Made by a program: the position numbers and the translations under genes
Part shown: positions 1 to 64,000 of the stretch, one piece after another
Numbering within the stretch: the first letter of the stretch is position 1
Layout: the number at the start of each line of letters is the position of its first letter
DNA from: a virus
Lineage: Duplodnaviria > Caudoviricetes
DNA length: 64,000 bases
Strand: one strand, 5' to 3'
IMG/VR virus record: IMGVR_UViG_2622736508_000001
The notes under the pieces: generated by a model
Told to the model about the DNA's origin: nothing
The model's database searches: none
The model's input: only the letters and a program-made list of their open reading frames with translations

Positions 1-694
1 GGTTGCGAAAATCTTCAGCCAACCTCCTGTGCTGAACTTCATCAAAACCATTCATCATGTCAATATTCCCGTAATCATTAAAAACGCAATCATATGGAGG
101 ATCCAGGAAAATAAAATCGTCCTCCTCCGCAATTGCAAATATTTCATTATAGTCTACATTGTAAAGTTCAGCGCTTTGTAATAGTAAACTATGTTCTTGT
201 GTAATTAATCTTGTATTTAGATTAGGATAACGACCAAAAGGCACATTGTAATCACCATTGCCATTGTAACGTATCATTCCAGAATACGCAGTTTTATTTA
301 TAAAAAAATAGAGAACACCATCTAAATATGTTTCATCTGGATTGTTAAATAAATTTCTCATCATATAATACAACTCTTCGTTTGCATTTGGAATTCTTTC
401 ATTCGGATGCTCTGATTTTAGTTTTTTATATGCAGATTGATTATCTTCGTATTGTCTCTGTAATTCATTTAGTTGCTCACGCATTTGAGGATATTGATTC
501 CTAAGCTGAAAGTAAAAAGTCATCAGCCTCGTATTTATATCATTAAGAATTGCCCTGTCCGGCTCAATATGAAAATACACTGCACCGCCTCCCAAAAAAG
601 GCTCAATATATCGATCAAAATCATCAGGAATATATTGCAAAAAACGTGGAATTTCTCTTGATTTACCACCTCGATATTTTAATACTGGATTCAT
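1..694 (-). CDS. Dam/DpnM-family DNA adenine methyltransferase (3' end runs off the window)
   Basis: Manual translation from ATG 694 (RBS AGGAGT): MNPVLKYRGGKSREI...YIEPFLGGGAVYF...NKTAYSGMIRYNGNGDYNVPFG...DFIFLDPPY. Not in the ORF track because it is truncated. Confidence 0.9.
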   Translation of the reverse strand, partial: MNPVLKYRGGKSREIPRFLQYIPDDFDRYIEPFLGGGAVYFHIEPDRAILNDINTRLMTFYFQLRNQYPQMREQLNELQRQYEDNQSAYKKLKSEHPNERIPNANEELYYMMRNLFNNPDETYLDGVLYFFINKTAYSGMIRYNGNGDYNVPFGRYPNLNTRLITQEHSLLLQSAELYNVDYNEIFAIAEEDDFIFLDPPYDCVFNDYGNIDMMNGFDEVQHRRLAEDFRN

Positions 695-793
695 TATATC
701 ACTCCTACAATACTATATATAGCGCAAATCAAACACACCAATACTATATACAGTGTTTATTTGCTTGATAGACAATTTTTAATATGTTATAAT

Positions 794-820
794 ATTCATT
801 TTAAAAACAAAAACTCCTGC
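794..820 (-). promoter_or_regulatory. Sigma-H (Spo0H)-type promoter upstream of the Dam methylase
   Basis: GCAGGA-GTTTTTGTTTTTAAAAT(17 nt)-GAAT matches the Bacillus sigma-H consensus AGGA-N17-GAAT. Confidence 0.6.
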
Positions 821-841
821 AATTTTGCTTCCGTTAGCTAC

Positions 842-873
842 AAAAATGCCGCCCCGCCCGAAGGCAGAGCGGC
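842..873 (-). terminator. Rho-independent terminator ending the lysis cassette
   Basis: GCCGCTCTGCC-TTCG-GGCGGGGCGGC followed by ATTTTT. Confidence 0.85.
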
Positions 874-878
874 GATAA

Positions 879-1514
879 TCAGAACAGAAAAAATAGCTTA
901 TTCGTCATAATGGTATACTTTGTTTCCCAGCCACTTTCATTGCCACCAGCATGATATTCAACCTCTATCGCCCGATCCTTGCTAAAATTACGTTGCAGGC
1001 CCACTGGTATATAACTATCTCCGCTGTGCCGGCCATAACCAACGGACCATTCCCAATTACGATAGTTGTTTACCTTGTACACGCCAACTTGCCATTCCGT
1101 TGCCCCGCCAGGCTGCTGAACCTCCTGCGGCGCGGTAAGCGTCCGGTCTGACTTTTCCAGCGCAGCCGGCGGCAAAGTAGGGTCTTTGGCATTTATGCGG
1201 TCAGCTACACCAACCGCAGCCTGCTGTACGGTAGGAGCTTCCACGGTAAAATTATAGATAGGCTGTACTTTCCCAGCCTGCGCCTGCTGGACAGCAGAGG
1301 CTAGCATTTCGGCATTTTGCTTGGATAGCTTCAGCTCGTTCTGCAATGCATTGACGTTTGCCGCCTGCTCTTGGGTGAGTGTGACCGCCTGCTGCAGCCG
1401 TGATTCTTGCGCCTGATTGTAACTGATACCCCAAAGCAAAAGGGCCAGCACAACGGCCAGCCCTACGATGTATTTCCAGTGATTCGCTATAAAACGTTTT
1501 GCCTGATCTAACAT
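879..1514 (-). CDS. Membrane-anchored coiled-coil lysis protein, candidate spanin
   Basis: Last gene of the lysis cassette. N-terminal TM (YIVGLAVVLALLLWGI), Q/A-rich coiled coil, C-terminal amphipathic beta-strands, ends in Phe. Confidence 0.55.
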   Translation of the reverse strand: MLDQAKRFIANHWKYIVGLAVVLALLLWGISYNQAQESRLQQAVTLTQEQAANVNALQNELKLSKQNAEMLASAVQQAQAGKVQPIYNFTVEAPTVQQAAVGVADRINAKDPTLPPAALEKSDRTLTAPQEVQQPGGATEWQVGVYKVNNYRNWEWSVGYGRHSGDSYIPVGLQRNFSKDRAIEVEYHAGGNESGWETKYTIMTNKLFFLF

Positions 1515-1516
1515 AC

Positions 1517-1708
1517 TTACCCCTCCCTTAAAATAGCGGTCACAGTCGATTCAGTCCGCGCTAACGGCACATCAATTTCAGTGCCGCCCTTGACTGAGAT
1601 ATAGCCGGTTGGCTCGCCATTTAGCAATACTGCAGTAAGGTCTTTTGCCATAATACCGGCGGGCAATGCATATATACCGGACCGATCAACTTTTTGCAAA
1701 ACAATCAT
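1517..1708 (-). CDS. Small hypothetical protein in the lysis cassette
   Basis: 63-aa ORF coupled to the endolysin stop (TAATG). Confidence 0.6.
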   Translation of the reverse strand: MIVLQKVDRSGIYALPAGIMAKDLTAVLLNGEPTGYISVKGGTEIDVPLARTESTVTAILREG

Positions 1709-2295
1709 TACGACACCCCCTGATTCCTATACCAATTTGCCTTGCCCCGAATAACATTGCCACCTTCACCCGGCGCCACCCCAGGGAAAAACCATAAATC
1801 CCAACGCTCGCAACTATGCTCCGGCCCATGCCGGCCATCCGGGTACCCATTGGCTCCATATCCAGGATTCAGGCCGTCCTTGTTGTCGGCCGCCTCAGCA
1901 TGCGTCATGACACGTTGCAGATCAATCGTGAGATCAAGCGCTGCTGCCAACACAGCTACAACCTGCGCTGCGGCTTCGATCTGCGCGGGCGTTGGCGGCT
2001 CCAGGCCAAAATTATTGGTAGTGGCGTTATAGGCGCAGGCCAAAGAAATCCCAATTGCTCCGGAATTGCGCCGGTAAGTATGGGATTTAGCTGCGGCCAG
2101 ATCATTTGCGCTGACATAAACGCTGCCATCTGCGTCAATATTTATATGGTATGAATCAAAAAACTGGCCGTAATGGCCAGCCGTCCAATGCAGGTACAGT
2201 TTTACATCCCTGTCCAGCGCCCGGGCTTTATCCCAAAGGTTATTTTTGCTCTGTAAAGCCAGTTCCCGAAGCTCCATTAATGTTACTTTGCGCAT
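1708..2295 (-). CDS. Endolysin, N-acetylmuramoyl-L-alanine amidase (Amidase_2-like), no cell-wall binding domain
   Basis: LYLHWTAGH...YHINIDADG...SHT..RNSGAIGISL...MTHAE zinc-amidase motifs. AGGAGG is best spaced to ATG 2295. Confidence 0.85.
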   Translation of the reverse strand: MRKVTLMELRELALQSKNNLWDKARALDRDVKLYLHWTAGHYGQFFDSYHINIDADGSVYVSANDLAAAKSHTYRRNSGAIGISLACAYNATTNNFGLEPPTPAQIEAAAQVVAVLAAALDLTIDLQRVMTHAEAADNKDGLNPGYGANGYPDGRHGPEHSCERWDLWFFPGVAPGEGGNVIRGKANWYRNQGVS

Positions 2296-2572
2296 TCTCA
2301 TTTCCTCCTTTTACTTGCCGCCATGTATCCAGGCCACGCTTAATTGTATTTGATCCGAGCTGCAGCCCGAGCGCCGTGAGTACCTTGTCCAGCATTGCAG
2401 TAAGGTTTACGGCCGTCTCCGGATACAACAGCATCCTATACACAATAACAATAACAGTTATGGCCAGCATGGCGATGATAACCCGGTTCAGGGAAATATC
2501 CTTGGGATCATAACTTTCAGACAGAACTAAAGGCAGGTTACTGAAAACCTGCCTGATATTTCGCCAGAACAT
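2240..2572 (-). CDS. Holin
   Basis: 110 aa with 1-2 hydrophobic helices and a charged C-terminus, directly upstream of and overlapping the endolysin. Confidence 0.7.
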   Translation of the reverse strand: MFWRNIRQVFSNLPLVLSESYDPKDISLNRVIIAMLAITVIVIVYRMLLYPETAVNLTAMLDKVLTALGLQLGSNTIKRGLDTWRQVKGGNENAQSNINGASGTGFTEQK

Positions 2573-2582
2573 AAGCTCCCTC

Positions 2583-2897
2583 CTAATTTTTAATCAGCCA
2601 CATGATAATGCCCACAAAAAAACCGCTTACTGCACCGAGTAAAGCGGCTGTTCTATAGATACCCGCGATTTGTTCTTTGATCGCTTCGGTCAACTCTTCT
2701 TTGAGGTCTTTACTGGCCAACTGCATATTGTCAAGCCGATGGTGCATAGATTTTGACGATGCTTCCAGTTTTGCAATGGCAATTTCATGGGCGTCAACCT
2801 TTGACCTGCAAGGCTGGCACTGGGACAGCTGCAGATCCTGGCGCGCCTCGATCCGTGTTAATCTATCCAGTATCTCGCGTTCTACTTTTTCATCCAA
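2583..2897 (-). CDS. Coiled-coil protein with C-terminal TM helix (XhlA/antiholin-like)
   Basis: Coiled coil followed by AALLGAVSGFFVGIIMWLI; first gene of the lysis cassette. Confidence 0.55.
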   Translation of the reverse strand: MDEKVEREILDRLTRIEARQDLQLSQCQPCRSKVDAHEIAIAKLEASSKSMHHRLDNMQLASKDLKEELTEAIKEQIAGIYRTAALLGAVSGFFVGIIMWLIKN

Positions 2898-2914
2898 TCT
2901 CTCACCCCCGACAT

Positions 2915-2948
2915 ATAAATAATAGCCGCCCGATCAGCGGCACGGCTC
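2915..2948 (-). terminator. Terminator-like hairpin between tail and lysis modules
   Basis: GCCG-TG-CCCG-CTGAT-CGGG-CGGC followed by TATTATTT. Confidence 0.55.
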
Positions 2949-2968
2949 TCTCGGCATTATTGGTCACC

Positions 2969-5128
2969 TCACATGATAAATGCGTAGCCTGTTTTTAGAC
3001 GCGGGGTGATTTGGACGTTGATGGACTTAAGATATGGTGTTATCCACGGCAGATATCCCAAAGGCAGCCTTCCTTCAAAGTCAGCGTTAACTCCACCTCT
3101 TAGGTTAAAAGTAGTATACTGATTAGTATTATTACTTGTTAATCCAGCTCCGGGATGTAAAGTCTGCCCTGGCGATATTGCTCCTGAAACGCGCACCCCA
3201 GTAGAATAACTGACTAATGTCATAATTTTGTCATCAAAGTTTAACGAAATACCTACCGTGGTAGGCGTGATCGTTCCGGTTGGAGCACCACCTATAAAAG
3301 ATCCGTTGAGTATTAACCTACTTTGACCAGCCCACCAACCATAGTATCCTGGAAGATTGTATAGAGAAGCATTCAAAGTAAAAACTCCCGGCTGAGGAGC
3401 ATAAAACATTTTTGTTGTACTCTCAAAATACCATTTCCCTGAGTCTTTACCACAGCTAGTATACATAGCTTGACAGTAATACTGGGTTCCGGCGTTTCCG
3501 GAAATTGTATCCCCAGAAATAGTCAGAGTTCCAAGTTTATAAACAGTAGCAACCAGGGGAGGCAAGTAGTTTTTGTCTAAATATATAGCAAAATCCAGGG
3601 ATGTTGGAGTAAATATTTCTTGCCATCGCGCAAAAACAATTGAATTGACTGTAGCTGCATCCATTCCATATTCACCGATATTGTCAATAGCTACAGTTTC
3701 CCATGTACTGTTAATAAGAGCTCTCCAGGTTAGGCCTTTGTTAAAGCTAACTAAAATTTTAGCATTTTCAGCTTCAATATTTACTGCCTGTAAGCCCGTG
3801 TAGCGCGCCAAGGGTATACTGGTATAGTTAGTAGTTTTTATGACTGTATCAATTTTACCGTCGGGAACCATAAAACACGGATACTTGGCAGGAGCGTACA
3901 CATAAGCAGGGTTAAATCTATCCCCGTCATAGCCTCCATCATAGCTTCTAAAAAGCCTTTCTACTGTTGTTCTCCTCGTTTCTTCCTTGAAGATTTCAAA
4001 ATCCAGATACTCTCGCGAGCCGTCAGGGTATAGATAGTTAAGTCGGCACGGGTTATTACCTGTCTCAAGCTGGGAAGGCATCACAGTAAACGAAACGCTG
4101 CGCAAGTCAATGTCAGTAGGCTCATAAGGGATTATGACTGTCTGAGCAATTTCCAATTGATAGCGTCCCATCAGCGGAAATCCCTGCGAGTTTGTGGCTT
4201 CAACGGTAACAATCTGGCTCCTGTACTGATGCGTGGGAGTAACCAGCAGCTTGAAACGATATTCGGCGTTAGAGGTAATTACAGGGTCGTCAATAAAGTA
4301 TCCCGGGCAATTAGAAGAAAGACCGGCAGTTATTGGCTCAGCTATTAAAATGCCCAAATGGTTTCTACTCAAAATTCCTAGTTCAATATCATTAGTTAAG
4401 CTACCAGGGAAGATGGAATAAAGCTCACCAAGTTCTACTTGAGATAAATCCATCCCAGCCCATTTTCGGTTTAATCGCTCACCTGGCTCCATGTCAGATA
4501 AAAAAGTGCCCCCGAGGGGAGTTCTAATCACAGGACTGGATTGTGTACTTTCTATTTCACAGCCTCGACTAGCTGAACTACGCTGAGCTGAATCAACTAA
4601 ATCCAATTCAACCCCAGTAAAATTGATGATCTCGTACTCATTTACATCAACATAAGAACCCCAACTTAGGGTAGTGGACCTCCCCCCAAAGGGAATCAAA
4701 ACACTTCCTACTCCGTTAAAACCATTATATACTTGTGTCAACTCTACTCCTGAAAAATCAAACCCAGAATTAAATGCAGTTAAAGTTGTACCAGCTAAAG
4801 CTCTCAGTCCTATTCCAAAATGATATGGAATTCGAACAGCTAAATTATCAATTTCGATAAGTTTAAATCCCCCGGGGTCAGTTACAACCGATATAGGAGG
4901 AGAAACATAGTGTATTCTCAGGTCAGGAGAAGAATAGATTATTAAGTTGGCTGATGACACATTAGAACTTGTAGGAAATTTAAAACCTGCAGCTCTTATT
5001 GTTTTCATGCTTTCTTCGAACAGAGGTAAGTTCGTGAATGCCCCATAACTTGTTGCTGCTGTTGAGTAACCTGCGCTACCTGTTGCATCCCAGTTCCTGT
5101 ATATTCTAGTTATCTCAGCCATGGACAT
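2969..5128 (-). CDS. Putative receptor-binding/tail fibre protein with a SPRY-like domain
   Basis: 719 aa, beta-rich, AT-rich gene at the distal end of the tail module. C-terminal GKWYFE...VGISLNFD...LHPGAG...TFNL..F...LP.GYLPW resembles SPRY/B30.2. Confidence 0.6.
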   Translation of the reverse strand: MSMAEITRIYRNWDATGSAGYSTAATSYGAFTNLPLFEESMKTIRAAGFKFPTSSNVSSANLIIYSSPDLRIHYVSPPISVVTDPGGFKLIEIDNLAVRIPYHFGIGLRALAGTTLTAFNSGFDFSGVELTQVYNGFNGVGSVLIPFGGRSTTLSWGSYVDVNEYEIINFTGVELDLVDSAQRSSASRGCEIESTQSSPVIRTPLGGTFLSDMEPGERLNRKWAGMDLSQVELGELYSIFPGSLTNDIELGILSRNHLGILIAEPITAGLSSNCPGYFIDDPVITSNAEYRFKLLVTPTHQYRSQIVTVEATNSQGFPLMGRYQLEIAQTVIIPYEPTDIDLRSVSFTVMPSQLETGNNPCRLNYLYPDGSREYLDFEIFKEETRRTTVERLFRSYDGGYDGDRFNPAYVYAPAKYPCFMVPDGKIDTVIKTTNYTSIPLARYTGLQAVNIEAENAKILVSFNKGLTWRALINSTWETVAIDNIGEYGMDAATVNSIVFARWQEIFTPTSLDFAIYLDKNYLPPLVATVYKLGTLTISGDTISGNAGTQYYCQAMYTSCGKDSGKWYFESTTKMFYAPQPGVFTLNASLYNLPGYYGWWAGQSRLILNGSFIGGAPTGTITPTTVGISLNFDDKIMTLVSYSTGVRVSGAISPGQTLHPGAGLTSNNTNQYTTFNLRGGVNADFEGRLPLGYLPWITPYLKSINVQITPRLKTGYAFIM

Positions 5129-5137
5129 AAACCTCCA

Positions 5138-6001
5138 TTATGCTGTTCGTATTAATAAAGCCCTGCTTGGGAAAGAGGTATAACTTATCGAATGAGTAAC
5201 CAATACACGGTATGTCTCTGCTCCAATGGTTACGGTGTCCCCTGTATTCACGGAAGTATATAGCATGCATTTTATTCCGTCCAGTTTTCCCCTATAGCTC
5301 TCAGCCGCACTGCCATAATAAACAGAAGATATCATTCGCTTATTTCTTGCATTTGGGTCTCCCGGAGGCAATAAGGAATAAGTGGTTAAATTATACGGAG
5401 CAGTTACGCTAGCCACACCATCCGAAGTATTACATATTTGCACCGATGAAGTTGCAATTCCATATGCCGAGGCCCCTACCAGCATCCCTCTGTTGGCGGA
5501 ATCACTTACCAGTAAACTATCAGGTAGTCCCATATAAATAACTTGGGGTCCAAGACCGGTAGGGGCTGGGTACTCTAATACAAGTATAATTTTACTAGCG
5601 TCAGCATAAACGTGATAATTCACCTCGGTATCTGCTCCTAAAGCAGTAGTCAAAGATGCAACGGGAGCTACATATAGAGCTGTCCAAGCAAGTGATGACC
5701 TGCCAAAAGTTCCAGCTACCCCAGCCTCACCCGGCGTATAAGTATCTTGCAGCCGGTAAGACATGGCGCAGTAATCTGTAGTCACTACTGAATTAGCATT
5801 GCTGGCGTTTGTCGGCCTAATATTCAAAATCAATTCCTTATCTTCCGTATTTCCCGTGGATTTCAACACCACAAAGTCCGTTGCCGGGTTACCCGAAACA
5901 TCAGTCCATCCAGCAGCCACCAGCCTATCAATGATAAGCTGGTATATTTCACTTTTCAGGCAAGTACCACTCTGAAATATATAACCTGTCGGAATAGCCA
6001 T
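5138..6001 (-). CDS. Virion structural protein (paralogue of 13192-16650 genes)
   Basis: C-terminal YRGKLDGI...GDTVTIGAETYRVL motif is shared with the upstream tail proteins. Confidence 0.6.
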   Translation of the reverse strand: MAIPTGYIFQSGTCLKSEIYQLIIDRLVAAGWTDVSGNPATDFVVLKSTGNTEDKELILNIRPTNASNANSVVTTDYCAMSYRLQDTYTPGEAGVAGTFGRSSLAWTALYVAPVASLTTALGADTEVNYHVYADASKIILVLEYPAPTGLGPQVIYMGLPDSLLVSDSANRGMLVGASAYGIATSSVQICNTSDGVASVTAPYNLTTYSLLPPGDPNARNKRMISSVYYGSAAESYRGKLDGIKCMLYTSVNTGDTVTIGAETYRVLVTHSISYTSFPSRALLIRTA

Positions 6002-6017
6002 TGTAAATTCCTCCGTA

Positions 6018-6950
6018 TTAATCGTTTTGTATAATCACCGTAAACGTCACGCCGGTATCGTCTCCCACGGTCGAGGCTCGGATCACATCCCCGGCTGCAA
6101 TTTCGATATTGAGCGCCGTTACTGCAAATTCTTTGTAAACCTCGCCTTCCGGCAGTATGAGCTGCGCGCCGCCGACAAGCCGCCAGTTGGCCGCCTGCGC
6201 CACATAATCGTCCTTGGCCTGCACCTCCACGGCAAACTCCAGATCCTCAGACCGGACTTCGGCGCAGTTGATCTTAATCTGCTGCACTGAACCGGCCCAG
6301 GGATAAACAATTTCCGATTCACCGCCGATAAAGCTGATTGCCCGGACATCGGTATAAATAGCACTTCCTTTATACAAAAGCTTGCCGTCTAAATCGCTTA
6401 AATCGGTAAGCACCTGGGGAATATCCTGGATATTGTCCCAGTCGAGCACAATATCCAGGCTTTCTTTTTCCGCCAGCTTAATCCAGGCTGTTGCTGCCTC
6501 ATCCCATACATACTCAGCCCAGCCTTCTGCGACGGTCGGATCCCCGGTAGCATCCAGCACCCGCACCCGCAGCCCGTCATACGGCTCCAGGGCATCACGC
6601 GCTGCAATATCGGGAACAACACGCATTTCCTTGATATTGGCCGGCAGCTGCGTGATCGGCACCTTCCCGTCAGAATCAAGGCTGGCGTAACCGTCCGGCT
6701 GGCCCTTGTCGGCCTTATTCTCCTTTTTGGCCACATTTAACTCAGCCGCCGATACCCGGCCGGCCAAAGACGCCTGACCTTCCTCCAGCGTATCCTGGCG
6801 CTCTGTAATCCCTTCAAGATCGCCCAAAACGTCACCTAAAGCGCCCACCTTATCGTCCAGGATATCCATGTTTTTATTAAACTGATCCCGCCCTACCCGA
6901 TCCGTCGGTTCCAGTTTGTCCAGCCCCAATTTAGGCGTTTGCGTAGCCAT
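6018..6950 (-). CDS. Tail fibre/baseplate-associated protein
   Basis: N-terminus MATQTPKLGL...FNKNMDILD and KGQPDGYASLDSDGKVPITQLP, a motif typical of phage fibre proteins. Confidence 0.65.
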   Translation of the reverse strand: MATQTPKLGLDKLEPTDRVGRDQFNKNMDILDDKVGALGDVLGDLEGITERQDTLEEGQASLAGRVSAAELNVAKKENKADKGQPDGYASLDSDGKVPITQLPANIKEMRVVPDIAARDALEPYDGLRVRVLDATGDPTVAEGWAEYVWDEAATAWIKLAEKESLDIVLDWDNIQDIPQVLTDLSDLDGKLLYKGSAIYTDVRAISFIGGESEIVYPWAGSVQQIKINCAEVRSEDLEFAVEVQAKDDYVAQAANWRLVGGAQLILPEGEVYKEFAVTALNIEIAAGDVIRASTVGDDTGVTFTVIIQND

Positions 6951-6961
6951 ATCATCCCCCC

Positions 6962-9900
6962 TTATTGCTGCGGTACCGTAATGCGGTCAAAACTCGTCCC
7001 GTTATATTGCCAGGCGCTAAGGCCGCCCTGACCTTCCGGCACATAATAAGACAACAGTACAAAGCCATTCGCAAGGTCTATGACCTCATAGCTGTCCGCG
7101 CCGGTGACCGCCAATACTTTGCCATTCGGCACCACCCAGCCGCTGCGGCACAGCACTGCGCCCGGCTGCTCCTCGGTGTAAATTGTCCCTAAGATAACCA
7201 GCGGCGCGTCCTCTACCGGAATTTGCTTGTTATCCGCTTCGTTCGGCATGACCACAATCACACTGCCATCCCGCCAGGCTGCCCCGATGACATTGAGGGC
7301 AGCCTCTTCGGTTTCGACCGCATCCAAAACATAGGGCGGTTTCCAGCTAAACGTGCGCTGATGCAGCTGATACGATTCCAGGCTGTTCAACCTGGCCGTA
7401 ATTTCAATTCTGGTCTCCACATCAAAGGCCAGCTTGTCCAGGCAGCGCGTTGCCCAGGGATAATCCCACTCGGCAATCAGCCTGGTTGTAGTTGTTTCCT
7501 CGCCGTTTTCGTCAATGCTCGTTTCCGTAATACTGACAGCCAAAACTACTTCGCGAATTTTTTGACTGCCGACATACACCCGGATAACCGTTTGCAGGCC
7601 CTCCGGTGGGTTAATCGCCAATCCCGAAAAGAAATCGCTCACATCATTTTGGGATGTGCAGCCATAGGATTGCCGCTTGTTCCTGAGCGCCCAGGACAAG
7701 GTGAGATTGCCGGCCGCCTGGTCAATATGCGCCTGCTGCGCTTTACTATGTGTAGTCAGCCGGATTCGGCCCGGCGGCGTCGGCCGCTCCGGCCGGCGGA
7801 CTGTTGTCAGGGCCGTCACTTTGGTCTGGTCAAACGCCTCCTCCGCCTCCGCCGTTGCCGTGGTAATGTTGTAGGATTCGCTGGTAACATAACCCGCTGG
7901 GATGACCGCGCCCCCGGTCGTCACATTGGTATAAAAGCCGGCATCCACAAAAAATACCGGCGCACCGGCGGCGTGACTGGCTGGTACCGTATCATAGGTG
8001 GCCCGGATAATGTTCTGCACCCGCCAGCGGCCGTTGGCCAGCTGCGTCAAATTGCCCCAACCCATGATTTCATTGCCAATCATCAGCAGCCGCGCGCCGT
8101 TACGCGCTGCGGTAAATCCGGGTGTGCCGGTAGCTAAACTGCGCGCGGCCAGGTCTTCAATGCCGCCCAGGTCAATCACTTCAAAGCCGGTAACGTCTTC
8201 CATGTCGCTGGTTTCCAGATAATCGCCGGCCAGCTGCCCGACTGGCGTCCATTTGGTCCTGCTGTTGGTGGTCTGCCAAGTGTAATCGCGGTACCGGTGT
8301 ACGGTCCATTTCTGGGTCTTTAAGTCCGGCTGCGCCGCCAAAGCAAACACATAGCTGTCATCGACCTGCATGAATTCCCAAGGAGCTTCAAAATATTTAA
8401 AGAGCTGCACCCCGGTCGGGTAATTCTGCGGCGGCTGCCACTCGGTGGAGTCATTCGGGCTAAACTTGGATTTGCCCATGCCGAATACGTCCTCAATAGT
8501 GGTGATTTTCACTTCGCCGCTGATAAAGTCGCCCAGATCCACATGCGTCACCCGCAGGATCAGATCCTTGATTCCATAAGGCGGCCAGTTCAGTTTGATT
8601 ACATCGCCGTTGCGGACAAAGGCGGCCTTACGGTTGCAGATAAGTGTGGCGGCCGCTAAGGGAAATCCTTGCTGTTTCAGCTCTCGCTGCGCCGCCCACC
8701 GGGCATTGCCAGCCGTGGTAAAATAGCTGAACGTCAAATCCTGGACATTGTTATGGCCCTCGTTGATCTGGATATTGGCCGGATCGTTGACGGTTACAGT
8801 GCTGGTCTCATATAATGCGGCACTGTCAGTGTAGGACACGCAAATGGAACCGTTGGTATTGGACCAGACCGTCCGGGTAAATTCCACCGAGCTGCACATG
8901 GTTTCGTCAAACGTCGGCAGACTGCTGGAATCATAATCATCCCGGATGAGCTTAAAAGTCAGCTTACCGGTCTCCGGGTCGGTGTAGCGCACCATATCCA
9001 GGTGCTCGCAGATATCGTCAATGATTTGCCGGACTTCGGTCTTGGCCGTAATTGGCACCGTCAGGCCAATGCCTTCGCTTTTTAAGCGCTGGCCAATGGC
9101 AATCATGCTCTCGGTGTCCAGCAGCTCCGGGCTGCGGTTCAGGCCCCACTCAGCGTTGACATGCATCTCGTAGATGGCCTCCATGGGGTTGGCGTCGTCG
9201 CCGATCGCGCCCAGCCCCAGCCTGTTGGGTATCCATTGCAAATCCAGCCAGGTGTCCGGAATGCTGGCCTGCTTGCCAATGTAAGCGGGCGGCACCACCA
9301 GGCTGACAAACGGCCGGTACGCCGGGGTTAAGCCGCGTAATTCCTCCTGCACTGATTCTGCGCTCATCTGCTCAATCATCCACGGATCGGCCGGCTGATC
9401 GGCTCCGCCGAGATACAGGCGGATGTCGCCAATAAAACCGCCGCTTTCGTCCGGACCGCCGAACAGCTCATCATCATCGACACTGATGGTAAATGGCTCA
9501 TCCAGATGATCCTCACGAAATACATCGCCCGCCCAAACCTGCTGCTCGTTCAGATAGATGCCGCGTAACCGCATTCCCTCGCCTGATACACAAGCCAGCA
9601 GTTGATAGCCAAGGTAATATTTAAAGCCTTTTTGGATAGTGGTTTTTAAGTTCCGGCCGTTGATTAACCAGGACAAAAGCCACGTAAATAAGGCATTTAG
9701 GAGCGGTCCGGTCAGATCGTCTTTATAGGTGGCCCCGTTGGCCGTGGTTGTACCGGTTACGCGCCCGCTGCCGCCGGATGTCGTCACTGAGGCCCCGGGC
9801 GCAACGGTGGCGGGACTGGCCTGATGCCCGGTAGCTGGAGCGGCAATAAAGTTGGCAATTAAGGACAGTACCAGCGGCCAGGCGCTAAAGCTGGCATGCG

Positions 9901-10132
9901 CCGAATAGGTTTCGGTGTAGGATTTGGAGCTAAAGCCGCCGTAATAAATGATCAGCGGGCTTTTTAAAATTGTCCGACCAAGAATGACCGGTACCGGCGT
10001 CCCCACCGCCGCCGGCGACGCATTCAGGCTGTCCGGCTCGGACTCGGACGAGCTACTGCTTTTGTTGCTTTTATTGATCAGCCAGGATAGGAAAGTGGTT
10101 ACGCCCCAGCCGACATAAGGATTCATGGCCAT
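6962..10132 (-). CDS. Tail tip/hub protein (gpJ/GTA g15-like)
   Basis: 1056 aa. GTPVPVILGRTILKSPLIIYYG, YYLGYQL and PAYRP motifs; follows the DUF2163-like gene. Confidence 0.8.
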   Translation of the reverse strand: MAMNPYVGWGVTTFLSWLINKSNKSSSSSESEPDSLNASPAAVGTPVPVILGRTILKSPLIIYYGGFSSKSYTETYSAHASFSAWPLVLSLIANFIAAPATGHQASPATVAPGASVTTSGGSGRVTGTTTANGATYKDDLTGPLLNALFTWLLSWLINGRNLKTTIQKGFKYYLGYQLLACVSGEGMRLRGIYLNEQQVWAGDVFREDHLDEPFTISVDDDELFGGPDESGGFIGDIRLYLGGADQPADPWMIEQMSAESVQEELRGLTPAYRPFVSLVVPPAYIGKQASIPDTWLDLQWIPNRLGLGAIGDDANPMEAIYEMHVNAEWGLNRSPELLDTESMIAIGQRLKSEGIGLTVPITAKTEVRQIIDDICEHLDMVRYTDPETGKLTFKLIRDDYDSSSLPTFDETMCSSVEFTRTVWSNTNGSICVSYTDSAALYETSTVTVNDPANIQINEGHNNVQDLTFSYFTTAGNARWAAQRELKQQGFPLAAATLICNRKAAFVRNGDVIKLNWPPYGIKDLILRVTHVDLGDFISGEVKITTIEDVFGMGKSKFSPNDSTEWQPPQNYPTGVQLFKYFEAPWEFMQVDDSYVFALAAQPDLKTQKWTVHRYRDYTWQTTNSRTKWTPVGQLAGDYLETSDMEDVTGFEVIDLGGIEDLAARSLATGTPGFTAARNGARLLMIGNEIMGWGNLTQLANGRWRVQNIIRATYDTVPASHAAGAPVFFVDAGFYTNVTTGGAVIPAGYVTSESYNITTATAEAEEAFDQTKVTALTTVRRPERPTPPGRIRLTTHSKAQQAHIDQAAGNLTLSWALRNKRQSYGCTSQNDVSDFFSGLAINPPEGLQTVIRVYVGSQKIREVVLAVSITETSIDENGEETTTTRLIAEWDYPWATRCLDKLAFDVETRIEITARLNSLESYQLHQRTFSWKPPYVLDAVETEEAALNVIGAAWRDGSVIVVMPNEADNKQIPVEDAPLVILGTIYTEEQPGAVLCRSGWVVPNGKVLAVTGADSYEVIDLANGFVLLSYYVPEGQGGLSAWQYNGTSFDRITVPQQ

Positions 10133-10152
10133 TTTTTTTCACCTCTCACGTG

Positions 10153-11049
10153 TCAAGTGGAAATTGTGCCGACAAACCCGTCAGTATCGCGCTGCACGAC
10201 GGTATCGTCCACCCAGTACACACCCTTACCAATTTTGGTATTGGTATCGGTTGCCGGCGCAATGTAGGGACAGCCGGAGAAGTTCAGCGTGTTTTGATAG
10301 CGGAGCGCACAGGTGCGAAACAGCTGATCGCAGCCCGGGTAAATCATCACGTTATTCATCGGCGTTGTTGGAAAGGGATAGCGCAGTACCACCTTATCCT
10401 CTTTACTGCTGTCGATCATGCGCACATTGTCGCCGTAGTAGATCAGTCCGCCGGCAAAATAGTTTTCGGGATAAGCGCTAATCTGGCTGGCGGTTATTGT
10501 CAGTCCTTCAACCTTGTCAATATAGATGGACACACCCCAGTCCGCTTTGTTCAGCCGGCATTTCGTATCATAGATGGTGTTATTACAAAAAAACTGCCGC
10601 ATCATGTTCGGCAGTTTTTTTGTCAGCCAGTTTTCCACTTTTACGGTCAGTTCGCATTCCGAATCCTTAAAATTGCTTTGTATAACCTCACCGACGAATA
10701 TCTTGTCAAAAGCGCTGTGATTCTGGTCGTGCAGCCGGTAAATAACAAGCGTTACCGGTTTATCCGGCGGCGCGCCCTGGAACAGCTTGGCAACAGCATT
10801 GTCTTTACTGACAGTAACCATTAAGCTGACAGGATCTCCCTGGCCTTGCGATTCAATATTATTCCTTTTGATATAGTCGGCGGCATATTTTTCGGTGCGG
10901 ATAGTGCCGCCGCTTTGGATTGTCAGCTGCACATCAAACCGGTTGGAGGTATACAGATAGGTTGTGTCTTTATGCTGGAACCGGTAGCACTCCATCGGCT
11001 GACCGTCCTGCAGTGAGTTCTCATAAAGGGATATATTACTGTTGGCCAT
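10153..11049 (-). CDS. DUF2163/BR0599-type tail tip (hub) protein
   Basis: CNNTIYDTKC and C-terminal GCDQLFRTC..RYQNTLNFSGCPYI cysteine motifs. Confidence 0.8.
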   Translation of the reverse strand: MANSNISLYENSLQDGQPMECYRFQHKDTTYLYTSNRFDVQLTIQSGGTIRTEKYAADYIKRNNIESQGQGDPVSLMVTVSKDNAVAKLFQGAPPDKPVTLVIYRLHDQNHSAFDKIFVGEVIQSNFKDSECELTVKVENWLTKKLPNMMRQFFCNNTIYDTKCRLNKADWGVSIYIDKVEGLTITASQISAYPENYFAGGLIYYGDNVRMIDSSKEDKVVLRYPFPTTPMNNVMIYPGCDQLFRTCALRYQNTLNFSGCPYIAPATDTNTKIGKGVYWVDDTVVQRDTDGFVGTIST

Positions 11050-12269
11050 TAGGCATTCACCTCCGCAAGCGAAAAAGTTGTGGACGCAAGATCCACGGCG
11101 TCATAATTTGTAGTCATACTGTCACTGTCATGCCGGTACCGGCACAAAAACGAAATCATGGCAACATCGGCTTTCCTGACCATGCGCTTCAGATTATTGT
11201 CCAGCACAACTTTACCCAGCTCGCCGTCGTCACTTGTAGTAAACCCGGCGATGGTCAAAATAAGGGTTGTCTGGTTTTTCATGAACAGAACAATGGTCCG
11301 GCGGCGCGTCAGTCCCGCGTAATATTTCCAGAACATGCTCCACTCGACGAGCAGATAGCCCTGCCCGGCTGTCGCATCTTCGGCCAGCACCATATCAGAC
11401 AGCCAGGTGGGGGCATAAAAGCTTTTCAGACGTCCTTTGCAGCGGCAAAAAAACCGCTGCAGATTATAGACCTCCGAGCGGCTAAAGCCGAGGTATTCGA
11501 TTTCCTTGGTTTCTGACGTATAGGGTCCCTTCAGGTCATATTGGGACACGCCGGACTGGTTATCCAGCTTATTGGCGTTGCGCGCAAAGCTGGCCGCAAT
11601 ATCGCCGGTCCAGGACGGGCCAATTCGAAAAAGCTCCACGCCCAAATATTGGTCCGGCAGCGCATCCTGCCAGGGATTTTTCGTCTGCCAAGCCTCTTCA
11701 TGGAATTCATCCAGCGCTTCGGGTATCGGCATGGTCGATTCATTGGTCATGAGTTCCAGGTTAAACTGCATGCTCATGGCCTCCGAGCTGTACAGGCTGT
11801 ATTGATCCTCCTGTTGGAGTACGGCATAGGCCACCGGGTAGACGGTTGTCCTCGCCCGCAAGTAAACACTTTCAATTTGCTCATTCAATTTGAGCGTCCC
11901 GTCGCCCAGCAGTTGTTGCAGCACATAGCGGTCGCCGCCGATCTGATCGTTAAACCATAAAATAGCGCCCCGGCAGCCCCGGTACGGCCAGAGATACGCC
12001 GGCTTTAAATTGACTTGCGTCTGGCCCAGATAGGTGGATTCCGGCAAAGGGCAGCCGGCATGCCATAAAGGAATTTCGATTTGTTCGGTTTGACGGGCGT
12101 ATAAAAGTGCCCGGAGATATTGGCTTTGACTGGAATTCGTGCCGATATAATCATAGGACAAAAACCGGCGCGGATATGTCCGGAGCGCCAGGCGCTGCTC
12201 GGTGTTGTTCCAGCTGGTATGGATCTGAGTTAGAAATTCCAGGGTTTCGGTTATCTTTTCATTGGCCAT
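11049..12269 (-). CDS. Distal tail protein-like (YuA/GTA-type)
   Basis: EQRLALRTYPRRFLSY and FFCRCKGRLKSFYAPTW motifs. Start re-called at ATG 12269. Confidence 0.7.
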   Translation of the reverse strand: MANEKITETLEFLTQIHTSWNNTEQRLALRTYPRRFLSYDYIGTNSSQSQYLRALLYARQTEQIEIPLWHAGCPLPESTYLGQTQVNLKPAYLWPYRGCRGAILWFNDQIGGDRYVLQQLLGDGTLKLNEQIESVYLRARTTVYPVAYAVLQQEDQYSLYSSEAMSMQFNLELMTNESTMPIPEALDEFHEEAWQTKNPWQDALPDQYLGVELFRIGPSWTGDIAASFARNANKLDNQSGVSQYDLKGPYTSETKEIEYLGFSRSEVYNLQRFFCRCKGRLKSFYAPTWLSDMVLAEDATAGQGYLLVEWSMFWKYYAGLTRRRTIVLFMKNQTTLILTIAGFTTSDDGELGKVVLDNNLKRMVRKADVAMISFLCRYRHDSDSMTTNYDAVDLASTTFSLAEVNA

Positions 12270-12273
12270 ATCA

Positions 12274-13155
12274 TCACCCCCACCACGGCGACAGGTCGAA
12301 TATTCGGTCGCGCCTGCCGGCATTCGGCCGCATAAATAGCCACCTAAAAATCTCCCACAGCATCCATGGTTCGTACACAATTTTTGAATTTAAAGGCGAT
12401 AATAGCCGGGAGGCAAACAGCCGGATCATCAGAAAGGTCATGGCCCTTGTATATCCGGCGTGCATGATTTCGCTGCGCTTGCCGTTAAAGGACGAGCTCC
12501 CCGGGTAAAGATGCACTGGATAGTAGTTGCCAAAATTGATGCCGTTGGTTCGCGCAAGCAAGATGTCCTCAGGATAGTTTTCATGCGCCTGGCCCTGGGA
12601 CATGTCTGCCGCTCCGGTCTGGAAATTGCGGTCATCGTAAATGCTCAGAAAATCAAAAACGGCGTGCTGAACGCCGCGCAGGAAATCGATGTCCATATTG
12701 TCATACTGCTGGACAGCCCCGTTGCGCATCGCATCGAGGCGGGTCCCGACCAAAAATGCTTCATTGGCTTTTCTGCCCTGCGGATAGATGTAAAACTGGT
12801 TGCTTTCCAGGATCGTCCAGGATATGCCGAGATCTGATAACGTTTCGGCCTGGTATTGGGTTTTTTCTTCCTCGGCGGTGGTAACGGTAAACAGCTTGGT
12901 CGTTAAGTCCCATTCATAAATCCAGCCCGGCTGCAGCTCTGCGTAGCGGATAATTTCATTATCGCCCCAGGCAATGCCCAGCGTTTCCATGACCGCCCAG
13001 GTTAACACGCCGCCCCAAAAAGCGAAAGGGACCGCATTTAACATCCTCAGTCTGATCGGGTAAAGCGGCCGCCCCCGTCCGGCCAGGCTGCGGTTGTCTA
13101 TGGTAAACCCGATGAACGGGTAATACATTTGTCCGTTTCTTACAATGCCGGCCAC
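12274..13155 (-). CDS. Minor tail protein
   Basis: GTG start with AAGGAGG RBS; lies within the tail operon. Confidence 0.6.
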   Translation of the reverse strand: MAGIVRNGQMYYPFIGFTIDNRSLAGRGRPLYPIRLRMLNAVPFAFWGGVLTWAVMETLGIAWGDNEIIRYAELQPGWIYEWDLTTKLFTVTTAEEEKTQYQAETLSDLGISWTILESNQFYIYPQGRKANEAFLVGTRLDAMRNGAVQQYDNMDIDFLRGVQHAVFDFLSIYDDRNFQTGAADMSQGQAHENYPEDILLARTNGINFGNYYPVHLYPGSSSFNGKRSEIMHAGYTRAMTFLMIRLFASRLLSPLNSKIVYEPWMLWEIFRWLFMRPNAGRRDRIFDLSPWWG

Positions 13156-13191
13156 CGGCGCGCCCTCCTTTCCCTGCCATTACTGCAATAG

Positions 13192-14265
13192 TTACTGCAG
13201 TATAGCAATCCCGTCATAGCCCATAATACCGCCGCGGCGGGTTTGAGGAAAAGCTTGGTATTGGGTATCCGAGGTTGGATAGTTTACTTTATATACTTGT
13301 GCCGGGGCTATGTTGCGGGTGGAGATGAAATATATCCCCGGCACATAACCGCACTGGCTGAAGTTCATCAACGCGTCCGGATCCCGCTGCACGTAAATGG
13401 CCAGCGGCAAATTGACGCTGATGCAGTTTAAGGTGTTGACGTTGCGGCCGGTATCGGTGGCATTTTGCGATTGCAGATAGCCGTAATGCGGCACTTTTGG
13501 CAGCCAGCCCTCCGTCAGGCAGTTTAAGTTCATGGTCGGCAGCGCCAGCATTTTGCCGGTCCAGCCGTTAGACGCCCCGCCAGCGTTTTGTCCGCCGCTT
13601 GCCCAAAGTACTTCGGGCAGGCGCAGCGGCGCGGCGTCGATGTCGCAGCGCAGGAACGTGCTGGCCTGCAGGCTCAGGCCAAATAAGTGATTGCTGCCGG
13701 TCTCTAAGGCGGCCTGGGAAAACCCGGTAAACATATTGCTGCTGTTCCGGCTGGCGCTGTAGAGAGTACCGCCGGTCCAGGAGCCAATTTTTTCGGCTTC
13801 TCCGAACGCCATGTGCTGAAATACGCCGGGTATTACTTCCAGTGAGATAAAGATCATTTCCGCGCCCTGGCTGACATGGTTAAAGTAAACGGTTTGCTCG
13901 ACACCGTTTTGCACCGGGATGCCGACGCCGATGGTTTCCTGGCTGACGGCTTTGGTAACGCCGGGCTGGTCATACCAAAGTCCACTGGCCGGATGCTCGG
14001 TGAAGCCGGCGGCGCAGGTCAGGCCGAGGCCGGTACCGCTGCCGCCACTGGGGAAAATCCTGCCGCCATCAACGCTGCGCAGGCTGGCAAAGGTGGTCAG
14101 GGACGGGCTTTGCAGCACCAGGCGCTTGCCGTCGATGTCACCGGAGTTGTCCAGCGCTAAATCATCAATTTCGACCAGTACCGTCCAGCCGCAGCCCTCG
14201 GCATATTCCCGCAGTTTTAACAGTAAGTCCGTCGGGCCGGTTGTGGTCATTTTCGTATAGGCCAT
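13192..14265 (-). CDS. Virion structural protein (paralogue)
   Basis: Starts MAYTKMTTTGPTDLL; C-terminal GYVPGIYFI motif. Start re-called at 14265. Confidence 0.65.
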   Translation of the reverse strand: MAYTKMTTTGPTDLLLKLREYAEGCGWTVLVEIDDLALDNSGDIDGKRLVLQSPSLTTFASLRSVDGGRIFPSGGSGTGLGLTCAAGFTEHPASGLWYDQPGVTKAVSQETIGVGIPVQNGVEQTVYFNHVSQGAEMIFISLEVIPGVFQHMAFGEAEKIGSWTGGTLYSASRNSSNMFTGFSQAALETGSNHLFGLSLQASTFLRCDIDAAPLRLPEVLWASGGQNAGGASNGWTGKMLALPTMNLNCLTEGWLPKVPHYGYLQSQNATDTGRNVNTLNCISVNLPLAIYVQRDPDALMNFSQCGYVPGIYFISTRNIAPAQVYKVNYPTSDTQYQAFPQTRRGGIMGYDGIAILQ

Positions 14266-14266
14266 G

Positions 14267-15718
14267 TTAATCCTCCAATCTGATGACACAGTTCATTTGT
14301 TGGGTCTTACCGGTAATTTCATCTTCCAGGGCCTGCAGCTCATCCGGCAAGTATTCGCCAAACAGTCCGGTGCGGTAAAACCAGCGCCGGTCCTCCCAGC
14401 CGTTGGGCAGGATAAGGTGGCGCTTGCCGTTCAGCGTCTGTTCGCCATACACACTGACCGGTATGCTGGACCAGGACAGTGTCGGCAGATAGCCCAGCAT
14501 GTTTTTTCGCGGCCCGTCATCCTGCACCAGTTTTAACGATTCCAGCTGATAGGTCAGCTCATCGGAAAGCCATTTTCCCTGGTGGTAGATATGCCGGGTG
14601 CCGCGCAAGTCGTCGCAATAGGTTGGCAGCAGGTAATGACGGGTGTTTTCGCTTTTTTCGGGACGGTCAACCAGAAATACCGGTACTTCCGTATTTTGCC
14701 GGAGATAAGGATACATCCCCTGCACCTGGTTGGCAAAGTATTGCCAGGTTCCATCCGGCAGACAGAGAACAATTTGCGAAAAGCTGTTTTTTACATCCTC
14801 GGCCATGGTCGGAAAGGTCGGTACACCCCGGGTAAGCATCCAGTGGTGCCGGCCATAATCGATTTGTAGATCAACTAGGGGTGTTCCTTTTGTGCTGAAG
14901 GTATAATCCATGCGCCCGACCGACCTAGCGCCGCAGCTGCTGCCGGCGACCACCGCCGGAAAAGGATACTGCATTTTTGCCTGATAGGGTATGAGCATGC
15001 CAACCTGCGCCACATCCCAGTATTCGGCGGTTTCGCCCATGTTGCGGGTAATGACGGTAAGGTTGCCGGCGTCTTTTTTTAACCAGAATTCCATGGTTGT
15101 TCTTTCAATTTCGGCTTCGTTCATTCCGATGCCGGGATAACCGGTGCCGGGATAGAGCGGCAGCCGGAAGGTAAATGGCGTTGGGCTGGCTGAAGTCCCA
15201 AGGACTCTGCGGGTTCCAATGCCGTTTTTTAGCCCGGTTTGAGTTACGTCAATGTTCAGTCCGCCAGGCTGCTCGTCCCAGTCCAGGCCATCACTATATT
15301 GTTTAAAAACGCCAAAAACCAAAGCCTTAAAGTTGGCGGCAAAGATGTTAACATCCGCAAAAGCGTATAGAATATCCTGCGTTCCCTGCTGAACTACAAC
15401 GCCGGCTCCCATTGCCCCAAAGGATAGGCCCGGCCGGTTAATGCCAAGCGGGGACCAAACAAAGTACCGCGCGATATTCTCCGGCTTAATATACCAGTTT
15501 TTATAGGTTCCATCTTCAATATTGAGCGCCATCAGGCCAATATAGATGCTATCCTGCTGCTCAAGCCCCCTTGCTTTAAAGATGGTCCCTCTCGGCCAGG
15601 GTTCGCTGCGCATGAGCTCCCAGGCATCTTCACCGTGGATGCCCTCATCGGTGACAAAGGCGACAATTTGGTTAATCAGGTCTTCATAGCTTGCGGCCCG
15701 GCCTTTTGTGTATGGCAT
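14267..15718 (-). CDS. Virion structural protein (paralogue)
   Basis: Starts MPYTKGRAASYEDLI; QAKMQYPFPAVVAGS and LGYLP motifs. Confidence 0.65.
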   Translation of the reverse strand: MPYTKGRAASYEDLINQIVAFVTDEGIHGEDAWELMRSEPWPRGTIFKARGLEQQDSIYIGLMALNIEDGTYKNWYIKPENIARYFVWSPLGINRPGLSFGAMGAGVVVQQGTQDILYAFADVNIFAANFKALVFGVFKQYSDGLDWDEQPGGLNIDVTQTGLKNGIGTRRVLGTSASPTPFTFRLPLYPGTGYPGIGMNEAEIERTTMEFWLKKDAGNLTVITRNMGETAEYWDVAQVGMLIPYQAKMQYPFPAVVAGSSCGARSVGRMDYTFSTKGTPLVDLQIDYGRHHWMLTRGVPTFPTMAEDVKNSFSQIVLCLPDGTWQYFANQVQGMYPYLRQNTEVPVFLVDRPEKSENTRHYLLPTYCDDLRGTRHIYHQGKWLSDELTYQLESLKLVQDDGPRKNMLGYLPTLSWSSIPVSVYGEQTLNGKRHLILPNGWEDRRWFYRTGLFGEYLPDELQALEDEITGKTQQMNCVIRLED

Positions 15719-15732
15719 AGGTTAATCGCCTC

Positions 15733-16650
15733 CTATACCCATTCAACGGCGAAATACTGGTCATTGTCCCGGCGCTGAACGTTGTTAAAGATTTTGTAAA
15801 TCTTGCCGCCATAGGAAATGCTGTCTTTAGTGGCCAGATCCTCCCGGTTGCCTACCCAGTAAATGCCGTCAAGCTGGCCAATGGTTCCGACCGGTAGCGA
15901 TTCGTACAAGAGGAATGGGTACATAATCACGTTCTCTAGAGTAAGGACAGGGTCGTAGATGGTGACGGCCCGGACCGGCGCGACGTTGGTCGGCCAGACG
16001 CACAGGGGAGACAGTGGGGCGAGATTGTTGCCGTTATAGTTCAGCCCCACCCGCCAGTCGCCGTCCGGACGCCGGATACGCAGTGAGGTTGCCGATGCAC
16101 TGCCACCGGGATTGGCGAAATAACTATGCTCCCAGGTTGTGCTGGTCCAGGCAATCCCCTCATAGGCTGATCCCCCGATTACCAGCGGATAGGGATATTG
16201 CCGCTCGATCGCGACTGGATTCATTAGGCCAATATAGGCGGATTCATACTGGGTGCTGAGTTCGACCACGATAATGATTCGTTTGGTTGTGGCGCTCACC
16301 CAGTAGGTCATGAATGTGTCTCTAACCAAAGGGATAGTCGGCAATGTGGCGTGACTGATACCGCCGGGCTGCTCGCGCCAGGTAAGGCCGGCATCGTAGC
16401 CGGCATAGCCGTTTAGGACAATGTCAATCTGATCAACACCCCTCGATGCCAGCTGAAAGCCAAGGTAAATATCGTCCTGGCCGTCGCCGATGCCTTTGAG
16501 GATGCATTCCGTACTGATGTCATCGACTGTTGCCGGCTCGACCAGTTTCCATTCGTTGCCCGCGCCAAAATTGGTGGAATCGGTTAAAAAATAAATGACA
16601 CCGCGCAGCAGGTCGGGGACGCTGTTAGCAGTGCCGATGTATGTGGCCAT
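15733..16650 (-). CDS. Virion structural protein (paralogue; YuA-like)
   Basis: Starts MATYIGTANSVPDLL (GGAGGTG RBS); RQYPYPLVIGGS and GQLDGIYWV motifs. Confidence 0.7.
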   Translation of the reverse strand: MATYIGTANSVPDLLRGVIYFLTDSTNFGAGNEWKLVEPATVDDISTECILKGIGDGQDDIYLGFQLASRGVDQIDIVLNGYAGYDAGLTWREQPGGISHATLPTIPLVRDTFMTYWVSATTKRIIIVVELSTQYESAYIGLMNPVAIERQYPYPLVIGGSAYEGIAWTSTTWEHSYFANPGGSASATSLRIRRPDGDWRVGLNYNGNNLAPLSPLCVWPTNVAPVRAVTIYDPVLTLENVIMYPFLLYESLPVGTIGQLDGIYWVGNREDLATKDSISYGGKIYKIFNNVQRRDNDQYFAVEWV

Positions 16651-16673
16651 ATGTTCACCTCCGGTGATTTTGT

Positions 16674-16704
16674 ACAGGGAATTATTGGTTATTGTCGAAT
16701 TTTC
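16674..16704 (+). promoter_or_regulatory. Sigma-H-type promoter, copy 1 of a 31-bp element
   Basis: ACAGGG-AATTATTGGTTATTGTC(17)-GAATTTTC; 30/31 identical to 60198-60228. Confidence 0.65.
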
Positions 16705-16726
16705 ACCTCGAAGGGAGGTGACGATT

Positions 16727-17218
16727 ATGAGTAAAGGCGACGAAGAATTAAAAAACGACTTGGGTGAAACGCAGGATAAGCTGGAAAAATTCTTACGTTC
16801 AAACAATTTAGTAAAACAACCTCAGATGTATCCTGAACTTTCATTCTTACTTCCTAATGTCACTAAATCATTACTAAAGCCAAAGAAAAATGAATCAAAT
16901 TTCTCTGAAAGGCTCTGGGGAGAACTGCAGTTTCAAATTGCCACAATTGCTCAACAACCAGAATGGCCTGAATTAGTAGCATCCGCACAACAAAAAACAG
17001 ACATAAATATTGAAACATTAATAATTAATGTCAATTTGCAGGTCGAGGGCTCAGATAGAAGCAAATCAAATTCTGGTTTGTCACTTAACAATCAGATTGG
17101 TCTTGCTAGCCTGTTTATAGCGTTATATCCACATATAGTTAATGAAGATACTCGCACTATTGTCGTCTCGATTTTAAATATATTGCATACTATATTTGCG
17201 CAACTTTTACAGCCATAA
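16727..17218 (+). CDS. Antisense accessory (moron) protein with a hydrophobic C-terminus
   Basis: ATG 16727 with GGGAGGTG RBS; 163 aa; AT-rich; runs opposite to the late operon. Confidence 0.7.
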   Translation: MSKGDEELKNDLGETQDKLEKFLRSNNLVKQPQMYPELSFLLPNVTKSLLKPKKNESNFSERLWGELQFQIATIAQQPEWPELVASAQQKTDINIETLIINVNLQVEGSDRSKSNSGLSLNNQIGLASLFIALYPHIVNEDTRTIVVSILNILHTIFAQLLQP

Positions 17219-17230
17219 CGCTATGTCAGG

Positions 17231-17389
17231 CTATTCCTTTTTAACAGTGATCTGAACTCCTTTAAGGGTGATTTGAATACCATTGGCGGCAGCCTTATTC
17301 CCAGCAATAAACCAGCGGATTAACACAACTAGCGCCGCTATATTAATTGTGAAAAGTAAGATTCTATTTAATACATCCAAGGTTTCCAA
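17231..17389 (-). CDS. 52-aa single-TM peptide
   Basis: Manual translation from TTG: METLDVLNRILLFTINIAALVVLIRWFIAGNKAAANGIQITLKGVQITVKKE. RBS GGGGAGGG. Confidence 0.55.
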   Translation of the reverse strand: METLDVLNRILLFTINIAALVVLIRWFIAGNKAAANGIQITLKGVQITVKKE

Positions 17390-17394
17390 GCTCT

Positions 17395-17592
17395 TCACCC
17401 CTCCCCTTTAAATAGTGCATCCAATTCGCTAAAGGTCATTCCTTTAAAAAAACTCTTTATCTCAAGTCTTATTTGCTCTTGCCGTTCCTCAAGTTGCCGC
17501 TTGTGGCCGGCATTTTCTTTTTCCAGCGCCGCAATCCGCAGCTCCAGGGCAGCCAACGTTTCGGGTAATTTTGCAACGTCATTAAATGTCAT
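17395..17592 (-). CDS. 65-aa coiled-coil hypothetical protein
   Basis: AAGGGAGG RBS; heptad pattern. Confidence 0.6.
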   Translation of the reverse strand: MTFNDVAKLPETLAALELRIAALEKENAGHKRQLEERQEQIRLEIKSFFKGMTFSELDALFKGEG

Positions 17593-17620
17593 AAGGTTGT
17601 CCTCCCTTATTTTTTGGCGT

Positions 17621-17646
17621 AAGAAAAGCCGCCCGGTCAGGCGGCT
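17621..17646 (-). terminator. Rho-independent terminator
   Basis: AGCCGCC-TGACCG-GGCGGCT followed by TTTCTT. Confidence 0.8.
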
Positions 17647-17663
17647 CTCGTCACGTTATAGCT

Positions 17664-18008
17664 TTAATTTTTTATCTTATGAATAGGAGTGATGGGTTTG
17701 AATCTATCAGCATACCCTTTTTCTGGAGAATAATTATGTACCCGAACCAATCTAAAGGTATTCCCATATTCCCGGTTTACAGCTTTTTGATATTTTGACG
17801 ATACTATCAATCTACGACCAGGAATGTGGTCATAACTGTCAGGGACACCGTTTCTTACACGTAGATGGTTCTCCGGTTCACATGGCCCCAAATCAATTTT
17901 CCTTATCCCAATGGTCTCCCCTGTTGTATAATTCCGCAAGACAGGCTGTCTGGTGTTAATGGTATGGTTACAACAATTTACGAAAGTTTCTCCGCCAACA
18001 ACAATCAT
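17664..18008 (-). CDS. Accessory hypothetical protein (moron)
   Basis: 114 aa, AGGAGGG RBS, with its own promoter and terminator. Confidence 0.65.
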   Translation of the reverse strand: MIVVGGETFVNCCNHTINTRQPVLRNYTTGETIGIRKIDLGPCEPENHLRVRNGVPDSYDHIPGRRLIVSSKYQKAVNREYGNTFRLVRVHNYSPEKGYADRFKPITPIHKIKN

Positions 18009-18051
18009 GAATACGCCCTCCTTTTGTTCGTTGAGATTAGAGATGTGAAAT

Positions 18052-18081
18052 AGTATATCACCACTCTCTCCCCAAACGCAA
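18052..18081 (-). promoter_or_regulatory. Sigma-A promoter with extended -10
   Basis: TTGCGT-18-TATACT with TGn extension. Confidence 0.55.
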
Positions 18082-18093
18082 GTTTTTAGACGC

Positions 18094-18591
18094 TTATTTC
18101 TCCGTATTGATTACTTCTTTCCATTCGGCGAGAACCGCATCGGGAAGGACTAAAACAGTTGATGTGCCATCTGTTTTTCTGAATTTAAGCGCTACACGCT
18201 GAGCGGTTTCGATTGATTTAATTTGTTCCGAACTTACTGTGATAGTGAGGCTGAGATGTGATAACCCGCTACTTAATGCAGGTCTTGATGATACTGCTCC
18301 AACTTGGAGTTGACTAACAGGTTTATCATCAATTTTTATTTCTCCGCTTTTCTCAGAAAACTTCACGTACTTAAGTTCTTTTTCCGAAAACAAAATTTCA
18401 TATTTTGTTACTTCCCCATCGCTTATCTTCCGTAAACCAATCCATTGTTGATTGTCAAGGAAATTGCCACTCGTTCGCCATTTTCCATCAGTAAACTGAT
18501 CTCTGCCTTCCCTGATCTCTGCATAAACAATACTTATCCCCAACAACATAACCAAACTCAAAACGAGCGCGATTTTCTTCAAATTCATCAC
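18094..18591 (-). CDS. Secreted/periplasmic accessory protein (moron)
   Basis: Sec signal peptide MMNLKKIALVLSLVMLLGISIVYA followed by a beta-rich domain; AT-rich. Confidence 0.7.
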   Translation of the reverse strand: MMNLKKIALVLSLVMLLGISIVYAEIREGRDQFTDGKWRTSGNFLDNQQWIGLRKISDGEVTKYEILFSEKELKYVKFSEKSGEIKIDDKPVSQLQVGAVSSRPALSSGLSHLSLTITVSSEQIKSIETAQRVALKFRKTDGTSTVLVLPDAVLAEWKEVINTEK

Positions 18592-18603
18592 CCTTTTTGA
18601 GTT

Positions 18604-18633
18604 AATATACCATTATTTGCCGGTTTTCGTCAA
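18604..18633 (-). promoter_or_regulatory. Sigma-A promoter abutting the TMP stop codon
   Basis: TTGACG-18-TATATT. Confidence 0.6.
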
Positions 18634-21600
18634 CTAACCCCGCATTTTTAGCATATGGTTAACTGTTGCCGCATTATTTTTTACAAAGTTCATTAACACC
18701 CTCTCACCCGACCGCCCCCGCATATACCCGCCAATAATTTCGTCTCGGTCAAATACATTAACATTCCTGAGATTGACGGTAGTATCACCGGCAGTCAAAT
18801 TCGCCGCAACGCTTTGTGGCCCTGGAGCATCAGTACCAGCAAAGCTCCGATTAGTCAGCGATCCACCGCCAGCATAAGCTTTAAGCATTCCCGTCGGTAC
18901 TTGACCGCTATTGAGCCGCTCTAATAAATCTCTGCCATATTTTGTAACAGCAGTGCCGCGCATCACAAATTCGCCGTTTGATATGCGGATAAACCTCCCG
19001 ACATTGTCTACCCAGGCCAAAATACTGTCGCTGACACTTGTGCCCGGTCCCTCAACAATACCGCTGTCTATGGAACCGCCTTCGGCAAAATTCTGCGTGC
19101 TTGCAGTTACATTTTGCGTAGGAAGAGTAAACACGCGGTTAGGACCTAGTCCCATTAGCGACATAATGTTTTTCGTTAAAGCTTCAGCATATACGCGCTG
19201 GATTGCACTTAAGACAGTATTGGCTAAATCAAGAATGGCGTCGCCCAGAGAAGCGCATTGATTTATACCGTCAGTCAGGAAAGTAAGTAATCCGTCCTCA
19301 AAGGCTCGTTTACTTGATTCGTGAATTTTTTCAAGGAGAGTTGGAATTTCGGCTAATTTACGATTGAGGGTAGCTGCATTCTCATAATCTATAGCATCAC
19401 CAATGTTGCCTCCTGAATCACGTATTTTCTGTGCCTTAGTTTCATACTCCACCGCTTTATCTGCCGCAGCCCGCCTATTTGCCGCATCAATAGCATCCGA
19501 CTTCTGCATGCTTGTCAGACTGCGATCAGCGTCAATCATGGCGATCTCATTTTGCAGTTCAGCGTCAATACGAGCAATCACAGCGTCAAAAAACTCGCTT
19601 ATTTTATCGGTAATTCCGCGAATGGCGGCGCGAATCTTATTCGCCAGATCACGGTCGCCCAACTTAACAGCAGAATCTAATTGCAAGCGGAGATCGGCAA
19701 GGATAACCCTCGTTTTAGCGTTATATTGCCTGACGTACTCATCACTGACCTCAGTTGCGGACATAGCACCGGTAGCCAGGCTATTTAACAGGTCAATCTG
19801 GGCAGTGGTCATTTCCTCATTAGCGATTTCCAGGTCTTTCTGGGCTTGGGAAAAGTCAATCTGCGCGAATTGCATCTTTTGCAAATCCTGGATATCCTTA
19901 ACAGCGTCAGCCATCCCATTGACTTCAAACTTTTTAATCAGGTCGTTATATTTCGCTGTAAGCTCAGCCTTTTGCCGGGTTGACACGTCGCCTTTCGCTT
20001 CGGCAAGTGACTTGGATATCTCATCAGCCTCACCCATAAGCGTAAGAATGGCATTTAAGTATTCCAGGCCGCTCTTAGTCAGCACTGTACCAATCTTTGC
20101 TTTAACCTGCGCTGCCATCGTTGCGGTAAAGTCCTTGGCATTGATGTCCAGATGTCCGCCGGTGGCATGTTCGGACGGGTTATCGTACTCATCCAGTACC
20201 TGCAGGCCAATGGATTCCGCATAAGCAATAATTTTATCCCGGATACCATTAATATTTTTCTCAAGCAGCTCAGATGCGCCAGCATCAACCACATCAAATT
20301 TAGTACCGTTCACATGGCCGCCCCAGTCACGCAGCCCAGATGAAACCACCATCTGCTGCCCTGTAAGCTTATAAAAATAGGCTCCCAGAGCATCTATTGC
20401 CGTCTTAGCATTATCCTGCAGGCCGTCAATATTGACGTTCTCAAGCTCTTTGCGCCAGGTCTGACCGGCAGCGGACATTGCGTTAATAGCCTTATTGACA
20501 TCGTCCAGGCTGACACCGAAGGTTTTAAGCTTTTCAATTTCAATATCCAGCTCATTATCGGCTTTAGAAACTGCAGTATTTTGGTCTTCGTCTTTATCAA
20601 ATAACGCACCTTGCGTGGCCTCAAGCTTTCTTTGGGCCTGATCAACAGCAATTTGCTGTTCTTTCATTTCCATCTCGGTTTTGCGGCGCATATATTCTTC
20701 AGCGGAAATTAAAGCCTGTTCATATGCAACTTTCAGTTGATCCTGCTCCTGTTTAATGGCAGTGACCGCTTTCTTGGCATCGGCCTCAATAGCAGCAAGT
20801 GCTATTTTTAACGCCTGCTGAGAATTCTCAATGAGCTTGTTTTGATCAGCATTCTTATTGGTTACATTTCCAGCGGGAGTAATTGGCGGTAAGTTATTCG
20901 TATCTTCCAATCGACGGAAATCGGCCCAGCCTTTTTCGGGCTCCGGCTGCTTAGTCCCGGTTATTTGCGCAAGATAGTCAAAGAGTGTCTTTGCCTTATC
21001 GGTAAACCATTGCAGCTTTTTAATCTCGTTGTCCAGCACTTTGCCAAACAACTCGAATCCCGGCACGCTGACCTTTGTCAATATGCGCGTTAAATCCGTC
21101 AGGATGGAACCCACATCTTTAATCGCGCTGTACAGGTTCTTGGCGGAGCTGGCCATAGGATCGAAGGAATTACCAAAAAGATTTTTTATGTCACTAGATA
21201 GTTCCTTGACTTCCTTAAATCCGTCCTGAACATCATCCATAAACGCTAATATTGCCGGGTTGATTTCAAGCTCTCCAGTTTCCTCATTAATTGTGCCAAT
21301 AAGGTCTGATAAGAACTGCAGTCCTTCCTTGATCGGTTCTTCGAACTCCTCGGCAAATTTTGCGCTGGCCATGGTCCACATTTCATTGAGCTGGTCAATT
21401 TTGCCGGCCATCGTATCAGGAAATTTGTTTGCGGTTTCCGCAAATCCTGCCATGCGATCCATTAAATACTTATATAAACCGCCGGCTGAATTCTTAGCCT
21501 TTTTGATGTCAGCATCAGTAATACCTAATGCTGTCGCCAGCGTTGAGCCGGCCGCCGTTATCCCGCCCTGCACTAGGTCCCTGAGCTCCTGCACGATCTG

Positions 21601-22149
21601 CTGCCGCGGAACGCCGAGCGACTTAACGGCATTTGTACCAACCACGGCAATCTGCCGTATTTGATCCATCAGCATGTTGGCGTTTAAGCCCGGTGCTAGT
21701 ATGGCCCGGAAAACCTCAACCAAATCCTCAGTTGAGGCAGCAGTGCGCAATGCGTCCCGCTGCAGTTTTTTCATCATGTCGGAACTGACAGACAGCGCCG
21801 TGTAAAAGTCCACCGCCTTGCCGCCTATAAACGTCATGGACTGCAGGATGCCGGCTAGGCCGAGTTTGTTTTGTTCCATGCTTTTATTAAACTCAAAACC
21901 AGGTCCCAAAAGAGCTGTTGCAGCGTCTTTTACCTGATTAAAGATATATAAGATCGCAGCTCCGACGACGCTGATTTTGCCGAGAGTACCCAGAAAACTG
22001 CCGGCTGATTTTGTTGCTTCGCTAAAGTTTGCACCTGATCCGGCCGATTTAACATCTTTACCGGTCTGCCCTGCAGCCTTGGCAACGTCCTGCAATGCTT
22101 TGATGGCTTGGGCACTTTCGGCCGAGATAGTGAGTTTGATTTTAGCCAT
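18634..22149 (-). CDS. Tail tape measure protein with an embedded M15-like peptidase domain
   Basis: 1171 aa, Ala/Leu-rich helical protein. C-terminal FAEGG..GPGTSVSDSI..SNGEFV..YAGGG lambda-gpH-like motif; internal SSGLR..GHVNGTKFD..HLDI. Confidence 0.92.
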   Translation of the reverse strand: MAKIKLTISAESAQAIKALQDVAKAAGQTGKDVKSAGSGANFSEATKSAGSFLGTLGKISVVGAAILYIFNQVKDAATALLGPGFEFNKSMEQNKLGLAGILQSMTFIGGKAVDFYTALSVSSDMMKKLQRDALRTAASTEDLVEVFRAILAPGLNANMLMDQIRQIAVVGTNAVKSLGVPRQQIVQELRDLVQGGITAAGSTLATALGITDADIKKAKNSAGGLYKYLMDRMAGFAETANKFPDTMAGKIDQLNEMWTMASAKFAEEFEEPIKEGLQFLSDLIGTINEETGELEINPAILAFMDDVQDGFKEVKELSSDIKNLFGNSFDPMASSAKNLYSAIKDVGSILTDLTRILTKVSVPGFELFGKVLDNEIKKLQWFTDKAKTLFDYLAQITGTKQPEPEKGWADFRRLEDTNNLPPITPAGNVTNKNADQNKLIENSQQALKIALAAIEADAKKAVTAIKQEQDQLKVAYEQALISAEEYMRRKTEMEMKEQQIAVDQAQRKLEATQGALFDKDEDQNTAVSKADNELDIEIEKLKTFGVSLDDVNKAINAMSAAGQTWRKELENVNIDGLQDNAKTAIDALGAYFYKLTGQQMVVSSGLRDWGGHVNGTKFDVVDAGASELLEKNINGIRDKIIAYAESIGLQVLDEYDNPSEHATGGHLDINAKDFTATMAAQVKAKIGTVLTKSGLEYLNAILTLMGEADEISKSLAEAKGDVSTRQKAELTAKYNDLIKKFEVNGMADAVKDIQDLQKMQFAQIDFSQAQKDLEIANEEMTTAQIDLLNSLATGAMSATEVSDEYVRQYNAKTRVILADLRLQLDSAVKLGDRDLANKIRAAIRGITDKISEFFDAVIARIDAELQNEIAMIDADRSLTSMQKSDAIDAANRRAAADKAVEYETKAQKIRDSGGNIGDAIDYENAATLNRKLAEIPTLLEKIHESSKRAFEDGLLTFLTDGINQCASLGDAILDLANTVLSAIQRVYAEALTKNIMSLMGLGPNRVFTLPTQNVTASTQNFAEGGSIDSGIVEGPGTSVSDSILAWVDNVGRFIRISNGEFVMRGTAVTKYGRDLLERLNSGQVPTGMLKAYAGGGSLTNRSFAGTDAPGPQSVAANLTAGDTTVNLRNVNVFDRDEIIGGYMRGRSGERVLMNFVKNNAATVNHMLKMRG

Positions 22150-22150
22150 G

Positions 22151-22399
22151 CTACCCCTCCGCTATTGCAGTAATATATTTGTCCAGGTCTTTGCCGTCAG
22201 CCCAGACAGCCGCGCGAACATCGTACATATAGTCAATGCGGGCCATGATGGCATCAGCATAGAAAAAGATCATCTGATCCAGCGTGTACTCCTTGATCTC
22301 GCTAAACAGATGACCTTCGCGCTTTAAGACTCTGACGATGTCGCCCCAGGTTTCGCCTTGCTTTTTATGCTTGCCACGATCGGCTGGAGCGTCTTCGTA
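22151..22399 (-). CDS. Tail assembly chaperone gpT-like extension reached by -1 frameshift
   Basis: Open -1 frame from the GGT TTT TTT slippery run: YEDAPAD...ETWGDIVRVLKREGHLFSEIKEYTLDQM...IAEG*. Ends 2 nt before the TMP ATG. Confidence 0.8.
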   Translation of the reverse strand, partial: YEDAPADRGKHKKQGETWGDIVRVLKREGHLFSEIKEYTLDQMIFFYADAIMARIDYMYDVRAAVWADGKDLDKYITAIAEG

Positions 22400-22800
22400 A
22401 AAAAACCAAGATGACGCGCAATGATTGTAAAAAGTATTTGAATTGCTTCTTCTACATTCGGCCCTCGCTCTTCATCCAGGAAGAAGTCGCTGGACCGCCG
22501 GCAATAGATAGCCATGATTTCTACAACAGCATCAAAGTGGGACTCCATAAACTCATTGACCTTATTAATAACAAGATCATCAAATTCAATATCTGCAGTT
22601 CCTTCTTCCGCATTTTCATGAGTTACTTTTAAACCGGCTTTCGCTTCCCACAATAAGAACAGCCCAACGCCAATTGAGTTTATCAAAGAAACTACTTTAG
22701 GCAGCTTGGCAAAAGAAAACGGGCTAATGACTACCGTTTCACCGCTGGCAAGCTTTATCTCGTTCTCTGGGATTAAAACTTCAAGATCGCTTTTGCTCAT
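22324..22800 (-). CDS. Tail assembly chaperone (gpG-like)
   Basis: 158 aa between tail tube and TMP; slippery site at 22399-22407. Confidence 0.8.
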   Translation of the reverse strand: MSKSDLEVLIPENEIKLASGETVVISPFSFAKLPKVVSLINSIGVGLFLLWEAKAGLKVTHENAEEGTADIEFDDLVINKVNEFMESHFDAVVEIMAIYCRRSSDFFLDEERGPNVEEAIQILFTIIARHLGFFTKTLQPIVASIKSKAKPGATSSES

Positions 22801-22814
22801 TTATTTTACCTCCA

Positions 22815-22850
22815 AATAAAATTAATAAGAGCCGCGCGATGCGGCTCTTT
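22815..22850 (-). terminator. Terminator after the tail tube gene
   Basis: AAGAGCCGC-ATCGC-GCGGCTCTT followed by an AT-rich tract. Confidence 0.7.
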
Positions 22851-22851
22851 G

Positions 22852-23979
22852 CTACTGTACTTTGACGAGCTTATAAAACGGCTCGTCAGGGTGGTTCTGC
22901 CGGTCGGACATGCAGGTAGCCTGGATTTCATACGATCCAAAATCAGTGCCGATCAGTCCCGCCAAGTCACCATTCGGCTTCATGCTGCACCTCCAAAAAT
23001 CGCCGTTATAGCACGGCCCGCGATTCGGATCGCCAATAAAGAGCAGGCGTCCTTCGATGCGGCCGGCGGTGGCTCCCATGATTTTAGGAAATCTGGCGGC
23101 AGGAACGTGGTAGCTTATTTTTACCTTGCTTTCCGCCGGTATTGTTGATGTTGGAGGGATATTAATGATACCGGCCCTGGCTTCGACTTCATAGACGTGG
23201 TAGTCTTTGCCTTTTACATATTCACCACTAGCTGAGGTCGCTGTAAATTTATAGATTTCATTGGCAGTAAAATTCTGCCCGACACCGACAACCAATTTTA
23301 CTGTAATGCCATCCTCTAGCGCCTGATCGGTGCCGTCTGCATCGATCGCTGCACTATAAACTCCGGTAACTGATCCCTTCGTCCACTGGAATTTGCAGCC
23401 GGCGATATCGCCAGGATCGGTATTTCCGGTCGCTATCCTGACAAAATAATCGATTGTTTCGGTTCCGGTATACTCCCCGCCGGTAGTCAGTATTCCGTCA
23501 GAGCCGCTGTTGGTTGTCATTGCCGCCGTACCGATATCTGCCTCCACTACGTTCTCGGCCATCAGTGCCACATTGTCAATGTTATAATACGGCAGGCGAA
23601 TAACTGAGTCCGGCGATACAGTGTATTCCTCATCCACTACATCCTTTTCATCCTGTGTTTCAACACCGGTTTCGCCATACAGCCCTAAAGCCAGATTGGT
23701 CGGATCATATTCGGTAAAGGCCATGGTGATTCTGGCCGCCACCTGTGTAGTAACCTCGGCCATCAGTTCCCTGGCACTGGTCATGCTGGAATTTTTGCTT
23801 ACCGTGGTTACCTCGGTAGTTAAATTAAAAGAGTCCACGTTACCGCAGTGGTGCAGTATTCCCGTGGGCTCCCCCTGCTTGGTAAAACGTTCAAAATACA
23901 CGGTACCCGCGCCCAGCATCAGGTCCTCAGCGTTTGAGCCGGACGCCCTTGCAAAGCGCTGTAAGTCAAAATTAAACAT
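22852..23979 (-). CDS. Major tail tube protein with an inserted beta domain
   Basis: LMLGAGTVYF...GNVDSFNL..E motif. Start re-called at MFNFDLQRFA (GGAGG RBS). Confidence 0.8.
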   Translation of the reverse strand: MFNFDLQRFARASGSNAEDLMLGAGTVYFERFTKQGEPTGILHHCGNVDSFNLTTEVTTVSKNSSMTSARELMAEVTTQVAARITMAFTEYDPTNLALGLYGETGVETQDEKDVVDEEYTVSPDSVIRLPYYNIDNVALMAENVVEADIGTAAMTTNSGSDGILTTGGEYTGTETIDYFVRIATGNTDPGDIAGCKFQWTKGSVTGVYSAAIDADGTDQALEDGITVKLVVGVGQNFTANEIYKFTATSASGEYVKGKDYHVYEVEARAGIINIPPTSTIPAESKVKISYHVPAARFPKIMGATAGRIEGRLLFIGDPNRGPCYNGDFWRCSMKPNGDLAGLIGTDFGSYEIQATCMSDRQNHPDEPFYKLVKVQ

Positions 23980-24400
23980 ATCGGCTTTTCCTCCATTCAA
24001 TTGTTAGTATAATACTACAGCCAAAGGTCGGCCGGGTAATTGTCCCTTCAGAGGCAATCCCAGGACAATCAACTTTGGCGGCAACTTTTAAATCCTTTAG
24101 CAACAAATCCGACCAATCCCGCAAACTATCCAGAATAACACGCTGGACTTCGTACTGCTGCTGATAAACCACATCAGGCTCAACCTCATCTGACGGAACC
24201 CAAACATCTACCCAAAGGGTTATACCGCCCTCATTGGATTTATGAACTGACAGCCCCGACTCTTGATCCCACTGAACCTCAACGCAAGGATACTCTTTGG
24301 CTTTGCCCTTACTGCCAGGATAGACCTGCCACGGTTCGGCGAATTCAGGCTTGGCTGCCAGGAAGTCAACCAAATGTTTTGCAATTGGCCACCAAAGCAT
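23972..24400 (-). CDS. Tail terminator/completion protein (putative)
   Basis: Size and position before the tail tube; YPCVEV motif. Confidence 0.55.
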   Translation of the reverse strand: MLWWPIAKHLVDFLAAKPEFAEPWQVYPGSKGKAKEYPCVEVQWDQESGLSVHKSNEGGITLWVDVWVPSDEVEPDVVYQQQYEVQRVILDSLRDWSDLLLKDLKVAAKVDCPGIASEGTITRPTFGCSIILTIEWRKSRYV

Positions 24401-24401
24401 G

Positions 24402-24779
24402 TCAGCACCTCCTCAGCGGGATAGAGACAGGAAACTTCTTGCTTGCGCTACCGCCGCCTAACAGCGTTTCGGCTGTAATTTGGTCTTCAAGCTCAGCAAC
24501 GCGCTTGGCATAAATACGACGCTTTAACTCGTAAGAGTCCGCCCCATCCTCACCGCCGTCGCTGTTCATTCTGGTTTCATTTTGGGCTGCAGTCATCAGC
24601 GCATAGCACATAGCCAGCGTTCTCACTTGGTATGGAGCCGGAACAGGAATGCGCCCCGGATTTACTCCAAGGCGCAAAGCAATATCGTCAATATAGTCGG
24701 TACTCTCCTGTATATCTTCCGGTTTGATTAACTTTACAAGCAGTTTGTCCCGAATCTCAGTTGTATCAAAATAGGCCAT
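24402..24779 (-). CDS. Head-tail connector protein (putative)
   Basis: 125 aa, helical, in the neck gene position. Confidence 0.55.
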   Translation of the reverse strand: MAYFDTTEIRDKLLVKLIKPEDIQESTDYIDDIALRLGVNPGRIPVPAPYQVRTLAMCYALMTAAQNETRMNSDGGEDGADSYELKRRIYAKRVAELEDQITAETLLGGGSASKKFPVSIPLRRC

Positions 24780-25264
24780 CAGGCTCCTCCTCCAATCTGC
24801 TGGTCAATCTGTGTGGCCAAATTATCAAGCGCCCGGGCAAAGATCAGGTTAATAGCAGGCACCGCCGCCTCGCCGGCTTCATAAAGAAACTTATCCGGCT
24901 TGGTACCCGGATGCCAAACCTTTTTGGCAAAAACAAACTTGCCGCCCTTCGTCCAGCGCAGCGCCTTTTTCGCCCGCGGCAGAATCCAGTGCGGGTCGGT
25001 TCCGTCATGCACCCAGGGCGCATAGGTCGCAGCGCCTTCATCGAGATACACCGCGGCGCTCATTGCCTCCCGATCCACTTGGTAGTCCACTGACTTTTCC
25101 AGCATTCCGGTGCGGCTGCGGAACCGATGCTTGGCCCTGGCCAATGTCTGCACTTCCCTCGCTGATTTACCTAAAGCAAGCACCATTGCCTCATGAGCCA
25201 GTTTCGGCGACCTTTCGGCCGCCGCTAAAAGCTTCAGGTAATCCAGTTCGAACTTGACGTTCAC
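24779..25264 (-). CDS. HK97 gp10-like neck/tail completion protein
   Basis: RTGMLEKSV...YAPWVHDGT.PH.I.P...KALRW...FAKKV.HPGTKP..FL motif. GTG start at 25264. Confidence 0.75.
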   Translation of the reverse strand: MNVKFELDYLKLLAAAERSPKLAHEAMVLALGKSAREVQTLARAKHRFRSRTGMLEKSVDYQVDREAMSAAVYLDEGAATYAPWVHDGTDPHWILPRAKKALRWTKGGKFVFAKKVWHPGTKPDKFLYEAGEAAVPAINLIFARALDNLATQIDQQIGGGA

Positions 25265-25265
25265 G

Positions 25266-26312
25266 TTACGCCACCGTAAGGATGCGTACACTGTCCGCCG
25301 ATTCAAAACTAGGCAGGCAGATCGCTGAAACTATGGTCAGTACATTGACTGGATGCGGCTCGGCGTAGGTAGTTAATGCAGTACCGGTATTAACGATAGA
25401 CACCTTGGCCTGACTCGCATTGGTCAGCAAATCGGCCTCCTCCGGCGTGGTGCCGAAATAGGTATTACCCAGATTGCCGTCAGGGATAAGCGTAAACACA
25501 TTGTCTGGGAAAAACTGTTGTGAAGCGCCGCCAAGTTTTAGCAAGAACTTCTTGTTGTAGACCACAACAGTCAGCCCTAACTTATCAAGGAAATACTGTT
25601 TAAGAACATTGTCCGTCATGATGATATTCAGACCGCCGATCGGATTCATGTCTTTCTTGATTTTTTCATTCTGCAGTAAATAGCCCCAGGTTTTCCGAGT
25701 GCAGATTGCCCGCGTCGGCCGGTTGCCGGTGGCGTCTTCGGCACCCTCCATCAGATCCAGAATGTCCTGTACCGGATTGGAGTTCTCGGTATCCGACCAC
25801 TTCGCGGTACCTGCCAAAGAACTCATTTGAGATGATTTGAGGAAACCTGGATAATCATAGTCTACTCCATCCGCCTTAATCCTGATTTTCCCTGTCGACA
25901 ACAGTTGCATCCGCATGCGCTCGGCAACTACATTTACCCCTTTAACCAGGTTGCCGGCATCATCGAATATTTTCTGAATCATCGGCTTTAAAATATCCTT
26001 GTTTGCTGCTTCCATCGCCATCAATATTTGCTGGCGATCAAATTCGCCAATTCGCATGGATTCGCGGAAAAACGGCATTTCGGTTTCCAACTTGTCCACG
26101 CCGATGCGGTCTCTGACCGGTGCCTTAGCATCAAACGCCGCAGGAGCAAGCATAACCGGCAATCCTTGACTGCCCTTGATGTACGACAGGTTTAAACCTA
26201 GTTTCTTTTTCGGAGGGAACAATACTTCTCCCAAATAAGGAATTTGATTCGAAGCGGCTTCTGTGTAATAAACACCCATTTCTTGGGCATTAATCAAGTC
26301 AAAAATATTCAT
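25266..26312 (-). CDS. Major capsid protein (Phage_cap_E-like)
   Basis: 348 aa; YLGEVLFP.KK..G, MPFFRES and YFGTTPEE motifs. Confidence 0.88.
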   Translation of the reverse strand: MNIFDLINAQEMGVYYTEAASNQIPYLGEVLFPPKKKLGLNLSYIKGSQGLPVMLAPAAFDAKAPVRDRIGVDKLETEMPFFRESMRIGEFDRQQILMAMEAANKDILKPMIQKIFDDAGNLVKGVNVVAERMRMQLLSTGKIRIKADGVDYDYPGFLKSSQMSSLAGTAKWSDTENSNPVQDILDLMEGAEDATGNRPTRAICTRKTWGYLLQNEKIKKDMNPIGGLNIIMTDNVLKQYFLDKLGLTVVVYNKKFLLKLGGASQQFFPDNVFTLIPDGNLGNTYFGTTPEEADLLTNASQAKVSIVNTGTALTTYAEPHPVNVLTIVSAICLPSFESADSVRILTVA

Positions 26313-26336
26313 TTGAAAATCAGCTCCTTATATGAT

Positions 26337-26708
26337 TTACTTTAAAAAGACAATTCTGCCTGCAAGCGCAGTAATAGCTGTGGCAGCCGGTACCACCGGC
26401 AGCTTATCAGTGGCCGGAAACCCGTGAATAAGCATAGCGCCAGGAGCGGGACCATAGGTCACATCAACATCGTTAAACAGGACACCCTCGGCATTTTCGT
26501 CATTACTGGCAACTACAAGAATATTTTCCGGATCTTCTAGTACTTTGCCCCCAGAACCGCCGATGATTGTGCCGGCCGGGACCAGCTTTTTGCCATCATC
26601 GTTGACCGTTACCCCGGTGTCAGCCACCATAACCGGCATATTAACAAAATGATCCGCGAAACGGAGGATGTTTTTAGTCCCCAAATAACTGGTTTGCACA
26701 AATTTCAT
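26337..26708 (-). CDS. Head decoration protein
   Basis: DGKKLVPAGTII...EGVLFNDVDVT.G...GAMLIHG; lies between scaffold and capsid genes. Confidence 0.75.
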   Translation of the reverse strand: MKFVQTSYLGTKNILRFADHFVNMPVMVADTGVTVNDDGKKLVPAGTIIGGSGGKVLEDPENILVVASNDENAEGVLFNDVDVTYGPAPGAMLIHGFPATDKLPVVPAATAITALAGRIVFLK

Positions 26709-26714
26709 TGTTCA

Positions 26715-27482
26715 TTACTCTCCTTTTCCAAAATAGAATTCTGCCCCTTTTTGCAAGGACGGAGTCTGTTGAGTAGTTACCTGCTGCGCCAAAGCCTTGC
26801 CGAATGCGCCGGCTTCCCCTGCTTTACCGCCGGTACCACCGCCACCGCCGCCAGCGCCCGGGCTCTGCGGGTTAAATACAAATTCCGGATTAGCGTCCAG
26901 CCAGGCCTTGACGCCAGTGGCAACTTCAATTTCCTCTCCGTCGTCCTTCAAGAAAGCAAGGCTGTCATCGTCATTGATTTTGACCTTATCTGCCAGAATC
27001 TTTAAAAGCTGATCCGGCTTGATGGCCTTGTGTTCAGTCAGCGCTGACAGCAATGCCCGGTTGCGCTCGCTCGTTTGGCGCTTGGCGCGTTCTTCGTTTG
27101 CCAGCTTTTCAAAGGCGGCCAACGATTCCGTATTTTTTTTCAGTTCTCGCTGCAGCTTGGCATTGTCGCGCTGCAACTGGGCAATTTCTGGCGCATTCTT
27201 GCCGCCGTTTTTCTCGGCCTGGGCTTTTAGATCAGCCAAAGCTGTATCTAAATCCTCCACATCATCGGCAATACCGGTATGGTCGTGAAACTGTTCCAGG
27301 CGGCTGGTTGTGGCTTTCAGCTTGTCCTCCGTATCCTTGAGGGTTTTTGTTAATGTTTTAAACTGCGCCTTTTGCTGGCCGAGCTCTGCCTCTTTGGCGG
27401 CAATAAGGGCTTTAAGGGCCTCGGCGAATTTTGACCCTTCAGGCAGTTTAGCAAGGGCTTCAAGTAATTGTTCTAATGTCAA
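26715..27482 (-). CDS. Capsid scaffolding protein
   Basis: Coiled coil, Gly-rich C-terminal linker, TTG start with AGGAGG. Confidence 0.75.
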   Translation of the reverse strand: MTLEQLLEALAKLPEGSKFAEALKALIAAKEAELGQQKAQFKTLTKTLKDTEDKLKATTSRLEQFHDHTGIADDVEDLDTALADLKAQAEKNGGKNAPEIAQLQRDNAKLQRELKKNTESLAAFEKLANEERAKRQTSERNRALLSALTEHKAIKPDQLLKILADKVKINDDDSLAFLKDDGEEIEVATGVKAWLDANPEFVFNPQSPGAGGGGGGTGGKAGEAGAFGKALAQQVTTQQTPSLQKGAEFYFGKGE

Positions 27483-27577
27483 TTTGGTGACCTCCTTTGG
27501 TTTTTAGGCAAAATAAAAACGCCTTACGGCGTTATCACAAGTAGATATTCATTTTTTCTCACATCCTTTAAGCCAAC

Positions 27578-27601
27578 AAAAAAACCGCCAGGTTGGCGGT
27601 T
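27578..27601 (-). terminator. Terminator after the putative immunity gene
   Basis: AACCGCCA-ACC-TGGCGGTT followed by TTTTT. Confidence 0.8.
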
Positions 27602-27617
27602 AGTAATAGTTTAGTAA

Positions 27618-27983
27618 TTAAGCTGTTAATGTGGCGGCCTGCTCATTGTCAGTCTTTAAGAATACCCGGTGATTGTCCAGGTCTACAATCAGTTCGCCGG
27701 ATACAACCTTGTCGATATGCGCCCACCAATGACTAAATGGTTGCGAAAAATCCGCCTGGCTAAAATCCATAAACTCATTCATTTCTTGGTAAAAGCTCTG
27801 GGCATTATTTAGCAAAGTCTTATCTGCTAAATCTAACAGCTTTTTTTCCTCTTTTGATAATGACGAATAATTTTGCTCCAAGGTGTCCCTCATGGCAATA
27901 GTGTCCATAAGTTCAATGCCGGAAAGCGCTATGTTCTCAACATCAAATCCATATCGTTTAATTAGTTCTGCGTTAGTCAGCAT
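27618..27983 (-). CDS. Putative immunity protein for the MuF toxin
   Basis: 121-aa acidic ORF overlapping the MuF stop by 11 nt; AT-rich. Confidence 0.6.
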   Translation of the reverse strand: MLTNAELIKRYGFDVENIALSGIELMDTIAMRDTLEQNYSSLSKEEKKLLDLADKTLLNNAQSFYQEMNEFMDFSQADFSQPFSHWWAHIDKVVSGELIVDLDNHRVFLKTDNEQAATLTA

Positions 27984-29544
27984 TGCCCTTCCCTCCTATT
28001 GTTCCCATTTTGGTATACCCTTCTTTAATGCTTAAATGTTCGTCATAGGGCTGTTGGTCAATGATATAGGCCGTTTCCATTATTCCATTTTCGCCGATCA
28101 TTACCATCCATTTGGATTTCCTATGCGCATATACAAAAAAGTTTTGTACAAACCCATTCTTGTGGTATAAATACGTGTCAACATCTTTACTGTTCAATAT
28201 TTCTAATATTTTGCTGTTATAATCTACATCTGTCCAACCTTGAGGTATATGCCCTCGGTTCTTACGCTTTTCAACGTGCTTCTCAAGCTTCCCTGGCTTC
28301 CATTCAGGTCCATCTTCCAGAACTTGCTTCCGTATTTGCTCCGCTGCATTGATCATATTTTCCCTTATTATACCATTGTCTTTACTTTGTTGCAAATAGG
28401 ATTTAAGCTCTTGAACCTTTAACCGCGGCTTCGGATCCACATGCCCCTGCCAGTTCCGCAAGTGTTTCTGCCATTTGCCGTCCTGTTCAAATTGTCGACT
28501 GCCTGCTACGCCCAGCAGCTTCTGCCTGTCGGACATGCTTTGCGCCTTAAGCCAGGCGGCCGCGGCATCAGGATTAAACTTGCCTACAGTTACCTCGCCC
28601 CGGTATAATACCACAAGATTACAGCGGCAGAACGGATGGGCCGGATGCGGCGGCACTTTGTCCTTGGGATAATTGCCGGCGCCCATACCGTAAAGATCCA
28701 CGCCAGCATGGAAATCGCATATGTCAAAGACAGGATGATTGCTAGAAAGTCGCCAGCCATAGCCGACCACGTCCGGATCGTCATAATTTTGCGCATAAAA
28801 GCTGTCCGACCATGCCCGGGACATTTCAGTAGTAGCGATCCGGTCGGCGTAGTAACGGGCCTTTTCCTGCACCGCTACCCACGCAGCTTTCTCCAACGCT
28901 TTCTGATTCAACTTTTGCGCAGCGTCAATCAGATTCTGATAAGCCACCCGCAGCGCCTTGTCCGGTTGGTTCGTTTTCGCCAGTTGCTTTTGAGCGGCCT
29001 TCACAGCCCGGTTAAACTCGCCAAGGATGTTGCGGTCACCGCCGGCGGCTGAGCGGGCAGCCACAACCATCCGGTTTAAGTACTGTGGCAGTTCCGCGCC
29101 GCGCAGTACTTTTTTGCCGCTGTTGTAACCGTCATACAGGTCCATGGATAGCTGCTTAACGGCTTTGCCCTTGCGCATGGCCGCGGCAATGGTATCGACA
29201 ATTGCAGTCCGCATTTGCTTTGAAGTCCCGTGCAGCCGTTTGGACAGCTTCATTTTGTCCGGCGCCCAGGCGTCAGCCAAGATATATTGACGGACCGCTG
29301 TTTTCATTTCCATGCTTGGCGTCTTTATGCCATAGCTGAGTAAAGCAGCAGAACAAATCGACTCGATCAGGTTATTTATGTAGGCAGCGTTGAATCCAGT
29401 CGCTGCCATCGCGGCATCGATGGCAGCGGAAAGCGGTTTGCCGGCGTTGATCTGGCTAATAATCTGGTTGACCAGCTTGTCACCTAAGTCGCCGGCCGTT
29501 CCCATGTACTGCCGCAGCAGCGCCAATAATTCATCCCGCTTCAT
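27973..29544 (-). CDS. MuF (SPP1 gp7-like) minor head protein with a C-terminal toxin-like extension
   Basis: RIATTEMSRA and PAHPFCRC MuF motifs, then about 130 extra aa (KLEKHVEKR...DY...G.METAY) resembling a BECR/RelE-like RNase fold. Confidence 0.8.
   Translation of the reverse strand: MKRDELLALLRQYMGTAGDLGDKLVNQIISQINAGKPLSAAIDAAMAATGFNAAYINNLIESICSAALLSYGIKTPSMEMKTAVRQYILADAWAPDKMKLSKRLHGTSKQMRTAIVDTIAAAMRKGKAVKQLSMDLYDGYNSGKKVLRGAELPQYLNRMVVAARSAAGGDRNILGEFNRAVKAAQKQLAKTNQPDKALRVAYQNLIDAAQKLNQKALEKAAWVAVQEKARYYADRIATTEMSRAWSDSFYAQNYDDPDVVGYGWRLSSNHPVFDICDFHAGVDLYGMGAGNYPKDKVPPHPAHPFCRCNLVVLYRGEVTVGKFNPDAAAAWLKAQSMSDRQKLLGVAGSRQFEQDGKWQKHLRNWQGHVDPKPRLKVQELKSYLQQSKDNGIIRENMINAAEQIRKQVLEDGPEWKPGKLEKHVEKRKNRGHIPQGWTDVDYNSKILEILNSKDVDTYLYHKNGFVQNFFVYAHRKSKWMVMIGENGIMETAYIIDQQPYDEHLSIKEGYTKMGTIGGKGNAD
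28367..28395 (-). promoter_or_regulatory. Internal sigma-A promoter inside the MuF gene
   Basis: TTGCAA-CAAAGTAAAGACAATGG(17)-TATAAT with TGn extension; in-frame ATG at 28356. Confidence 0.7.
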
Positions 29545-30911
29545 GCAGAGTTTAAGTCCTCAGCCTGCTGCGTTTCCTCGGCGCGCCGATCAATGTCTTC
29601 CATGACAGCATCAAACCGCTCCTCCGGCAGGTCGTTAAGATAAACGGAAGCCGCTTTCTTTTTCACCTCAACATCAAACTGTCCGCCGATATTAAGATCC
29701 AACCCTTTGCCAGCATTGTCGAGGGCTGCCGCAACATCAACAATGCCAAAATCATCGGAATAATTGCTGTATAAATCAACCCGGGTGTTTGTCCATAGCT
29801 CAAACACCCGGGCAGTTTCCCGCTCCGCATCTTCGCAGTTCAGGGCGAAGTCGCGGAGCACCTGGTTAGTGTTCTGAAAGTCCCACTCCTTGGCAACTCC
29901 ACTGGTTTTGGTTTCAACGCCGGTCACATGGGAAAGCTCCGCCATACGGTAAATCTCGACAATCAAGTCTTTTCGCTCTTGGCGGAGCTCCACCAACGAG
30001 GACGAATCCGGGGCAGTAAATTGGGGAGAGTTGTGGAGTGTACCGTCATAGACTACGGCATTTTCGGTCCCTGTCACAATTTCTCTTATATCATTCTCAC
30101 TTTGGTTCTCCCCAATTGGATAAGTAAAGACATTAAACGCCTGGCTGCGGATCAGTTCATCAATCTCGGAACAAAGATTGTATAGCCGTTTGTTGGCCTT
30201 GGCGATCGAATAAAATTCCGACTGCGGCAGCACATTTCCGGGTTCGTAGGGCTTGGCGTACAGAGGAACGATCGGCAGCCGCCCCAATGGATGATTGCCT
30301 TCCCTCTTTTCGCCGTTGGCGTCTTGACATTTCCATTTCGTGGTTGTCCATGTCCAGGTTTCCAGTTGTGCCTCGCCAGACTCATTTACCTCTGACGCGA
30401 TTGTATAGGTCATCTCAATCAGCTTGCCGGGCTTGTTCGTTTTATAGCTTTTTACCTGCTTACGCTGCACAATATAGGCATAGGGAAGCGCTCTCTGCCT
30501 TAGGACTTCCGCCATGTTCCCAGGCTGTTCCGCGGCGTTGTCGATAACGATAAAGGCTACGGCTTGCAGTTTGGCGATGAATCCCGCCCGCTTCATAAAA
30601 CGGGCCAGTGATGTTCCCAAAGTGTCGGTATCCTCGGCAAAAGCCGAAAACAATGGATTCTCCCGCCATTCCCGTTCAGGCTCTTTATTAAAAACAGGAT
30701 TGACATGGCTGTTCACTGTTGGCGCCACATAATTTAGATAATAAGCCAGCTCCCGACGCTTAAGATATTTCTCAGGCGTTTCGCGCGGATGCCTGACCAG
30801 ATAGCTGCCATCTTTAAAGCCGCCGGAACCGTAGTATGCACCAGTTAAAAACTGATAATCGTCCAATCCCAACAGCCTATCAATATCTAATACTTTGCTT
30901 GCTTCTGTCAA
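29541..30911 (-). CDS. Portal protein (SPP1 gp6-like)
   Basis: YL.RHPRET.EKY..R...AYYLNY motif. Start re-called at TTG 30911 with GGAGGTG RBS. Confidence 0.85.
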   Translation of the reverse strand: MTEASKVLDIDRLLGLDDYQFLTGAYYGSGGFKDGSYLVRHPRETPEKYLKRRELAYYLNYVAPTVNSHVNPVFNKEPEREWRENPLFSAFAEDTDTLGTSLARFMKRAGFIAKLQAVAFIVIDNAAEQPGNMAEVLRQRALPYAYIVQRKQVKSYKTNKPGKLIEMTYTIASEVNESGEAQLETWTWTTTKWKCQDANGEKREGNHPLGRLPIVPLYAKPYEPGNVLPQSEFYSIAKANKRLYNLCSEIDELIRSQAFNVFTYPIGENQSENDIREIVTGTENAVVYDGTLHNSPQFTAPDSSSLVELRQERKDLIVEIYRMAELSHVTGVETKTSGVAKEWDFQNTNQVLRDFALNCEDAERETARVFELWTNTRVDLYSNYSDDFGIVDVAAALDNAGKGLDLNIGGQFDVEVKKKAASVYLNDLPEERFDAVMEDIDRRAEETQQAEDLNSA

Positions 30912-30924
30912 AATTTCACCTCCC

Positions 30925-32331
30925 TTATACTTGCATGGAAAATCCGACTTTTCGCGGCTGCCAGAGGGCCAAAGCCAAAGCATCGCCAAGGTCAGGCGAC
31001 TTCAAACTGCGTGTTTTCATGTCTTCTTTACGTTCCAGTTCTATTTCACCTTTGGAATTTACGCGATATTTCCGGTTGGTTAACTGACTAATCTGCGCGT
31101 TGTTATACCAAAGCGTCAATTCATCTTGCCGCAGCATTTCGCGGATCAAACCCCACATCAGACCGGTACTATTGGCATATTTAACCGGATCACCTGCGGA
31201 GACTTTACCGCCAGAGCCACCGAAATGTCCTTCGTAAACTTTTACATGCGACATCCGCTGGCTTTTTACGACCTCAGCCACACGGTCATATACACCAACC
31301 CCTAGGCCATCGCAGTCTACCCGCACCGACATGGGGATACGGCCATACTTGCCCGTGTACCGGTCCAGCATCTGTATAGTGCGGCCGGCCAGCTCCATGG
31401 TGTTGTTGTGGTTATAAATTTCCGGTTCCATCTGGTGCCGGCGGTCAAATACCGGGCATAGAACTGACTGGTCATCACCGTACCTGGCAACGTCTGCCCC
31501 TATATCGATGCTGCGCGGAACAATAATCAGCGGTACCTTGACGCTGTTTCTTTCCACCCAGTCAAGCGGAATGAAGCTGTCCGGCATGGCTTTCGGAAAC
31601 TGCCCGGCAACCCGCACCCGGAACACATCGCTGTCCTCGCCAAACATGTCAATGATCATCTGGACATATTTCAGTGATACCCGCGGAGAGTTGCGGCCAT
31701 CTATTTGAAAGGTGCTGTACATTTCCCGCTTGGAATTGTGGCTGTCAAAAAACCAGCCGGCAAGCTGCGTCGGATTACCGCAAGCTAGCAGGCCAGCGCC
31801 TTCCGTAGAAAGCGCCCCTAAGACCGGCTCAAAAATTTTGTCCGCCACGCCGGATGCTTCGTCAATGATATAAAAAACATGATCAGCGTGAAACCCTTGG
31901 AGCGCGTCCGGCTGCGTTGCCGTTCGCGGTACCGCAAACCATTCTTCGCGATGCGCCTTATGGTAAAATCGTTTGTCGGTCCATTCGAACAAAAAGCAAT
32001 CGGCCGACTGACGATTCCATTTGTTGAGTTCGGCCCAGAGAATATCGTGCAGCTGATGCTGGGTTGGCGCAGTACAGGGTACCTTGGGAAATGGCCGCGA
32101 AAACATAAACCACTTTGCAACCCAGCTTTCTACCGCCGATTTTCCAGTACCATGACCGGAACGAACGGAAGTCAGTTGATTATTGGCGCAGCTATCTAAT
32201 ATTTCCGCCTGAACATCGTCCGGCGTAGCACCAATGACTTCTTTGACATAGTCAATGGGATTGTCGGCATAATAGGCCAAAACATGCGGCTGCAATAACA
32301 ATTCCTCAACCGTTAACATCGTTTTGCCCAC
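30925..32331 (-). CDS. terL: Terminase large subunit
   Basis: RSGHGTGKS Walker A, IIDEASG Walker B, GADVARYGDD nuclease motif, SPDLGDALAL. Alternative start at ATG 32319. Confidence 0.93.
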   Translation of the reverse strand: MGKTMLTVEELLLQPHVLAYYADNPIDYVKEVIGATPDDVQAEILDSCANNQLTSVRSGHGTGKSAVESWVAKWFMFSRPFPKVPCTAPTQHQLHDILWAELNKWNRQSADCFLFEWTDKRFYHKAHREEWFAVPRTATQPDALQGFHADHVFYIIDEASGVADKIFEPVLGALSTEGAGLLACGNPTQLAGWFFDSHNSKREMYSTFQIDGRNSPRVSLKYVQMIIDMFGEDSDVFRVRVAGQFPKAMPDSFIPLDWVERNSVKVPLIIVPRSIDIGADVARYGDDQSVLCPVFDRRHQMEPEIYNHNNTMELAGRTIQMLDRYTGKYGRIPMSVRVDCDGLGVGVYDRVAEVVKSQRMSHVKVYEGHFGGSGGKVSAGDPVKYANSTGLMWGLIREMLRQDELTLWYNNAQISQLTNRKYRVNSKGEIELERKEDMKTRSLKSPDLGDALALALWQPRKVGFSMQV

Positions 32332-33137
32332 GCTTCCTGCAAGCGCTGCGCGTGCTCGTTGGCAATATCGCCGCCTTCACCCCTGGCGTCATTCTCAATG
32401 GTGTGTTTGAGGGCAATATAGCGCGCTTTTTGCTGCTGTACCCGGGTTAAGCCGTCCTCAATACGCAGGATGTCATCAATTGCCCTGGACTGTGTCTCGG
32501 CAATATTGGTGACAACCATTTTCGGTACCGGTACCAGCACGGTTTTGGTTGACGCAGTTTTTTCATCGTATAGCTCAACTTCCTGTTTTTCCTCCCGGAG
32601 CTCGGAAAGGATACGGCGCTCTTTTTCGGTTAGGCCGTCCATCAGCTTCTTGATGCGCTCCATCATGCGACGCTCGCGAAAACTGAGAAAGATAATGCTC
32701 TGCTCGACCTGCGCCAGGGTGTTGGTATTGATTTTGCCGTAAAGCGCTTTTTCCTCATCGGTTAAGGTGTCATACCAAATCGTTTCATGTTCGCCGGTCT
32801 TCAAAGCATTTTTACTGCCCGGCGGCGGGCCTTTGCCGCCTTTATTGCCAAGCGCATTTTTATTGCCTTTAGGCGCGCCATGGCCTTTGGCATTTTGGCT
32901 GCCAAACGGCGGGCCTTTCTTTTTGGGAGCGTTCTCTTTTGTATTTAGGAGCGCTCCTTTATCGGTATCGGAGCGCTCCTTTATTTTTTCATCCCATTTA
33001 TCTTCGGCTTTCCACTTACGAATGCGGGAATCAGGGACTCCGAGCTGCTCGGCAATATCTTTTAGTTTTGCTTTACCGGCACTCTCACTCCAAAGCTGAA
33101 AAGCCTTTTCCCTATCCGGATTTCTGGGCCTTGCCAC
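32313..33137 (-). CDS. terS: Terminase small subunit
   Basis: N-terminal HTH (LKDIAEQLGVPDSRIRKWK), GAPKGNKNA-type repeats, NALKTG motif; directly upstream of terL. Confidence 0.85.
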   Translation of the reverse strand: MARPRNPDREKAFQLWSESAGKAKLKDIAEQLGVPDSRIRKWKAEDKWDEKIKERSDTDKGALLNTKENAPKKKGPPFGSQNAKGHGAPKGNKNALGNKGGKGPPPGSKNALKTGEHETIWYDTLTDEEKALYGKINTNTLAQVEQSIIFLSFRERRMMERIKKLMDGLTEKERRILSELREEKQEVELYDEKTASTKTVLVPVPKMVVTNIAETQSRAIDDILRIEDGLTRVQQQKARYIALKHTIENDARGEGGDIANEHAQRLQEAWAKRC

Positions 33138-33172
33138 TACACGCTCACCACCCCCACACGGTAAACCAAAAG

Positions 33173-33406
33173 CTAAAGCTCATCGCGCTGGAGTTCTATA
33201 TCCAGTTCAATGAGCTTTTTTAGATCGTCTACCGTTTTGATTTCTATTTGCCCCCGCTGAAAGTCGCTAACCCATTTGCCAATTCCAGCTTGGACAATCT
33301 TGCGGTATTTCCCCTTGGAATCGGCAATTCCTTCGATAACAGCCGCTTGGTGCTGTAAGAGTAAGCTATTATTATCTATTTCCGAACATTTGTTTGTTTT
33401 GGACAT
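33173..33406 (-). CDS. Small phage protein upstream of terS
   Basis: 77 aa from ATG 33406, ending IKTVDDLKKLIELDIELQ. Confidence 0.55.
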   Translation of the reverse strand: MSKTNKCSEIDNNSLLLQHQAAVIEGIADSKGKYRKIVQAGIGKWVSDFQRGQIEIKTVDDLKKLIELDIELQRDEL

Positions 33407-33544
33407 TGTTTGATACCCCCGCCATCTTGTAAAATGGTGATGAGATAGTAGCCCTCCGCAATCTGTGGCCACAGTGCAACCTACTATCTCTCGCCGGGGT
33501 ATCCGGTATCGGGAGGACGTTAGCGCGTCCTCCCTTTCTCTTTT

Positions 33545-34519
33545 TTATGCAGACAACAAAATATTGTCGCGAATATGTTCGGCAATTGCCTTCATGAATA
33601 ACGGCGGTACTGAATTACCGATCCTTGCCCACTGCTCGCTGTATGAGCCGATAAATTGAAAGTCGTCCGGAAAACTTCCCAAGCGCTTGGCCTCGGCGAT
33701 GCTAATCGCCCGCGGCTCTTCCCAATGGCAAAGTGTAGCAAAGCCTCTGCCGGTCTGCGTTTTTACCAGAGTCCTTGACGGCCTGTCCGGATGCAGTTTT
33801 ACCACATCACTATAATGCCCGTTCAGGTTGAGGGCATCGCCCATGTCGCTGCCAATCGGTACTCTGCGCCAGATAGCTGCATACTTTTCATTCAGCATAG
33901 GAATTTCTTCTGGAACGCACCCTCGCAAAGCTTGCCTCACGGTGATCGGCCGCGCCTGCGGTCTTGGATGGCTGGGCTCTATGCCCAAATCTTCCCGAAT
34001 GCCGATAAAAATCATCCTCTCCCTGCTTTGCGGTACATTGAAATACTTGGCATTCATTAACCTAGCTTTAACGCGATACCCGCTTGCTTTTAGCGCACGT
34101 AAAATCTCAGCAAATATAACCTTCATTTTCCCTTTGACCATACCAGAAGATACATTTTCCATAACAAAGACTTTCGGACGCAGTCCTTGCAGTAGCCTTA
34201 CATATTCACGGAACAGCTGGTTGCGGTCATCGTCAGCATCTCGCTTACCCGACATGCTGAATCCCTGGCAAGGTGGACTGCCGTCAAGCAAATCCAATTC
34301 TCCCGGTTTTAGGCCCGTAATTCGCAGCACTTCGCCAACACTCAGTTGAGCGATATCGCCATGGTACACAGGCGTCCCCGGATGGTTCAGACGATACGTA
34401 GCTACCGCATTATTATCCCATTCGACTGCCAGCAAAACTTCTCCCCTAGCCAGCTTATAGCCGAGTGAGCTGCCACCGCAGCCGGCAAATGTCGATACGA
34501 CTTTAAACCGGGAATTCAT
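33545..34519 (-). CDS. DNA cytosine-5 methyltransferase
   Basis: FAGCGG (motif I), SPPCQGFS (IV), ENV (VI), QSRERMIF (VIII), IGNSVPP (X). Confidence 0.93.
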   Translation of the reverse strand: MNSRFKVVSTFAGCGGSSLGYKLARGEVLLAVEWDNNAVATYRLNHPGTPVYHGDIAQLSVGEVLRITGLKPGELDLLDGSPPCQGFSMSGKRDADDDRNQLFREYVRLLQGLRPKVFVMENVSSGMVKGKMKVIFAEILRALKASGYRVKARLMNAKYFNVPQSRERMIFIGIREDLGIEPSHPRPQARPITVRQALRGCVPEEIPMLNEKYAAIWRRVPIGSDMGDALNLNGHYSDVVKLHPDRPSRTLVKTQTGRGFATLCHWEEPRAISIAEAKRLGSFPDDFQFIGSYSEQWARIGNSVPPLFMKAIAEHIRDNILLSA

Positions 34520-35042
34520 GCCCGCATTGTGGACATGTTACTTTTTTAACCGTGTCCGCCACGCTTTCGTCATACTCAGGGAATTCTTGATCGGGAATAC
34601 TAAACTGTTTAACAATGTCGGCAAATTCCTCCGCGTTGTAACCGGTTAAGTCGAGATCCAGTTCGCTGGCCTGCAGATCCTCCAGGATTTCGGCTAACAG
34701 GGTTGGATCCATTACCGCCAGTTCCGCAATTCGATTATCGGCGATAAGATCAGCGTATTCATCCTCTTCTGATGAATAATTTTGGCAATCTATAGGCACT
34801 TGACCAACATCCAAATACAATGCTGCCAGCAAGCGGCCATGACCACGTACAATATAGCCGGATTGTATACTGACAGTAATCGGCGTTCGCCATCCCTGGT
34901 ACTGAATAATCCTAGCCAGCAATTGGATCTGCTTGTCCGGATGCTGGTGGGGATTGCGAGGATGGGGAATAAGAGTGGAAATATCGACGATCTCATCATG
35001 GGAGCAATGAACGGCGATCCCGCCGGCAGTAATTGTATTCAA
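34503..35042 (-). CDS. ParB/Srx-domain protein with a C-terminal CPQC zinc ribbon
   Basis: PHPRNPHQH...GWRTPITV...GHGRLLAA...ADNRIAE; ends CPQCGHEF. Confidence 0.85.
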   Translation of the reverse strand: MNTITAGGIAVHCSHDEIVDISTLIPHPRNPHQHPDKQIQLLARIIQYQGWRTPITVSIQSGYIVRGHGRLLAALYLDVGQVPIDCQNYSSEEDEYADLIADNRIAELAVMDPTLLAEILEDLQASELDLDLTGYNAEEFADIVKQFSIPDQEFPEYDESVADTVKKVTCPQCGHEFPV

Positions 35043-35066
35043 AGTTTCACCTCATAAAGTTTTTTA

Positions 35067-36434
35067 TTATAGACAAATGGCTTTTTGCTGCGAGAATTCT
35101 TCCCATCGCCGAATGATAACATCACAGTACACCGGATCAATCTCCATCATGTAGCAAACGCGGTCAGTCTGCTCGGCCGCCATCAGAGTACTGCCTGCAC
35201 CTCCAAAAAAGTCAGCCGTTATTTCACCTAGCCGGCTTGAATTTTGTATCGCTCGGGCGCAAAGCCCGATCGGCTTCATAGTCGGATGCTCACCGTTTCT
35301 GAGCGGCTTTTCGAAACGCCAGACACTAGTCATGCTATCATCACCGGCTTGCAACACCTCATAGGACGGAACCCTGATGGTCACAGTCTGAACACCGGCT
35401 GTAAACGTAAGCAACGCCCCATTGCCCTCTTGGCGGACGGTAATGGGCGCTGCTTCGTCGATAACGGTACCCTGTTTGCGTCCACCGTACCAGCAATGAG
35501 CGCCGCCTGGTTTCCAGCCGTACAGGATTGGTTCATGCCGCCATTGGTAGTCTTGCCGGCCAAGTACGAATTGGTTCTTTACCCAGATCAGGCACTGCTT
35601 GAGCAGCCACCCGGCATCCTGCAGCGCGCCACGGAAGTTACTGCCTTCGGAGTCGGCGTGGCAGACATAAATGGCGCCGCCGGCATCTACAGCCTCCAAC
35701 ATGGAGGTAAATGCTACTTTTAGAAATTCGTTAAATTGTTCTGTAGGCATATCGTCATTCCTGATTGTTAACTTTTCAGCCGTGGCGCCTTCATAGGCGA
35801 CATTGTACGGCGGATCCGTGAATACCATAGCCGCTTTCCGGCCGTCCATAAGCTTTTCCACATCTGCCATTACCGTGGCATCGCCGCACATCAGGCGGTG
35901 CCGACCGAGCTGCCAGATGTCGCCGGACTTGGTCACCGGCTCTTTGATCGCGGCAGCGGCTGCAGCCGTGTCGAAATCATCTTCTTTCACCGGGGCGCGG
36001 AAGTCGGCCAGCAGGTTGTCGAGCTGCTTGTCGTTATAGCCAGTCAAACCAATGTCGAAATCACCGGCGCTGATATCGGTAACCAGTTCAGCGAGCAGGG
36101 CATCGTCGATCTGAGACAGCTCGGCTATTCGGTTATCAGCGACGAGATCGGCCCATTCTTCGGCCTCTGTAGCATAATTCTGCCGATCTACAGGTACTTG
36201 CCCCACTCCTAAAAGTTGCGCCGCCAGCAGCCGCCCGTGGCCGCGTACGACGAAACCGGAGCGGGAGCTCACGGTGATCGGCGCGCGCCAGCCCTGGTTT
36301 TTGATGATTTTGGCCAGCATCTCGATTTGTTTCTGAGGATGCTGATTCGGATTTCGAGGATTCGGGACCAGTATCATGACGTCGGCCAGTTCGGTAAACG
36401 CGCAATGTACCGGAATCCCGTCAGCATAATTCAT
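35067..36434 (-). CDS. ParB domain fused to an N6/N4 DNA methyltransferase
   Basis: N-terminal ParB motifs; MVFTDPPYNV, HPTMKP, DFFGGAGSTL (beta-class MTase). Start at ATG 36434. Confidence 0.92.
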   Translation of the reverse strand: MNYADGIPVHCAFTELADVMILVPNPRNPNQHPQKQIEMLAKIIKNQGWRAPITVSSRSGFVVRGHGRLLAAQLLGVGQVPVDRQNYATEAEEWADLVADNRIAELSQIDDALLAELVTDISAGDFDIGLTGYNDKQLDNLLADFRAPVKEDDFDTAAAAAAIKEPVTKSGDIWQLGRHRLMCGDATVMADVEKLMDGRKAAMVFTDPPYNVAYEGATAEKLTIRNDDMPTEQFNEFLKVAFTSMLEAVDAGGAIYVCHADSEGSNFRGALQDAGWLLKQCLIWVKNQFVLGRQDYQWRHEPILYGWKPGGAHCWYGGRKQGTVIDEAAPITVRQEGNGALLTFTAGVQTVTIRVPSYEVLQAGDDSMTSVWRFEKPLRNGEHPTMKPIGLCARAIQNSSRLGEITADFFGGAGSTLMAAEQTDRVCYMMEIDPVYCDVIIRRWEEFSQQKAICL

Positions 36435-36462
36435 ATCATCACCTGCCTTAATAAAAAAGAGC

Positions 36463-36636
36463 CTATTCAATAGGCTCCATGTCGTCCAAGGATATCCAAG
36501 CAGTTGGGCCGCCCTGGAAACGCTGGACTTCCACCTTGTCGCTTTGGCTCTCGGATATATCTACAATTGTTACCACTGTGCCGGCCGGCCAAGTGCCAGC
36601 ACCCCATTTTACTGCTTCAAATAATTTACCTTTCAT
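36463..36636 (-). CDS. 57-aa SH3-like small protein
   Basis: Manual translation: MKGKLFEAVKWGAGTWPAGTVVTIVDISESQSDKVEVQRFQGGPTAWISLDDMEPIE. RBS AGAAGGGG. Confidence 0.55.
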   Translation of the reverse strand: MKGKLFEAVKWGAGTWPAGTVVTIVDISESQSDKVEVQRFQGGPTAWISLDDMEPIE

Positions 36637-36693
36637 AAAAACCCCTTCTTTCTGTTAGCGTTGTTGTATTAATCACTTGGTTCGCCTTAAAAG

Positions 36694-36810
36694 TCAAGGT
36701 TTTCTTTTGATTTCTTTTATTTTTCTATCTCGACAGCGCAACCCTTGCCATTTACGGATACAATAGCCGTCTTGCTGGCAGGCACAGGCTGTTTGGCATT
36801 TGATTAGCAT
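36694..36810 (-). CDS. 38-aa Cys/basic-rich peptide
   Basis: Manual translation: MLIKCQTACACQQDGYCIRKWQGLRCRDRKIKEIKRKP. RBS AGGAGG. Confidence 0.45.
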   Translation of the reverse strand: MLIKCQTACACQQDGYCIRKWQGLRCRDRKIKEIKRKP

Positions 36811-36825
36811 ATAGCCTCCTGCATT

Positions 36826-36902
36826 AAAAAACGGCATCGCTAAAGCAACAAATGCCTAACGATGCCGTAAAAATATGAAAGCCGCCAAAAGCTGGCGGCT
36901 AA
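36826..36902 (-). terminator. Two tandem hairpins ending the early transcript
   Basis: ACGGCATCG...CGATGCCGT flanked by A-tracts, and AGCCGCCA-GCTTT-TGGCGGCT followed by TTC. Confidence 0.65.
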
Positions 36903-36994
36903 GTAATTACAAGTATAACACACTAACATATTAACACGGGCAGATTGTCATGTCAATGTCGCGTTTTTGTCATAAAACAGTGATTTATTAACTT

Positions 36995-37516
36995 TTAAAA
37001 AATCCCATCTATCCCGAATATTAAGGCGCTAAGGCGATCGCTTGCCCTATTGACATCGCGGTAATAGGTTTTTTGAGAAATATTTTCTTTTTTCATGATT
37101 TCTTCTATGCTGATATCTTCAAAATAAGTTGCTTTTAGCACCCTATGCCCCCTTCTTTCATCGGCTTTCCTTGCTTTTTGGCAGTATATTTCGTATATAT
37201 CCAGCATGGCATTAACGTGGGACACAATAATACTGGTTCGGGTGACACTACGCTTTATAGATTCTATGTATACGTCATCCTCTTTATCAAGTAACTCATC
37301 TAGAATATCAATAGCATTTTCTTTAGCCATTTTTATATCGTAAATGGCGTTTTTACAATGTTCTTGAAGAGCCTGAAAGTTATCCAGCAACAACTTAGTA
37401 TTACGCAATCTCTTATCATGCTTAGACTTTCTTTGCTCCTCGTCATACTCGCGAACGGCCTTGACGGCTAGCTTGATAATTTGTTCGTGTTTTGAGCTAA
37501 TTCGTTCTTTGTTCAT
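36995..37516 (-). CDS. ArpU/RinA-like late transcription activator
   Basis: RLRNTKLLL.NF motif and a C-terminal HTH (ISQKTYYRD); last early gene before the packaging module. Confidence 0.7.
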   Translation of the reverse strand: MNKERISSKHEQIIKLAVKAVREYDEEQRKSKHDKRLRNTKLLLDNFQALQEHCKNAIYDIKMAKENAIDILDELLDKEDDVYIESIKRSVTRTSIIVSHVNAMLDIYEIYCQKARKADERRGHRVLKATYFEDISIEEIMKKENISQKTYYRDVNRASDRLSALIFGIDGIF

Positions 37517-37576
37517 GCCATCACCCCTCTATCTATTTTAAGCTGGAAGGGCAGCGCGCGCCGCCCTCAGCACTAT

Positions 37577-37684
37577 TTATCTGCGAAACATTCCCGAAAA
37601 CCCGCAGGCTATAACCGATATGATAATTACAGAGCCTGCCCAATGCCAAAAGTCTTGAAAAACAAATTGAAGTATTTCAAGCAT
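37577..37684 (-). CDS. 35-aa single-TM peptide
   Basis: Manual translation: MLEILQFVFQDFWHWAGSVIIISVIACGFSGMFRR. RBS GGGAGG. Confidence 0.55.
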   Translation of the reverse strand: MLEILQFVFQDFWHWAGSVIIISVIACGFSGMFRR

Positions 37685-37698
37685 CAGCTTTCCTCCCT

Positions 37699-37785
37699 TC
37701 ACATAAAACCAAATAACTTTGCCATTCCATAGGCTGCCATTACCGGTAAGAACACTTCTGAAAACCAGCGATTAAAGTAGCTCAT
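37699..37785 (-). CDS. 28-aa hydrophobic peptide
   Basis: Manual translation: MSYFNRWFSEVFLPVMAAYGMAKLFGFM. RBS GGAGGGG. Confidence 0.45.
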   Translation of the reverse strand: MSYFNRWFSEVFLPVMAAYGMAKLFGFM

Positions 37786-37792
37786 TAACTAA

Positions 37793-38233
37793 TCACCCCT
37801 CCGCCTTCCTCATCGCCGCCGACATCGTATTTGCCGGCGGCTCCTGACCAAACAGTTCAAACAGTACCCGCGGCGTATAGCGGCGCTCCTTATTCACGTA
37901 AGCGACCTGCTTGCGGATATTTCCGCGCAGCTTGTCCATTTGCTTGAAAACGGATTCATGCTCTATAAAAAAGTCGTAAATCGGCATCAGTATCGTAAGG
38001 TTGTCCTTTAAATCCCGGCGCTTGATGCGTAACTCCTTGATTTTTTTTGACATTTTTCCGCCAACTCTGACCGGGAAATCATTTATCTCAAGCCAGTGGT
38101 CAATATCCATGATCGCCGCCTGGCAACGGTCAATCTCTTCCTGCAGAATCCCTATAGTAGCCGGCATAGTTCTGACTATTGCCCCAAGTTCTTCGATAAC
38201 CTGCCGGATTTTAGCTGTTTCTTTGGATTCCAT
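37793..38233 (-). CDS. Coiled-coil phage hypothetical protein
   Basis: ORF with GGGAGGG RBS; R.YTPRVL motif. Confidence 0.6.
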   Translation of the reverse strand: MESKETAKIRQVIEELGAIVRTMPATIGILQEEIDRCQAAIMDIDHWLEINDFPVRVGGKMSKKIKELRIKRRDLKDNLTILMPIYDFFIEHESVFKQMDKLRGNIRKQVAYVNKERRYTPRVLFELFGQEPPANTMSAAMRKAEG

Positions 38234-38247
38234 CAGCGTCCCTCCCG

Positions 38248-39729
38248 TCACTCAAGCAAATTGCATGGGTCCGCATAACGCTTGTCGCGGCCCGTGTACT
38301 TAAATCCTCGATAAGATTCCTGCGGCGCTTGGTCTGGCAGTGCAGGATTGCTCTCTGTCAATGCAGATAACTCAGAAGCACGCCCAGAATATCCATCGTT
38401 ACGCTCCACCCAATACCGGTTTGTCAGTAGCGTGGCCGCTGCTCCATCCATTGGGTCCGGAACCAGCGCCGCCTTGCGATCGGCGAACACCGTCTCATTG
38501 CAATTTCGGCAGCGCGCCTTATACCGGCCGGCGTTCATGCTACAAAAATACTCTGCACCGCACTTGCACTCCACGCGGTACCGCTCGCGGGCGGTGGTGT
38601 CGATCCCAGGGGGAAATTGCTGTGCTTGAGGTTTTACTGTCGGCCTCTCTGCCTGCCGCTGCCAACTCCCGTCTTCAAGCCCAATAACCTGCATCGATAC
38701 AACCTGCTGCATATCAATTACAACCAGTTCATCTTGCATTTGCTTAGCGCAAATTGCGCGGGCAGCCGGTTCCGGGTTTTGGAGTTCGAATAAAAGGTTC
38801 ATGGCCATGTACTCAGTAAGAAAAAGGTCTAATTTTTGACCATTGACCAGAGTAACGAGGACAGGCAGACGATCCTGCTCGTCCCATACTGATTGCCGCT
38901 CGCCTTCCTGCGGTTCAATCTCGATGCAGGCTGTAGCGTTTTCGGAAATTTGCCGGTGAAGATCGGTAAGCGCTTTATTGGCTATACCCAGTTTTTCTTC
39001 ACAAAAGGTAACCCGATCCCGAAGTAAATGTATTTCCGCAATAAGGTCAGCCGGACTCGGATTTTCCGGGCGGCCCTCTTCACAGTAAAGGATCTCAAGT
39101 AATTCAGCCTTCAGCTGGTTATATTCTGCCAATTGCTCTTCCAGGCTTGCAGCTTTTATTTTCGTGGCAGCGAGTTCAGATACAGCCATATTGTACGCTT
39201 CGGCCGGAACAGTATCATCAACCACTTGCTGCAGCTCCTCAGCTTCTGACGTTCCCACATAGCTGTATTGGCATTTCTCCTTAGCCTCCGGATCAATCGG
39301 GTAAACGCCGTATTTTGTAAGAATGCTGCGAATCAGGCATTCCTGATACTGTTCGCTGCAGCACCGCTTGCATGTAGTTTCTATAACCGCGCAATACCAG
39401 TCTTCAAAATCCTGAATTTGCATTGGGATAATGGTCTTGAGTGCCAGCATTTCCGCATGGGCTTTTTTCGCCTCCTGTCGCGGCACGCATATAAATTCGA
39501 GCTTGGCTAATTGCTTCGCGAACTCTATTTTTACATCAGAGTCCAGAGCATCGCCGCGCATCGTCAGGGCCTTGGCCAGCATGGAACGGCCCATGCGGAG
39601 GTATTTTAAAAACTCGGGATCTGTACTTTTGGCAGATGCATAACCGTTTATCGTTTCCTCGATCAGGGCTACCAGCGCGGTAGCCCGAACGAAGCTTTGT
39701 TTTTCTTCACGAGATAAGTATGCGTTCAA
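38248..39729 (-). CDS. Phage hypothetical protein (DUF5651-like N-terminus; Cys-rich zinc motifs)
   Basis: YLSREEK N-terminus, CKRC..C and CKCG..YFC..CRNC clusters. The DUF name is recalled from memory. Confidence 0.55.
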   Translation of the reverse strand: MNAYLSREEKQSFVRATALVALIEETINGYASAKSTDPEFLKYLRMGRSMLAKALTMRGDALDSDVKIEFAKQLAKLEFICVPRQEAKKAHAEMLALKTIIPMQIQDFEDWYCAVIETTCKRCCSEQYQECLIRSILTKYGVYPIDPEAKEKCQYSYVGTSEAEELQQVVDDTVPAEAYNMAVSELAATKIKAASLEEQLAEYNQLKAELLEILYCEEGRPENPSPADLIAEIHLLRDRVTFCEEKLGIANKALTDLHRQISENATACIEIEPQEGERQSVWDEQDRLPVLVTLVNGQKLDLFLTEYMAMNLLFELQNPEPAARAICAKQMQDELVVIDMQQVVSMQVIGLEDGSWQRQAERPTVKPQAQQFPPGIDTTARERYRVECKCGAEYFCSMNAGRYKARCRNCNETVFADRKAALVPDPMDGAAATLLTNRYWVERNDGYSGRASELSALTESNPALPDQAPQESYRGFKYTGRDKRYADPCNLLE

Positions 39730-39732
39730 GGT

Positions 39733-39993
39733 TTATTCCTCCTCCTCAATCAAGCATACTTCCCGATCCATAACTCTAATCTTAATACCCATATCCTTCA
39801 ACGCCCCATACCCCTCCACAAAATTTGCATCAATCATGCCACGTGCTTCTAATTGAGCAAGATGTTCTGCATGTTCTTCGATGGTATCAAATTCATAGAA
39901 ATATCTGCTGAAATTGTCCATGAAATTCTTATCAAATTTGCTGTCGTCAGTTTCCACTTCGACAGTGATTATTACCTCAACGGTTCGCTTCAT
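39733..39993 (-). CDS. Hypothetical protein
   Basis: 86-aa ORF coupled to its neighbours. Confidence 0.6.
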   Translation of the reverse strand: MKRTVEVIITVEVETDDSKFDKNFMDNFSRYFYEFDTIEEHAEHLAQLEARGMIDANFVEGYGALKDMGIKIRVMDREVCLIEEEE

Positions 39994-40535
39994 TTCCCCA
40001 CCCCCAAGCACGCGCTGCACAGATCCGGCCTAACCCAATAGCAGCCGCCAGGGCAGGCGTGATTGTCGGTGCAGCCGCAGATCTGGCAGCGGGGGACAGC
40101 CGGTTCCGCTTCGGCCTCAATCTCAGCGATAATCCGCTCAACTGCAGTTTTATCATCCTCATTTTGGAAACTGAATACCCCTTCCGGTTCCAACCGGTAC
40201 TTAATGCCAGCAGCATTTATTGCATTGATAATTTTTGTGATAATATCCTCATCTGCCGCGGTTCCGCCTGCAATTAGCTCATCGATCGCGTCACGCCAGC
40301 CGCAAGTGTAAGGAATGCCGTATTGGGCGAGCCAGGGCTCCATTGTCTCCACATTTTCCTTTCTGCGGAGGTTTATTATATTTTTTAGACTGGCATTCTC
40401 AGCTTGAAGCGCCAATATAATCTGATTTGCCAGCAGCATCTGATTGCCATGCTGAATAATTGTCTCCGGCTCAGGGCTGAACTCTATTTGCAATGCCTGT
40501 TTCCATTCCTCAAGTAGCTGCTTAAGATTTTTCAT
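39990..40535 (-). CDS. Hypothetical protein with a C-terminal Cys cluster
   Basis: CQICGCTDNHACPGGCYWVRPDLCSAC. Confidence 0.6.
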   Translation of the reverse strand: MKNLKQLLEEWKQALQIEFSPEPETIIQHGNQMLLANQIILALQAENASLKNIINLRRKENVETMEPWLAQYGIPYTCGWRDAIDELIAGGTAADEDIITKIINAINAAGIKYRLEPEGVFSFQNEDDKTAVERIIAEIEAEAEPAVPRCQICGCTDNHACPGGCYWVRPDLCSACLGVGK

Positions 40536-40586
40536 TTTCTTCTCCTTTTGGTTAACGGGCTTACCCATATCTTAAGCTTGTCGAGT

Positions 40587-40862
40587 TTAGCCATTATGCT
40601 CACTCTCCCATTCTTCAAGCTGTTCTAAAATATCCAGGATCTCATATTCATCCGATTCCCACGAGAGCCGTTCGATCAAATTCAGTACGACATGATCACG
40701 CCCAAGTTCGGGAAATTTATCCTCAACCTGAAATTCAAAGCTCTCCTTGTCCAACTTTCGGCCATCTTCGCACCACAACATAGAAAAATCAAATGTTTCG
40801 CCCTTGAACACCAGTTCAAACTTTTCTATGCCATTTTCGTAAGTTTTTGTAAGTTTAGCCAC
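40587..40862 (-). CDS. Hypothetical protein
   Basis: 91-aa acidic ORF coupled to the BRO gene stop. Confidence 0.55.
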   Translation of the reverse strand: MAKLTKTYENGIEKFELVFKGETFDFSMLWCEDGRKLDKESFEFQVEDKFPELGRDHVVLNLIERLSWESDEYEILDILEQLEEWESEHNG

Positions 40863-41776
40863 TATTCTTCCTCCTCATCGTCATACTCATATCCCTGCAT
40901 ATACCGATCGATCTCCTCAATCAGCTCTTTCTTCCAGCGGAACGAATATGGCTGCCGGAAATTCCGGCCAGCGACATTGAGCACTTCCTCCGCGACTTCG
41001 CGACCGGCATCTGTAAGGCGCATCACCGGTCTTTTCAGGTACTTATTCCGGGTTGGCATATCCTCAAACCTGATATATCCCCGGTACCGAAGCGTGCCGT
41101 AAAAGAAGCGCTGGCCGTGGCCGTACAGGCTGACCGCCTCCCGAACGGTCAAGTACTCTTCGTTGTGATGGGCAAAGCCGCTGCTTACCTGATCGGAATG
41201 CCTGTCCATCTCGCCTTGAATGGCGATTTGTTCGCGAAACTTGTCCATCATTTCAAGAAAAGCGTCATCACCAGTGGTGTCAGCAAATATTTCCGTGACC
41301 GCCAGGGCGATCTCGTTATGGTTTTCGTTGGCAAAGGTACTGGTAAAGGCTTGCTGTTTTGCTTTTTGCGCAACGCTTGTAATAATGTTTAAGGCAGGAA
41401 GTAGTGCTCTTGGCGCTGTTTCGTGGAGCTCATACTTGCCGGTCTCATGAATGCTCGGCAAAACAATATCGAATATCCAGCTTTCAAAGCGCTCTGCTTT
41501 GGCCTTAATTTCAAGATTGCGGCTCTGATCGGCGGCGTGAACAATGAGACGGTAGACATCGCCAATAGGAATGATTTTTGTTTCCCGTTCTCTGCCGAGC
41601 GCATCGGTTACCGGGTAAGTTACACCCCCACGGCAATGGTCTCGAACCGCCCGATTATAATCTTCGTACTCCAAAATCTTTGCAACGTCATTCCCCACCA
41701 CGTATTTCCTGTCATCGTATTTCACAACCCGAACAGATCCAAATTCAGGATTATTAAAAATCATTAGATTTTTCAT
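40862..41776 (-). CDS. BRO-N family antirepressor
   Basis: FNNPEFGSVR...VGNDVAKILEY...FESWIFDIVLPSIHETGKY. Confidence 0.85.
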   Translation of the reverse strand: MKNLMIFNNPEFGSVRVVKYDDRKYVVGNDVAKILEYEDYNRAVRDHCRGGVTYPVTDALGRERETKIIPIGDVYRLIVHAADQSRNLEIKAKAERFESWIFDIVLPSIHETGKYELHETAPRALLPALNIITSVAQKAKQQAFTSTFANENHNEIALAVTEIFADTTGDDAFLEMMDKFREQIAIQGEMDRHSDQVSSGFAHHNEEYLTVREAVSLYGHGQRFFYGTLRYRGYIRFEDMPTRNKYLKRPVMRLTDAGREVAEEVLNVAGRNFRQPYSFRWKKELIEEIDRYMQGYEYDDEEEE

Positions 41777-41806
41777 GTTTCCTCACTCTCCCCAATTTAT
41801 TTATGT

Positions 41807-42277
41807 TTATTCTGTCTCCCAGGCGTCCCACATCTTGCTTTTCAGCTTTCGCAGCTCCGCCAGTAACTGCTTGAACTGCCCCGAATGCGGCCTTAGCCAG
41901 CGTTCCGCCTCGGCCTTGTACTCCTCTTGAGAGCGAAACCCAGAGTCCCCAGAAGCATCGAGGTGCGGCCGGAGTACATACGCCCCTGAATGCGCTACCG
42001 GCAGCAGCCTGGCCCCAATGCAGCGGAATCCCAGGAGAGCCTCCCAGAGCTTAGGCTCTAACTTGTCGGCCAGCGCCAGGAGCGTAACCCAGAGTTCAGC
42101 ATCATCATCGATGTCCGGCCGGGGATCCATGTATACTTTGCCGAAGCTATTGCGGTACACCGGCTTACCCAGTTCACGGTAGGTAGCATATTTCACCGAT
42201 GCCTCAGGCGGCGCTGATTCTGTCTGCTGCGGCTTAACCGCATTCCCAAAGAGATCATTCTGCAGGGCTAATCCCAT
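41807..42277 (-). CDS. Phage hypothetical protein
   Basis: 156-aa ORF with AGGAGG RBS. Confidence 0.6.
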   Translation of the reverse strand: MGLALQNDLFGNAVKPQQTESAPPEASVKYATYRELGKPVYRNSFGKVYMDPRPDIDDDAELWVTLLALADKLEPKLWEALLGFRCIGARLLPVAHSGAYVLRPHLDASGDSGFRSQEEYKAEAERWLRPHSGQFKQLLAELRKLKSKMWDAWETE

Positions 42278-42297
42278 AACAATACCTCCTTAAAATA

Positions 42298-42580
42298 AAG
42301 TTGAAACAAAACCGCAAAGTTGAAACAAAGTTGAAATTCACAAATCCAGCAATATCAAGCCTCGCGAGCATTATTTTCAACTGTTTCAACTTTTTCAACC
42401 TTTTTTGCCTCGCACACATGCGCGCGTCGTGCGCGTGCGTGTGCGCGCATGTGTGCGCGCGTATAGGGACATGTAAAAGTAAGTTGAAAAGTTGAAAACC
42501 ATTTAATAAATCCATATTTTATCAGGGTTCAAGGCGCTTCAACCATGCTTCAACCGCACTTCAACTGCTTCAACTTTTCA
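42298..42580. repeat. Probable replication origin: 12 GTTGAA/TTCAAC iterons around a GC-rich inverted repeat
   Basis: GTTGAA at 42300, 42319, 42330, 42483, 42491. TTCAAC at 42376, 42385, 42394, 42538, 42549, 42560, 42569. 15-bp perfect inverted repeat at 42411-42425/42443-42457. Lies just downstream of the primase-helicase gene. Confidence 0.75.
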
Positions 42581-42608
42581 CCCCTTTTTAGCCCCCAAGA
42601 TTACATAA

Positions 42609-45131
42609 TCAATCAATTTCAAGCGTTTTTTTCAGGACAATCATGCGAATTGATTTGTCTTTCCATCGCTTCATCACGCTGAAAGTCATTTTGCCGCCGC
42701 CGGCGCTTTGCGCATCGATGAACCCTTTTTCATAGAACTCTCTAAGCACCCGGCTGACCGAGTAACCCGCTTCGGTCAACACCTTTTTGTAAATACTTGG
42801 TACAAGCCAGTATTGATTTAGCAGTGAATCGTAATATCCATATTGCTCTTGGTGGCATTTCTCTCTGAACCGATCATCATTTGACGCGATCCAGGCCGCC
42901 GTGAAATCCCAAGCCCGGTCAACGTAGTCAGTTTCCTGTGATGTACTCAAAAGATCCACTCCCGCCACCGCCATTCGGATCATTTCCTCCTTGGCCTGCT
43001 CTTCGGTAATGCCCCAAACCCACTGCCGCGCCCAATAATGCGCTACACTCAACACGGCGATCGCGCTAATGTGCGGCTGTGCAATATGCGGCCATTTATC
43101 CTGGAGCTGCCGGTAAACATTGGAATACTCCTTGTGGAAAAAATCTTTCTCCCTGCGCAACTCCTCCAGAACATGTTTCATAAAGATTACCCCGGCATGC
43201 CCATAATGCAGGTCCGTCACCCGGTGGACGTTGCTGGCCTCTTTTTCGTCCGGCAGCGGGATCCCGTAGAGCTCCAGCGCCCGGGTCCGCACGCCGGAAT
43301 GCGAAGTGTCGCCGGCCAGGCTTTCCTCACCGGTGGTTAAGACCACCAAATTCCAAAAAGCCTTGGCTTGCAGCCCGCCGCCCTTGTCGCCGCGGGTTTT
43401 GCCCTGGCCAGCCGATACAGCATAGACCAGCTTATCCAGAAATTCCTGCTTGTCGCCGGCCAGCTGCCGCTCATCCACACCCAGAGGCAAATTGTTTAAA
43501 AACTGGCAGGTTCTTTCAAGTCCGACTTGCGTTGCGTTAAAACTGACCATGATCCGTTCCGGATTGCCCCAGACGCTGAGTGCCGCCTTCATGGCCGCGG
43601 TCTTGCCGCCCTTAGACGCGCCCCAGACATGAATAATAAAGTTACGGTGGCCGATAATCTGCAAGAGTGGCGAAGCAAAGCTGCCGGCCAGCATGAGCTG
43701 CGCAATCGGGTTTTGGATGACGTACTCCATGCAGGTCTTCCATACATCGAAATCACCGGCTTTTTCAAAACCGTTGACTAAAAAGTGCATGCCGCGTTTG
43801 GCATCCATATCAAGCGCGATTTCTCCGGCGTGTCCCGGTAAAAATTGATCTTTTCCCAACCAGCCTAGGTGAGACACTGAATGCACGGTTGGTAAAAACT
43901 CCATATTTGCCGCCTCCATGTCGAATAAATAAGATACCATTTCTTTCGCGTTCTTGCTGGATACCGGCATACCAGTATTGGCTAATTCCGCAATTTTCGA
44001 GTACTGAAACAGCGTGGCTTTTTCTGCTTTTATGGATTCCCATTTCCCATGGCGCCGCCAGGCGACTTCCAGCTTTTCGGTCTGCGTATCAACGTCTTGC
44101 AGCCGCTTGGTTATGATAACTGGCAGCGGTGATATTTTTTCCTCTATGCCTTTTTCGTCTAAGCCGTATACACCATACTCAGAATATCGCCAATTCTCTG
44201 GCCGGATTGGAGTAAAAGGCTGATCGTCAATGACCTTTTCGGCCAGGCAGGACGCGATTCGGATGTCGAGTGGGTTGGCCATGTTTATTGCCGCAGCCCA
44301 CTGCTCCTTAAAAACATCCTGACCAGCCAGGTGCAGATCAGAAGGATCCTTGTGACTCTGCAAAAGTAATAAATAGACCTTGCCCGAGAAATGATTCTCA
44401 AGTAGTCCCTTGCAGACTTTTTTAATAAAAATCTCACCACTTTGTTCAGGTTCTTTGTATAAATATACATTAAGACCTTCAAAATGCTGTGCCCAGCGCG
44501 GCTGAAAAGTATCTGCACCTGGCACACCTAATGCGGGAATATCATGCTCCCAGAGCGTATGGCAATCTGATTCGCCCTCCACAATGATGATATAGCCTTT
44601 TTCTTTGGCTATGCGCAGCATCCATAGGCCGTAGGGCGTGACCTTGGAACCCCTTACCCAGGTAAATCTAGGCCCTCCCTTAAGTGAGTGCCGGTACCGG
44701 GTGGCCATCAGGTTGCCCTTTTCATCCATATAGGGAAGAACCATACCTTTATGCGAATTTTTGATGCCGTATGATTGCAGCTTTTCGATGTCCAGCCGCT
44801 TAACTGTTGCATACTCCTCAATTGTAAATTTAGGCCTTCTCGCACTTGTCTTTGACGCAGCAGGCTTAATGCCGGCAAAGTCCATAATGGTCTTGGTAGC
44901 CTCTTCCTTGGACATGCTTTTATATTCCTGTAAAAACGTCCAGGCGTTTCCGCTCGCGCCGCAGGACAGGCATTTATATTGACCTGTTTTAATCTTGATG
45001 CCAAAACTAGGATTTTTTTCATTATGAAAAGGGCAAAGGCCATGCAGCTCATCGCCCTTTGGTTTAAGTCCTGGTAAATACTGCGAATAAAATTGTTTCC
45101 AGTCAACGAGTTTATCTATATCCTCTTGCAC
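42609..45131 (-). CDS. DNA primase (CHC2 zinc finger + TOPRIM) fused to a DUF927/SF3-like helicase
   Basis: CPFHNEKNPSF..C..C, IIVEGESDC, KDPSD, GASKGGKT Walker A, DERQ Walker B. Confidence 0.88.
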   Translation of the reverse strand: MQEDIDKLVDWKQFYSQYLPGLKPKGDELHGLCPFHNEKNPSFGIKIKTGQYKCLSCGASGNAWTFLQEYKSMSKEEATKTIMDFAGIKPAASKTSARRPKFTIEEYATVKRLDIEKLQSYGIKNSHKGMVLPYMDEKGNLMATRYRHSLKGGPRFTWVRGSKVTPYGLWMLRIAKEKGYIIIVEGESDCHTLWEHDIPALGVPGADTFQPRWAQHFEGLNVYLYKEPEQSGEIFIKKVCKGLLENHFSGKVYLLLLQSHKDPSDLHLAGQDVFKEQWAAAINMANPLDIRIASCLAEKVIDDQPFTPIRPENWRYSEYGVYGLDEKGIEEKISPLPVIITKRLQDVDTQTEKLEVAWRRHGKWESIKAEKATLFQYSKIAELANTGMPVSSKNAKEMVSYLFDMEAANMEFLPTVHSVSHLGWLGKDQFLPGHAGEIALDMDAKRGMHFLVNGFEKAGDFDVWKTCMEYVIQNPIAQLMLAGSFASPLLQIIGHRNFIIHVWGASKGGKTAAMKAALSVWGNPERIMVSFNATQVGLERTCQFLNNLPLGVDERQLAGDKQEFLDKLVYAVSAGQGKTRGDKGGGLQAKAFWNLVVLTTGEESLAGDTSHSGVRTRALELYGIPLPDEKEASNVHRVTDLHYGHAGVIFMKHVLEELRREKDFFHKEYSNVYRQLQDKWPHIAQPHISAIAVLSVAHYWARQWVWGITEEQAKEEMIRMAVAGVDLLSTSQETDYVDRAWDFTAAWIASNDDRFREKCHQEQYGYYDSLLNQYWLVPSIYKKVLTEAGYSVSRVLREFYEKGFIDAQSAGGGKMTFSVMKRWKDKSIRMIVLKKTLEID

Positions 45132-45263
45132 ATTTCTTCTCCCCCCTCTTCCAGGGTCAACACAAAAACGATTAATTCTGCTGGCTATTTATCGACTAAC
45201 AAAGCGGCTAACTCACAAGTAGCAGCTGCAATAATCTCCTTTTCTTTACCCCGAAATCTTATA

Positions 45264-45527
45264 TCACGCATTAGCTTCACGCTCCTTAACCTTCGCATAA
45301 TACTCCCACCAAACACTTCCCTCAAGATGCTGCACGCGGCTCGGATGAGGCTCCACAGGTTTAATCAGTACCAATCCTTTAGTCGCAATCCGCTGCATGA
45401 TCAATTCTACGGCCTGTTCAAAAGTTTCGGCCACCACACGCCCGGGCAGCAACATAAAGCTATTGGCAGAGCAGGCAGCTTTGCCTGCCCCCTTATCCTT
45501 CGGTACCGGTATCATTGCTCTCGACAA
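45264..45527 (-). CDS. Hypothetical protein
   Basis: 87-aa ORF in operon context. Confidence 0.45.
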   Translation of the reverse strand: MSRAMIPVPKDKGAGKAACSANSFMLLPGRVVAETFEQAVELIMQRIATKGLVLIKPVEPHPSRVQHLEGSVWWEYYAKVKEREANA

Positions 45528-46125
45528 CCTCTATATCAATAAAATCTGTTTCTTCAGTTTCATCCGCTTCTGGCGCCTCCAGTTGCTTAGGCGCTGAACC
45601 TACGATCTGTAAGGTTGGCCTGCCGGGCAGCTCCGCCAGATCCGGCCCGCCTGGAAGTTCCGGTAATTCTTCCGCTGGTTCGGGCTCTTGTAAATCGAGT
45701 TCCGTTTGATTCAAAAGGGTTTCCATTTTGCGTAAAGCTTTGGACCATAATCCATGGCGCCGGATAATTGCGTAAAAATCCTCTACGTCATGGCCCTGGA
45801 TATACCAAACTTTGTTACCGGCGTCATCGGTACCGGCCGAGCAGTGCTGCAGTTCATGGTCTAAGAGTGCATGCTTTTCTTTGCCGTTAAGCTGATCCCA
45901 CACGTCGCGATGGATAATGATGATAAAATCATATCCGGTTAAGAAATTGACTTCCTTCCCGACTTTCTTGGCTTGTCCCCATGTTTCGCGCTTTTTGACT
46001 TCCCAGTTGCCGGTCCGGAACAGATACTTTATATCTGCCTCAATAAGATGGCTATGGGTTTCCTCAATTAGCTCTCTGGCTATTTCTTTTAGCTCCTCTG
46101 AAGCCTCATAAAATTCGGCTGCCAT
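45493..46125 (-). CDS. Putative phage metallopeptidase with an acidic tail
   Basis: ALLDHELQHC (HExxH) and GHDVEDF...RRHGLW. Confidence 0.75.
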   Translation of the reverse strand: MAAEFYEASEELKEIARELIEETHSHLIEADIKYLFRTGNWEVKKRETWGQAKKVGKEVNFLTGYDFIIIIHRDVWDQLNGKEKHALLDHELQHCSAGTDDAGNKVWYIQGHDVEDFYAIIRRHGLWSKALRKMETLLNQTELDLQEPEPAEELPELPGGPDLAELPGRPTLQIVGSAPKQLEAPEADETEETDFIDIEVVESNDTGTEG

Positions 46126-46129
46126 ATCT

Positions 46130-46948
46130 TCACTCTCCCTGTATATTTATGCAATTTAGTTTTAAATGGACGCATCTTTTTCTGCCGTAAAACGTACTGT
46201 GATGCGTGTAATTTTTCTTATGGATGCCGTTATTCCAGCCATAGGCCACCCGCAGCATTCCCCGTTCGTCAAGTTCCCTCAGTAATGCCGTTCGGTCGAT
46301 GTCCAGCCTTTCGCATATCCTGCGTTCTTCCGAGGGAGGAAGTATTAGATAATTTCCCTGAACATGATACCTGTTTACCCTTCTAGCGACATCCTGAAGG
46401 AATAAATCTACGTCCCTGTCCAAATCATGGTGCAGGGCTTTCCCCTGTACCTCCGGCGCTTCCAGCACGGCCAGAATGGCGCTGTAATCGGCGCCCGATT
46501 CCTCGGCGGCATCCATAACCGCAAGCCGGCGCAGTTCGAGCTGTTGCGGTTTAGAAAGACCTTTGCTGAGTTTGGTAGCTGTATCGAGATGGCGCCTCAG
46601 AATTGCGTTAGGATTATCATATAGGCTGTATTTGCCGGTTTTTCGAATCGTTGGCAGAACTTCGTGAGTAATCCAACGCTTAAATGCTTTGGCTTCGAGC
46701 TTTCGACTTCCAATGATCAAAGAGTAGAGTCCAGGTTCATTAACAAAAACCATTTCCTGCTCTCCTCCAGGGGTCTGCGTTAAACGCAGCACCTTCTCAT
46801 CATCATCAAGTCGACGAAGTTGAGTAGAATCAATTTCTAAAATCTCACATAGATCCTTGCCGCAAAATAATGGCTCGCTGCATTGAGTAATGGTCCTCAC
46901 TATTTGCCCTTGATATTCAAAGATTTGCTTAAGCTGTCTCATAGACAT
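46130..46948 (-). CDS. Second BRO-N family antirepressor
   Basis: FEYQGQIVRTI..FCGKDLC..VNEPGLYSLI..SRK.EAKAFKRWITHEVLPTIRKTGKY. Confidence 0.85.
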   Translation of the reverse strand: MSMRQLKQIFEYQGQIVRTITQCSEPLFCGKDLCEILEIDSTQLRRLDDDEKVLRLTQTPGGEQEMVFVNEPGLYSLIIGSRKLEAKAFKRWITHEVLPTIRKTGKYSLYDNPNAILRRHLDTATKLSKGLSKPQQLELRRLAVMDAAEESGADYSAILAVLEAPEVQGKALHHDLDRDVDLFLQDVARRVNRYHVQGNYLILPPSEERRICERLDIDRTALLRELDERGMLRVAYGWNNGIHKKNYTHHSTFYGRKRCVHLKLNCINIQGE

Positions 46949-46963
46949 TCCCCGCTGTTCACC

Positions 46964-47182
46964 TCATTTCCGATTAGGCAGCTCAGCCGGGAAGAATTCC
47001 AAGCGCCCCGCTTCACACTCATATCCTGCTTGCTCTAAATCTAAATGCTGCATTACAGTACTAACAGCCATTTCGGTTATTTCCACCTTGCTGGTTGCAG
47101 TAGTACCGCTCTTATCAGTGAAACCAGCATAAATTTTGTTCGTGAGCGGACTAACCCAAAGCTTTAATTCATCAAGTTTCAT
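46964..47182 (-). CDS. Hypothetical protein
   Basis: 72 aa; VSPLTNKIYAG...K.EITEMAV..V..HL phage-type motif. Confidence 0.55.
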   Translation of the reverse strand: MKLDELKLWVSPLTNKIYAGFTDKSGTTATSKVEITEMAVSTVMQHLDLEQAGYECEAGRLEFFPAELPNRK

Positions 47183-47216
47183 AGCGCACCTCACGTCTCA
47201 TCAAAATAACTCGCCA

Positions 47217-48017
47217 TCATCGCCGCCCCACCCAGGCGCTCAGATCCTCATCCCAGGCAGCACGAAATTTAGCCGGCAGCGGTACTTGTTTATTCTCTAA
47301 AAACAACTTAGCATGGGCGCAGGAAAAAATTGTGCTGTCCGTGTTTTTGCCGTTGCGCCGGCACTGGATACCTTCCGCCGAACTGCGGACAACGGCAATG
47401 GTGGCAGCCGGATTAATGAGGATTTCCAATGTTTCTCCTGATGCAAACCGCTTGCCGACTTCCGGCGATAGAGTTACCTTGCCGTTTTTGGTAACTGTAA
47501 TATACGGCGTTGTCCTTGTTGCCAGCGCGTTGTTGGCATTAAAAACAACAAATGTGGATAAATCCAGTTTGGTAACGGTTAGCGCACCCGCTTCCGTCTT
47601 TACGCTCCGCGAATTTGCCATTAATCTCCCTCCTCTTTGATAAAGGTTATAACCTTCCGTTGTGGCCGGATCAGGGATGATGTCAATTAGCTGCGTCCCG
47701 CTTTCATCGATTTCCTGAAACAGCGAAACGACGATTGCACGCCGTTTTTGCGCCGTGTTCCGTCGCATTTCACGGTATAAGGCGGATCGGATATGGAGCA
47801 ACGCATAAGTTGCGAAGCCCGCGCCTCGCGCCGGATTATACTTTACTGCGGCATTTACCAATGCAATGCTGGCGATCTGAAACAGATCTTCATACTCGAC
47901 ATTCGGCCTGAACGGATAATAGCGATGGATAGCGTAATGAACAAGGTTTTTGTATTCCCGTATTAGATTGTCGTTAAGGTAAGGCTGTTTGCTGCACATA
48001 CAATTCATGCGTCCCAT
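47217..48017 (-). CDS. Sigma-70 region 2/3 domain (sporulation-sigma-like, no region 4) fused in frame to a 134-aa ORF that has its own RBS
   Basis: YKNLVHYAI...YEDLFQIASIALVNAAVKYNPARGAGFATYA...I...LYRE...VSLFQEID. Internal AGGAGGGAG + ATG at 47621. Confidence 0.7.
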   Translation of the reverse strand: MGRMNCMCSKQPYLNDNLIREYKNLVHYAIHRYYPFRPNVEYEDLFQIASIALVNAAVKYNPARGAGFATYALLHIRSALYREMRRNTAQKRRAIVVSLFQEIDESGTQLIDIIPDPATTEGYNLYQRGGRLMANSRSVKTEAGALTVTKLDLSTFVVFNANNALATRTTPYITVTKNGKVTLSPEVGKRFASGETLEILINPAATIAVVRSSAEGIQCRRNGKNTDSTIFSCAHAKLFLENKQVPLPAKFRAAWDEDLSAWVGRR

Positions 48018-49284
48018 CCCGGAGTGCGCGCTCCTCCTCGGAAAGCTCGTAGCCTTTTTTTTCAAGGCAATCGTAAATTACATCAAGTTCCGCACTTCCT
48101 GAAAATTCGCATTGCCAGTCATGATAGTTTTCGTGTTGATTCTCAATACTGCAATAAGCCGCAATTAGTAATACTCGCTCTGGTTCGGATTCCAACACAC
48201 CTGAAATTGTATCGAAAGTTAATTCCTCATCTTCAGGAGCTTTAATACCAAGCAATTCCAGAAATTTTGTTTCGGCACCGTACGGGAATCCGCCCTCCAT
48301 GATTGCCTGCATCGCCAACGCCATGATTCCGTTAATATGCTTTTTCGCACCTACATAACTCCGCACAAACTCATGCCGCAATTGGAAAGCTCTTTTATTA
48401 ATCTCATCCAGACGTTCGCGCCGTTCTCGCAATTGCCGTTGTTTTTCCTGCATGGCTTTTTCAGCTTCTGTGTCCGTTTTTTCAGCTTCTTTCACCAGTA
48501 ATTGGGCATTGTACGGTGAGACGGTAAAAAAGTATTCCCTTGTATCGGCGTCGACTGGTTTCAGATTTTTTAGCTCAGTCGAAAAATTAGAAAACCATCG
48601 TACAGAACGCAGACCAGCCGTTTCCTTGACCTGCGTAGCAAATTTTTCAAGTTCGGCAATCAATAAGGCTTTGTTTTCTTCGAATTTTTCTTTATCAATG
48701 GCATCTTTAAGTTCCCAATGGAAATTAGGCGTACCAATTTTTTCAAGAACCTTATTTTTAGTTTTAACATCCTTGATCTTATCCAACTCCGCATAGTCTT
48801 GCAGCGTAGCCCCGCGCGCAACAGACTGTTGGAATTTCTCCTTGTCTAAATCCAACAGCTTCACGCGGCGCCGGATTGTGCTTTCCGAAAAACCGGTCTG
48901 CTCTGAAATACCATCAACGGTCTCCCCGAAATCCAGCATCATTTGAAATCCCTGCGCCTGCTCCAATATGGTTAGGTCATTGCGTTGCATATTCTCCAGC
49001 AACATCGTGGAGAGCTGTTTTTTGTAATCCATGTCAGTGATCACGCAGGGAACTTCCGTCAGACCTGCGAGCTTCGCAGCCGCAAGGCGGCGGTGCCCGA
49101 TGACAACACGGTATACTCCTTCGATGGGTTGTCCTGTTACTTCACCGAGATAGGGTACAACTGTAAGATTTTGCAAAATACCGTTAGCCTTAATGCTATT
49201 TGCAAGCTCAGTTAGGTCGCCTAAATCTTTGCGAGGATTATCAGGATGAGGGGATATGCGTTTGATTTCAATATTGGTAATCAT
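47974..49284 (-). CDS. ParB/Spo0J-like partition protein
   Basis: PHPDNPRK...GILQNLTV...GHRRLAAAK...ENMQRNDL, followed by an HTH. Confidence 0.85.
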   Translation of the reverse strand: MITNIEIKRISPHPDNPRKDLGDLTELANSIKANGILQNLTVVPYLGEVTGQPIEGVYRVVIGHRRLAAAKLAGLTEVPCVITDMDYKKQLSTMLLENMQRNDLTILEQAQGFQMMLDFGETVDGISEQTGFSESTIRRRVKLLDLDKEKFQQSVARGATLQDYAELDKIKDVKTKNKVLEKIGTPNFHWELKDAIDKEKFEENKALLIAELEKFATQVKETAGLRSVRWFSNFSTELKNLKPVDADTREYFFTVSPYNAQLLVKEAEKTDTEAEKAMQEKQRQLRERRERLDEINKRAFQLRHEFVRSYVGAKKHINGIMALAMQAIMEGGFPYGAETKFLELLGIKAPEDEELTFDTISGVLESEPERVLLIAAYCSIENQHENYHDWQCEFSGSAELDVIYDCLEKKGYELSEEERALRDGTHELYVQQTALP

Positions 49285-49297
49285 GATCTCACCTCTC

Positions 49298-49356
49298 GAA
49301 AAAATATCCCGCCTGGTGGCCGCGTCGGTACCCGGCAATCAGCTACCAGGCGGGGT
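49298..49356 (-). terminator. Long hairpin with a U-tract (terminator/attenuator)
   Basis: CCCGCCTGGT...ACCAGGCGGG followed by ATATTTTTT. Confidence 0.6.
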
Positions 49357-49369
49357 AATTGCAGTTTAC

Positions 49370-50140
49370 TTAATAGGGATCAGCGCCGGCGGCGACAGTT
49401 TCGGCAGGATTTGGGGTTTTAGAAACTATCGGGGCATCTTTTGCTGGAGCGGTTTGATCTGCCTTAATGCCATAATCTCTGGGATCGAACAGGCCAACCG
49501 GCTCAAAATCAATGCCAATCCAACTTTTCTCACCGGAACCTTTTTCGCTGGTTGTCATGCGAGTAACTACACGATTGACACCAGTACGAGGCGGCACCAA
49601 GGCTTTAGCGCCTTTTCCAAGATAGATGCCTTGTGCATATCGCCCCCACTGAATAGTGGTAGTGGAAGGGAAACTCATTAAATAAATTTTAGGAAAACCG
49701 TCGGGATTTAAAGTAGTTACCGGTACGATGTATGCAATATAACGCAATTCCAGTGACTTTAAATCATATCGGGTCTGCGCTTCCGGATTCTCCTGAAGGA
49801 AAACCTGTAAGTCCTGTTCCGCTTCTTCCTTGTCACGTTTAGCCACAATCAGTTGTCCTTCTTCCGGAGATTCTTGCTTACCCCAGAGGGTCCAGCGTTT
49901 TTCTCCATAACCAACCACCACATCAATGCTGTCGCTATAGTCCTCAACAACAGTATCATTGGAATCCTTTTCAACAAAATTTCCCTTTTTACTGATGTTT
50001 AGCCAAGTACCGATATTGACGAAATCGAAATCCATATCCTCATTTACAGCCAAAAAATCTTCCTTGATGCTGTTCAGCATCTGGGTTACATAGTTTGAAG
50101 CTGCAGGTAAATTATTTTTTACGGTAGTTACGTTTGACAT
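49370..50140 (-). CDS. Replication-module hypothetical protein (possibly an ssDNA-binding protein)
   Basis: 256 aa, beta-rich, with a flexible C-terminus; position next to the helicase. Confidence 0.45.
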   Translation of the reverse strand: MSNVTTVKNNLPAASNYVTQMLNSIKEDFLAVNEDMDFDFVNIGTWLNISKKGNFVEKDSNDTVVEDYSDSIDVVVGYGEKRWTLWGKQESPEEGQLIVAKRDKEEAEQDLQVFLQENPEAQTRYDLKSLELRYIAYIVPVTTLNPDGFPKIYLMSFPSTTTIQWGRYAQGIYLGKGAKALVPPRTGVNRVVTRMTTSEKGSGEKSWIGIDFEPVGLFDPRDYGIKADQTAPAKDAPIVSKTPNPAETVAAGADPY

Positions 50141-50168
50141 TGTAATTCCTCCAATATTTTAATTTTAT

Positions 50169-51881
50169 TTACCAGGGCATGCTGTCCAGGAAAGCTTCTA
50201 TTTCATCACGCTCCGCTGTTTTCGGCTTTCCCGGCACCTTGAGCCCTAGGCGTTTATAAACGGAGCGCCGGCTGTAATACTGGCTACGCAGTACGCCAAC
50301 GTTGTAATCAACGTAATCGAACCAGGCAGCCTTTTTGTCGGGATTCTGCGGATCGGGCCGCATCAGCCGGCCGATGGCCTGCTCAACGCTGGCCCCATTT
50401 TTGCTGCCGCCAGTGTCGCCCCGTTTCGGCATGGCCAGATGGCCGTAACAGAGATTTGGCAGGTCGAGGCCCTCCTGGACGAGCTGGGCCGTAGCAAACA
50501 GGATATCTACTTTCCCATCCCGGCAATCTGCAATCCGCTGCTTGCGTTGGGCATTGCTGACCTGCCAGTCCCGGAATTCATCCTCCGTGTACTGCTCCAC
50601 TTTGACCTCCCAACGTTTAAGCCGCTCGTTGCGCCGGCACTCCAACGCCTCGCCGGCGGCTACCAGCTGCCGGGCGTTTTTTTCGGTACCACCCACGATC
50701 CATTTATAGCGGTTGATCGAGCCGTGAACCATGGCAATGCGAGGCGGGTAAGCGATCATTTCACGCTGAAAGATATCCGTAATCTTATCGCGGAGCTTAT
50801 AGCAATACCGGATGCTTTCAGTTAATACGAGTTGGAATTGACTTTGTAATTTGCCGTTATGCTTGATTAGGGCATTATCAATGATAGTTCTTGCAATTAA
50901 TTCGATTCTTGCCTCGTCGGCCACCAGACGGTCCATGAGCACCCGGTAATCCAAATCCTCGCCGCCGGCATCTACACTGCACAGATCGTTCCGATCGGCG
51001 GCTTGTTCATAGTCAAAATTGGTGAATACGAATTTGATTTCCGGCTTGATCAGACGGCCGGTGTCATAGAGGCCGTCCCGCGAAATTTTATGCACAACAG
51101 GACCGATGCCGCGGTACATGTAAATCTCCAGTTTGTCTTTTCGTTTGTCGGTAGCAGTTAAGCCATACATATAAAAAGGTGAAAATTGACCGATAACATT
51201 TAGAAAAGAAGCGGCCGGCACATGATGACATTCATCTGTAACGAGGTTTCCAATTAGCTGATTTAATTCTTCAATCAAATTCGGGTTATCGCCAAGAGTC
51301 TGCACTGTGGCCAAGAACAGTTTGCCATCTCCCCATTCGTGCTTGCCGTCACCAAATATGCCAATTCTGCCAACACCTGACAGCAGTTTTTCTGCTGCGT
51401 CTCGCGACTGATACAGGAGGTCTTTGGTGTGTGTTAGCCAAAGCGCTGGTTTTACAAGATCATGTATAAGCCGCATCCCCATAAGGGTTTTACCGCTACC
51501 GGCTGGAGCCACCAGAATGCCGGATTCTGCCTCGCGCAGCGCTTCAACAGCTTCTTCCTGATCGGAACGAAGCACATAATCTTCATTCCAGCCGCCAAAA
51601 TCTATATTTGGTACATTTGGAAAACGAATTTTAATTTCTGCAGTACTCCACTCCGGCATGCTGGTTAAGTCAGTCAAGTATCCCCGTGGCGCGATAATAT
51701 CTGTCCCTGCCAAGGAATACAGCCTGAGATACTTTTCCATGCCCCAGAGCGGGCGCTTTTTGGCTTTTTTCTCTTCGTATTCCGGGTTGGGGACAGTGAG
51801 GTCCGCCGTGATTTTTGCCCTAAGCGGCGTACTGGCTCCCCGGATGCGAATATTGTTTGCAATCGTTATAGTAACTGGCAA
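50169..51881 (-). CDS. SF2 DEAD/DEAH-like helicase
   Basis: APAGSGKT, VTDECHH, GLTAT, EGLDLP, QAIGRLMR. Confidence 0.9.
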   Translation of the reverse strand: MPVTITIANNIRIRGASTPLRAKITADLTVPNPEYEEKKAKKRPLWGMEKYLRLYSLAGTDIIAPRGYLTDLTSMPEWSTAEIKIRFPNVPNIDFGGWNEDYVLRSDQEEAVEALREAESGILVAPAGSGKTLMGMRLIHDLVKPALWLTHTKDLLYQSRDAAEKLLSGVGRIGIFGDGKHEWGDGKLFLATVQTLGDNPNLIEELNQLIGNLVTDECHHVPAASFLNVIGQFSPFYMYGLTATDKRKDKLEIYMYRGIGPVVHKISRDGLYDTGRLIKPEIKFVFTNFDYEQAADRNDLCSVDAGGEDLDYRVLMDRLVADEARIELIARTIIDNALIKHNGKLQSQFQLVLTESIRYCYKLRDKITDIFQREMIAYPPRIAMVHGSINRYKWIVGGTEKNARQLVAAGEALECRRNERLKRWEVKVEQYTEDEFRDWQVSNAQRKQRIADCRDGKVDILFATAQLVQEGLDLPNLCYGHLAMPKRGDTGGSKNGASVEQAIGRLMRPDPQNPDKKAAWFDYVDYNVGVLRSQYYSRRSVYKRLGLKVPGKPKTAERDEIEAFLDSMPW

Positions 51882-52393
51882 TTATTAATCACCTCCGTCA
51901 AATCGTAGGCCGGGCCACTGAGCCGCTTGTCTTTCGGATCGTGGTAATAAGTGCGTGGCAGTTGAATGGCTGGCATGGTCACGAAGTTTTTCAAGATGTT
52001 TCGGGCAATGTAGCGGAACCGACGCTCCTGCATGTACTTAATCACAGTTGAAAGCCGGAAAGCGTAGGCTTCATCAATGTCCTTGCTTAAAAAAGACACG
52101 AACACCAGTCCAAAATTCCGGGGGATGACTTCAAAATTCAGCAGCCCCCGGAATTGGTTCGGCCGAATAAAGCTAAGTTCAAACTTATCGCCCTGGGTGC
52201 GTTTGGCTTCAATCAGGAAATTTCCATTGGCTGTGGTGACAATCTCATCGGCCGGCCGGGTGCTGCCTCTCCCGTCAGAAATCCGCATCCGCCAAACATT
52301 AGGGACAAGCCGCCAGCTTCGCCTGATTTCGTCCTGGAATTCCTGCCCGCGGTCGCGGCGCTCTTTTTGTTTACTTGCGCTGTTCATAAGCAA
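51866..52393 (-). CDS. PD-(D/E)xK Holliday junction resolvase (RecU/Hjc-like)
   Basis: GQEFQDEI...PADEIV...LIEAKRT...PNQ. Confidence 0.75.
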   Translation of the reverse strand: MLMNSASKQKERRDRGQEFQDEIRRSWRLVPNVWRMRISDGRGSTRPADEIVTTANGNFLIEAKRTQGDKFELSFIRPNQFRGLLNFEVIPRNFGLVFVSFLSKDIDEAYAFRLSTVIKYMQERRFRYIARNILKNFVTMPAIQLPRTYYHDPKDKRLSGPAYDLTEVINNCQLL

Positions 52394-52676
52394 TAATCTC
52401 CACTTTGACTAAAGACATGACCAGGAGCAAGGGATCGTCAATAACGCAGGTATCTCCATCCGGACTAGTCAGGGTAATTTCACCACCATGCTCATCCAGT
52501 ATTTCTTCCGGGCATTCTTCCACTTCATTAATTATTGGTTGCAGTATTTTAGCGCCCATACAATTGCTGCTTAACTTGCGTTTTATGGTTCCGACGTGCT
52601 TCCCATCCTGAAAAGTAAGTAAGACGATATGCAGGCCGACACGCGGGTACGAACCTTCCAGAGGATAGTTATCCAT
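52371..52676 (-). CDS. Hypothetical protein
   Basis: 101-aa ORF coupled to its neighbours. Confidence 0.55.
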   Translation of the reverse strand: MDNYPLEGSYPRVGLHIVLLTFQDGKHVGTIKRKLSSNCMGAKILQPIINEVEECPEEILDEHGGEITLTSPDGDTCVIDDPLLLVMSLVKVEIIAYEQRK

Positions 52677-53247
52677 TACCCCGCCCTCCCGATAAGAAAT
52701 TAAATAATGCCGCCTGCAGGTTTGATTTTGCTGCTATAGCGTGTACCCGGGCGGATGAAGCAGTTAAAACATCGCTTGCCCGGGCTAAATCCACATCAAT
52801 GGCGGCTATTTCTCCGCTTGTCTCTGCGAGCACTTGCCGGTCTGCAGCGGAATAAGCCCGACGGTAGGCGTCCCGGTTCGCTTCATTATTGAGCAGGATT
52901 TTTTTGTCACCAATCATTCCATACTGCTCCTTGCCTTCACCCTGGGCGTTCATAAATGCCTCGGCCTCTGTAAGCTTTACAGCGCTTTCAAGCTGGATTT
53001 TTTGCTGAAGCAATTCGCCTTTGGTTTGATCCACGGCGATCCTGTGGTTAATCGCGTTGCAAAGCTCTTTATACGCGAAGGATATTTGTCTTGTCGTATC
53101 CTCTAACGCCTCCGGCGCCAAAACCTGAATATATTCCGCCGGTACCCGCTGCGTGCTAATCTCCAATAGCTTCCGGGCTGCAGCTCTCACTCTTTCCGGA
53201 CCATATAAAGTAACCAGGCTGTCAAATTGCTGTTGAATATCATTCAT
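52669..53247 (-). CDS. Coiled-coil protein (possible recombination mediator)
   Basis: Helical; NNEANRDAY motif; follows sbcD. Confidence 0.45.
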   Translation of the reverse strand: MNDIQQQFDSLVTLYGPERVRAAARKLLEISTQRVPAEYIQVLAPEALEDTTRQISFAYKELCNAINHRIAVDQTKGELLQQKIQLESAVKLTEAEAFMNAQGEGKEQYGMIGDKKILLNNEANRDAYRRAYSAADRQVLAETSGEIAAIDVDLARASDVLTASSARVHAIAAKSNLQAALFNFLSGGRGNG

Positions 53248-53261
53248 AAAAATATCTCCCC

Positions 53262-54221
53262 TCACGCAGCGCCCAGGCGCTGCTCCTGTATTTTTTCTAA
53301 GGTCTTCCGGACAACATCGGGTGCCAGGGCTTCCTTTTGGGCAATGGTCTCCACAATGTCATCAATATTAAGCAAAACCTTCTCGCCGCTGCCGGTCTGA
53401 ATCAGCGCCGCGAATTCCTCCATGGCGTACTGGCGTTTCTGGTCGGCTTCGATTTTTGAGCGGTCCAGGACTTCGGCGCCGGGCTTTGCCGACTGCAGCG
53501 GGATCAACTGAATATCAAAGGTTTGTTTATCCATTACATCAATCAGTGCAACCTGGATCGGCCGCTCCAGCTCGCCGGTACTGGCGCTAATCCGCGTCAG
53601 GCTGCCCGGATTACAAAATACTTTACCGTCTGCCCGCCGGTAGATGCCGTAGCCGGTATGATCATGACCGGTCAATATCAGGTCGGCAGTCGTAACCACA
53701 TCCTTCAGCAACGTAAACCGGTCAAAGGGCGGCGTGTGGTCGAGCAGCATGCCGTGAGCAACATGGATCTTTAATTGCTCATCCATCCAGTGGGTGTCAT
53801 AGCCGTACCCCTCCCGGTCCATCCTACCGGAGTAGGGCGCGAAGGTGATGGCCACATCGGGATAAACCATTACCTGGCTCTCGCTGAAAACCCGGAATTT
53901 GGGGACCAGCTCCGTTAATAGCCTGAGGCTTGTCCGATCATAGGTGTCCAGGTTGTAACCGTGAATATCGTGGTTGCCAGCGCAGGTGTAGAAGTCGACC
54001 GGGCATTCCCGGAACATCTGCATAAACTCCACCAGCACGCCGATGGATACCTCCGGCCAGTCCCAGATGTCGCCCGGGCAAAGGATAGCCTTGACCTGGT
54101 GCTGTTCAGCCAGGGCGAACACCTCGCGGAGTTTGGTTTTCACGGCCTCTTTATAGTCGTCAATTCTATTTCTGGGTTTTTTACCGCGAAGATGAAGATC
54201 GCCGACAAATAAAAACCTCAT
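53262..54221 (-). CDS. SbcD/Mre11-like metallophosphoesterase nuclease
   Basis: GDLH, GDIWD, AGNHD, VAHGM, LTGHDH motifs. Confidence 0.88.
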   Translation of the reverse strand: MRFLFVGDLHLRGKKPRNRIDDYKEAVKTKLREVFALAEQHQVKAILCPGDIWDWPEVSIGVLVEFMQMFRECPVDFYTCAGNHDIHGYNLDTYDRTSLRLLTELVPKFRVFSESQVMVYPDVAITFAPYSGRMDREGYGYDTHWMDEQLKIHVAHGMLLDHTPPFDRFTLLKDVVTTADLILTGHDHTGYGIYRRADGKVFCNPGSLTRISASTGELERPIQVALIDVMDKQTFDIQLIPLQSAKPGAEVLDRSKIEADQKRQYAMEEFAALIQTGSGEKVLLNIDDIVETIAQKEALAPDVVRKTLEKIQEQRLGAA

Positions 54222-54958
54222 ATCACTTTCACCACACTTTTCCCGTTAGTCTGCGACACACCAATACTGATGTCCCCAATCTCAGCCAGCGCCTCATTGT
54301 GTGTGATCAGGATCATCTGCCTCCCAAACTTCTGGCTGTACTCCTTGAGGAAATAGGCCACATTCGGCGCATACTCAGCAGACAAGTGTTTACCTACTTC
54401 ATCGAGCAGCAGAGGCCCCCGTACTTCTGCCAACTCTGCAACAGCCAACCTAAGCGCCAGGCTGACCACATCAGCCACACCGCCGCCCCGGTCGTAATCC
54501 GGAGGCTTAAGCTGCGTCACGATGCCCTCGGACTCCAGCCAATAGTCCACTTCCGGCCGGTTGGCCCGCACCTCCAGCGACAGCTGAAATTTATAGTCCT
54601 TGCCAAACACAACGGACAGCGCCGAAGTAACAATCTCCTCGATCCGACTCTTGGCCTGCTGCCGTGCAAAGTCGGAGGTGAGCTGCAGCAGTCTTTGCAC
54701 TTTCTCGTTTAGTTCAAGCATCTGGGCCGCGGTGGCGCTTTTGATGATCTCCGCATCGCGCTGCTCAAGCAATAAATTACGCTTGGCAATTTGCTTTGTA
54801 ATTTTTTCAGCGGCCTGCCGGACGTCCAGTTTGATCTTGTTGATCTGATAGGTGTTGATTGTGAACGATTTAGGTAATTCCGTAATCAAATCATGGGTTT
54901 CCGTTATGATTGGCGGCGTTACCGGCACGGAAGGTCTAAGTAGGTCCCGAAGCGCCAT
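54218..54958 (-). CDS. SbcC/Rad50-like ATPase, C-terminal half
   Basis: RGGGVADVVSLALR signature-like motif, LLLDEVGKHL Walker B, ILITH H-loop; no Walker A. Confidence 0.8.
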   Translation of the reverse strand: MALRDLLRPSVPVTPPIITETHDLITELPKSFTINTYQINKIKLDVRQAAEKITKQIAKRNLLLEQRDAEIIKSATAAQMLELNEKVQRLLQLTSDFARQQAKSRIEEIVTSALSVVFGKDYKFQLSLEVRANRPEVDYWLESEGIVTQLKPPDYDRGGGVADVVSLALRLAVAELAEVRGPLLLDEVGKHLSAEYAPNVAYFLKEYSQKFGRQMILITHNEALAEIGDISIGVSQTNGKSVVKVI

Positions 54959-55760
54959 TAGAATAATGCATCTCCTTCCACATTGCGATGCCAATTAATG
55001 CGTAAACGATTACATCCCGGAGGCGCTCCGCGCATTCCTTGTCATCCAGCCCTTTGTTAGCCAAGGGCACCAGATGCTTGTCCACCAGCGTCATCAGCAC
55101 GGTGAACATAGCTGTATGCTCCTGTTTATTAAAAATGCGGATAGCCGTTTGTCGGAAATTATAAAACAGGTCATCCACTGTCCCGTAGGATTGATTCTTC
55201 TCCTCAAATAACTGTTGAATAGATTCCAGTTCAGTGCTCAATAATGCGAGGAATTCGCTTCTGGTAAACTGTCCAGCACTTTTCCCCTCAGTTGGAACTT
55301 CAGACCGCGCTGGCTGCTCTAACTGTTCTGTCTGATCTGCCTGTTCTAACTGTTCTGCCTGCACCGTTCTTCCCTCCTCATATACATTGTCCTGGAATGT
55401 CTTTACGTCCATCGTGGGAGGCTTGTTTCTCTTCTGTCTGGTACCCGCCATTTTGGGCCGTGGATCTGCTCCCTTTTTATGCAAACCCCATTTAACTAAG
55501 CGTGGATACAGAGAGCCCGCGCTTTTGATCCCGTAAAGCGTTTGCAGTGTTGCCGGACCGTACCCGGCATCCAAAATTAATTTGGCATCCTCGGCGGTTA
55601 AATCATCAAGCGTCATGATTTGCGCTTTACCAATGTCCAGGCCCATTTTGATGCATTCTACCGGGGTAGGCTTCCGGCTTGTGCATGCCGCCGGTTCCGG
55701 TAATGGGCTCCGCTCTTTCATTTCCTTGCTAAGGATGCCGCTGCTGAGTATTTCAGCCAC
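54936..55760 (-). CDS. Protein with a C-terminal DUF1599/Nmad1-like (all-alpha nucleotide pyrophosphatase-like) domain
   Basis: FEEKNQSYG....FYNF...DKH...ERLRDVIVYALI. GTG start at 55760. Confidence 0.6.
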   Translation of the reverse strand: MAEILSSGILSKEMKERSPLPEPAACTSRKPTPVECIKMGLDIGKAQIMTLDDLTAEDAKLILDAGYGPATLQTLYGIKSAGSLYPRLVKWGLHKKGADPRPKMAGTRQKRNKPPTMDVKTFQDNVYEEGRTVQAEQLEQADQTEQLEQPARSEVPTEGKSAGQFTRSEFLALLSTELESIQQLFEEKNQSYGTVDDLFYNFRQTAIRIFNKQEHTAMFTVLMTLVDKHLVPLANKGLDDKECAERLRDVIVYALIGIAMWKEMHYSNGASGPT

Positions 55761-55761
55761 A

Positions 55762-55953
55762 TTATTCACCTGCGCTTTCTTTATCGTCTTCACCATCATC
55801 AAAGGCATCAGCAATCTTTAAAACCAGGCATTGTATTGCACCTGTTCGGGGATTTCGTCCATTACATCTAGATATTTTGCATACCGCATGATAAAAACAC
55901 AGTTCCCCGGGTTCCGTTTTTTCAATGACAGTTACATTATATGGAATGCTCAT
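55762..55953 (-). CDS. Small Cys-containing hypothetical protein
   Basis: 63-aa ORF with GAGGGAGG RBS. Confidence 0.5.
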   Translation of the reverse strand: MSIPYNVTVIEKTEPGELCFYHAVCKISRCNGRNPRTGAIQCLVLKIADAFDDGEDDKESAGE

Positions 55954-55963
55954 ACGCCCTCCC

Positions 55964-56197
55964 TCATACCCGAGGAATAAGCCCTTCGACCGTGGTCAAG
56001 GTTTCCGTGATCGCGGTCTCCAGATTAGCAATCTCTTCGCCAATGGTTTCCGGCGTGACGCCTTCGGCCGCCATCTTTTGGACAACCTCCTCACGCTGCT
56101 GCTCCGCAGCTGCTTTTTGGGTCTCGGCTATGGTTTTGCTTTGCTCCGCCCGCTTTAAATTAGCTTTGGCGGTCTCAATTCTTGTCTTAATGTCCAC
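55964..56197 (-). CDS. 77-aa coiled-coil protein
   Basis: GTG start with AGGGGAG RBS overlapping the SbcC-N stop; pure coiled coil. Confidence 0.6.
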   Translation of the reverse strand: MDIKTRIETAKANLKRAEQSKTIAETQKAAAEQQREEVVQKMAAEGVTPETIGEEIANLETAITETLTTVEGLIPRV

Positions 56198-57605
56198 GAA
56201 TCTTCTCCCCTTTTTCAATTGCCCTGTTACACAAAGGGCAGATATCAACTTCCGCCCATAAATCTTGAATAATTCTCTCTTGGGATGCTACTGCGGTAAC
56301 TGCTGCCGCTGCTTTTCTGCCGGCATCCTCAAGAGTATTATTTTTAATTCGGTAAATTGCCTGTAGCTCCCGGAGCCGATCCAGTTTACTGCGCTGCTCA
56401 TCCAGGCCGGCAAGAAGCGGATCCGCCTGGGCAATTCCTTGCAACGCATCCAGTAGCTTTTGACGGGCAGCTATTGTCACGGTGTGCGCCTGGTGTTGGC
56501 CAGCCAATAATCTCAGGTCATTAAGACGCTGCATACCTTGTTCCACATCAGCCAGGCTGCCAGTCGCGACATCTAAATCCTTAGTTATTGTCAGAACAGC
56601 AGTCGCATTTTTAATGTTCTCGATAATGCGCAGATACCGGTCTTCGCACTCAATTAACGTGGCGGCTTTGCCGAGCAATTGGTCAAGGATCAATACTTGC
56701 TCGGCGGCCTGCTCAAGCCCGACATATAAAGTAAGCTCCTGCCCATATTGAGATACTGAGATTTCAAGTCGCTCATACCTTTGTGCAAGATCTGATAGCA
56801 GCTGCAGCCTCTGCGCGCCAGTTTCCACATCTTGCAGATTTTGCTCGGCTGCCGGCAGTGATGCGTACCGCTGCAGCTCCGCCTCGAGTTTCGAGAGTTG
56901 CTCGTCAGATCTCTCTTTCTGCCGCTCCAGCATAGACAAGGTTTCATGCCTTGCGCGCAGCTGCTCGAACTTCTCCAGCAGCAACTCGCAGGCTTCCACC
57001 TGCTCTTTGAGCTGGTCAACGCCGTCATACTCTTTCAATTCTTCCGTTTTTTGCTCAATTTGCTTATCGGCCAGCAGCTTGTCCTGTCGGGCGCCATATG
57101 TATCCTTGGCTACTGACTTGAGCGCCTGGTCAACAATCTCGGTACCGGCAATCTTGCCCAGTACCTTGGCTCCGGCCGAAGGAGGCTCGGAAATCAAAAA
57201 CGGTGCGTCTAGCTGGAAAGCAAAATTCAGCGCTGTTTCAAAGTCGCCGAATGTCTGCCGGGTGATGCCGAGCGCCGCCGTAACTTCCAGCGGCACGTCG
57301 GCCTGCTCAAAATGTTGGGGTATCCCGATTGCAGGAACCAGGCGGTAGACGGTTCGCCCGCCTTTCCTGCGCCCTTTGATAATGTCAGTCCCATCACTCA
57401 GCGTAATTGTGACAATCGCCTCGCCGGTCGCCTGATTAATAAAATTCTCTCCGGCGGGCTCATTAAACGCGATCCAACGGATTGCCCGGATAAGGGCGGT
57501 CTTGCCGGAATCGGTGGGACCGGTCAAGACCGTAAGCCCAGGGCTGAGATTTAACTGGCTGTCGACATGAGACTGAAAGCCTTTAATGTGAACTGAAGCG
57601 ATCAC
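56187..57605 (-). CDS. SbcC/Rad50-like ATPase, N-terminal half with zinc hook
   Basis: IKGFQSH, GPTDSGKT Walker A, FAFQLD Q-loop, long coiled coil, C-terminal CPLC. Confidence 0.85.
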   Translation of the reverse strand: MIASVHIKGFQSHVDSQLNLSPGLTVLTGPTDSGKTALIRAIRWIAFNEPAGENFINQATGEAIVTITLSDGTDIIKGRRKGGRTVYRLVPAIGIPQHFEQADVPLEVTAALGITRQTFGDFETALNFAFQLDAPFLISEPPSAGAKVLGKIAGTEIVDQALKSVAKDTYGARQDKLLADKQIEQKTEELKEYDGVDQLKEQVEACELLLEKFEQLRARHETLSMLERQKERSDEQLSKLEAELQRYASLPAAEQNLQDVETGAQRLQLLSDLAQRYERLEISVSQYGQELTLYVGLEQAAEQVLILDQLLGKAATLIECEDRYLRIIENIKNATAVLTITKDLDVATGSLADVEQGMQRLNDLRLLAGQHQAHTVTIAARQKLLDALQGIAQADPLLAGLDEQRSKLDRLRELQAIYRIKNNTLEDAGRKAAAAVTAVASQERIIQDLWAEVDICPLCNRAIEKGEKIRGH

Positions 57606-57859
57606 GAGATCACCCGCCTAACAATAAACGATTTCCCCCGGTAATCCGTTCCCTGGGAAAACTCCAGCTTTACAGTTGGCTTTGGGTCCCAACCTGGCCG
57701 GCCGTTTTTTCTCATGCATTTTTTGCATTGTCTGACAGCATCCAATTCTTTTTTGAGCGCGCTCTCCTGATAAATGCAATTAATGCAGGATGCATTCTGG
57801 TTGATGTAATGCATTGCGGCCGCCATTATCCTAAAAGCTCCGCCCGGCAATTGCCGCAA
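57602..57859 (-). CDS. Small zinc-binding hypothetical protein
   Basis: CINC...CKKC...PGW; start uncertain. Confidence 0.5.
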   Translation of the reverse strand: MRQLPGGAFRIMAAAMHYINQNASCINCIYQESALKKELDAVRQCKKCMRKNGRPGWDPKPTVKLEFSQGTDYRGKSFIVRRVIS

Positions 57860-58071
57860 ACAACTTTGCCCTTAAATGACAAGACGTTGTAATCATTGCC
57901 GCAAAATATGCACTCGCAAGCCGGTTCATACTTGCGCAGGATAATGCGGTCATTTTCTACATAGATTTCCATTGGATCGCCTTCTTTGATATCCAAGTTA
58001 CGGCGTAATTCTTTGGGAATTACCACCCGGCCCAGATCGTCGACTCTGCGAACAATACCGGTTGATTTCAT
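57826..58071 (-). CDS. abrB: AbrB-family transition-state regulator
   Basis: MKSTGIVRRVDDLGRVVIPKELRRNLDIKEGDPMEIYVENDRIILRKY plus C-terminal CIFC...CGNC; very close to the Bacillus/Clostridium AbrB N-terminal domain. Confidence 0.9.
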   Translation of the reverse strand: MKSTGIVRRVDDLGRVVIPKELRRNLDIKEGDPMEIYVENDRIILRKYEPACECIFCGNDYNVLSFKGKVVCGNCRAELLG

Positions 58072-58147
58072 ATGCTCACCCTCCTGTATTTGATTTTTAG
58101 TTTTCAATAATGCTAAACTTTACGTAACAAAATTTTCTTAACCGCTC

Positions 58148-58291
58148 TTATTGGGCGGCTTTTTTTATCTTCTTGGTCAAATAAGGCACTGCAAGATTAA
58201 TTTCATTTTTGGAACCGCTGATGGTATATCTTTTCCCTCGAAACTGGTACCGGTAAGTAAAAATCCCACCTTTAATTGATGCCGTAATCAA
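58148..58291 (-). CDS. 47-aa basic peptide
   Basis: Manual translation from TTG (AGGAGGGG RBS): [47 protein letters not shown]. Confidence 0.45.
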
Positions 58292-58434
58292 ACTTCTCCC
58301 CTCCTTTTATGATTTTGATTATTACGGATAAACTGCTTTTGCAGTTGCCGCCAGCCCATATCCCGGGAGGCCAACATGACTGCGCCTGCAAACGCGGCAA
58401 TGGCGCCGGCCAATACTCCGATGACGATTTTCAT
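58288..58434 (-). CDS. 48-aa peptide with an N-terminal hydrophobic helix
   Basis: Manual translation: [28 protein letters not shown]...; ATGA/TTGA coupling at both ends. Confidence 0.5.
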
Positions 58435-58703
58435 TTGCGCTCATCCTCGCTTTGTTGTCTTGGGTCTGTTTCGTATAAGCAGAAAAACTTAATGTCGGCA
58501 AATTCTTTCTTGCCTGCATACGGATAGTACTCATCATTTTTCCTTTCTTCGACTACTAGTTCCCCAGGCAGCTGCATTAGTCGCTCGTGCTCATGAATAT
58601 GAACTTCAAGCTCGGATCTGTCACCCCTAAAGCCAATTGCTCCATGACGAATCAGTTCTTCTGTTGCTGCCTTAAGCAGCAATGCCGCTTGTTCGATTGT
58701 CAT
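58431..58703 (-). CDS. Hypothetical protein
   Basis: 90-aa ORF, translationally coupled. Confidence 0.55.
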
Positions 58704-58843
58704 TTTAGTTGCCCCCTCTGCTTAATCTGCTGTATTGCCGTTGACAGCACCATAATGGCTTCACCGGGCTGCAAAAACTGCAATAGCGTTTTAACTATGA
58801 TTGATGGCGCCCGTTTATTAAACATGTGCGATGCTTTTCCCAT
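58700..58843 (-). CDS. 47-aa hypothetical protein
   Basis: Manual translation: MGKASHMFNKRAPSIIVKTLLQ...; GGAGG RBS; ATGA overlap with the next gene. Confidence 0.45.
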   Translation of the reverse strand: MGKASHMFNKRAPSIIVKTLLQFLQPGEAIMVLSTAIQQIKQRGQLK

Positions 58844-58852
58844 AGCCTTGCC

Positions 58853-59059
58853 TTACCTCCCCTCAATGAAGAATCCACGCTTTTTGGCCTCGCGTTTCAG
58901 CTTGTTTAATCCGGTAATGCGCACCTCATGCTCAAGGCAAAACTCCAGTTCAGCATCAGTCAGTTTTGCAGGCTGATACCCTGGATCATCGACTGAGTTA
59001 TGCAAACTCCAACTGATTGCTTCCTTGCTGACGCCGGGTGGAAGTTCAACGCTTTTCAT
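58853..59059 (-). CDS. 68-aa hypothetical protein
   Basis: Start re-called at MKSVEL (GGAGG RBS). Confidence 0.55.
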   Translation of the reverse strand: MKSVELPPGVSKEAISWSLHNSVDDPGYQPAKLTDAELEFCLEHEVRITGLNKLKREAKKRGFFIEGR

Positions 59060-59312
59060 GTACCTCCGGGATATCACGGTTGCCAACAAAGTCCACCTCC
59101 TTTGCAGGGAATACAATTTTACCGCCAATAGCCTGAAGAACGACTTTTCCGTCTTCCCCGACAATCCGGACCTCATGAAATAGAATTTTTTGTAATTTGA
59201 CATACCTTACCGCTTCCTCGCAGCCATTTAGATTAACGGCCGGCGTATGCCACCGTCCATCAGCAACAGGGAAACAATAGCCTTTAAATTGCTCATTAGG
59301 TGTATTAATCAA
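59046..59312 (-). CDS. Hypothetical protein
   Basis: 88-aa ORF with GGAGG RBS. Confidence 0.55.
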   Translation of the reverse strand: MINTPNEQFKGYCFPVADGRWHTPAVNLNGCEEAVRYVKLQKILFHEVRIVGEDGKVVLQAIGGKIVFPAKEVDFVGNRDIPEVHEKR

Positions 59313-59644
59313 TTAGTGACCTCCTTCCAGTGCTTTCGGGCAGCCAGCGCATTCAGATCGGCCTGGGCCTTGTCAAAACTACCTTGCCAGGGAAGCGTTT
59401 TATAGCTGCGGCCGTTGCCTAATTGTCCGGCCTTTAGATAAAAAGTTCTATAGCTATGCAAACCTACTTGGGACCTTACGAAATATCGCCATCCACGTCC
59501 ATCTTCATAGATTTTTACAAACCGGCAAGGTTCTTCATCTGGATGCAATGACCCAGGTATTCCCGGACAAATCAGCGCGGCTGGCTTGTTTATGTTTGGG
59601 CACATACAACAACGGAAGGGTAGATATTCCGGAACTGCGCTCAT
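59309..59644 (-). CDS. Hypothetical protein (Cys-rich N-terminus)
   Basis: 111 aa; C-terminal FDKAQADLNALA..K.W motif. Confidence 0.55.
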   Translation of the reverse strand: MSAVPEYLPFRCCMCPNINKPAALICPGIPGSLHPDEEPCRFVKIYEDGRGWRYFVRSQVGLHSYRTFYLKAGQLGNGRSYKTLPWQGSFDKAQADLNALAARKHWKEVTN

Positions 59645-59765
59645 CAGACATTTCCTCCTTTAACAAAGCCTCAAAACCTGCCTTCCCTTCCCGTGTTTTG
59701 GGTATCGGCTGCCGATTAGGCCGCCGATCAGCAACAACTTGTACACTTTGAATACTCAGCTTCAT
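59535..59765 (-). CDS. Hypothetical protein
   Basis: ATGA-coupled to the upstream ORF; C-terminus overlaps the next gene by about 110 nt. Confidence 0.35.
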   Translation of the reverse strand: MKLSIQSVQVVADRRPNRQPIPKTREGKAGFEALLKEEMSDERSSGISTLPLLYVPKHKQASRADLSGNTWVIASR

Positions 59766-60049
59766 GACTTGGTTACGAATCCATTCCCTAAAGCATCATC
59801 AATTTTTCCTTTGATGAGTTTGGAAATTGAGAGTAAGAATTGCAATGAACTTGATCCGAAGCCATAAAACCTTGAATCTGATCTGGCAAAAGCCAAGAAA
59901 TCTTGTACATTATTAATAACGACAGGATCTTCCCCTAGCCGTTCAATAGTGATTTTTGCTGCTGGCTGAACAGCCGAACTCTTGACCATAACAGATATGT
60001 TACTATTCTCCTGCTGTGCTTTCTTGATGTTTTCGCTGAAATTGAACAT
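59762..60049 (-). CDS. Hypothetical protein
   Basis: 95-aa ORF with GGGAGG RBS. Confidence 0.55.
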   Translation of the reverse strand: MFNFSENIKKAQQENSNISVMVKSSAVQPAAKITIERLGEDPVVINNVQDFLAFARSDSRFYGFGSSSLQFLLSISKLIKGKIDDALGNGFVTKS

Positions 60050-60095
60050 CTTATTGCCTCCCTGATTCAGTTTTGAAAGAACAATCTATGTCAAG

Positions 60096-60176
60096 GGGAC
60101 GTATGCATACATCCCTCGAAGCGGGTTCCCGCGACGCTCCTATAGGAGCGTTTCGGCCATCGCCCAGATGGCCATC
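60096..60176 (-). ncRNA. Candidate structured cis-RNA: four adjacent hairpins
   Basis: Hairpins at 60096-60115, 60121-60132, 60134-60151 (perfect 18-bp palindrome) and 60155-60173. Confidence 0.35.
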
Positions 60177-60197
60177 ATCAGGCGGGTGGTTTGTTGA

Positions 60198-60228
60198 ACA
60201 GGGAATTATTGGTTTTTGTCGAATTTTC
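60198..60228 (+). promoter_or_regulatory. Sigma-H-type promoter, copy 2 of the 31-bp element
   Basis: ACAGGG-AATTATTGGTTTTTGTC(17)-GAATTTTC. Confidence 0.65.
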
Positions 60229-60277
60229 TCCTTCAAAGAGTAAATACCTATTCCACATACATTTAGGAGATGATAGT

Positions 60278-60724
60278 TTGTTTAACTGGTCAGTCTTTCT
60301 CTACTCATCGCTTGCAGCTGCTTTAATAAGCTTTTTTCTTAACCGTGCTTATGATCAGTACATGAGCTCTAAGATAAAGAAAAAACGCTTAAAGGGAATA
60401 CGAGAAGTGTTAATTCAAAACATTAGTTGTGATATGTTTTGGCTGAAGCAGATATTTAACTATGAGCCAGAGCTAACGTTTACATCATGGAATGATATAA
60501 AAATCAATTTAAGCACTAATCTTCCAATCGAATATCGAGTAGAGCTTTATCAATTAAACCCAGACGCCTTTCTTGCAGTTCAGTCATATTATTATGAACT
60601 TGAACGCTTTAAATTGGCTTTTAAAAAATCATTACACACAATTGAACCAGAAGAGCTGGTTCAATTAATCATTGAAAAGGGGAATTCTATTCTTGTAACC
60701 CTAAGAGCGAAAGAGTTTATTTAA
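60278..60724 (+). CDS. Antisense accessory membrane protein (moron)
   Basis: TTG start with AGGAGA RBS; N-terminal TM (VFLYSSLAAALISFFL) followed by a basic helix; AT-rich. Confidence 0.7.
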   Translation: MFNWSVFLYSSLAAALISFFLNRAYDQYMSSKIKKKRLKGIREVLIQNISCDMFWLKQIFNYEPELTFTSWNDIKINLSTNLPIEYRVELYQLNPDAFLAVQSYYYELERFKLAFKKSLHTIEPEELVQLIIEKGNSILVTLRAKEFI

Positions 60725-60814
60725 AAAAATATTTAATACGAACGATATTACTGTTGCTCCAATCGTAGTGACTAATATTGGATGATTGTTCGCAAACTGC
60801 TCCATCCGTTTCAT
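60701..60814 (-). CDS. 37-aa single-TM peptide
   Basis: MKRMEQFANNHPILVTTIGATVISFVLNIFLNKLFRS; 3' end overlaps the antisense moron by 24 nt. Confidence 0.55.
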   Translation of the reverse strand: MKRMEQFANNHPILVTTIGATVISFVLNIFLNKLFRS

Positions 60815-60815
60815 C

Positions 60816-60973
60816 TCACTTCCCTTTCTGCGTTGCGTTTTGCTGCTCTTGCAGCTTCGCCAAAACATCTGGCAGTAAAAATTGTGCAAATACCGTAATA
60901 GGCTGGTCATCCGGATGACTTTCTTCCACTACACGGCGCTCACAGTTTTTAGGTTTGCGTATATCGTGATCAT
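60816..60973 (-). pseudogene. Small gene apparently broken by a 1-bp deletion
   Basis: AGGAGG + ATG gives MITIYANLKT then a stop. Adding one base near 60943 restores ...T(G)ERRVVEESHPDDQPITVFAQFLLPDVLAKLQEQQNATQKGK, ending next to the following ATG. Confidence 0.4.
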
Positions 60974-61020
60974 TTGGGTTCACCTCCTTTCCCACACCAG
61001 AAACGAAAGGTCAATCTCTT

Positions 61021-61293
61021 CTATCTAGCCGGCCTCAACTTGCTTAATATCCCGCGATTGCCGCTTTTTTGACACTGTTTGGGCATCTCTACTCGCCTGG
61101 CTTCAGGTGGAACCAATTGCTGAGTTATTACTGTTTTATGATCTTTTAGCCAGTTTTCAAAATCACCGTCCTCTATGTATATACGTCTGCCGATTTTTAT
61201 AACCGGCAGGCCATGCTTATAAATCCAGCTGCTCACAATGGCTTCTGATACTTGCTCTTTTTCCGCAAAGGCTTTTATGGTATACCTTGGCAT
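61021..61293 (-). CDS. Excisionase-like HTH protein
   Basis: YTIKAFAE..QVSE..V..WI...GLPVIKIGRRIYI (HTH_17-like). Confidence 0.75.
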   Translation of the reverse strand: MPRYTIKAFAEKEQVSEAIVSSWIYKHGLPVIKIGRRIYIEDGDFENWLKDHKTVITQQLVPPEARRVEMPKQCQKSGNRGILSKLRPAR

Positions 61294-61373
61294 ATAGTAG
61301 CCTCCTATCGTAAAGAAATTTACTCTTCAGTGCTTTAAGCTAAATAATTATTTAAATCAGTTCCTTAAAAGGG

Positions 61374-61628
61374 TTAAATTGCAGCTTGATTACGCAACAG
61401 TTCGCTAAAAGTTGACTCTTTGCCAAAAAAAATATAGTCCTTAGGTGTTTTGTATATTTTTTCAATTACTATAATTTTTTCAAATGGCATTTTCCCTGAA
61501 TCTGATTCCCAAGCACGAAGAGTTGGAGTACTAACACCTAGTAATACTGCAGCTTCTTCCTGGGTATAATTAAACTTAACACGCAATGAACGAAGCGTAT
61601 TGCGAAGCGTGAGTGGAATTTCATTCAT
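61374..61628 (-). CDS. Cro-like XRE HTH regulator
   Basis: LRSLRVKFNYTQEEAAVLLGVSTPTLRAWE; divergent from cI. Confidence 0.85.
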   Translation of the reverse strand: MNEIPLTLRNTLRSLRVKFNYTQEEAAVLLGVSTPTLRAWESDSGKMPFEKIIVIEKIYKTPKDYIFFGKESTFSELLRNQAAI

Positions 61629-61657
61629 AATAGTCTCCCTCCTCTTTTCTTGTTTTA

Positions 61658-61758
61658 ATTTTAGTCAACTTTTAGTAAACTGTCAATAAATTGTTTTGTT
61701 TTTAGCAAACTTTTTTACTTTTTTACTTGTGTCTGTTTGCTTTTAGTTATATTATAAT
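61658..61758. promoter_or_regulatory. Lysis/lysogeny switch: lytic promoter, cI promoter and operators
   Basis: Minus-strand TTGACA-17-TAAAAT (61686-61658); plus-strand TATAAT at 61753; repeated TTTAG(T/C)AAAC / TTAGTCAAC boxes. Confidence 0.75.
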
Positions 61759-61786
61759 ATTAAGTACTAAATATGGGGGTAGCAAA

Positions 61787-62419
61787 ATGGATGAAGTTAA
61801 TCAGATTAAATCTGCATTTTCGAAAAACATGCTGAAATTAAGAAAAAGTAATGATTTAACTCAAGAAGAAGTAGCTAATGCACTGGGCGTAACCAAGGGT
61901 GCTGTTTCGGAATGGGAAAGTGCGAAAAAACTACCCAACGCTGGAAATCTTGAGAAACTTGCATCTTATTTCAAAATCCCCAAAAGTGCTTTACTTGCCG
62001 AAGAACATGATCAAATTATTACCTATGATAAAACGATTAACCTCCCTATCGTCGGGAAAATATCCTGTGGAAATGGATCTTTTGCATATGAAGAAATTGA
62101 AGGGTATGAACCTACTCCCGCTGATTGGCTAAATGGTGGTGAATACTTTTACACTAGGGCCCAGGGCGACAGTATGATTAACGCCAGAATACATGACGGA
62201 GACCTCCTATTAATCCGAAGGCAACCTGACGTAGAAGATGGTGAAATTGCAGCAGTATTAATAGATGAAGATATTTTTCTTAAACGAGTATTTAAGCGTA
62301 ACGGAACTGTTATTTTGCAATCTGAAAACCCAGCATATCCTCCTATTATTAGTAATTCTAATAGCTGTAATAATTGTATGATTATTGGCAAGCTAAAAAA
62401 AGTTAGTTTTAATATGTAA
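61787..62419 (+). CDS. CI/LexA-type repressor (XRE HTH + S24 autopeptidase)
   Basis: LTQEEVANALGVTKGAVSEWE, cleavage region VGKISCG, GDSM catalytic Ser, LKR. Confidence 0.92.
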   Translation: MDEVNQIKSAFSKNMLKLRKSNDLTQEEVANALGVTKGAVSEWESAKKLPNAGNLEKLASYFKIPKSALLAEEHDQIITYDKTINLPIVGKISCGNGSFAYEEIEGYEPTPADWLNGGEYFYTRAQGDSMINARIHDGDLLLIRRQPDVEDGEIAAVLIDEDIFLKRVFKRNGTVILQSENPAYPPIISNSNSCNNCMIIGKLKKVSFNM

Positions 62420-62426
62420 AAAATAA

Positions 62427-62520
62427 AGACTGTCCAGCGCACCACCGCTGAACAGTCTGAGGTACAACTAACCATATAGGTCAATCGTACACCTTCGTAA
62501 GTATTATAACCGATTGACCT
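62427..62520 (+). promoter_or_regulatory. Structured integrase leader (two hairpins)
   Basis: AGACTGT.CAGCG-caccac-CGCTG.ACAGTCT, and AGGTCAATCG...CGATTGACCT enclosing TATTATAA. Confidence 0.45.
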
Positions 62521-62556
62521 CTGAAAAACCACTTATTTTAAGGAGGTCTATTTTTT

Positions 62557-63816
62557 ATGCCCAGTAAAATTAAAAAACGTGGGAAAAATTCATATCAATT
62601 CTTTGTACCTGACGGCTATGATGCCAATGGCAAACAGTTGGGATTCACAACTACAGTAACCTGTGACAATATTACCGAAGCAAAGAAGCAATACGACATT
62701 TTTAAGGCTAACTGCTTGCATGGCAAAGTGCTGGCCACTGGAACAAAAAAAATGACACTTAAAGAATTTTATGATTACTGGACGACTCATTACGCCATTC
62801 CTATCGCGCATCACGAAGCGACCACCATGTTCCTAAATGATTTCTTATTTTCCCGGATTGAAGTAGTACTGGGTTCGTTGATGCTTGATAAAATTCAACC
62901 CCGACACATACTGGACTTTTTTAAGCAGCTTTCCGCCCCTGATGCGGGTACTAATGATAAACAGATGTCACCCAATTATATTTACAAGCATTATGTCCTG
63001 CTTAACACTTTATTTACGGCTGCGGCAAAATGGAAATTCCTTACTGGGAACCCGATACAGGAAATCACCCCGACGAAAAAAACTAAACCAATAAAAAATA
63101 TTCCCGACGAAGATGATCTGTCTCTATTTTTGGTTACATTAGAAAAAGAAACTACTAAACATAAATTATGGGTGTTTGCCGCTTTCGCTAAAGGCTTACG
63201 TCGAGAAGAAATCTTCGGTTTGCAGTGGGATGATTTTAATTTTAAAACTACGGTAGACCTTACCCGTAAAAAGCCAACAGTAACGATTAACCGCGCCATT
63301 GTATACATTTCTGGAAAGCCCCTTATCGAAAAATCCACAAAAACCACTAATTCGCACAGAACTTTAGTTTTGCCTATGTTTTTGGCTGTATTGATTTTAA
63401 GCTGGAAAGACGAACTTAGAGCTAAAGTTAAAAAGCGAAATAAGCGCCGAAAAATCTTCAGCATGGAAGATCCCACTGGGCCAGGCAAATGGGTTTTCCC
63501 TCAGGTAGACGGTAAGAAATGCGGCCATCCTTGTAGTTTTACTACTTTTCTGAGACGTTTTTGTATAAATGAGAAATTAAAACGCGTTAGCCCGCATCTA
63601 CTTCGCCATATGTGGGGGAGTTACCTAATTAGAGAAAATGACATTGATATTGCAGAGATCAGCAAAGAATTGGGACACAGCAGTAAATCCTTTACCTGGA
63701 ATACATATATTCATGAGATTAACTCGGAAAAAGAAAAAACAGCCACCGCAATGGACAACCTTATTAACAGGCTTAACCCGCAAACTTCATTATTAACGAC
63801 AAAAGGACAGGCATGA
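62557..63816 (+). CDS. int: Tyrosine recombinase (phage integrase)
   Basis: GLRREE (R), KSTKT (K), PHLLRH (HxxR), LGHSS...TWNTYIH (H/Y). Confidence 0.93.
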   Translation: MPSKIKKRGKNSYQFFVPDGYDANGKQLGFTTTVTCDNITEAKKQYDIFKANCLHGKVLATGTKKMTLKEFYDYWTTHYAIPIAHHEATTMFLNDFLFSRIEVVLGSLMLDKIQPRHILDFFKQLSAPDAGTNDKQMSPNYIYKHYVLLNTLFTAAAKWKFLTGNPIQEITPTKKTKPIKNIPDEDDLSLFLVTLEKETTKHKLWVFAAFAKGLRREEIFGLQWDDFNFKTTVDLTRKKPTVTINRAIVYISGKPLIEKSTKTTNSHRTLVLPMFLAVLILSWKDELRAKVKKRNKRRKIFSMEDPTGPGKWVFPQVDGKKCGHPCSFTTFLRRFCINEKLKRVSPHLLRHMWGSYLIRENDIDIAEISKELGHSSKSFTWNTYIHEINSEKEKTATAMDNLINRLNPQTSLLTTKGQA

Positions 63817-63829
63817 CAGCCTGTCCTTT
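63802..63829 (+). terminator. Hairpin at the integrase stop
   Basis: AAAGGACAGGC-ATGACA-GCCTGTCCTTT. Confidence 0.7.
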
Positions 63830-63850
63830 CTGTATGAACATTTATCAAAT

Positions 63851-63893
63851 TTGTCCTTTTTAAACCGTCCCAAGGGACAAGCTAAGGGACAAG
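63851..63893. repeat. Probable integrase arm-type binding sites
   Basis: AAGGGACAAG direct repeat at 63872 and 63884, plus inverted TTGTCC/GTCCC copies, between int and the tRNA. Confidence 0.5.
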
Positions 63894-63950
63894 GTTACAT
63901 AAGTAAAAAAGTGTCACAGGCCACCGACCCGCGACACATCTATATTCTCA

Positions 63951-64000
63951 TGGCGACCCCGGCAGGATTCGAACCTGCGACCTTTTGATTCGTAGTCAAA
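63951..64000 (-). tRNA. tRNA-Arg(ACG), 3' portion (truncated by window edge); likely att core
   Basis: Reverse complement reads TTTGA-CTACGAA-TCAAA (anticodon ACG), GCAGG-TTCGAAT-CCTGC T-arm, and a CCA end at 63951. Confidence 0.9.

Follow-up and report, generated by a model that had tools for sequence, protein, structure and literature searches.

The gene analysed here, gene X, closes a cassette of lysis genes on the minus strand of the window (the whole 64,000-nucleotide stretch of phage DNA that was analysed). In the direction of transcription, the cassette contains an XhlA-like gene, a holin-like gene, the gene of an amidase endolysin, a small ORF and gene X (Table 1). The XhlA-like protein has weak matches to Pfam XhlA (E = 0.054) and to phrog_1193 'hemolysin' (E = 2.7e-4). 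The 110-residue holin-like ORF has no family match in Pfam or PHROG; a homologue lies in a related locus (L006), between an XhlA-like gene and the endolysin gene. The 63-residue ORF has a homologue upstream of a paralogue of X in another locus (L002) and none in the other cassettes examined. Tail-fibre genes lie upstream of the XhlA-like gene on the same strand, and gene X adjoins a methyltransferase gene of the prophage.

Table 1. Features of the lysis cassette and predicted parts of protein X, with positions in the window
Feature	Position	Strand	Basis and remarks
XhlA-like 104-aa protein	2583..2897	(-)	coiled coil and C-terminal membrane helix; weak matches
Holin-like 110-aa membrane protein	2240..2572	(-)	ORF with hydrophobic segment
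Endolysin, N-acetylmuramoyl-L-alanine amidase, Amidase_2	1708..2301	(-)	Pfam PF01510, 1.9e-11; phrog_5867, 1.6e-35
63-aa ORF between endolysin and X	1517..1708	(-)	without membrane segment; without family in Pfam or PHROG
Shine-Dalgarno GGGAGGGG of gene X	1520..1527	(-)	read straight from the sequence
Gene X	879..1514	(-)	ORF list; 211 aa plus stop; member of phrog_10797
N-terminal membrane helix, residues about 13-32 (predicted)	1419..1478	(-)	AF2 helix 13-40
Periplasmic alpha/beta domain, residues 41-150 (predicted)	1065..1394	(-)	pLDDT >90 in full model
C-terminal beta module, residues 151-211, ends in Phe (predicted)	882..1064	(-)	AF2, alternation, YadA-anchor-like
Intrinsic terminator, end of lysis operon	848..873	(-)	11-bp stem with 9 GC pairs, then T run

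The sequence GGGAGGGG is a strong Shine-Dalgarno site 5 nt ahead of the ATG of gene X, and this ATG is located 2 nt past the stop codon of the 63-residue ORF, to which X is translationally coupled. The terminator starts 6 nt past the stop codon of X (positions 873-848), and X is therefore the final gene of the lysis operon. Between 2897 and 1514, no promoter-like site was found on the minus strand; X thus lacks a separate promoter. When all start codons between 600 and 3100 were scanned on the two strands, no ORF with a lipobox was found. The sequence-only reading of this DNA had called X the last lysis gene and had found no lipobox ORF nested in it; the cassette order, the coupling and the terminator after X confirm the first statement and the start-codon scan the second.

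No o-spanin lipoprotein partner, whether embedded, overlapping or adjacent, was found at X or in seven related loci. Several lipobox matches in the related loci were considered as partners and discarded. One is a host lipoprotein outside the prophage, another (VIAGC) is not conserved and lies inside the membrane helix of a single homologue, and a third, lipobox-like match (L035) lies at an internal start of the holin gene. The out-of-frame lipobox ORFs in the seven loci were judged spurious.

Distribution of the family and envelope of the host

X matches phrog_10797 (PHROGs v4, function annotated as unknown) at 6.4e-39 over residues 11-202, as do 87 of 88 diverse relatives. The homologues number 246 at 90% clustering; at 50% identity, the family comprises 261 clusters. 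Each of three subfamilies was searched on its own. All matches that carry an organism name are from Negativicutes or from uncultured Caudoviricetes contigs. The named hosts belong to nine genera (Pelosinus, Sporomusa, Anaeromusa, Anaerospora, Propionispira, Veillonella, Megasphaera, Selenomonas and Pectinatus), with Veillonella and Megasphaera recovered in one subfamily search and Selenomonas and Pectinatus in another. Members of the family are present in 51 of 201 sampled genomes of the host's class (30 of 80 genera), and the copies in Negativicutes genomes are often several or degraded. When three subfamily members were compared by tblastn with 50,697 deposited phage genomes, among them phages of monoderm hosts, no match was obtained.

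X stands behind the endolysin in every intact cassette, and the genes ahead of it vary. The order Phage_holin_4_1, Amidase_3, X is found in six loci (L005, L008, L011 and the Veillonella-type L032-34); one locus (L006) has an XhlA-like gene, a holin-like gene, a VgrG3-like_C hydrolase and X. A T7-like genome (L035/36) has Phage_holin_4_1, Amidase_2 and X, followed by the small terminase gene and TerL. In 23 of 26 IMG/VR contigs the gene directly upstream of X encodes a peptidoglycan hydrolase, from four families (GH25 in 12, Amidase_3 in 5, Amidase_2 in 5 and Glucosaminidase in 1). As X follows endolysins of five unrelated families, it is tied to lysis and not to one enzyme. Phage_holin_4_1, XhlA-like proteins, Amidase_2/3 and GH25 are also usual in phages of monoderm Firmicutes; X is an extra gene in phages of the diderm Firmicute lineage.

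The host genome (4.13 Mb, 99.7% complete) encodes Omp85/BamA (172 bits) and LpxC (322 bits), and the host is therefore diderm. No match to LolA was found in this genome. LolA and LolB are absent from all Negativicutes genomes, and LolA is present in all Halanaerobiales genomes analysed (Antunes et al. 2016, PMC5007114). The sequence-only reading had named a monoderm host as an observation that would speak against it, and the host has an outer membrane. Its view that diderm Firmicutes lack a recognisable Lol pathway holds for the host and for Negativicutes, which have no LolA, but not for Halanaerobiales, which have it (PMC5007114). Likewise, homologues had been expected in phages of Negativicutes and Halanaerobiales and not in phages of monoderms; the named hosts of the family are Negativicutes, and the three subfamily members matched no monoderm phage among the 50,697 deposited genomes, but no named homologue comes from Halanaerobiales.

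These data bear on whether X belongs to lysis at all. It could instead be an envelope protein for lysogenic conversion or superinfection exclusion encoded at the end of the late operon, which would suit its terminal place beside the prophage methyltransferase gene and the many degraded copies in Negativicutes genomes. This is the least probable of the readings we considered, as X has no promoter of its own and is translationally coupled to the cassette, and three subfamilies as well as the T7-like genome, which is of lytic type, preserve its position after the endolysin.

Predicted architecture of protein X

The AlphaFold2 (AF2) model of X, calculated from an alignment of 103 sequences, has a pLDDT of 87.4 and a pTM of 0.69. 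It divides the protein into an N-terminal helix, a compact middle domain and a C-terminal beta module. Across the family, the N-terminal apolar stretch has a median length of 19 residues, with 14 residues or fewer in 18% of the members, and its N-side carries a net positive charge in 83%. The residues that come after the stretch are H, Q, R, K or N, and a small-x-small cleavage site is not seen. This pattern speaks for a signal anchor that stays uncleaved and leaves the N-terminus in the cytoplasm.

In the middle domain (residues 41-150), the model contains short helices at 48-51, 54-61, 65-79, 96-108 and 116-119 and a hairpin at 124-133/139-148. The helices of the 37-81 region pack with helix 96-108 and with the hairpin to form a compact domain. 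When residues 41-150 were modelled alone, the same elements were obtained (pLDDT 89.3, pTM 0.77), and the region is therefore regarded as an independent domain. A search of PDB folds with VIA gave a best neighbour of only Z 2.6, Foldseek gave no match at an E-value of 1e-3 or better, and the ESM Atlas returned family relatives only. The model thus suggests a new fold for the periplasmic domain, one that corresponds to no known fold. The family members have 92-115 residues (5th to 95th percentile) between the last residue of the membrane helix and the hairpin motif, even across subfamilies with about 23% identity. So constant a spacing is easier to explain if both ends of X are fixed. The compact domain as modelled is far too short for the periplasm; bridging would require an extended state.

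The C-terminal module is formed by four strands (residues 154-163, 166-176, 181-189 and 195-202 in the AF2 model, pLDDT 77-89), and the tail from 203 to 211 is poorly defined. Weighted column profiles show a strict two-residue periodicity in all four strands across the family. Hydrophobic residues make up 75-99% of one face, where the aromatic ones lie towards the ends of the strands; Gly, Ser or charged residues form the other face. The strand of the preceding hairpin (V-x-V-Y-K-I-N) shows no such alternation and belongs to the soluble domain. As residues 41-150 are predicted to fold confidently without the sheet, one face of the sheet would be left with about 17 uncovered hydrophobic side chains.

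Full-length members terminate in F or W in 388 of 419 cases, as compared to a background of 4.3% for F and W together. The shorter subfamilies stop just past strand 4 with an alternating end (...QWKIHF or ...YTVAEW). The subfamily of X has eight extra residues past strand 4 (T-D/N-K-L-F-x-L-F); in X itself these are TNKLFFLF, with low pLDDT and a conservation that is helix-like and not strand-like. We regard the conserved Phe/Trp terminus as a putative beta-signal of the type found in BAM-dependent outer-membrane barrels.

Most of the architecture had been anticipated by the sequence-only reading. Its N-terminal transmembrane segment corresponds to the AF2 helix 13-40, its four amphipathic strands to the AF2 strands, and X does end in Phe (Phe211) and contains no Cys. 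Absence of Cys is not a feature of the family as a whole (100 of 227 full-length members are free of it). The coiled coil that had been proposed between helix and strands stands only in part: the region of about 37-81 is helical, but it consists of three short helices and not of a long coiled coil.

Comparison of the C-terminal module with trimeric autotransporter anchors

Foldseek aligned the module of X to the anchors of YadA (2lme) and Hia (2gr7, 3emo and 2gr8) with probabilities of 0.95-0.97 and to the AtaA anchor (9vnj) with a probability of 0.85, none of them with a significant E-value. The top full-length rows of the same search, TylM1/DesVI methyltransferases, have a TM-score of 0.2 and an rmsd of 18 Å and were discarded as meaningless. 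The top row of the VIA search was again the AtaA anchor (Z 5.3, rmsd 2.5 Å over 55 residues), at the head of a flat list (Z 5.3 to 4.2) in which pieces of outer-membrane barrels are mixed with soluble beta-meanders. Seven of ten structural neighbours in the ESM Atlas are Bacillota proteins with PF03895 (YadA_anchor), and phage proteins annotated as YadA-like anchors in BFVD superpose on the module with about 2 Å over 53 residues.

X is like the YadA, Hia and AtaA anchors (PF03895) in having four amphipathic strands that are long, agree in topology and size, and carry Gly on the inner face; like theirs, its C-terminal end is aromatic. The structures superpose with 2.0-2.6 Å over 52-55 residues, which is a short match. 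There are also differences. A helix runs through the pore of the autotransporter anchors, whereas X has the beta-hairpin 124-148 ahead of the strands and no pore helix or stalk. The N-terminal part of the autotransporters is exported; that of X is predicted to be held in the inner membrane.

At the level of sequence, hmmscan with YadA_anchor gave no match for X at E-values up to 0.1 or for 88 relatives at E-values up to 0.01. Alignment with 14 YadA anchors of Negativicutes by hhalign placed the four strands in register over 53 columns (E 3.4e-4) at a probability of 37.6%. The host genome of X has no YadA_anchor gene. The analogy with trimeric autotransporters drawn by the sequence-only reading is thus supported by structural superposition, but sequence homology stays below the threshold. 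On the model, the C-terminal module looks like a YadA-type anchor; membership of PF03895 is not established.

The mixed VIA list is also what would be expected if the beta domain were soluble. X could then be a periplasmic accessory anchored in the inner membrane, either a regulator or scaffold of holin and endolysin or a binder of the wall or of the OmpM tether. The flat list does hold colicin M-like bacteriocins, C-terminal lobes of TylM1-type methyltransferases and NlpE, and the alternating polarity of the strands also suits a two-layer soluble fold. We consider such an accessory rather improbable. X was found only in diderm hosts, with no match to three subfamily members among the 50,697 phage records, it accompanies five unrelated hydrolase families and not one enzyme, and its middle domain is predicted to fold without the sheet, which would leave the hydrophobic side chains described above uncovered. 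It is just as doubtful that, as this accessory role would have it, the terminal aromatic residue is a protein-protein interface and no membrane signal.

A reading closer to the anchor is that X acts on the outer membrane only, with its signal peptide cleaved and with a small oligomeric barrel or pore that carries a periplasmic head, would weaken or perforate the outer membrane at lysis and leaves the inner membrane untouched. The F/W terminus, the alternating strands and the anchor-like structure matches fit this equally well; the short apolar stretch in 18% of the members is in its favour, and so is a folded periplasmic domain too compact to bridge the envelope. However, the apolar stretch has a median of 19 residues in the family and is followed by basic or aromatic residues without a conserved small-x-small site, and the helix-to-module spacing of 92-115 residues is constant across subfamilies of about 23% identity. 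We regard action on the outer membrane only as unlikely.

The conserved terminus, which resembles a beta-signal, allows one further reading, in which the strands of X dock on BamA as a stalled substrate. The resulting hybrid barrel would block the assembly of outer-membrane proteins late in infection, and the link between inner and outer membrane would run through BamA. Pieces of BAM/EspP and TamAB hybrid barrels are among the structural neighbours found by VIA, and if the far end of a substrate is held in the inner membrane, its insertion could be difficult to finish. These neighbours belong to the flat list, however, and nothing speaks specifically for docking on BamA; blockage of BAM would presumably also be slow compared with the timing of lysis. 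Both the docking on BamA and a membrane link through it seem to us very improbable.

Four strands alone cannot close a barrel. Coevolution between strands 1 and 4 was therefore sought, as only a cyclic oligomer would place these two side by side. Mean-field couplings were calculated from 373 sequences of the C-terminal module (Neff 166) and recover all three of its hairpins. A pair between strands 1 and 4 ranks third in type A, the type of X (157-201), and another ranks fourth in type B, the Veillonella type (138K-183E, with charge swaps); the two pairs agree in an antiparallel register. Two clades that differ at this pair (G-K versus S-T/V/I) account for most of the type A signal, and the coupling of strands 1 and 3, which are not adjacent, is about as strong as that of strands 1 and 4. 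For these reasons, the strand 1-4 pairs are not counted as proof of barrel closure, and we regard the coevolution data as suggestive only of an oligomeric barrel.

Relation to known spanins and a proposed mechanism

To our knowledge, every spanin described so far relies on a lipoprotein to reach the outer membrane. The rules used in searches for spanins demand a lipobox. About one in eight phage genomes of Gram-negative hosts has no recognisable spanin (PMC6139136). Our searches of the literature on spanins of Negativicutes, on spanins together with autotransporters and on lysis by Veillonella phages found no description of a protein such as X, and none linking phrog_10797 or any Negativicutes phage gene to spanins.

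One of the closest known systems is gp11 of phage T1 (Kongari et al. 2018, PMC6139136). Like X, it is a single polypeptide encoded by the last gene of its lysis cassette, with a periplasmic part of about 100 residues that is partly beta-rich. It has one end in each membrane, as is predicted for X, and both are proposed to act after removal of the wall. The polarity is opposite. In gp11, the N-terminal lipobox serves the outer membrane and the C-terminal membrane helix the inner membrane; in X, the model places the membrane helix at the N-terminus and the beta module at the C-terminus, in line with the reverse topology that the sequence-only reading had suggested. X has neither lipobox nor Cys, its predicted anchor is made of beta-strands, and the two proteins show no sequence similarity. 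Where they discuss phages without spanins, the same authors wrote in a single speculative sentence, without an example, that 'an OMP could act as an o-spanin' (PMC6139136). A protein anchor is the idea common to this suggestion and to X, in which the anchor would be fused to the inner-membrane part.

In its predicted N-terminal part, X may resemble Rz of phage lambda, which has a type II membrane helix at the N-terminus and, next to it, a helical segment in the periplasm. Rz and Rz1 form a two-component system, whereas no lipoprotein partner was found for X, which has an outer-membrane-type module of its own; in addition, the AF2 model shows no long coiled coil in the helical part of X. Residues 12-83 of X have weak matches to PHROG families labelled 'Rz-like spanin' (E 0.006-0.06, with relatives down to 1.5e-4). 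Among the weak PHROG matches this is the only functional label that recurs (18 member-hits, 8 of the 25 families listed).

Taken together, our data incline us to the view that X is a one-piece, spanin-like bridge across the envelope with an oligomeric beta-barrel as outer-membrane anchor, a function that we propose rather than demonstrate. Among the readings considered, it best fits a distribution restricted to diderms, an aromatic residue at the terminus and a spacing that is fixed. We extend it more tentatively, as something nearly as likely as not, to a third spanin architecture: a single chain that combines an inner-membrane helix with a self-assembling barrel inserted by BAM, that would have evolved in phages of hosts without a lipoprotein route to the outer membrane, and in which the domain of new fold would drive disruption or fusion. 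Anchoring by protein and not by lipid fits hosts that have no LolA/LolB route for outer-membrane lipoproteins, and X may be a lipid-free means of breaking the outer membrane for phages of diderm Firmicutes.

In the mechanism we propose, X would be a late lysis protein specific to phages of Negativicutes, the Firmicutes with an outer membrane. Its N-terminal helix would keep it in the inner membrane with the remainder in the periplasm, and BAM of the host would recognise the Phe/Trp beta-signal and insert the last 60 or so residues into the outer membrane. The anchor would most likely be a small homo-oligomeric barrel, for which three copies of four strands are the best precedent. Late in infection, X would in this way tie both membranes together through the mesh of the cell wall. 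Spanins are proposed to act once the endolysin has removed the wall (PMC6139136). Removal of the wall by holin and endolysin would free the periplasmic part of X (about 110 residues), which could then move sideways and adopt, or re-adopt, its compact fold. The compact fold of the model may correspond to the collapsed state that draws the membranes together; the collapse would pull on both until the outer membrane breaks or fuses.

If this is correct, a spanin anchored by protein would explain how phages of Negativicutes complete lysis. Among the members of this class, Veillonella, Megasphaera and Selenomonas inhabit the human mouth and gut, and Pectinatus and Megasphaera spoil beer. X would in addition be a small and genetically simple substrate for the study of outer-membrane protein insertion in diderm Firmicutes. 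The presence of gene X marks a diderm Firmicute as the host of an uncultured phage. Should the architecture be as proposed, further cases could be searched for by a simple rule: directly behind the endolysin gene, a membrane helix, about 100 residues and a four-strand module that ends in Phe or Trp. Family members of 63-101 residues were considered as stand-alone anchors and set aside as gene fragments without a signal peptide.

Gene order around members of the candidate spanin family

The candidate one-piece spanin belongs to a family (phrog_10797) whose members also lie in other genomes. In a T7-like phage with a Selenomonas-type host (L035/L036, 3115-6562), the order of genes is holin, Amidase_2, family member, small terminase and TerL, which places the family member in the neighbourhood occupied by the spanin genes 18.5/18.7 in the T7 gene order. 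Many of the chromosomal copies, in Sporomusa, Pelosinus and Anaerospora, carry frameshifts or stop codons, and the broken copies sit within decayed prophages (L010, L012, L013, L015 and many further places). A lipobox-like VIAGC is located within the N-terminal membrane helix of one Sporomusa homologue (L006:3959-4585); the motif is not conserved across the family.

Related genes in the window's own genome

Two prophage-remnant genes align with the N-terminal membrane segment of the candidate spanin (56% identity over 43 aa). After this segment their periplasmic part differs from that of the candidate, and the C-terminal end is a hydrophobic helix (LLWIVGVGVGGYLLMK) in place of the beta module. 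Both match a family without functional annotation and look like a second design in the same cassette position. The small ORF between the endolysin and the candidate spanin has no membrane segment and no family match. A homologue lies ahead of the paralogue in one of the two remnants (L002); the remaining cassettes examined lack it.

Features of the window, its genome and phage anchor proteins
Feature	Location	Strand	Length	Remark
63-aa ORF	window 1517-1708	-	63 aa	translationally coupled to candidate spanin
D12-class N6-adenine DNA methyltransferase	window 2-694	-		Pfam 1.3e-33
Prophage-remnant gene	L002:1102-1662	-		N-terminal membrane segment in common with candidate spanin; phrog_37316
Prophage-remnant gene	L003:1147-1734	-		as L002 gene
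YadA-like anchor protein	Yersinia phage TG1		90 aa	BFVD
YadA-like anchor protein	Yersinia phage phiR1-RT		122 aa	BFVD
YadA-like anchor protein	Proteus phage P59		194 aa	BFVD
YadA-like anchor protein	Escherichia phage Phieco32		265 aa	BFVD

YadA anchors in Negativicutes and phages

In autotransporter adhesins of the Negativicutes (L018-L031), the YadA anchor is not C-terminal; a coiled coil lies C-terminal to it, joined in several by an SLH-type segment. No YadA_anchor gene is encoded in the genome that carries the window. Among the structural matches of the four-strand module, proteins of several Proteobacteria phages are annotated as YadA-like membrane anchors, and the module is therefore not rare in phages.

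Downstream of the lysis operon

The methyltransferase gene, its reading frame cut by the window end, lies directly downstream of the lysis terminator. The spacer between the two holds a near-consensus promoter-like site (765-793) on the opposite strand.

Follow-up and report, generated by a model that had tools for sequence, protein, structure and literature searches.

A promoter-like element in the linker codons of a prophage MuF-toxin gene and its predicted role in immunity gene expression during lysogeny

The MuF head gene of a prophage carries at its 3' end, in frame, a low-GC toxin-immunity cassette (28395-27583, minus strand) that is probably built as a full transcription unit, with a predicted promoter read as linker codons, a predicted RNase toxin domain, a putative immunity gene and a predicted terminator. 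The reading that we favour, with moderate confidence, is that the internal promoter lets a lysogen make the immunity protein while its head genes are silent, and so guards it against toxin carried by sibling virions. Coordinates below are those of the window, meaning the whole 64-kb stretch of DNA that was analysed, and the features of the cassette and its carrier gene are as follows.

27973-29544, minus strand: MuF-toxin fusion ORF, 523 aa (ORF list)
28420-29544, minus strand: MuF (head morphogenesis/minor capsid) part, residues 1-375 (PHROG 1657 match)
28621-28644, minus strand: PAHPFCRC, the MuF core motif, residues 301-308 (translation and alignment A4)
28390-28395, minus strand: predicted -35 hexamer TTGCAA, codons Leu-Gln (promoter scan)
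28367-28375, minus strand: predicted extended -10 TGgTATAAT, codons (Asn)-Gly-Ile-Ile (promoter scan)
28354-28356, minus strand: in-frame ATG, Met397, possible start of a free 127-aa toxin (sequence)
27973-28356, minus strand: predicted BECR-fold (colicin-D-like) RNase toxin domain, residues 397-523 plus stop (AF2 model and structure matches)
28276-28278, minus strand: codon of His423 (after Lys422), candidate catalytic histidine (49-sequence alignment)
27618-27983, minus strand: putative cognate immunity (antidote) gene, 121 aa (synteny, shared motifs)
27991-27996, minus strand: Shine-Dalgarno GGAGGG, a strong ribosome-binding site, 7 nt upstream of the immunity ATG (sequence)
27583-27601, minus strand: predicted intrinsic terminator closing the cassette, 8-bp stem and T-run, kept in a sister phage (terminator scan)
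27518-27533, minus strand: second terminator-like hairpin, upstream of the scaffold gene (terminator scan)

The initial annotation had described a MuF ORF overlapped by 11 nt by a 121-aa ORF, with a terminator behind it, and the ORF list and terminator scan returned this layout unchanged. Its description of an AT-rich C-terminus was likewise borne out, with GC dropping from 0.544 over 28396-29544 to 0.399 over 27583-28395, and the promoter scan recovered the TTGCAA-17-TATAAT element with its extended -10 and the in-frame ATG at 28356. Terminator-like hairpins lie 3' of the immunity gene in most of the lineages compared.

The N-terminal part of the fusion matches PHROG 1657 (head morphogenesis, E 2.5e-27), while its matches to Pfam Phage_Mu_F and TIGR01641 fall under the cut-offs of those models. 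It is 30-78% identical to the MuF genes of other phages and aligns with annotated head morphogenesis proteins, and in alignment A4 P301, H303, P304, C306 and C308 of the MuF motif are invariant. The gene lies between those for the portal (29541-30989) and the scaffold (26715-27482), in a head module ordered terminase, portal, MuF, scaffold, major head. The same element encodes an integrase and a CI-like repressor, the window is located within a 4.13-Mb bacterial genome, and the element carrying the cassette is a prophage. MuF genes that are 40-78% identical end in other C-termini, including Ntox50, PBECR2 and DUF6883, and even sister phages with a 78%-identical MuF part carry unrelated ones. 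The arrangement is that of a MuF polymorphic toxin: a MuF N-terminus, a variable C-terminus shared with other toxin families, a downstream partner and a temperate head module.

The C-terminal domain belongs to a family of which we found 90 homologues, none assigned to a Pfam family. Residues 397-523 gave no match at E below 1 in Pfam or NCBIfam, and nor did 49 family members; in particular there was no significant match to the Colicin_D, PBECR or DUF6883 Pfam models. PHROGs, like Pfam and NCBIfam, held nothing matching either the MuF C-terminus or the 121-aa ORF, and a profile search of PDB sequences with the domain returned spurious kinesin matches only. However, an AF2 model of residues 397-523 (pLDDT 90.6) has a pre-alpha element and a four-stranded antiparallel sheet, and its best structural matches with VIA were CdiA-CT 8ey4 (Z 8.4) and colicin D 5znm (Z 8.1), the best eight being BECR toxins throughout (Z 8.4 to 5.0); the best five Foldseek rows were colicin D chains, with a probability of 1.0 to colicin D. 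Lys422-His423 is invariant or nearly so, within a conserved Lys-His...Lys-Arg motif, and His423 (H45 of alignment A2) is invariant in the 49-sequence alignment. This histidine opens helix 41-51 of the model, a stretch that a structure match, rather than a residue-level superposition, places against colicin D from residue 604 on, and it may be equivalent to the catalytic histidine of colicin D. The confident model thus agrees with an earlier call of a BECR RNase fold and places the domain nearest to colicin D and CdiA-CT, as a predicted RNase family outside Pfam.

The same domain also occurs away from phage heads, as the last domain of a 2771-aa RHS protein and in free two-gene modules amid housekeeping genes in Bacillales chromosomes, where a promoter-like site lies upstream of three Paenibacillus modules and a Virgibacillus module. 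A metagenome scan found four loci, all of them lacking the MuF fusion; the locus scans used the smaller alignment A3, as A2 is too diverse for scanning.

A homologue of the 121-aa ORF lies 3' of the toxin domain in 17/17 complete loci whose downstream ORF was examined, as expected from the proposal that the toxin has a downstream partner. The homologues have in common the motifs YG.D, SPFE and WWWHLDKV, and the AF2 model of the 121-aa protein (pLDDT 85) is a helical bundle with a hairpin. Fold searches with this model gave no convincing PDB match, the best (Z 6.0) being to generic helical proteins, and no match to HTH, RHH or AbrB folds. NRS1_34 of phage NrS-1 shows a weak likeness to the family (8 bits). 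From its synteny we predict that the 121-aa ORF is the cognate immunity gene and that its product would neutralise the toxin.

At the junction of the MuF and toxin parts, the promoter scan placed TTGCAA, a 17-nt spacer and a TG before TATAAT at 28395-28367 on the minus strand, with a score of 10 of 12, which points to an extended -10 promoter of the sigma-A type. In the whole window each strand has a single match to TT[GA]N3-N14-TGnTAWAAT, which makes this pattern rarer than chance promoter-like matches. The predicted promoter thus lies within the toxin ORF and upstream of the immunity gene, at a position that is conserved.

This conservation became apparent on checking, as the initial annotation had suggested, whether TATAAT is kept at the junction in MuF homologues with other C-termini. 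TGnTAWAAT is present there in 24/28 distinct toxin-bearing MuF genes, which represent three MuF backbones and six or more types of cassette, a count whose entries are not independent because the lineages are related by descent and which, like the other statistics of this survey, was picked post hoc after the pattern had been noticed. The motif is absent from all nine MuF ORFs without a toxin (0/9), and elsewhere in the same survey only 4 copies occur in 14,790 codons. The four toxin-bearing genes without the strict motif are L041 and L054 (DUF6883), L043 (PBECR2) and L036. A guess that the toxin of the L031 and L039 cassette type is RelA/SpoT-like was dropped, as Pfam gave no confirmation. All BECR-type MuF fusions keep a -35 starting with TTG or TTA and the 17-nt spacer. 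The distance from the end of the -10 to the conserved Trp codon is either 64 or 34 nt, an indel of exactly 10 codons further downstream accounting for the difference. Across five BECR lineages the promoter-defining bases are invariant at 9/10 positions, compared with 4/49 other columns, and the predicted junction promoter is therefore conserved at the level of the DNA.

The central idea of the initial annotation was that one toxin has two expression modes: besides the full fusion as the injected form, the internal promoter would additionally yield a near-leaderless mRNA for a free 127-aa toxin (Met397-Asp523) and the immunity protein, acting as a TA, addiction or abortive-infection module in the lysogen. 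In the window the -10 is indeed followed by the 10 nt AAGGGAAAAT and then the in-frame ATG at 28356-28354. L018, L008 and L019 keep exactly this distance, L042 has the ATG 7 nt from its -10, and in phage NrS-1 the junction reads TATAAT with an in-frame ATG 6 nt further on. Met397 lies 18 residues before the conserved Trp, near the 22-24 residues at which free-standing toxins of the family start; two-gene modules amid Bacillales housekeeping genes are as expected of TA modules, and Salmonella Rhs genes have the same arrangement (PMC7043789). However, neither the short BECR class nor any other promoter-keeping cassette type checked has the ATG, with L006, L024 and L021-23 lacking it and the backbone-2 and backbone-3 cassettes having no in-frame ATG within 90 nt after the -10, and it is therefore not the reason for the conservation of the promoter. 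Furthermore, on the assumption that transcripts start ~7 nt after the -10, the leader would be 3-4 nt long, with no Shine-Dalgarno conserved across lineages, which makes translation of the toxin from this start doubtful; a leader of that length is a poor substrate for either route of translation initiation. Met397 may be just a helix residue, and the partner has no recognisable DNA-binding antitoxin fold. The AAGGGA before Met397 in the window was considered as an internal Shine-Dalgarno and rejected as a conserved feature, since L008 and L019 are without it.

Two expression modes thus found no general support, the ATG being confined to the window's own lineage, and this confinement makes transcription of the immunity gene the more likely shared role of the promoter. 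A second, free form of the toxin is possible in the window's lineage, and we regard the lysogenic toxin module as unlikely. The wider combination, in which an in-frame sigma-A promoter at the joint of carrier and toxin is a general rule for MuF cassettes and the window's lineage in addition makes a (near-)leaderless message for the free toxin, likewise seems to us unlikely; if true, one cassette would be both an injected weapon and a TA or defence module of the lysogen. Judged from sequence, the common function of the junction promoter is most likely immunity gene transcription in lysogens.

The element might also be no working promoter, its AT-rich codons merely resembling one in a conserved linker peptide or a shared segment for cassette exchange. 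Most cassettes do read it in the same register (xxT-ATA-ATx, giving Gly, Asp, Ala or Val, then Ile-Ile or Lys-Ile), and acquired AT-rich DNA is prone to promoter-like matches. L040 and L042 have a common promoter segment and different toxins, which suggests that the point of cassette exchange can fall just downstream. However, all four bases occur as n in the GnT codon that precedes the -10, so that the variable base alters the amino acid while TGnTAWAAT stays constant, which points to selection on the DNA. An exchange of Ile and Lys (ATA/AAA) falls at the third base of the -10, where A and T both occur, a position that is generally weakly conserved in -10 hexamers. In the L031 and L039 cassette type TGg/TGtTATAAT is read in another frame, where the variable base switches the residue between Trp and Cys. 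The spacer is constant in length but variable in sequence. The ~10 conserved bases are scattered and insufficient for homologous exchange, and the rarity of the motif elsewhere in these genes also argues for a promoter. There is some possibility that a peptide-level constraint or an inherited junction segment contributes to the shared register, and that the motif is not a working promoter at all we consider improbable.

That the C-terminal domain is instead a MuF accessory for head assembly or DNA ejection, with the 121-aa protein as its chaperone, would fit its retention on MuF by phage NrS-1 and several phage lineages, but is very improbable given that the domain also terminates an RHS polymorphic-toxin protein, occurs with its partner outside phages amid chromosomal housekeeping genes, is structurally nearest to RNase toxins that have immunity proteins, conserves the Lys-His...Lys-Arg motif, and is replaced by unrelated C-termini on the 78%-identical MuF of sister phages.

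Under the reading that we prefer, immunity expression from the internal promoter, the late transcript of lytic growth would give the full MuF-toxin fusion and the immunity protein, and, as the analogous SPP1 gp7 suggests, the fusion would probably be packaged within the capsid and then be ejected into the next cell. In a lysogen the late operon would be silent, and the internal promoter would drive transcription across the toxin-coding part into the immunity gene, with the terminator halting this transcript ahead of the scaffold and capsid genes. Lysogens would thereby be protected against toxin from virions released by their siblings. A promoter that is conserved as DNA within a coding sequence offers a concrete, testable account of how a lysogen is immune to the toxin of its own phage.

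MuF polymorphic toxins of temperate phages have been described by Jamet et al. 2017 (PMC5576092) and include Apk2 (PMC10083569, PMC12226406) and Bxa (PMC11699363). The window's cassette is like these in its N-terminal MuF, swappable toxin C-terminus, small immunity gene directly 3' and location in a prophage head module, but its toxin and immunity families are outside Pfam. In PMC5576092, PMC12226406 and PMC10083569, the passages on promoters and transcripts report neither a native promoter nor native transcription for the toxin or immunity genes of MuF systems. PMC11699363 makes no mention of 'transcript', and one of its three 'promoter' passages concerns expression vectors. In 2023 and 2024 papers the biological role of MuF toxins is still called unknown. 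MuF-fused PBECR and DUF6883 (BECR-Tox3) RNases (Iyer et al. 2017, PMC5512222; bioRxiv 10.64898/2026.08.28.747851) likewise place a BECR-fold RNase domain on MuF with a small downstream partner. However, the window's domain matches none of these Pfam models, and where DUF6883 or PBECR2 forms the cassette on the same MuF backbones, the strict TGnTAWAAT is absent.

With the colicin D tRNase/ImmD and CdiA-CT tRNases (1tfk, 1v74, 5znm, 8ey4, 6d7y) the window's toxin has in common the predicted fold, a helical pre-element and four-stranded antiparallel sheet, and a separate immunity protein encoded downstream. Its conserved, Lys-preceded His may also correspond to the one that the BECR preprint reports in the pre-alpha element of colicin-like members. 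It differs in having only 13-20% sequence identity, no Pfam Colicin_D match and an extra N-terminal helix, its putative immunity protein, modelled as helical, shows no recognisable similarity to those already known, and its delivery would be by phage capsid and not by colicin translocation or CDI. The analysis defines this unannotated, predicted colicin-D-like RNase family together with its putative immunity family.

Internal immunity promoters have precedents. Nuclease colicin genes contain constitutive promoters for their immunity genes, and the V. cholerae T6SS effector genes vasX, tseL and vgrG-3 have internal immunity promoters (PMC3857813). In all of these, as proposed here, a promoter inside the toxin ORF makes immunity expressible while the delivery operon is off. 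Unlike them, the window's predicted promoter sits exactly at the joint of carrier and toxin, is read as linker codons and recurs across unrelated cassettes, and it is in lysogeny that the delivery operon would be off. These codons are a clear example of a protein linker that doubles as a predicted transcription signal. In Salmonella, Rhs internal promoters allow Rhs-CT and RhsI to act as a type II TA module (PMC7043789), and the resemblance lies in an internal start, here a predicted one, ahead of the toxin tip and in a short toxin that may be translated from a weak start. However, among the cassettes compared here a start codon that is in frame and usable is confined to the window's lineage, where the free toxin is a sequence-based candidate.

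The cassette can be seen as a mobile unit of promoter, toxin, immunity gene and terminator, able to stand alone in a chromosome or to be attached to RHS proteins or phage head proteins. Phage morons are promoter-gene-terminator units inserted in late operons, and the cassette resembles them as an autonomous low-GC unit with its own predicted promoter and terminator between head genes. In contrast to a moron, it has its promoter and first gene joined in frame to the structural gene that precedes them.

The MuF cassette is carried by a prophage, which encodes an integrase and a CI-like repressor and lies within a 4.13-Mb genome, and its head module runs in the order terminase, portal, MuF, scaffold and major head. 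The initial annotation had described a MuF ORF with a promoter in its linker, an in-frame ATG, an overlapping 121-aa ORF and a terminator, and each of these was found in its place:

29541–30989: portal gene, on one flank of the MuF ORF
27973–29544, minus strand: MuF-type ORF, 523 aa (ORF call; PHROG 1657 head morphogenesis, E 2.5e-27)
MuF residues 301–308: PAHPFCRC, with >200 further residues in the ORF beyond it
28395–28367, minus strand: promoter TTGCAA-17 nt-TGgTATAAT (promoter scan)
28356, minus strand: in-frame ATG, 10 nt past the -10
27618–27983, minus strand: 121-aa ORF (putative immunity gene), overlapping the stop of the 523-aa ORF by 11 nt
27601–27583, minus strand: terminator past the immunity gene
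27533–27518, minus strand: second terminator-like hairpin, before the scaffold gene
26715–27482: scaffold gene, on the other flank of the MuF ORF

GC content is 0.544 at 28396–29544 and falls to 0.399 at 27583–28395. The tandem hairpins (27518–27601, minus strand) stand between the immunity and scaffold genes, within what is expected to be a single late operon, and late transcription across them may need read-through or antitermination.

The toxin domain (residues 397–523) gave no match in Pfam, NCBIfam or PHROGs. Using an exhaustive HMMER search we identified 90 relatives, the majority being free proteins of 120–135 aa, with MuF fusions among the rest, and the domain also forms the extreme C-terminal end of one 2771-aa RHS-repeat protein, a position that is a hallmark of polymorphic-toxin tips. 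Alignment of 49 sequences showed Trp415, His423 and Trp479 to be invariant, and Arg427 and Tyr442 to be near-invariant. The confident AlphaFold model (pLDDT 90.6, pTM 0.83) was compared with the PDB using Foldseek, where the best five rows were colicin D tRNase chains (probability 1.0 or 0.99, E 0.008–0.04), and in an independent all-against-all structural search the top eight matches were all BECR RNase toxins. The best was CdiA-CT O32:H37 (Z 8.4, rmsd 2.6 over 85 residues), with colicin D at Z 8.1 and 7.5, and the remainder were P. aeruginosa CdiA-CT, a Salmonella TA-complex toxin chain, CdiA-CT NC101, BrnT and the sequence-specific ribonuclease domain 3ao9. These matches therefore support the BECR/RelE-like fold proposed at the outset for the C-terminus, with RNase activity predicted from the model. 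Furthermore, a Lys-His pair opening the pre-sheet helix resembles the catalytic layout of colicin-like members in a recent BECR classification, and may be its catalytic equivalent.

The 121-aa partner protein has few relatives in databases. A homologous ORF of 98–147 aa directly follows the toxin domain in 17/17 complete loci with a downstream ORF examined, mostly overlapping the toxin stop; among them are the sister phage and IMG/VR phages of the Pelosinus and other types, as well as two Bacillota genomes, free modules of Aneurinibacillus, Paenibacillus, Virgibacillus and Bacillus, and three of four metagenome contigs. Motifs common to the partner proteins include YG.D, SPFE and KP..WWWHLDKV, and a strong ribosome-binding site is present at the immunity gene in the BECR-cassette lineages examined. 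The partner model is a helical bundle plus hairpin (pLDDT 85); fold searches gave no convincing structural match, nor any fold recognisable as DNA-binding.

Both genes also occur outside phage heads. In Bacillales they stand alone amid transporters, peptidases and sugar enzymes, and the free two-gene modules of the four genera (L009–L014), set among housekeeping genes, have a weak start signal on the toxin and a strong Shine-Dalgarno on the partner, as in TA modules. Truncated toxin frames of 48–110 aa without the N-terminal His region were seen in genomes of Bacillus, Oceanobacillus and Ectobacillus as well as in a metagenome contig (L015, L016, L017, L048), and could represent either cassettes in decay or orphaned immunity loci. 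The metagenome contig Ga0316613_10003183 (L050) has a 514-aa frame ending in the toxin domain, with no MuF-type tail sequence by eye, followed by a 118-aa immunity homologue; it carries TGgCATAAT and an in-frame ATG 16 nt ahead of the Trp codon. The MuF (head morphogenesis) protein of the published, cultured deep-sea Nitratiruptor phage NrS-1 (AB746912, 2309–3959; L003) also carries this BECR domain at its C-terminus, and TATAAT stands at the junction, 6 nt ahead of an in-frame ATG. The small overlapping ORF of NrS-1, NRS1_34, shows only weak likeness to the immunity family (8 bits).

All MuF fusions with this toxin carry, on the coding strand, TTG/TTA-N3 followed by TAWAAT after a 17-nt spacer whose last bases are TGn, with no further copy of the full motif on either strand in 82 kb of these loci. 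The one additional copy of TT[GA]N3-N14-TGnTAWAAT within the 64-kb window is at 765 (+). From the end of the -10 to the conserved Trp codon there are 64 or 34 nt, and an exact 10-codon indel farther downstream accounts for the difference. Across five lineages with toxins only 40–57% identical, 13/59 junction columns are invariant, and nine of these 13 fall among the 10 promoter-defining bases (hypergeometric P ~5e-7, a post hoc value from an alignment anchored on the motif). The spacer is constant in length and variable in sequence. The codon ahead of the -10 is GGT, GAT, GCT or GTT, with bases 1 and 3 fixed and the middle base being the free "n" of TGnTATAAT, where all four bases are seen and the residue changes. 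The Ile/Lys exchange (ATA/AAA) alters position 3 of the -10, at which these sequences have either A or T.

We surveyed MuF genes on three different backbones (28 distinct toxin-bearing and nine toxin-less ORFs), with the motif and junction zone defined after the first examples had been seen. TGnTAWAAT lies at the carrier/toxin joint, 80–125 codons past HPxCx[CH], in 24/28 toxin-bearing and 0/9 toxin-less ORFs (Fisher P 6e-6, with the lineages sharing ancestry), and just four other copies occur in the 14,790 codons surveyed. The promoter motif first noticed in this phage is kept at junctions with different C-termini, and the motif-bearing cassettes are mutually unrelated: besides this BECR family and Ntox50 they include one weak JAB-like type and three unassigned types. 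In one cassette type the motif lies in a different reading frame, with a Trp/Cys change at the "n" codon. The joint motif is missing from DUF6883 cassettes, a PBECR2 cassette and one unassigned type. These four (L041 and L054, DUF6883; L043, PBECR2; L036) share MuF backbones with motif-bearing cassettes; L054 retains TATAAT without TG, and L043 has TGaTATTAT. Most lineages have terminator-like hairpins after the immunity gene, which together with the joint motif argues that the cassette is, as read from sequence, a promoter-toxin-immunity-terminator unit whose first two parts are in frame with MuF. Two loci, L040 and L042, share a MuF backbone and junction promoter segment and differ in toxin (weak JAB-like versus BECR), therefore cassette exchange is possible just downstream of the -10. 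Elsewhere (L070, L071) the MuF-toxin ORF, with its junction motif still there, lies inside a much longer open frame of 809–847 aa, which suggests fusion with an upstream gene, perhaps the portal.

Native promoters or transcription of MuF toxin or immunity genes are not described in PMC5576092, PMC12226406 or PMC10083569; PMC11699363 lacks the term 'transcript', and a 'promoter' passage in it concerned an expression vector. Two of these four papers state the role of MuF toxins as unknown, and a literature search joining MuF, toxin and "internal promoter" returned nothing relevant.

The initial annotation had gone further, proposing that the junction promoter additionally yields the free 127-aa toxin as a TA-like unit, which we consider unlikely in the window's lineage. 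Three points speak for it: the short -10-to-ATG distance is fixed there, free family members begin only ~5 residues ahead of Met397, and Salmonella Rhs genes act likewise (PMC7043789). However, a start ~7 nt past the -10 would leave a leader of 3–4 nt, and the lineages have no conserved Shine-Dalgarno site in common.

In the window, in the sister phage and in lineages L008 and L019, the in-frame ATG is kept 10 nt past the -10, and in L042 it is 7 nt past it, but the short BECR class has none at that place and the backbone-2 and backbone-3 cassettes have none within 90 nt past the motif. The feature common to all cassettes is the immunity gene downstream of the promoter, and for this reason we read the conserved role as probable immunity-gene transcription during repression of the late operon. 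By analogy with SPP1 gp7 (discussed in PMC10083569), the MuF-toxin fusion is probably packaged in the capsid and ejected, and sibling virions would deliver the toxin to lysogens, which repress the incoming phage genome yet would be poisoned without the immunity protein and so would need protection. The role proposed for the junction promoter agrees with that of the constitutive promoters that serve immunity genes in nuclease colicins. It likewise agrees with the internal immunity promoters of V. cholerae T6SS effector genes (PMC3857813).
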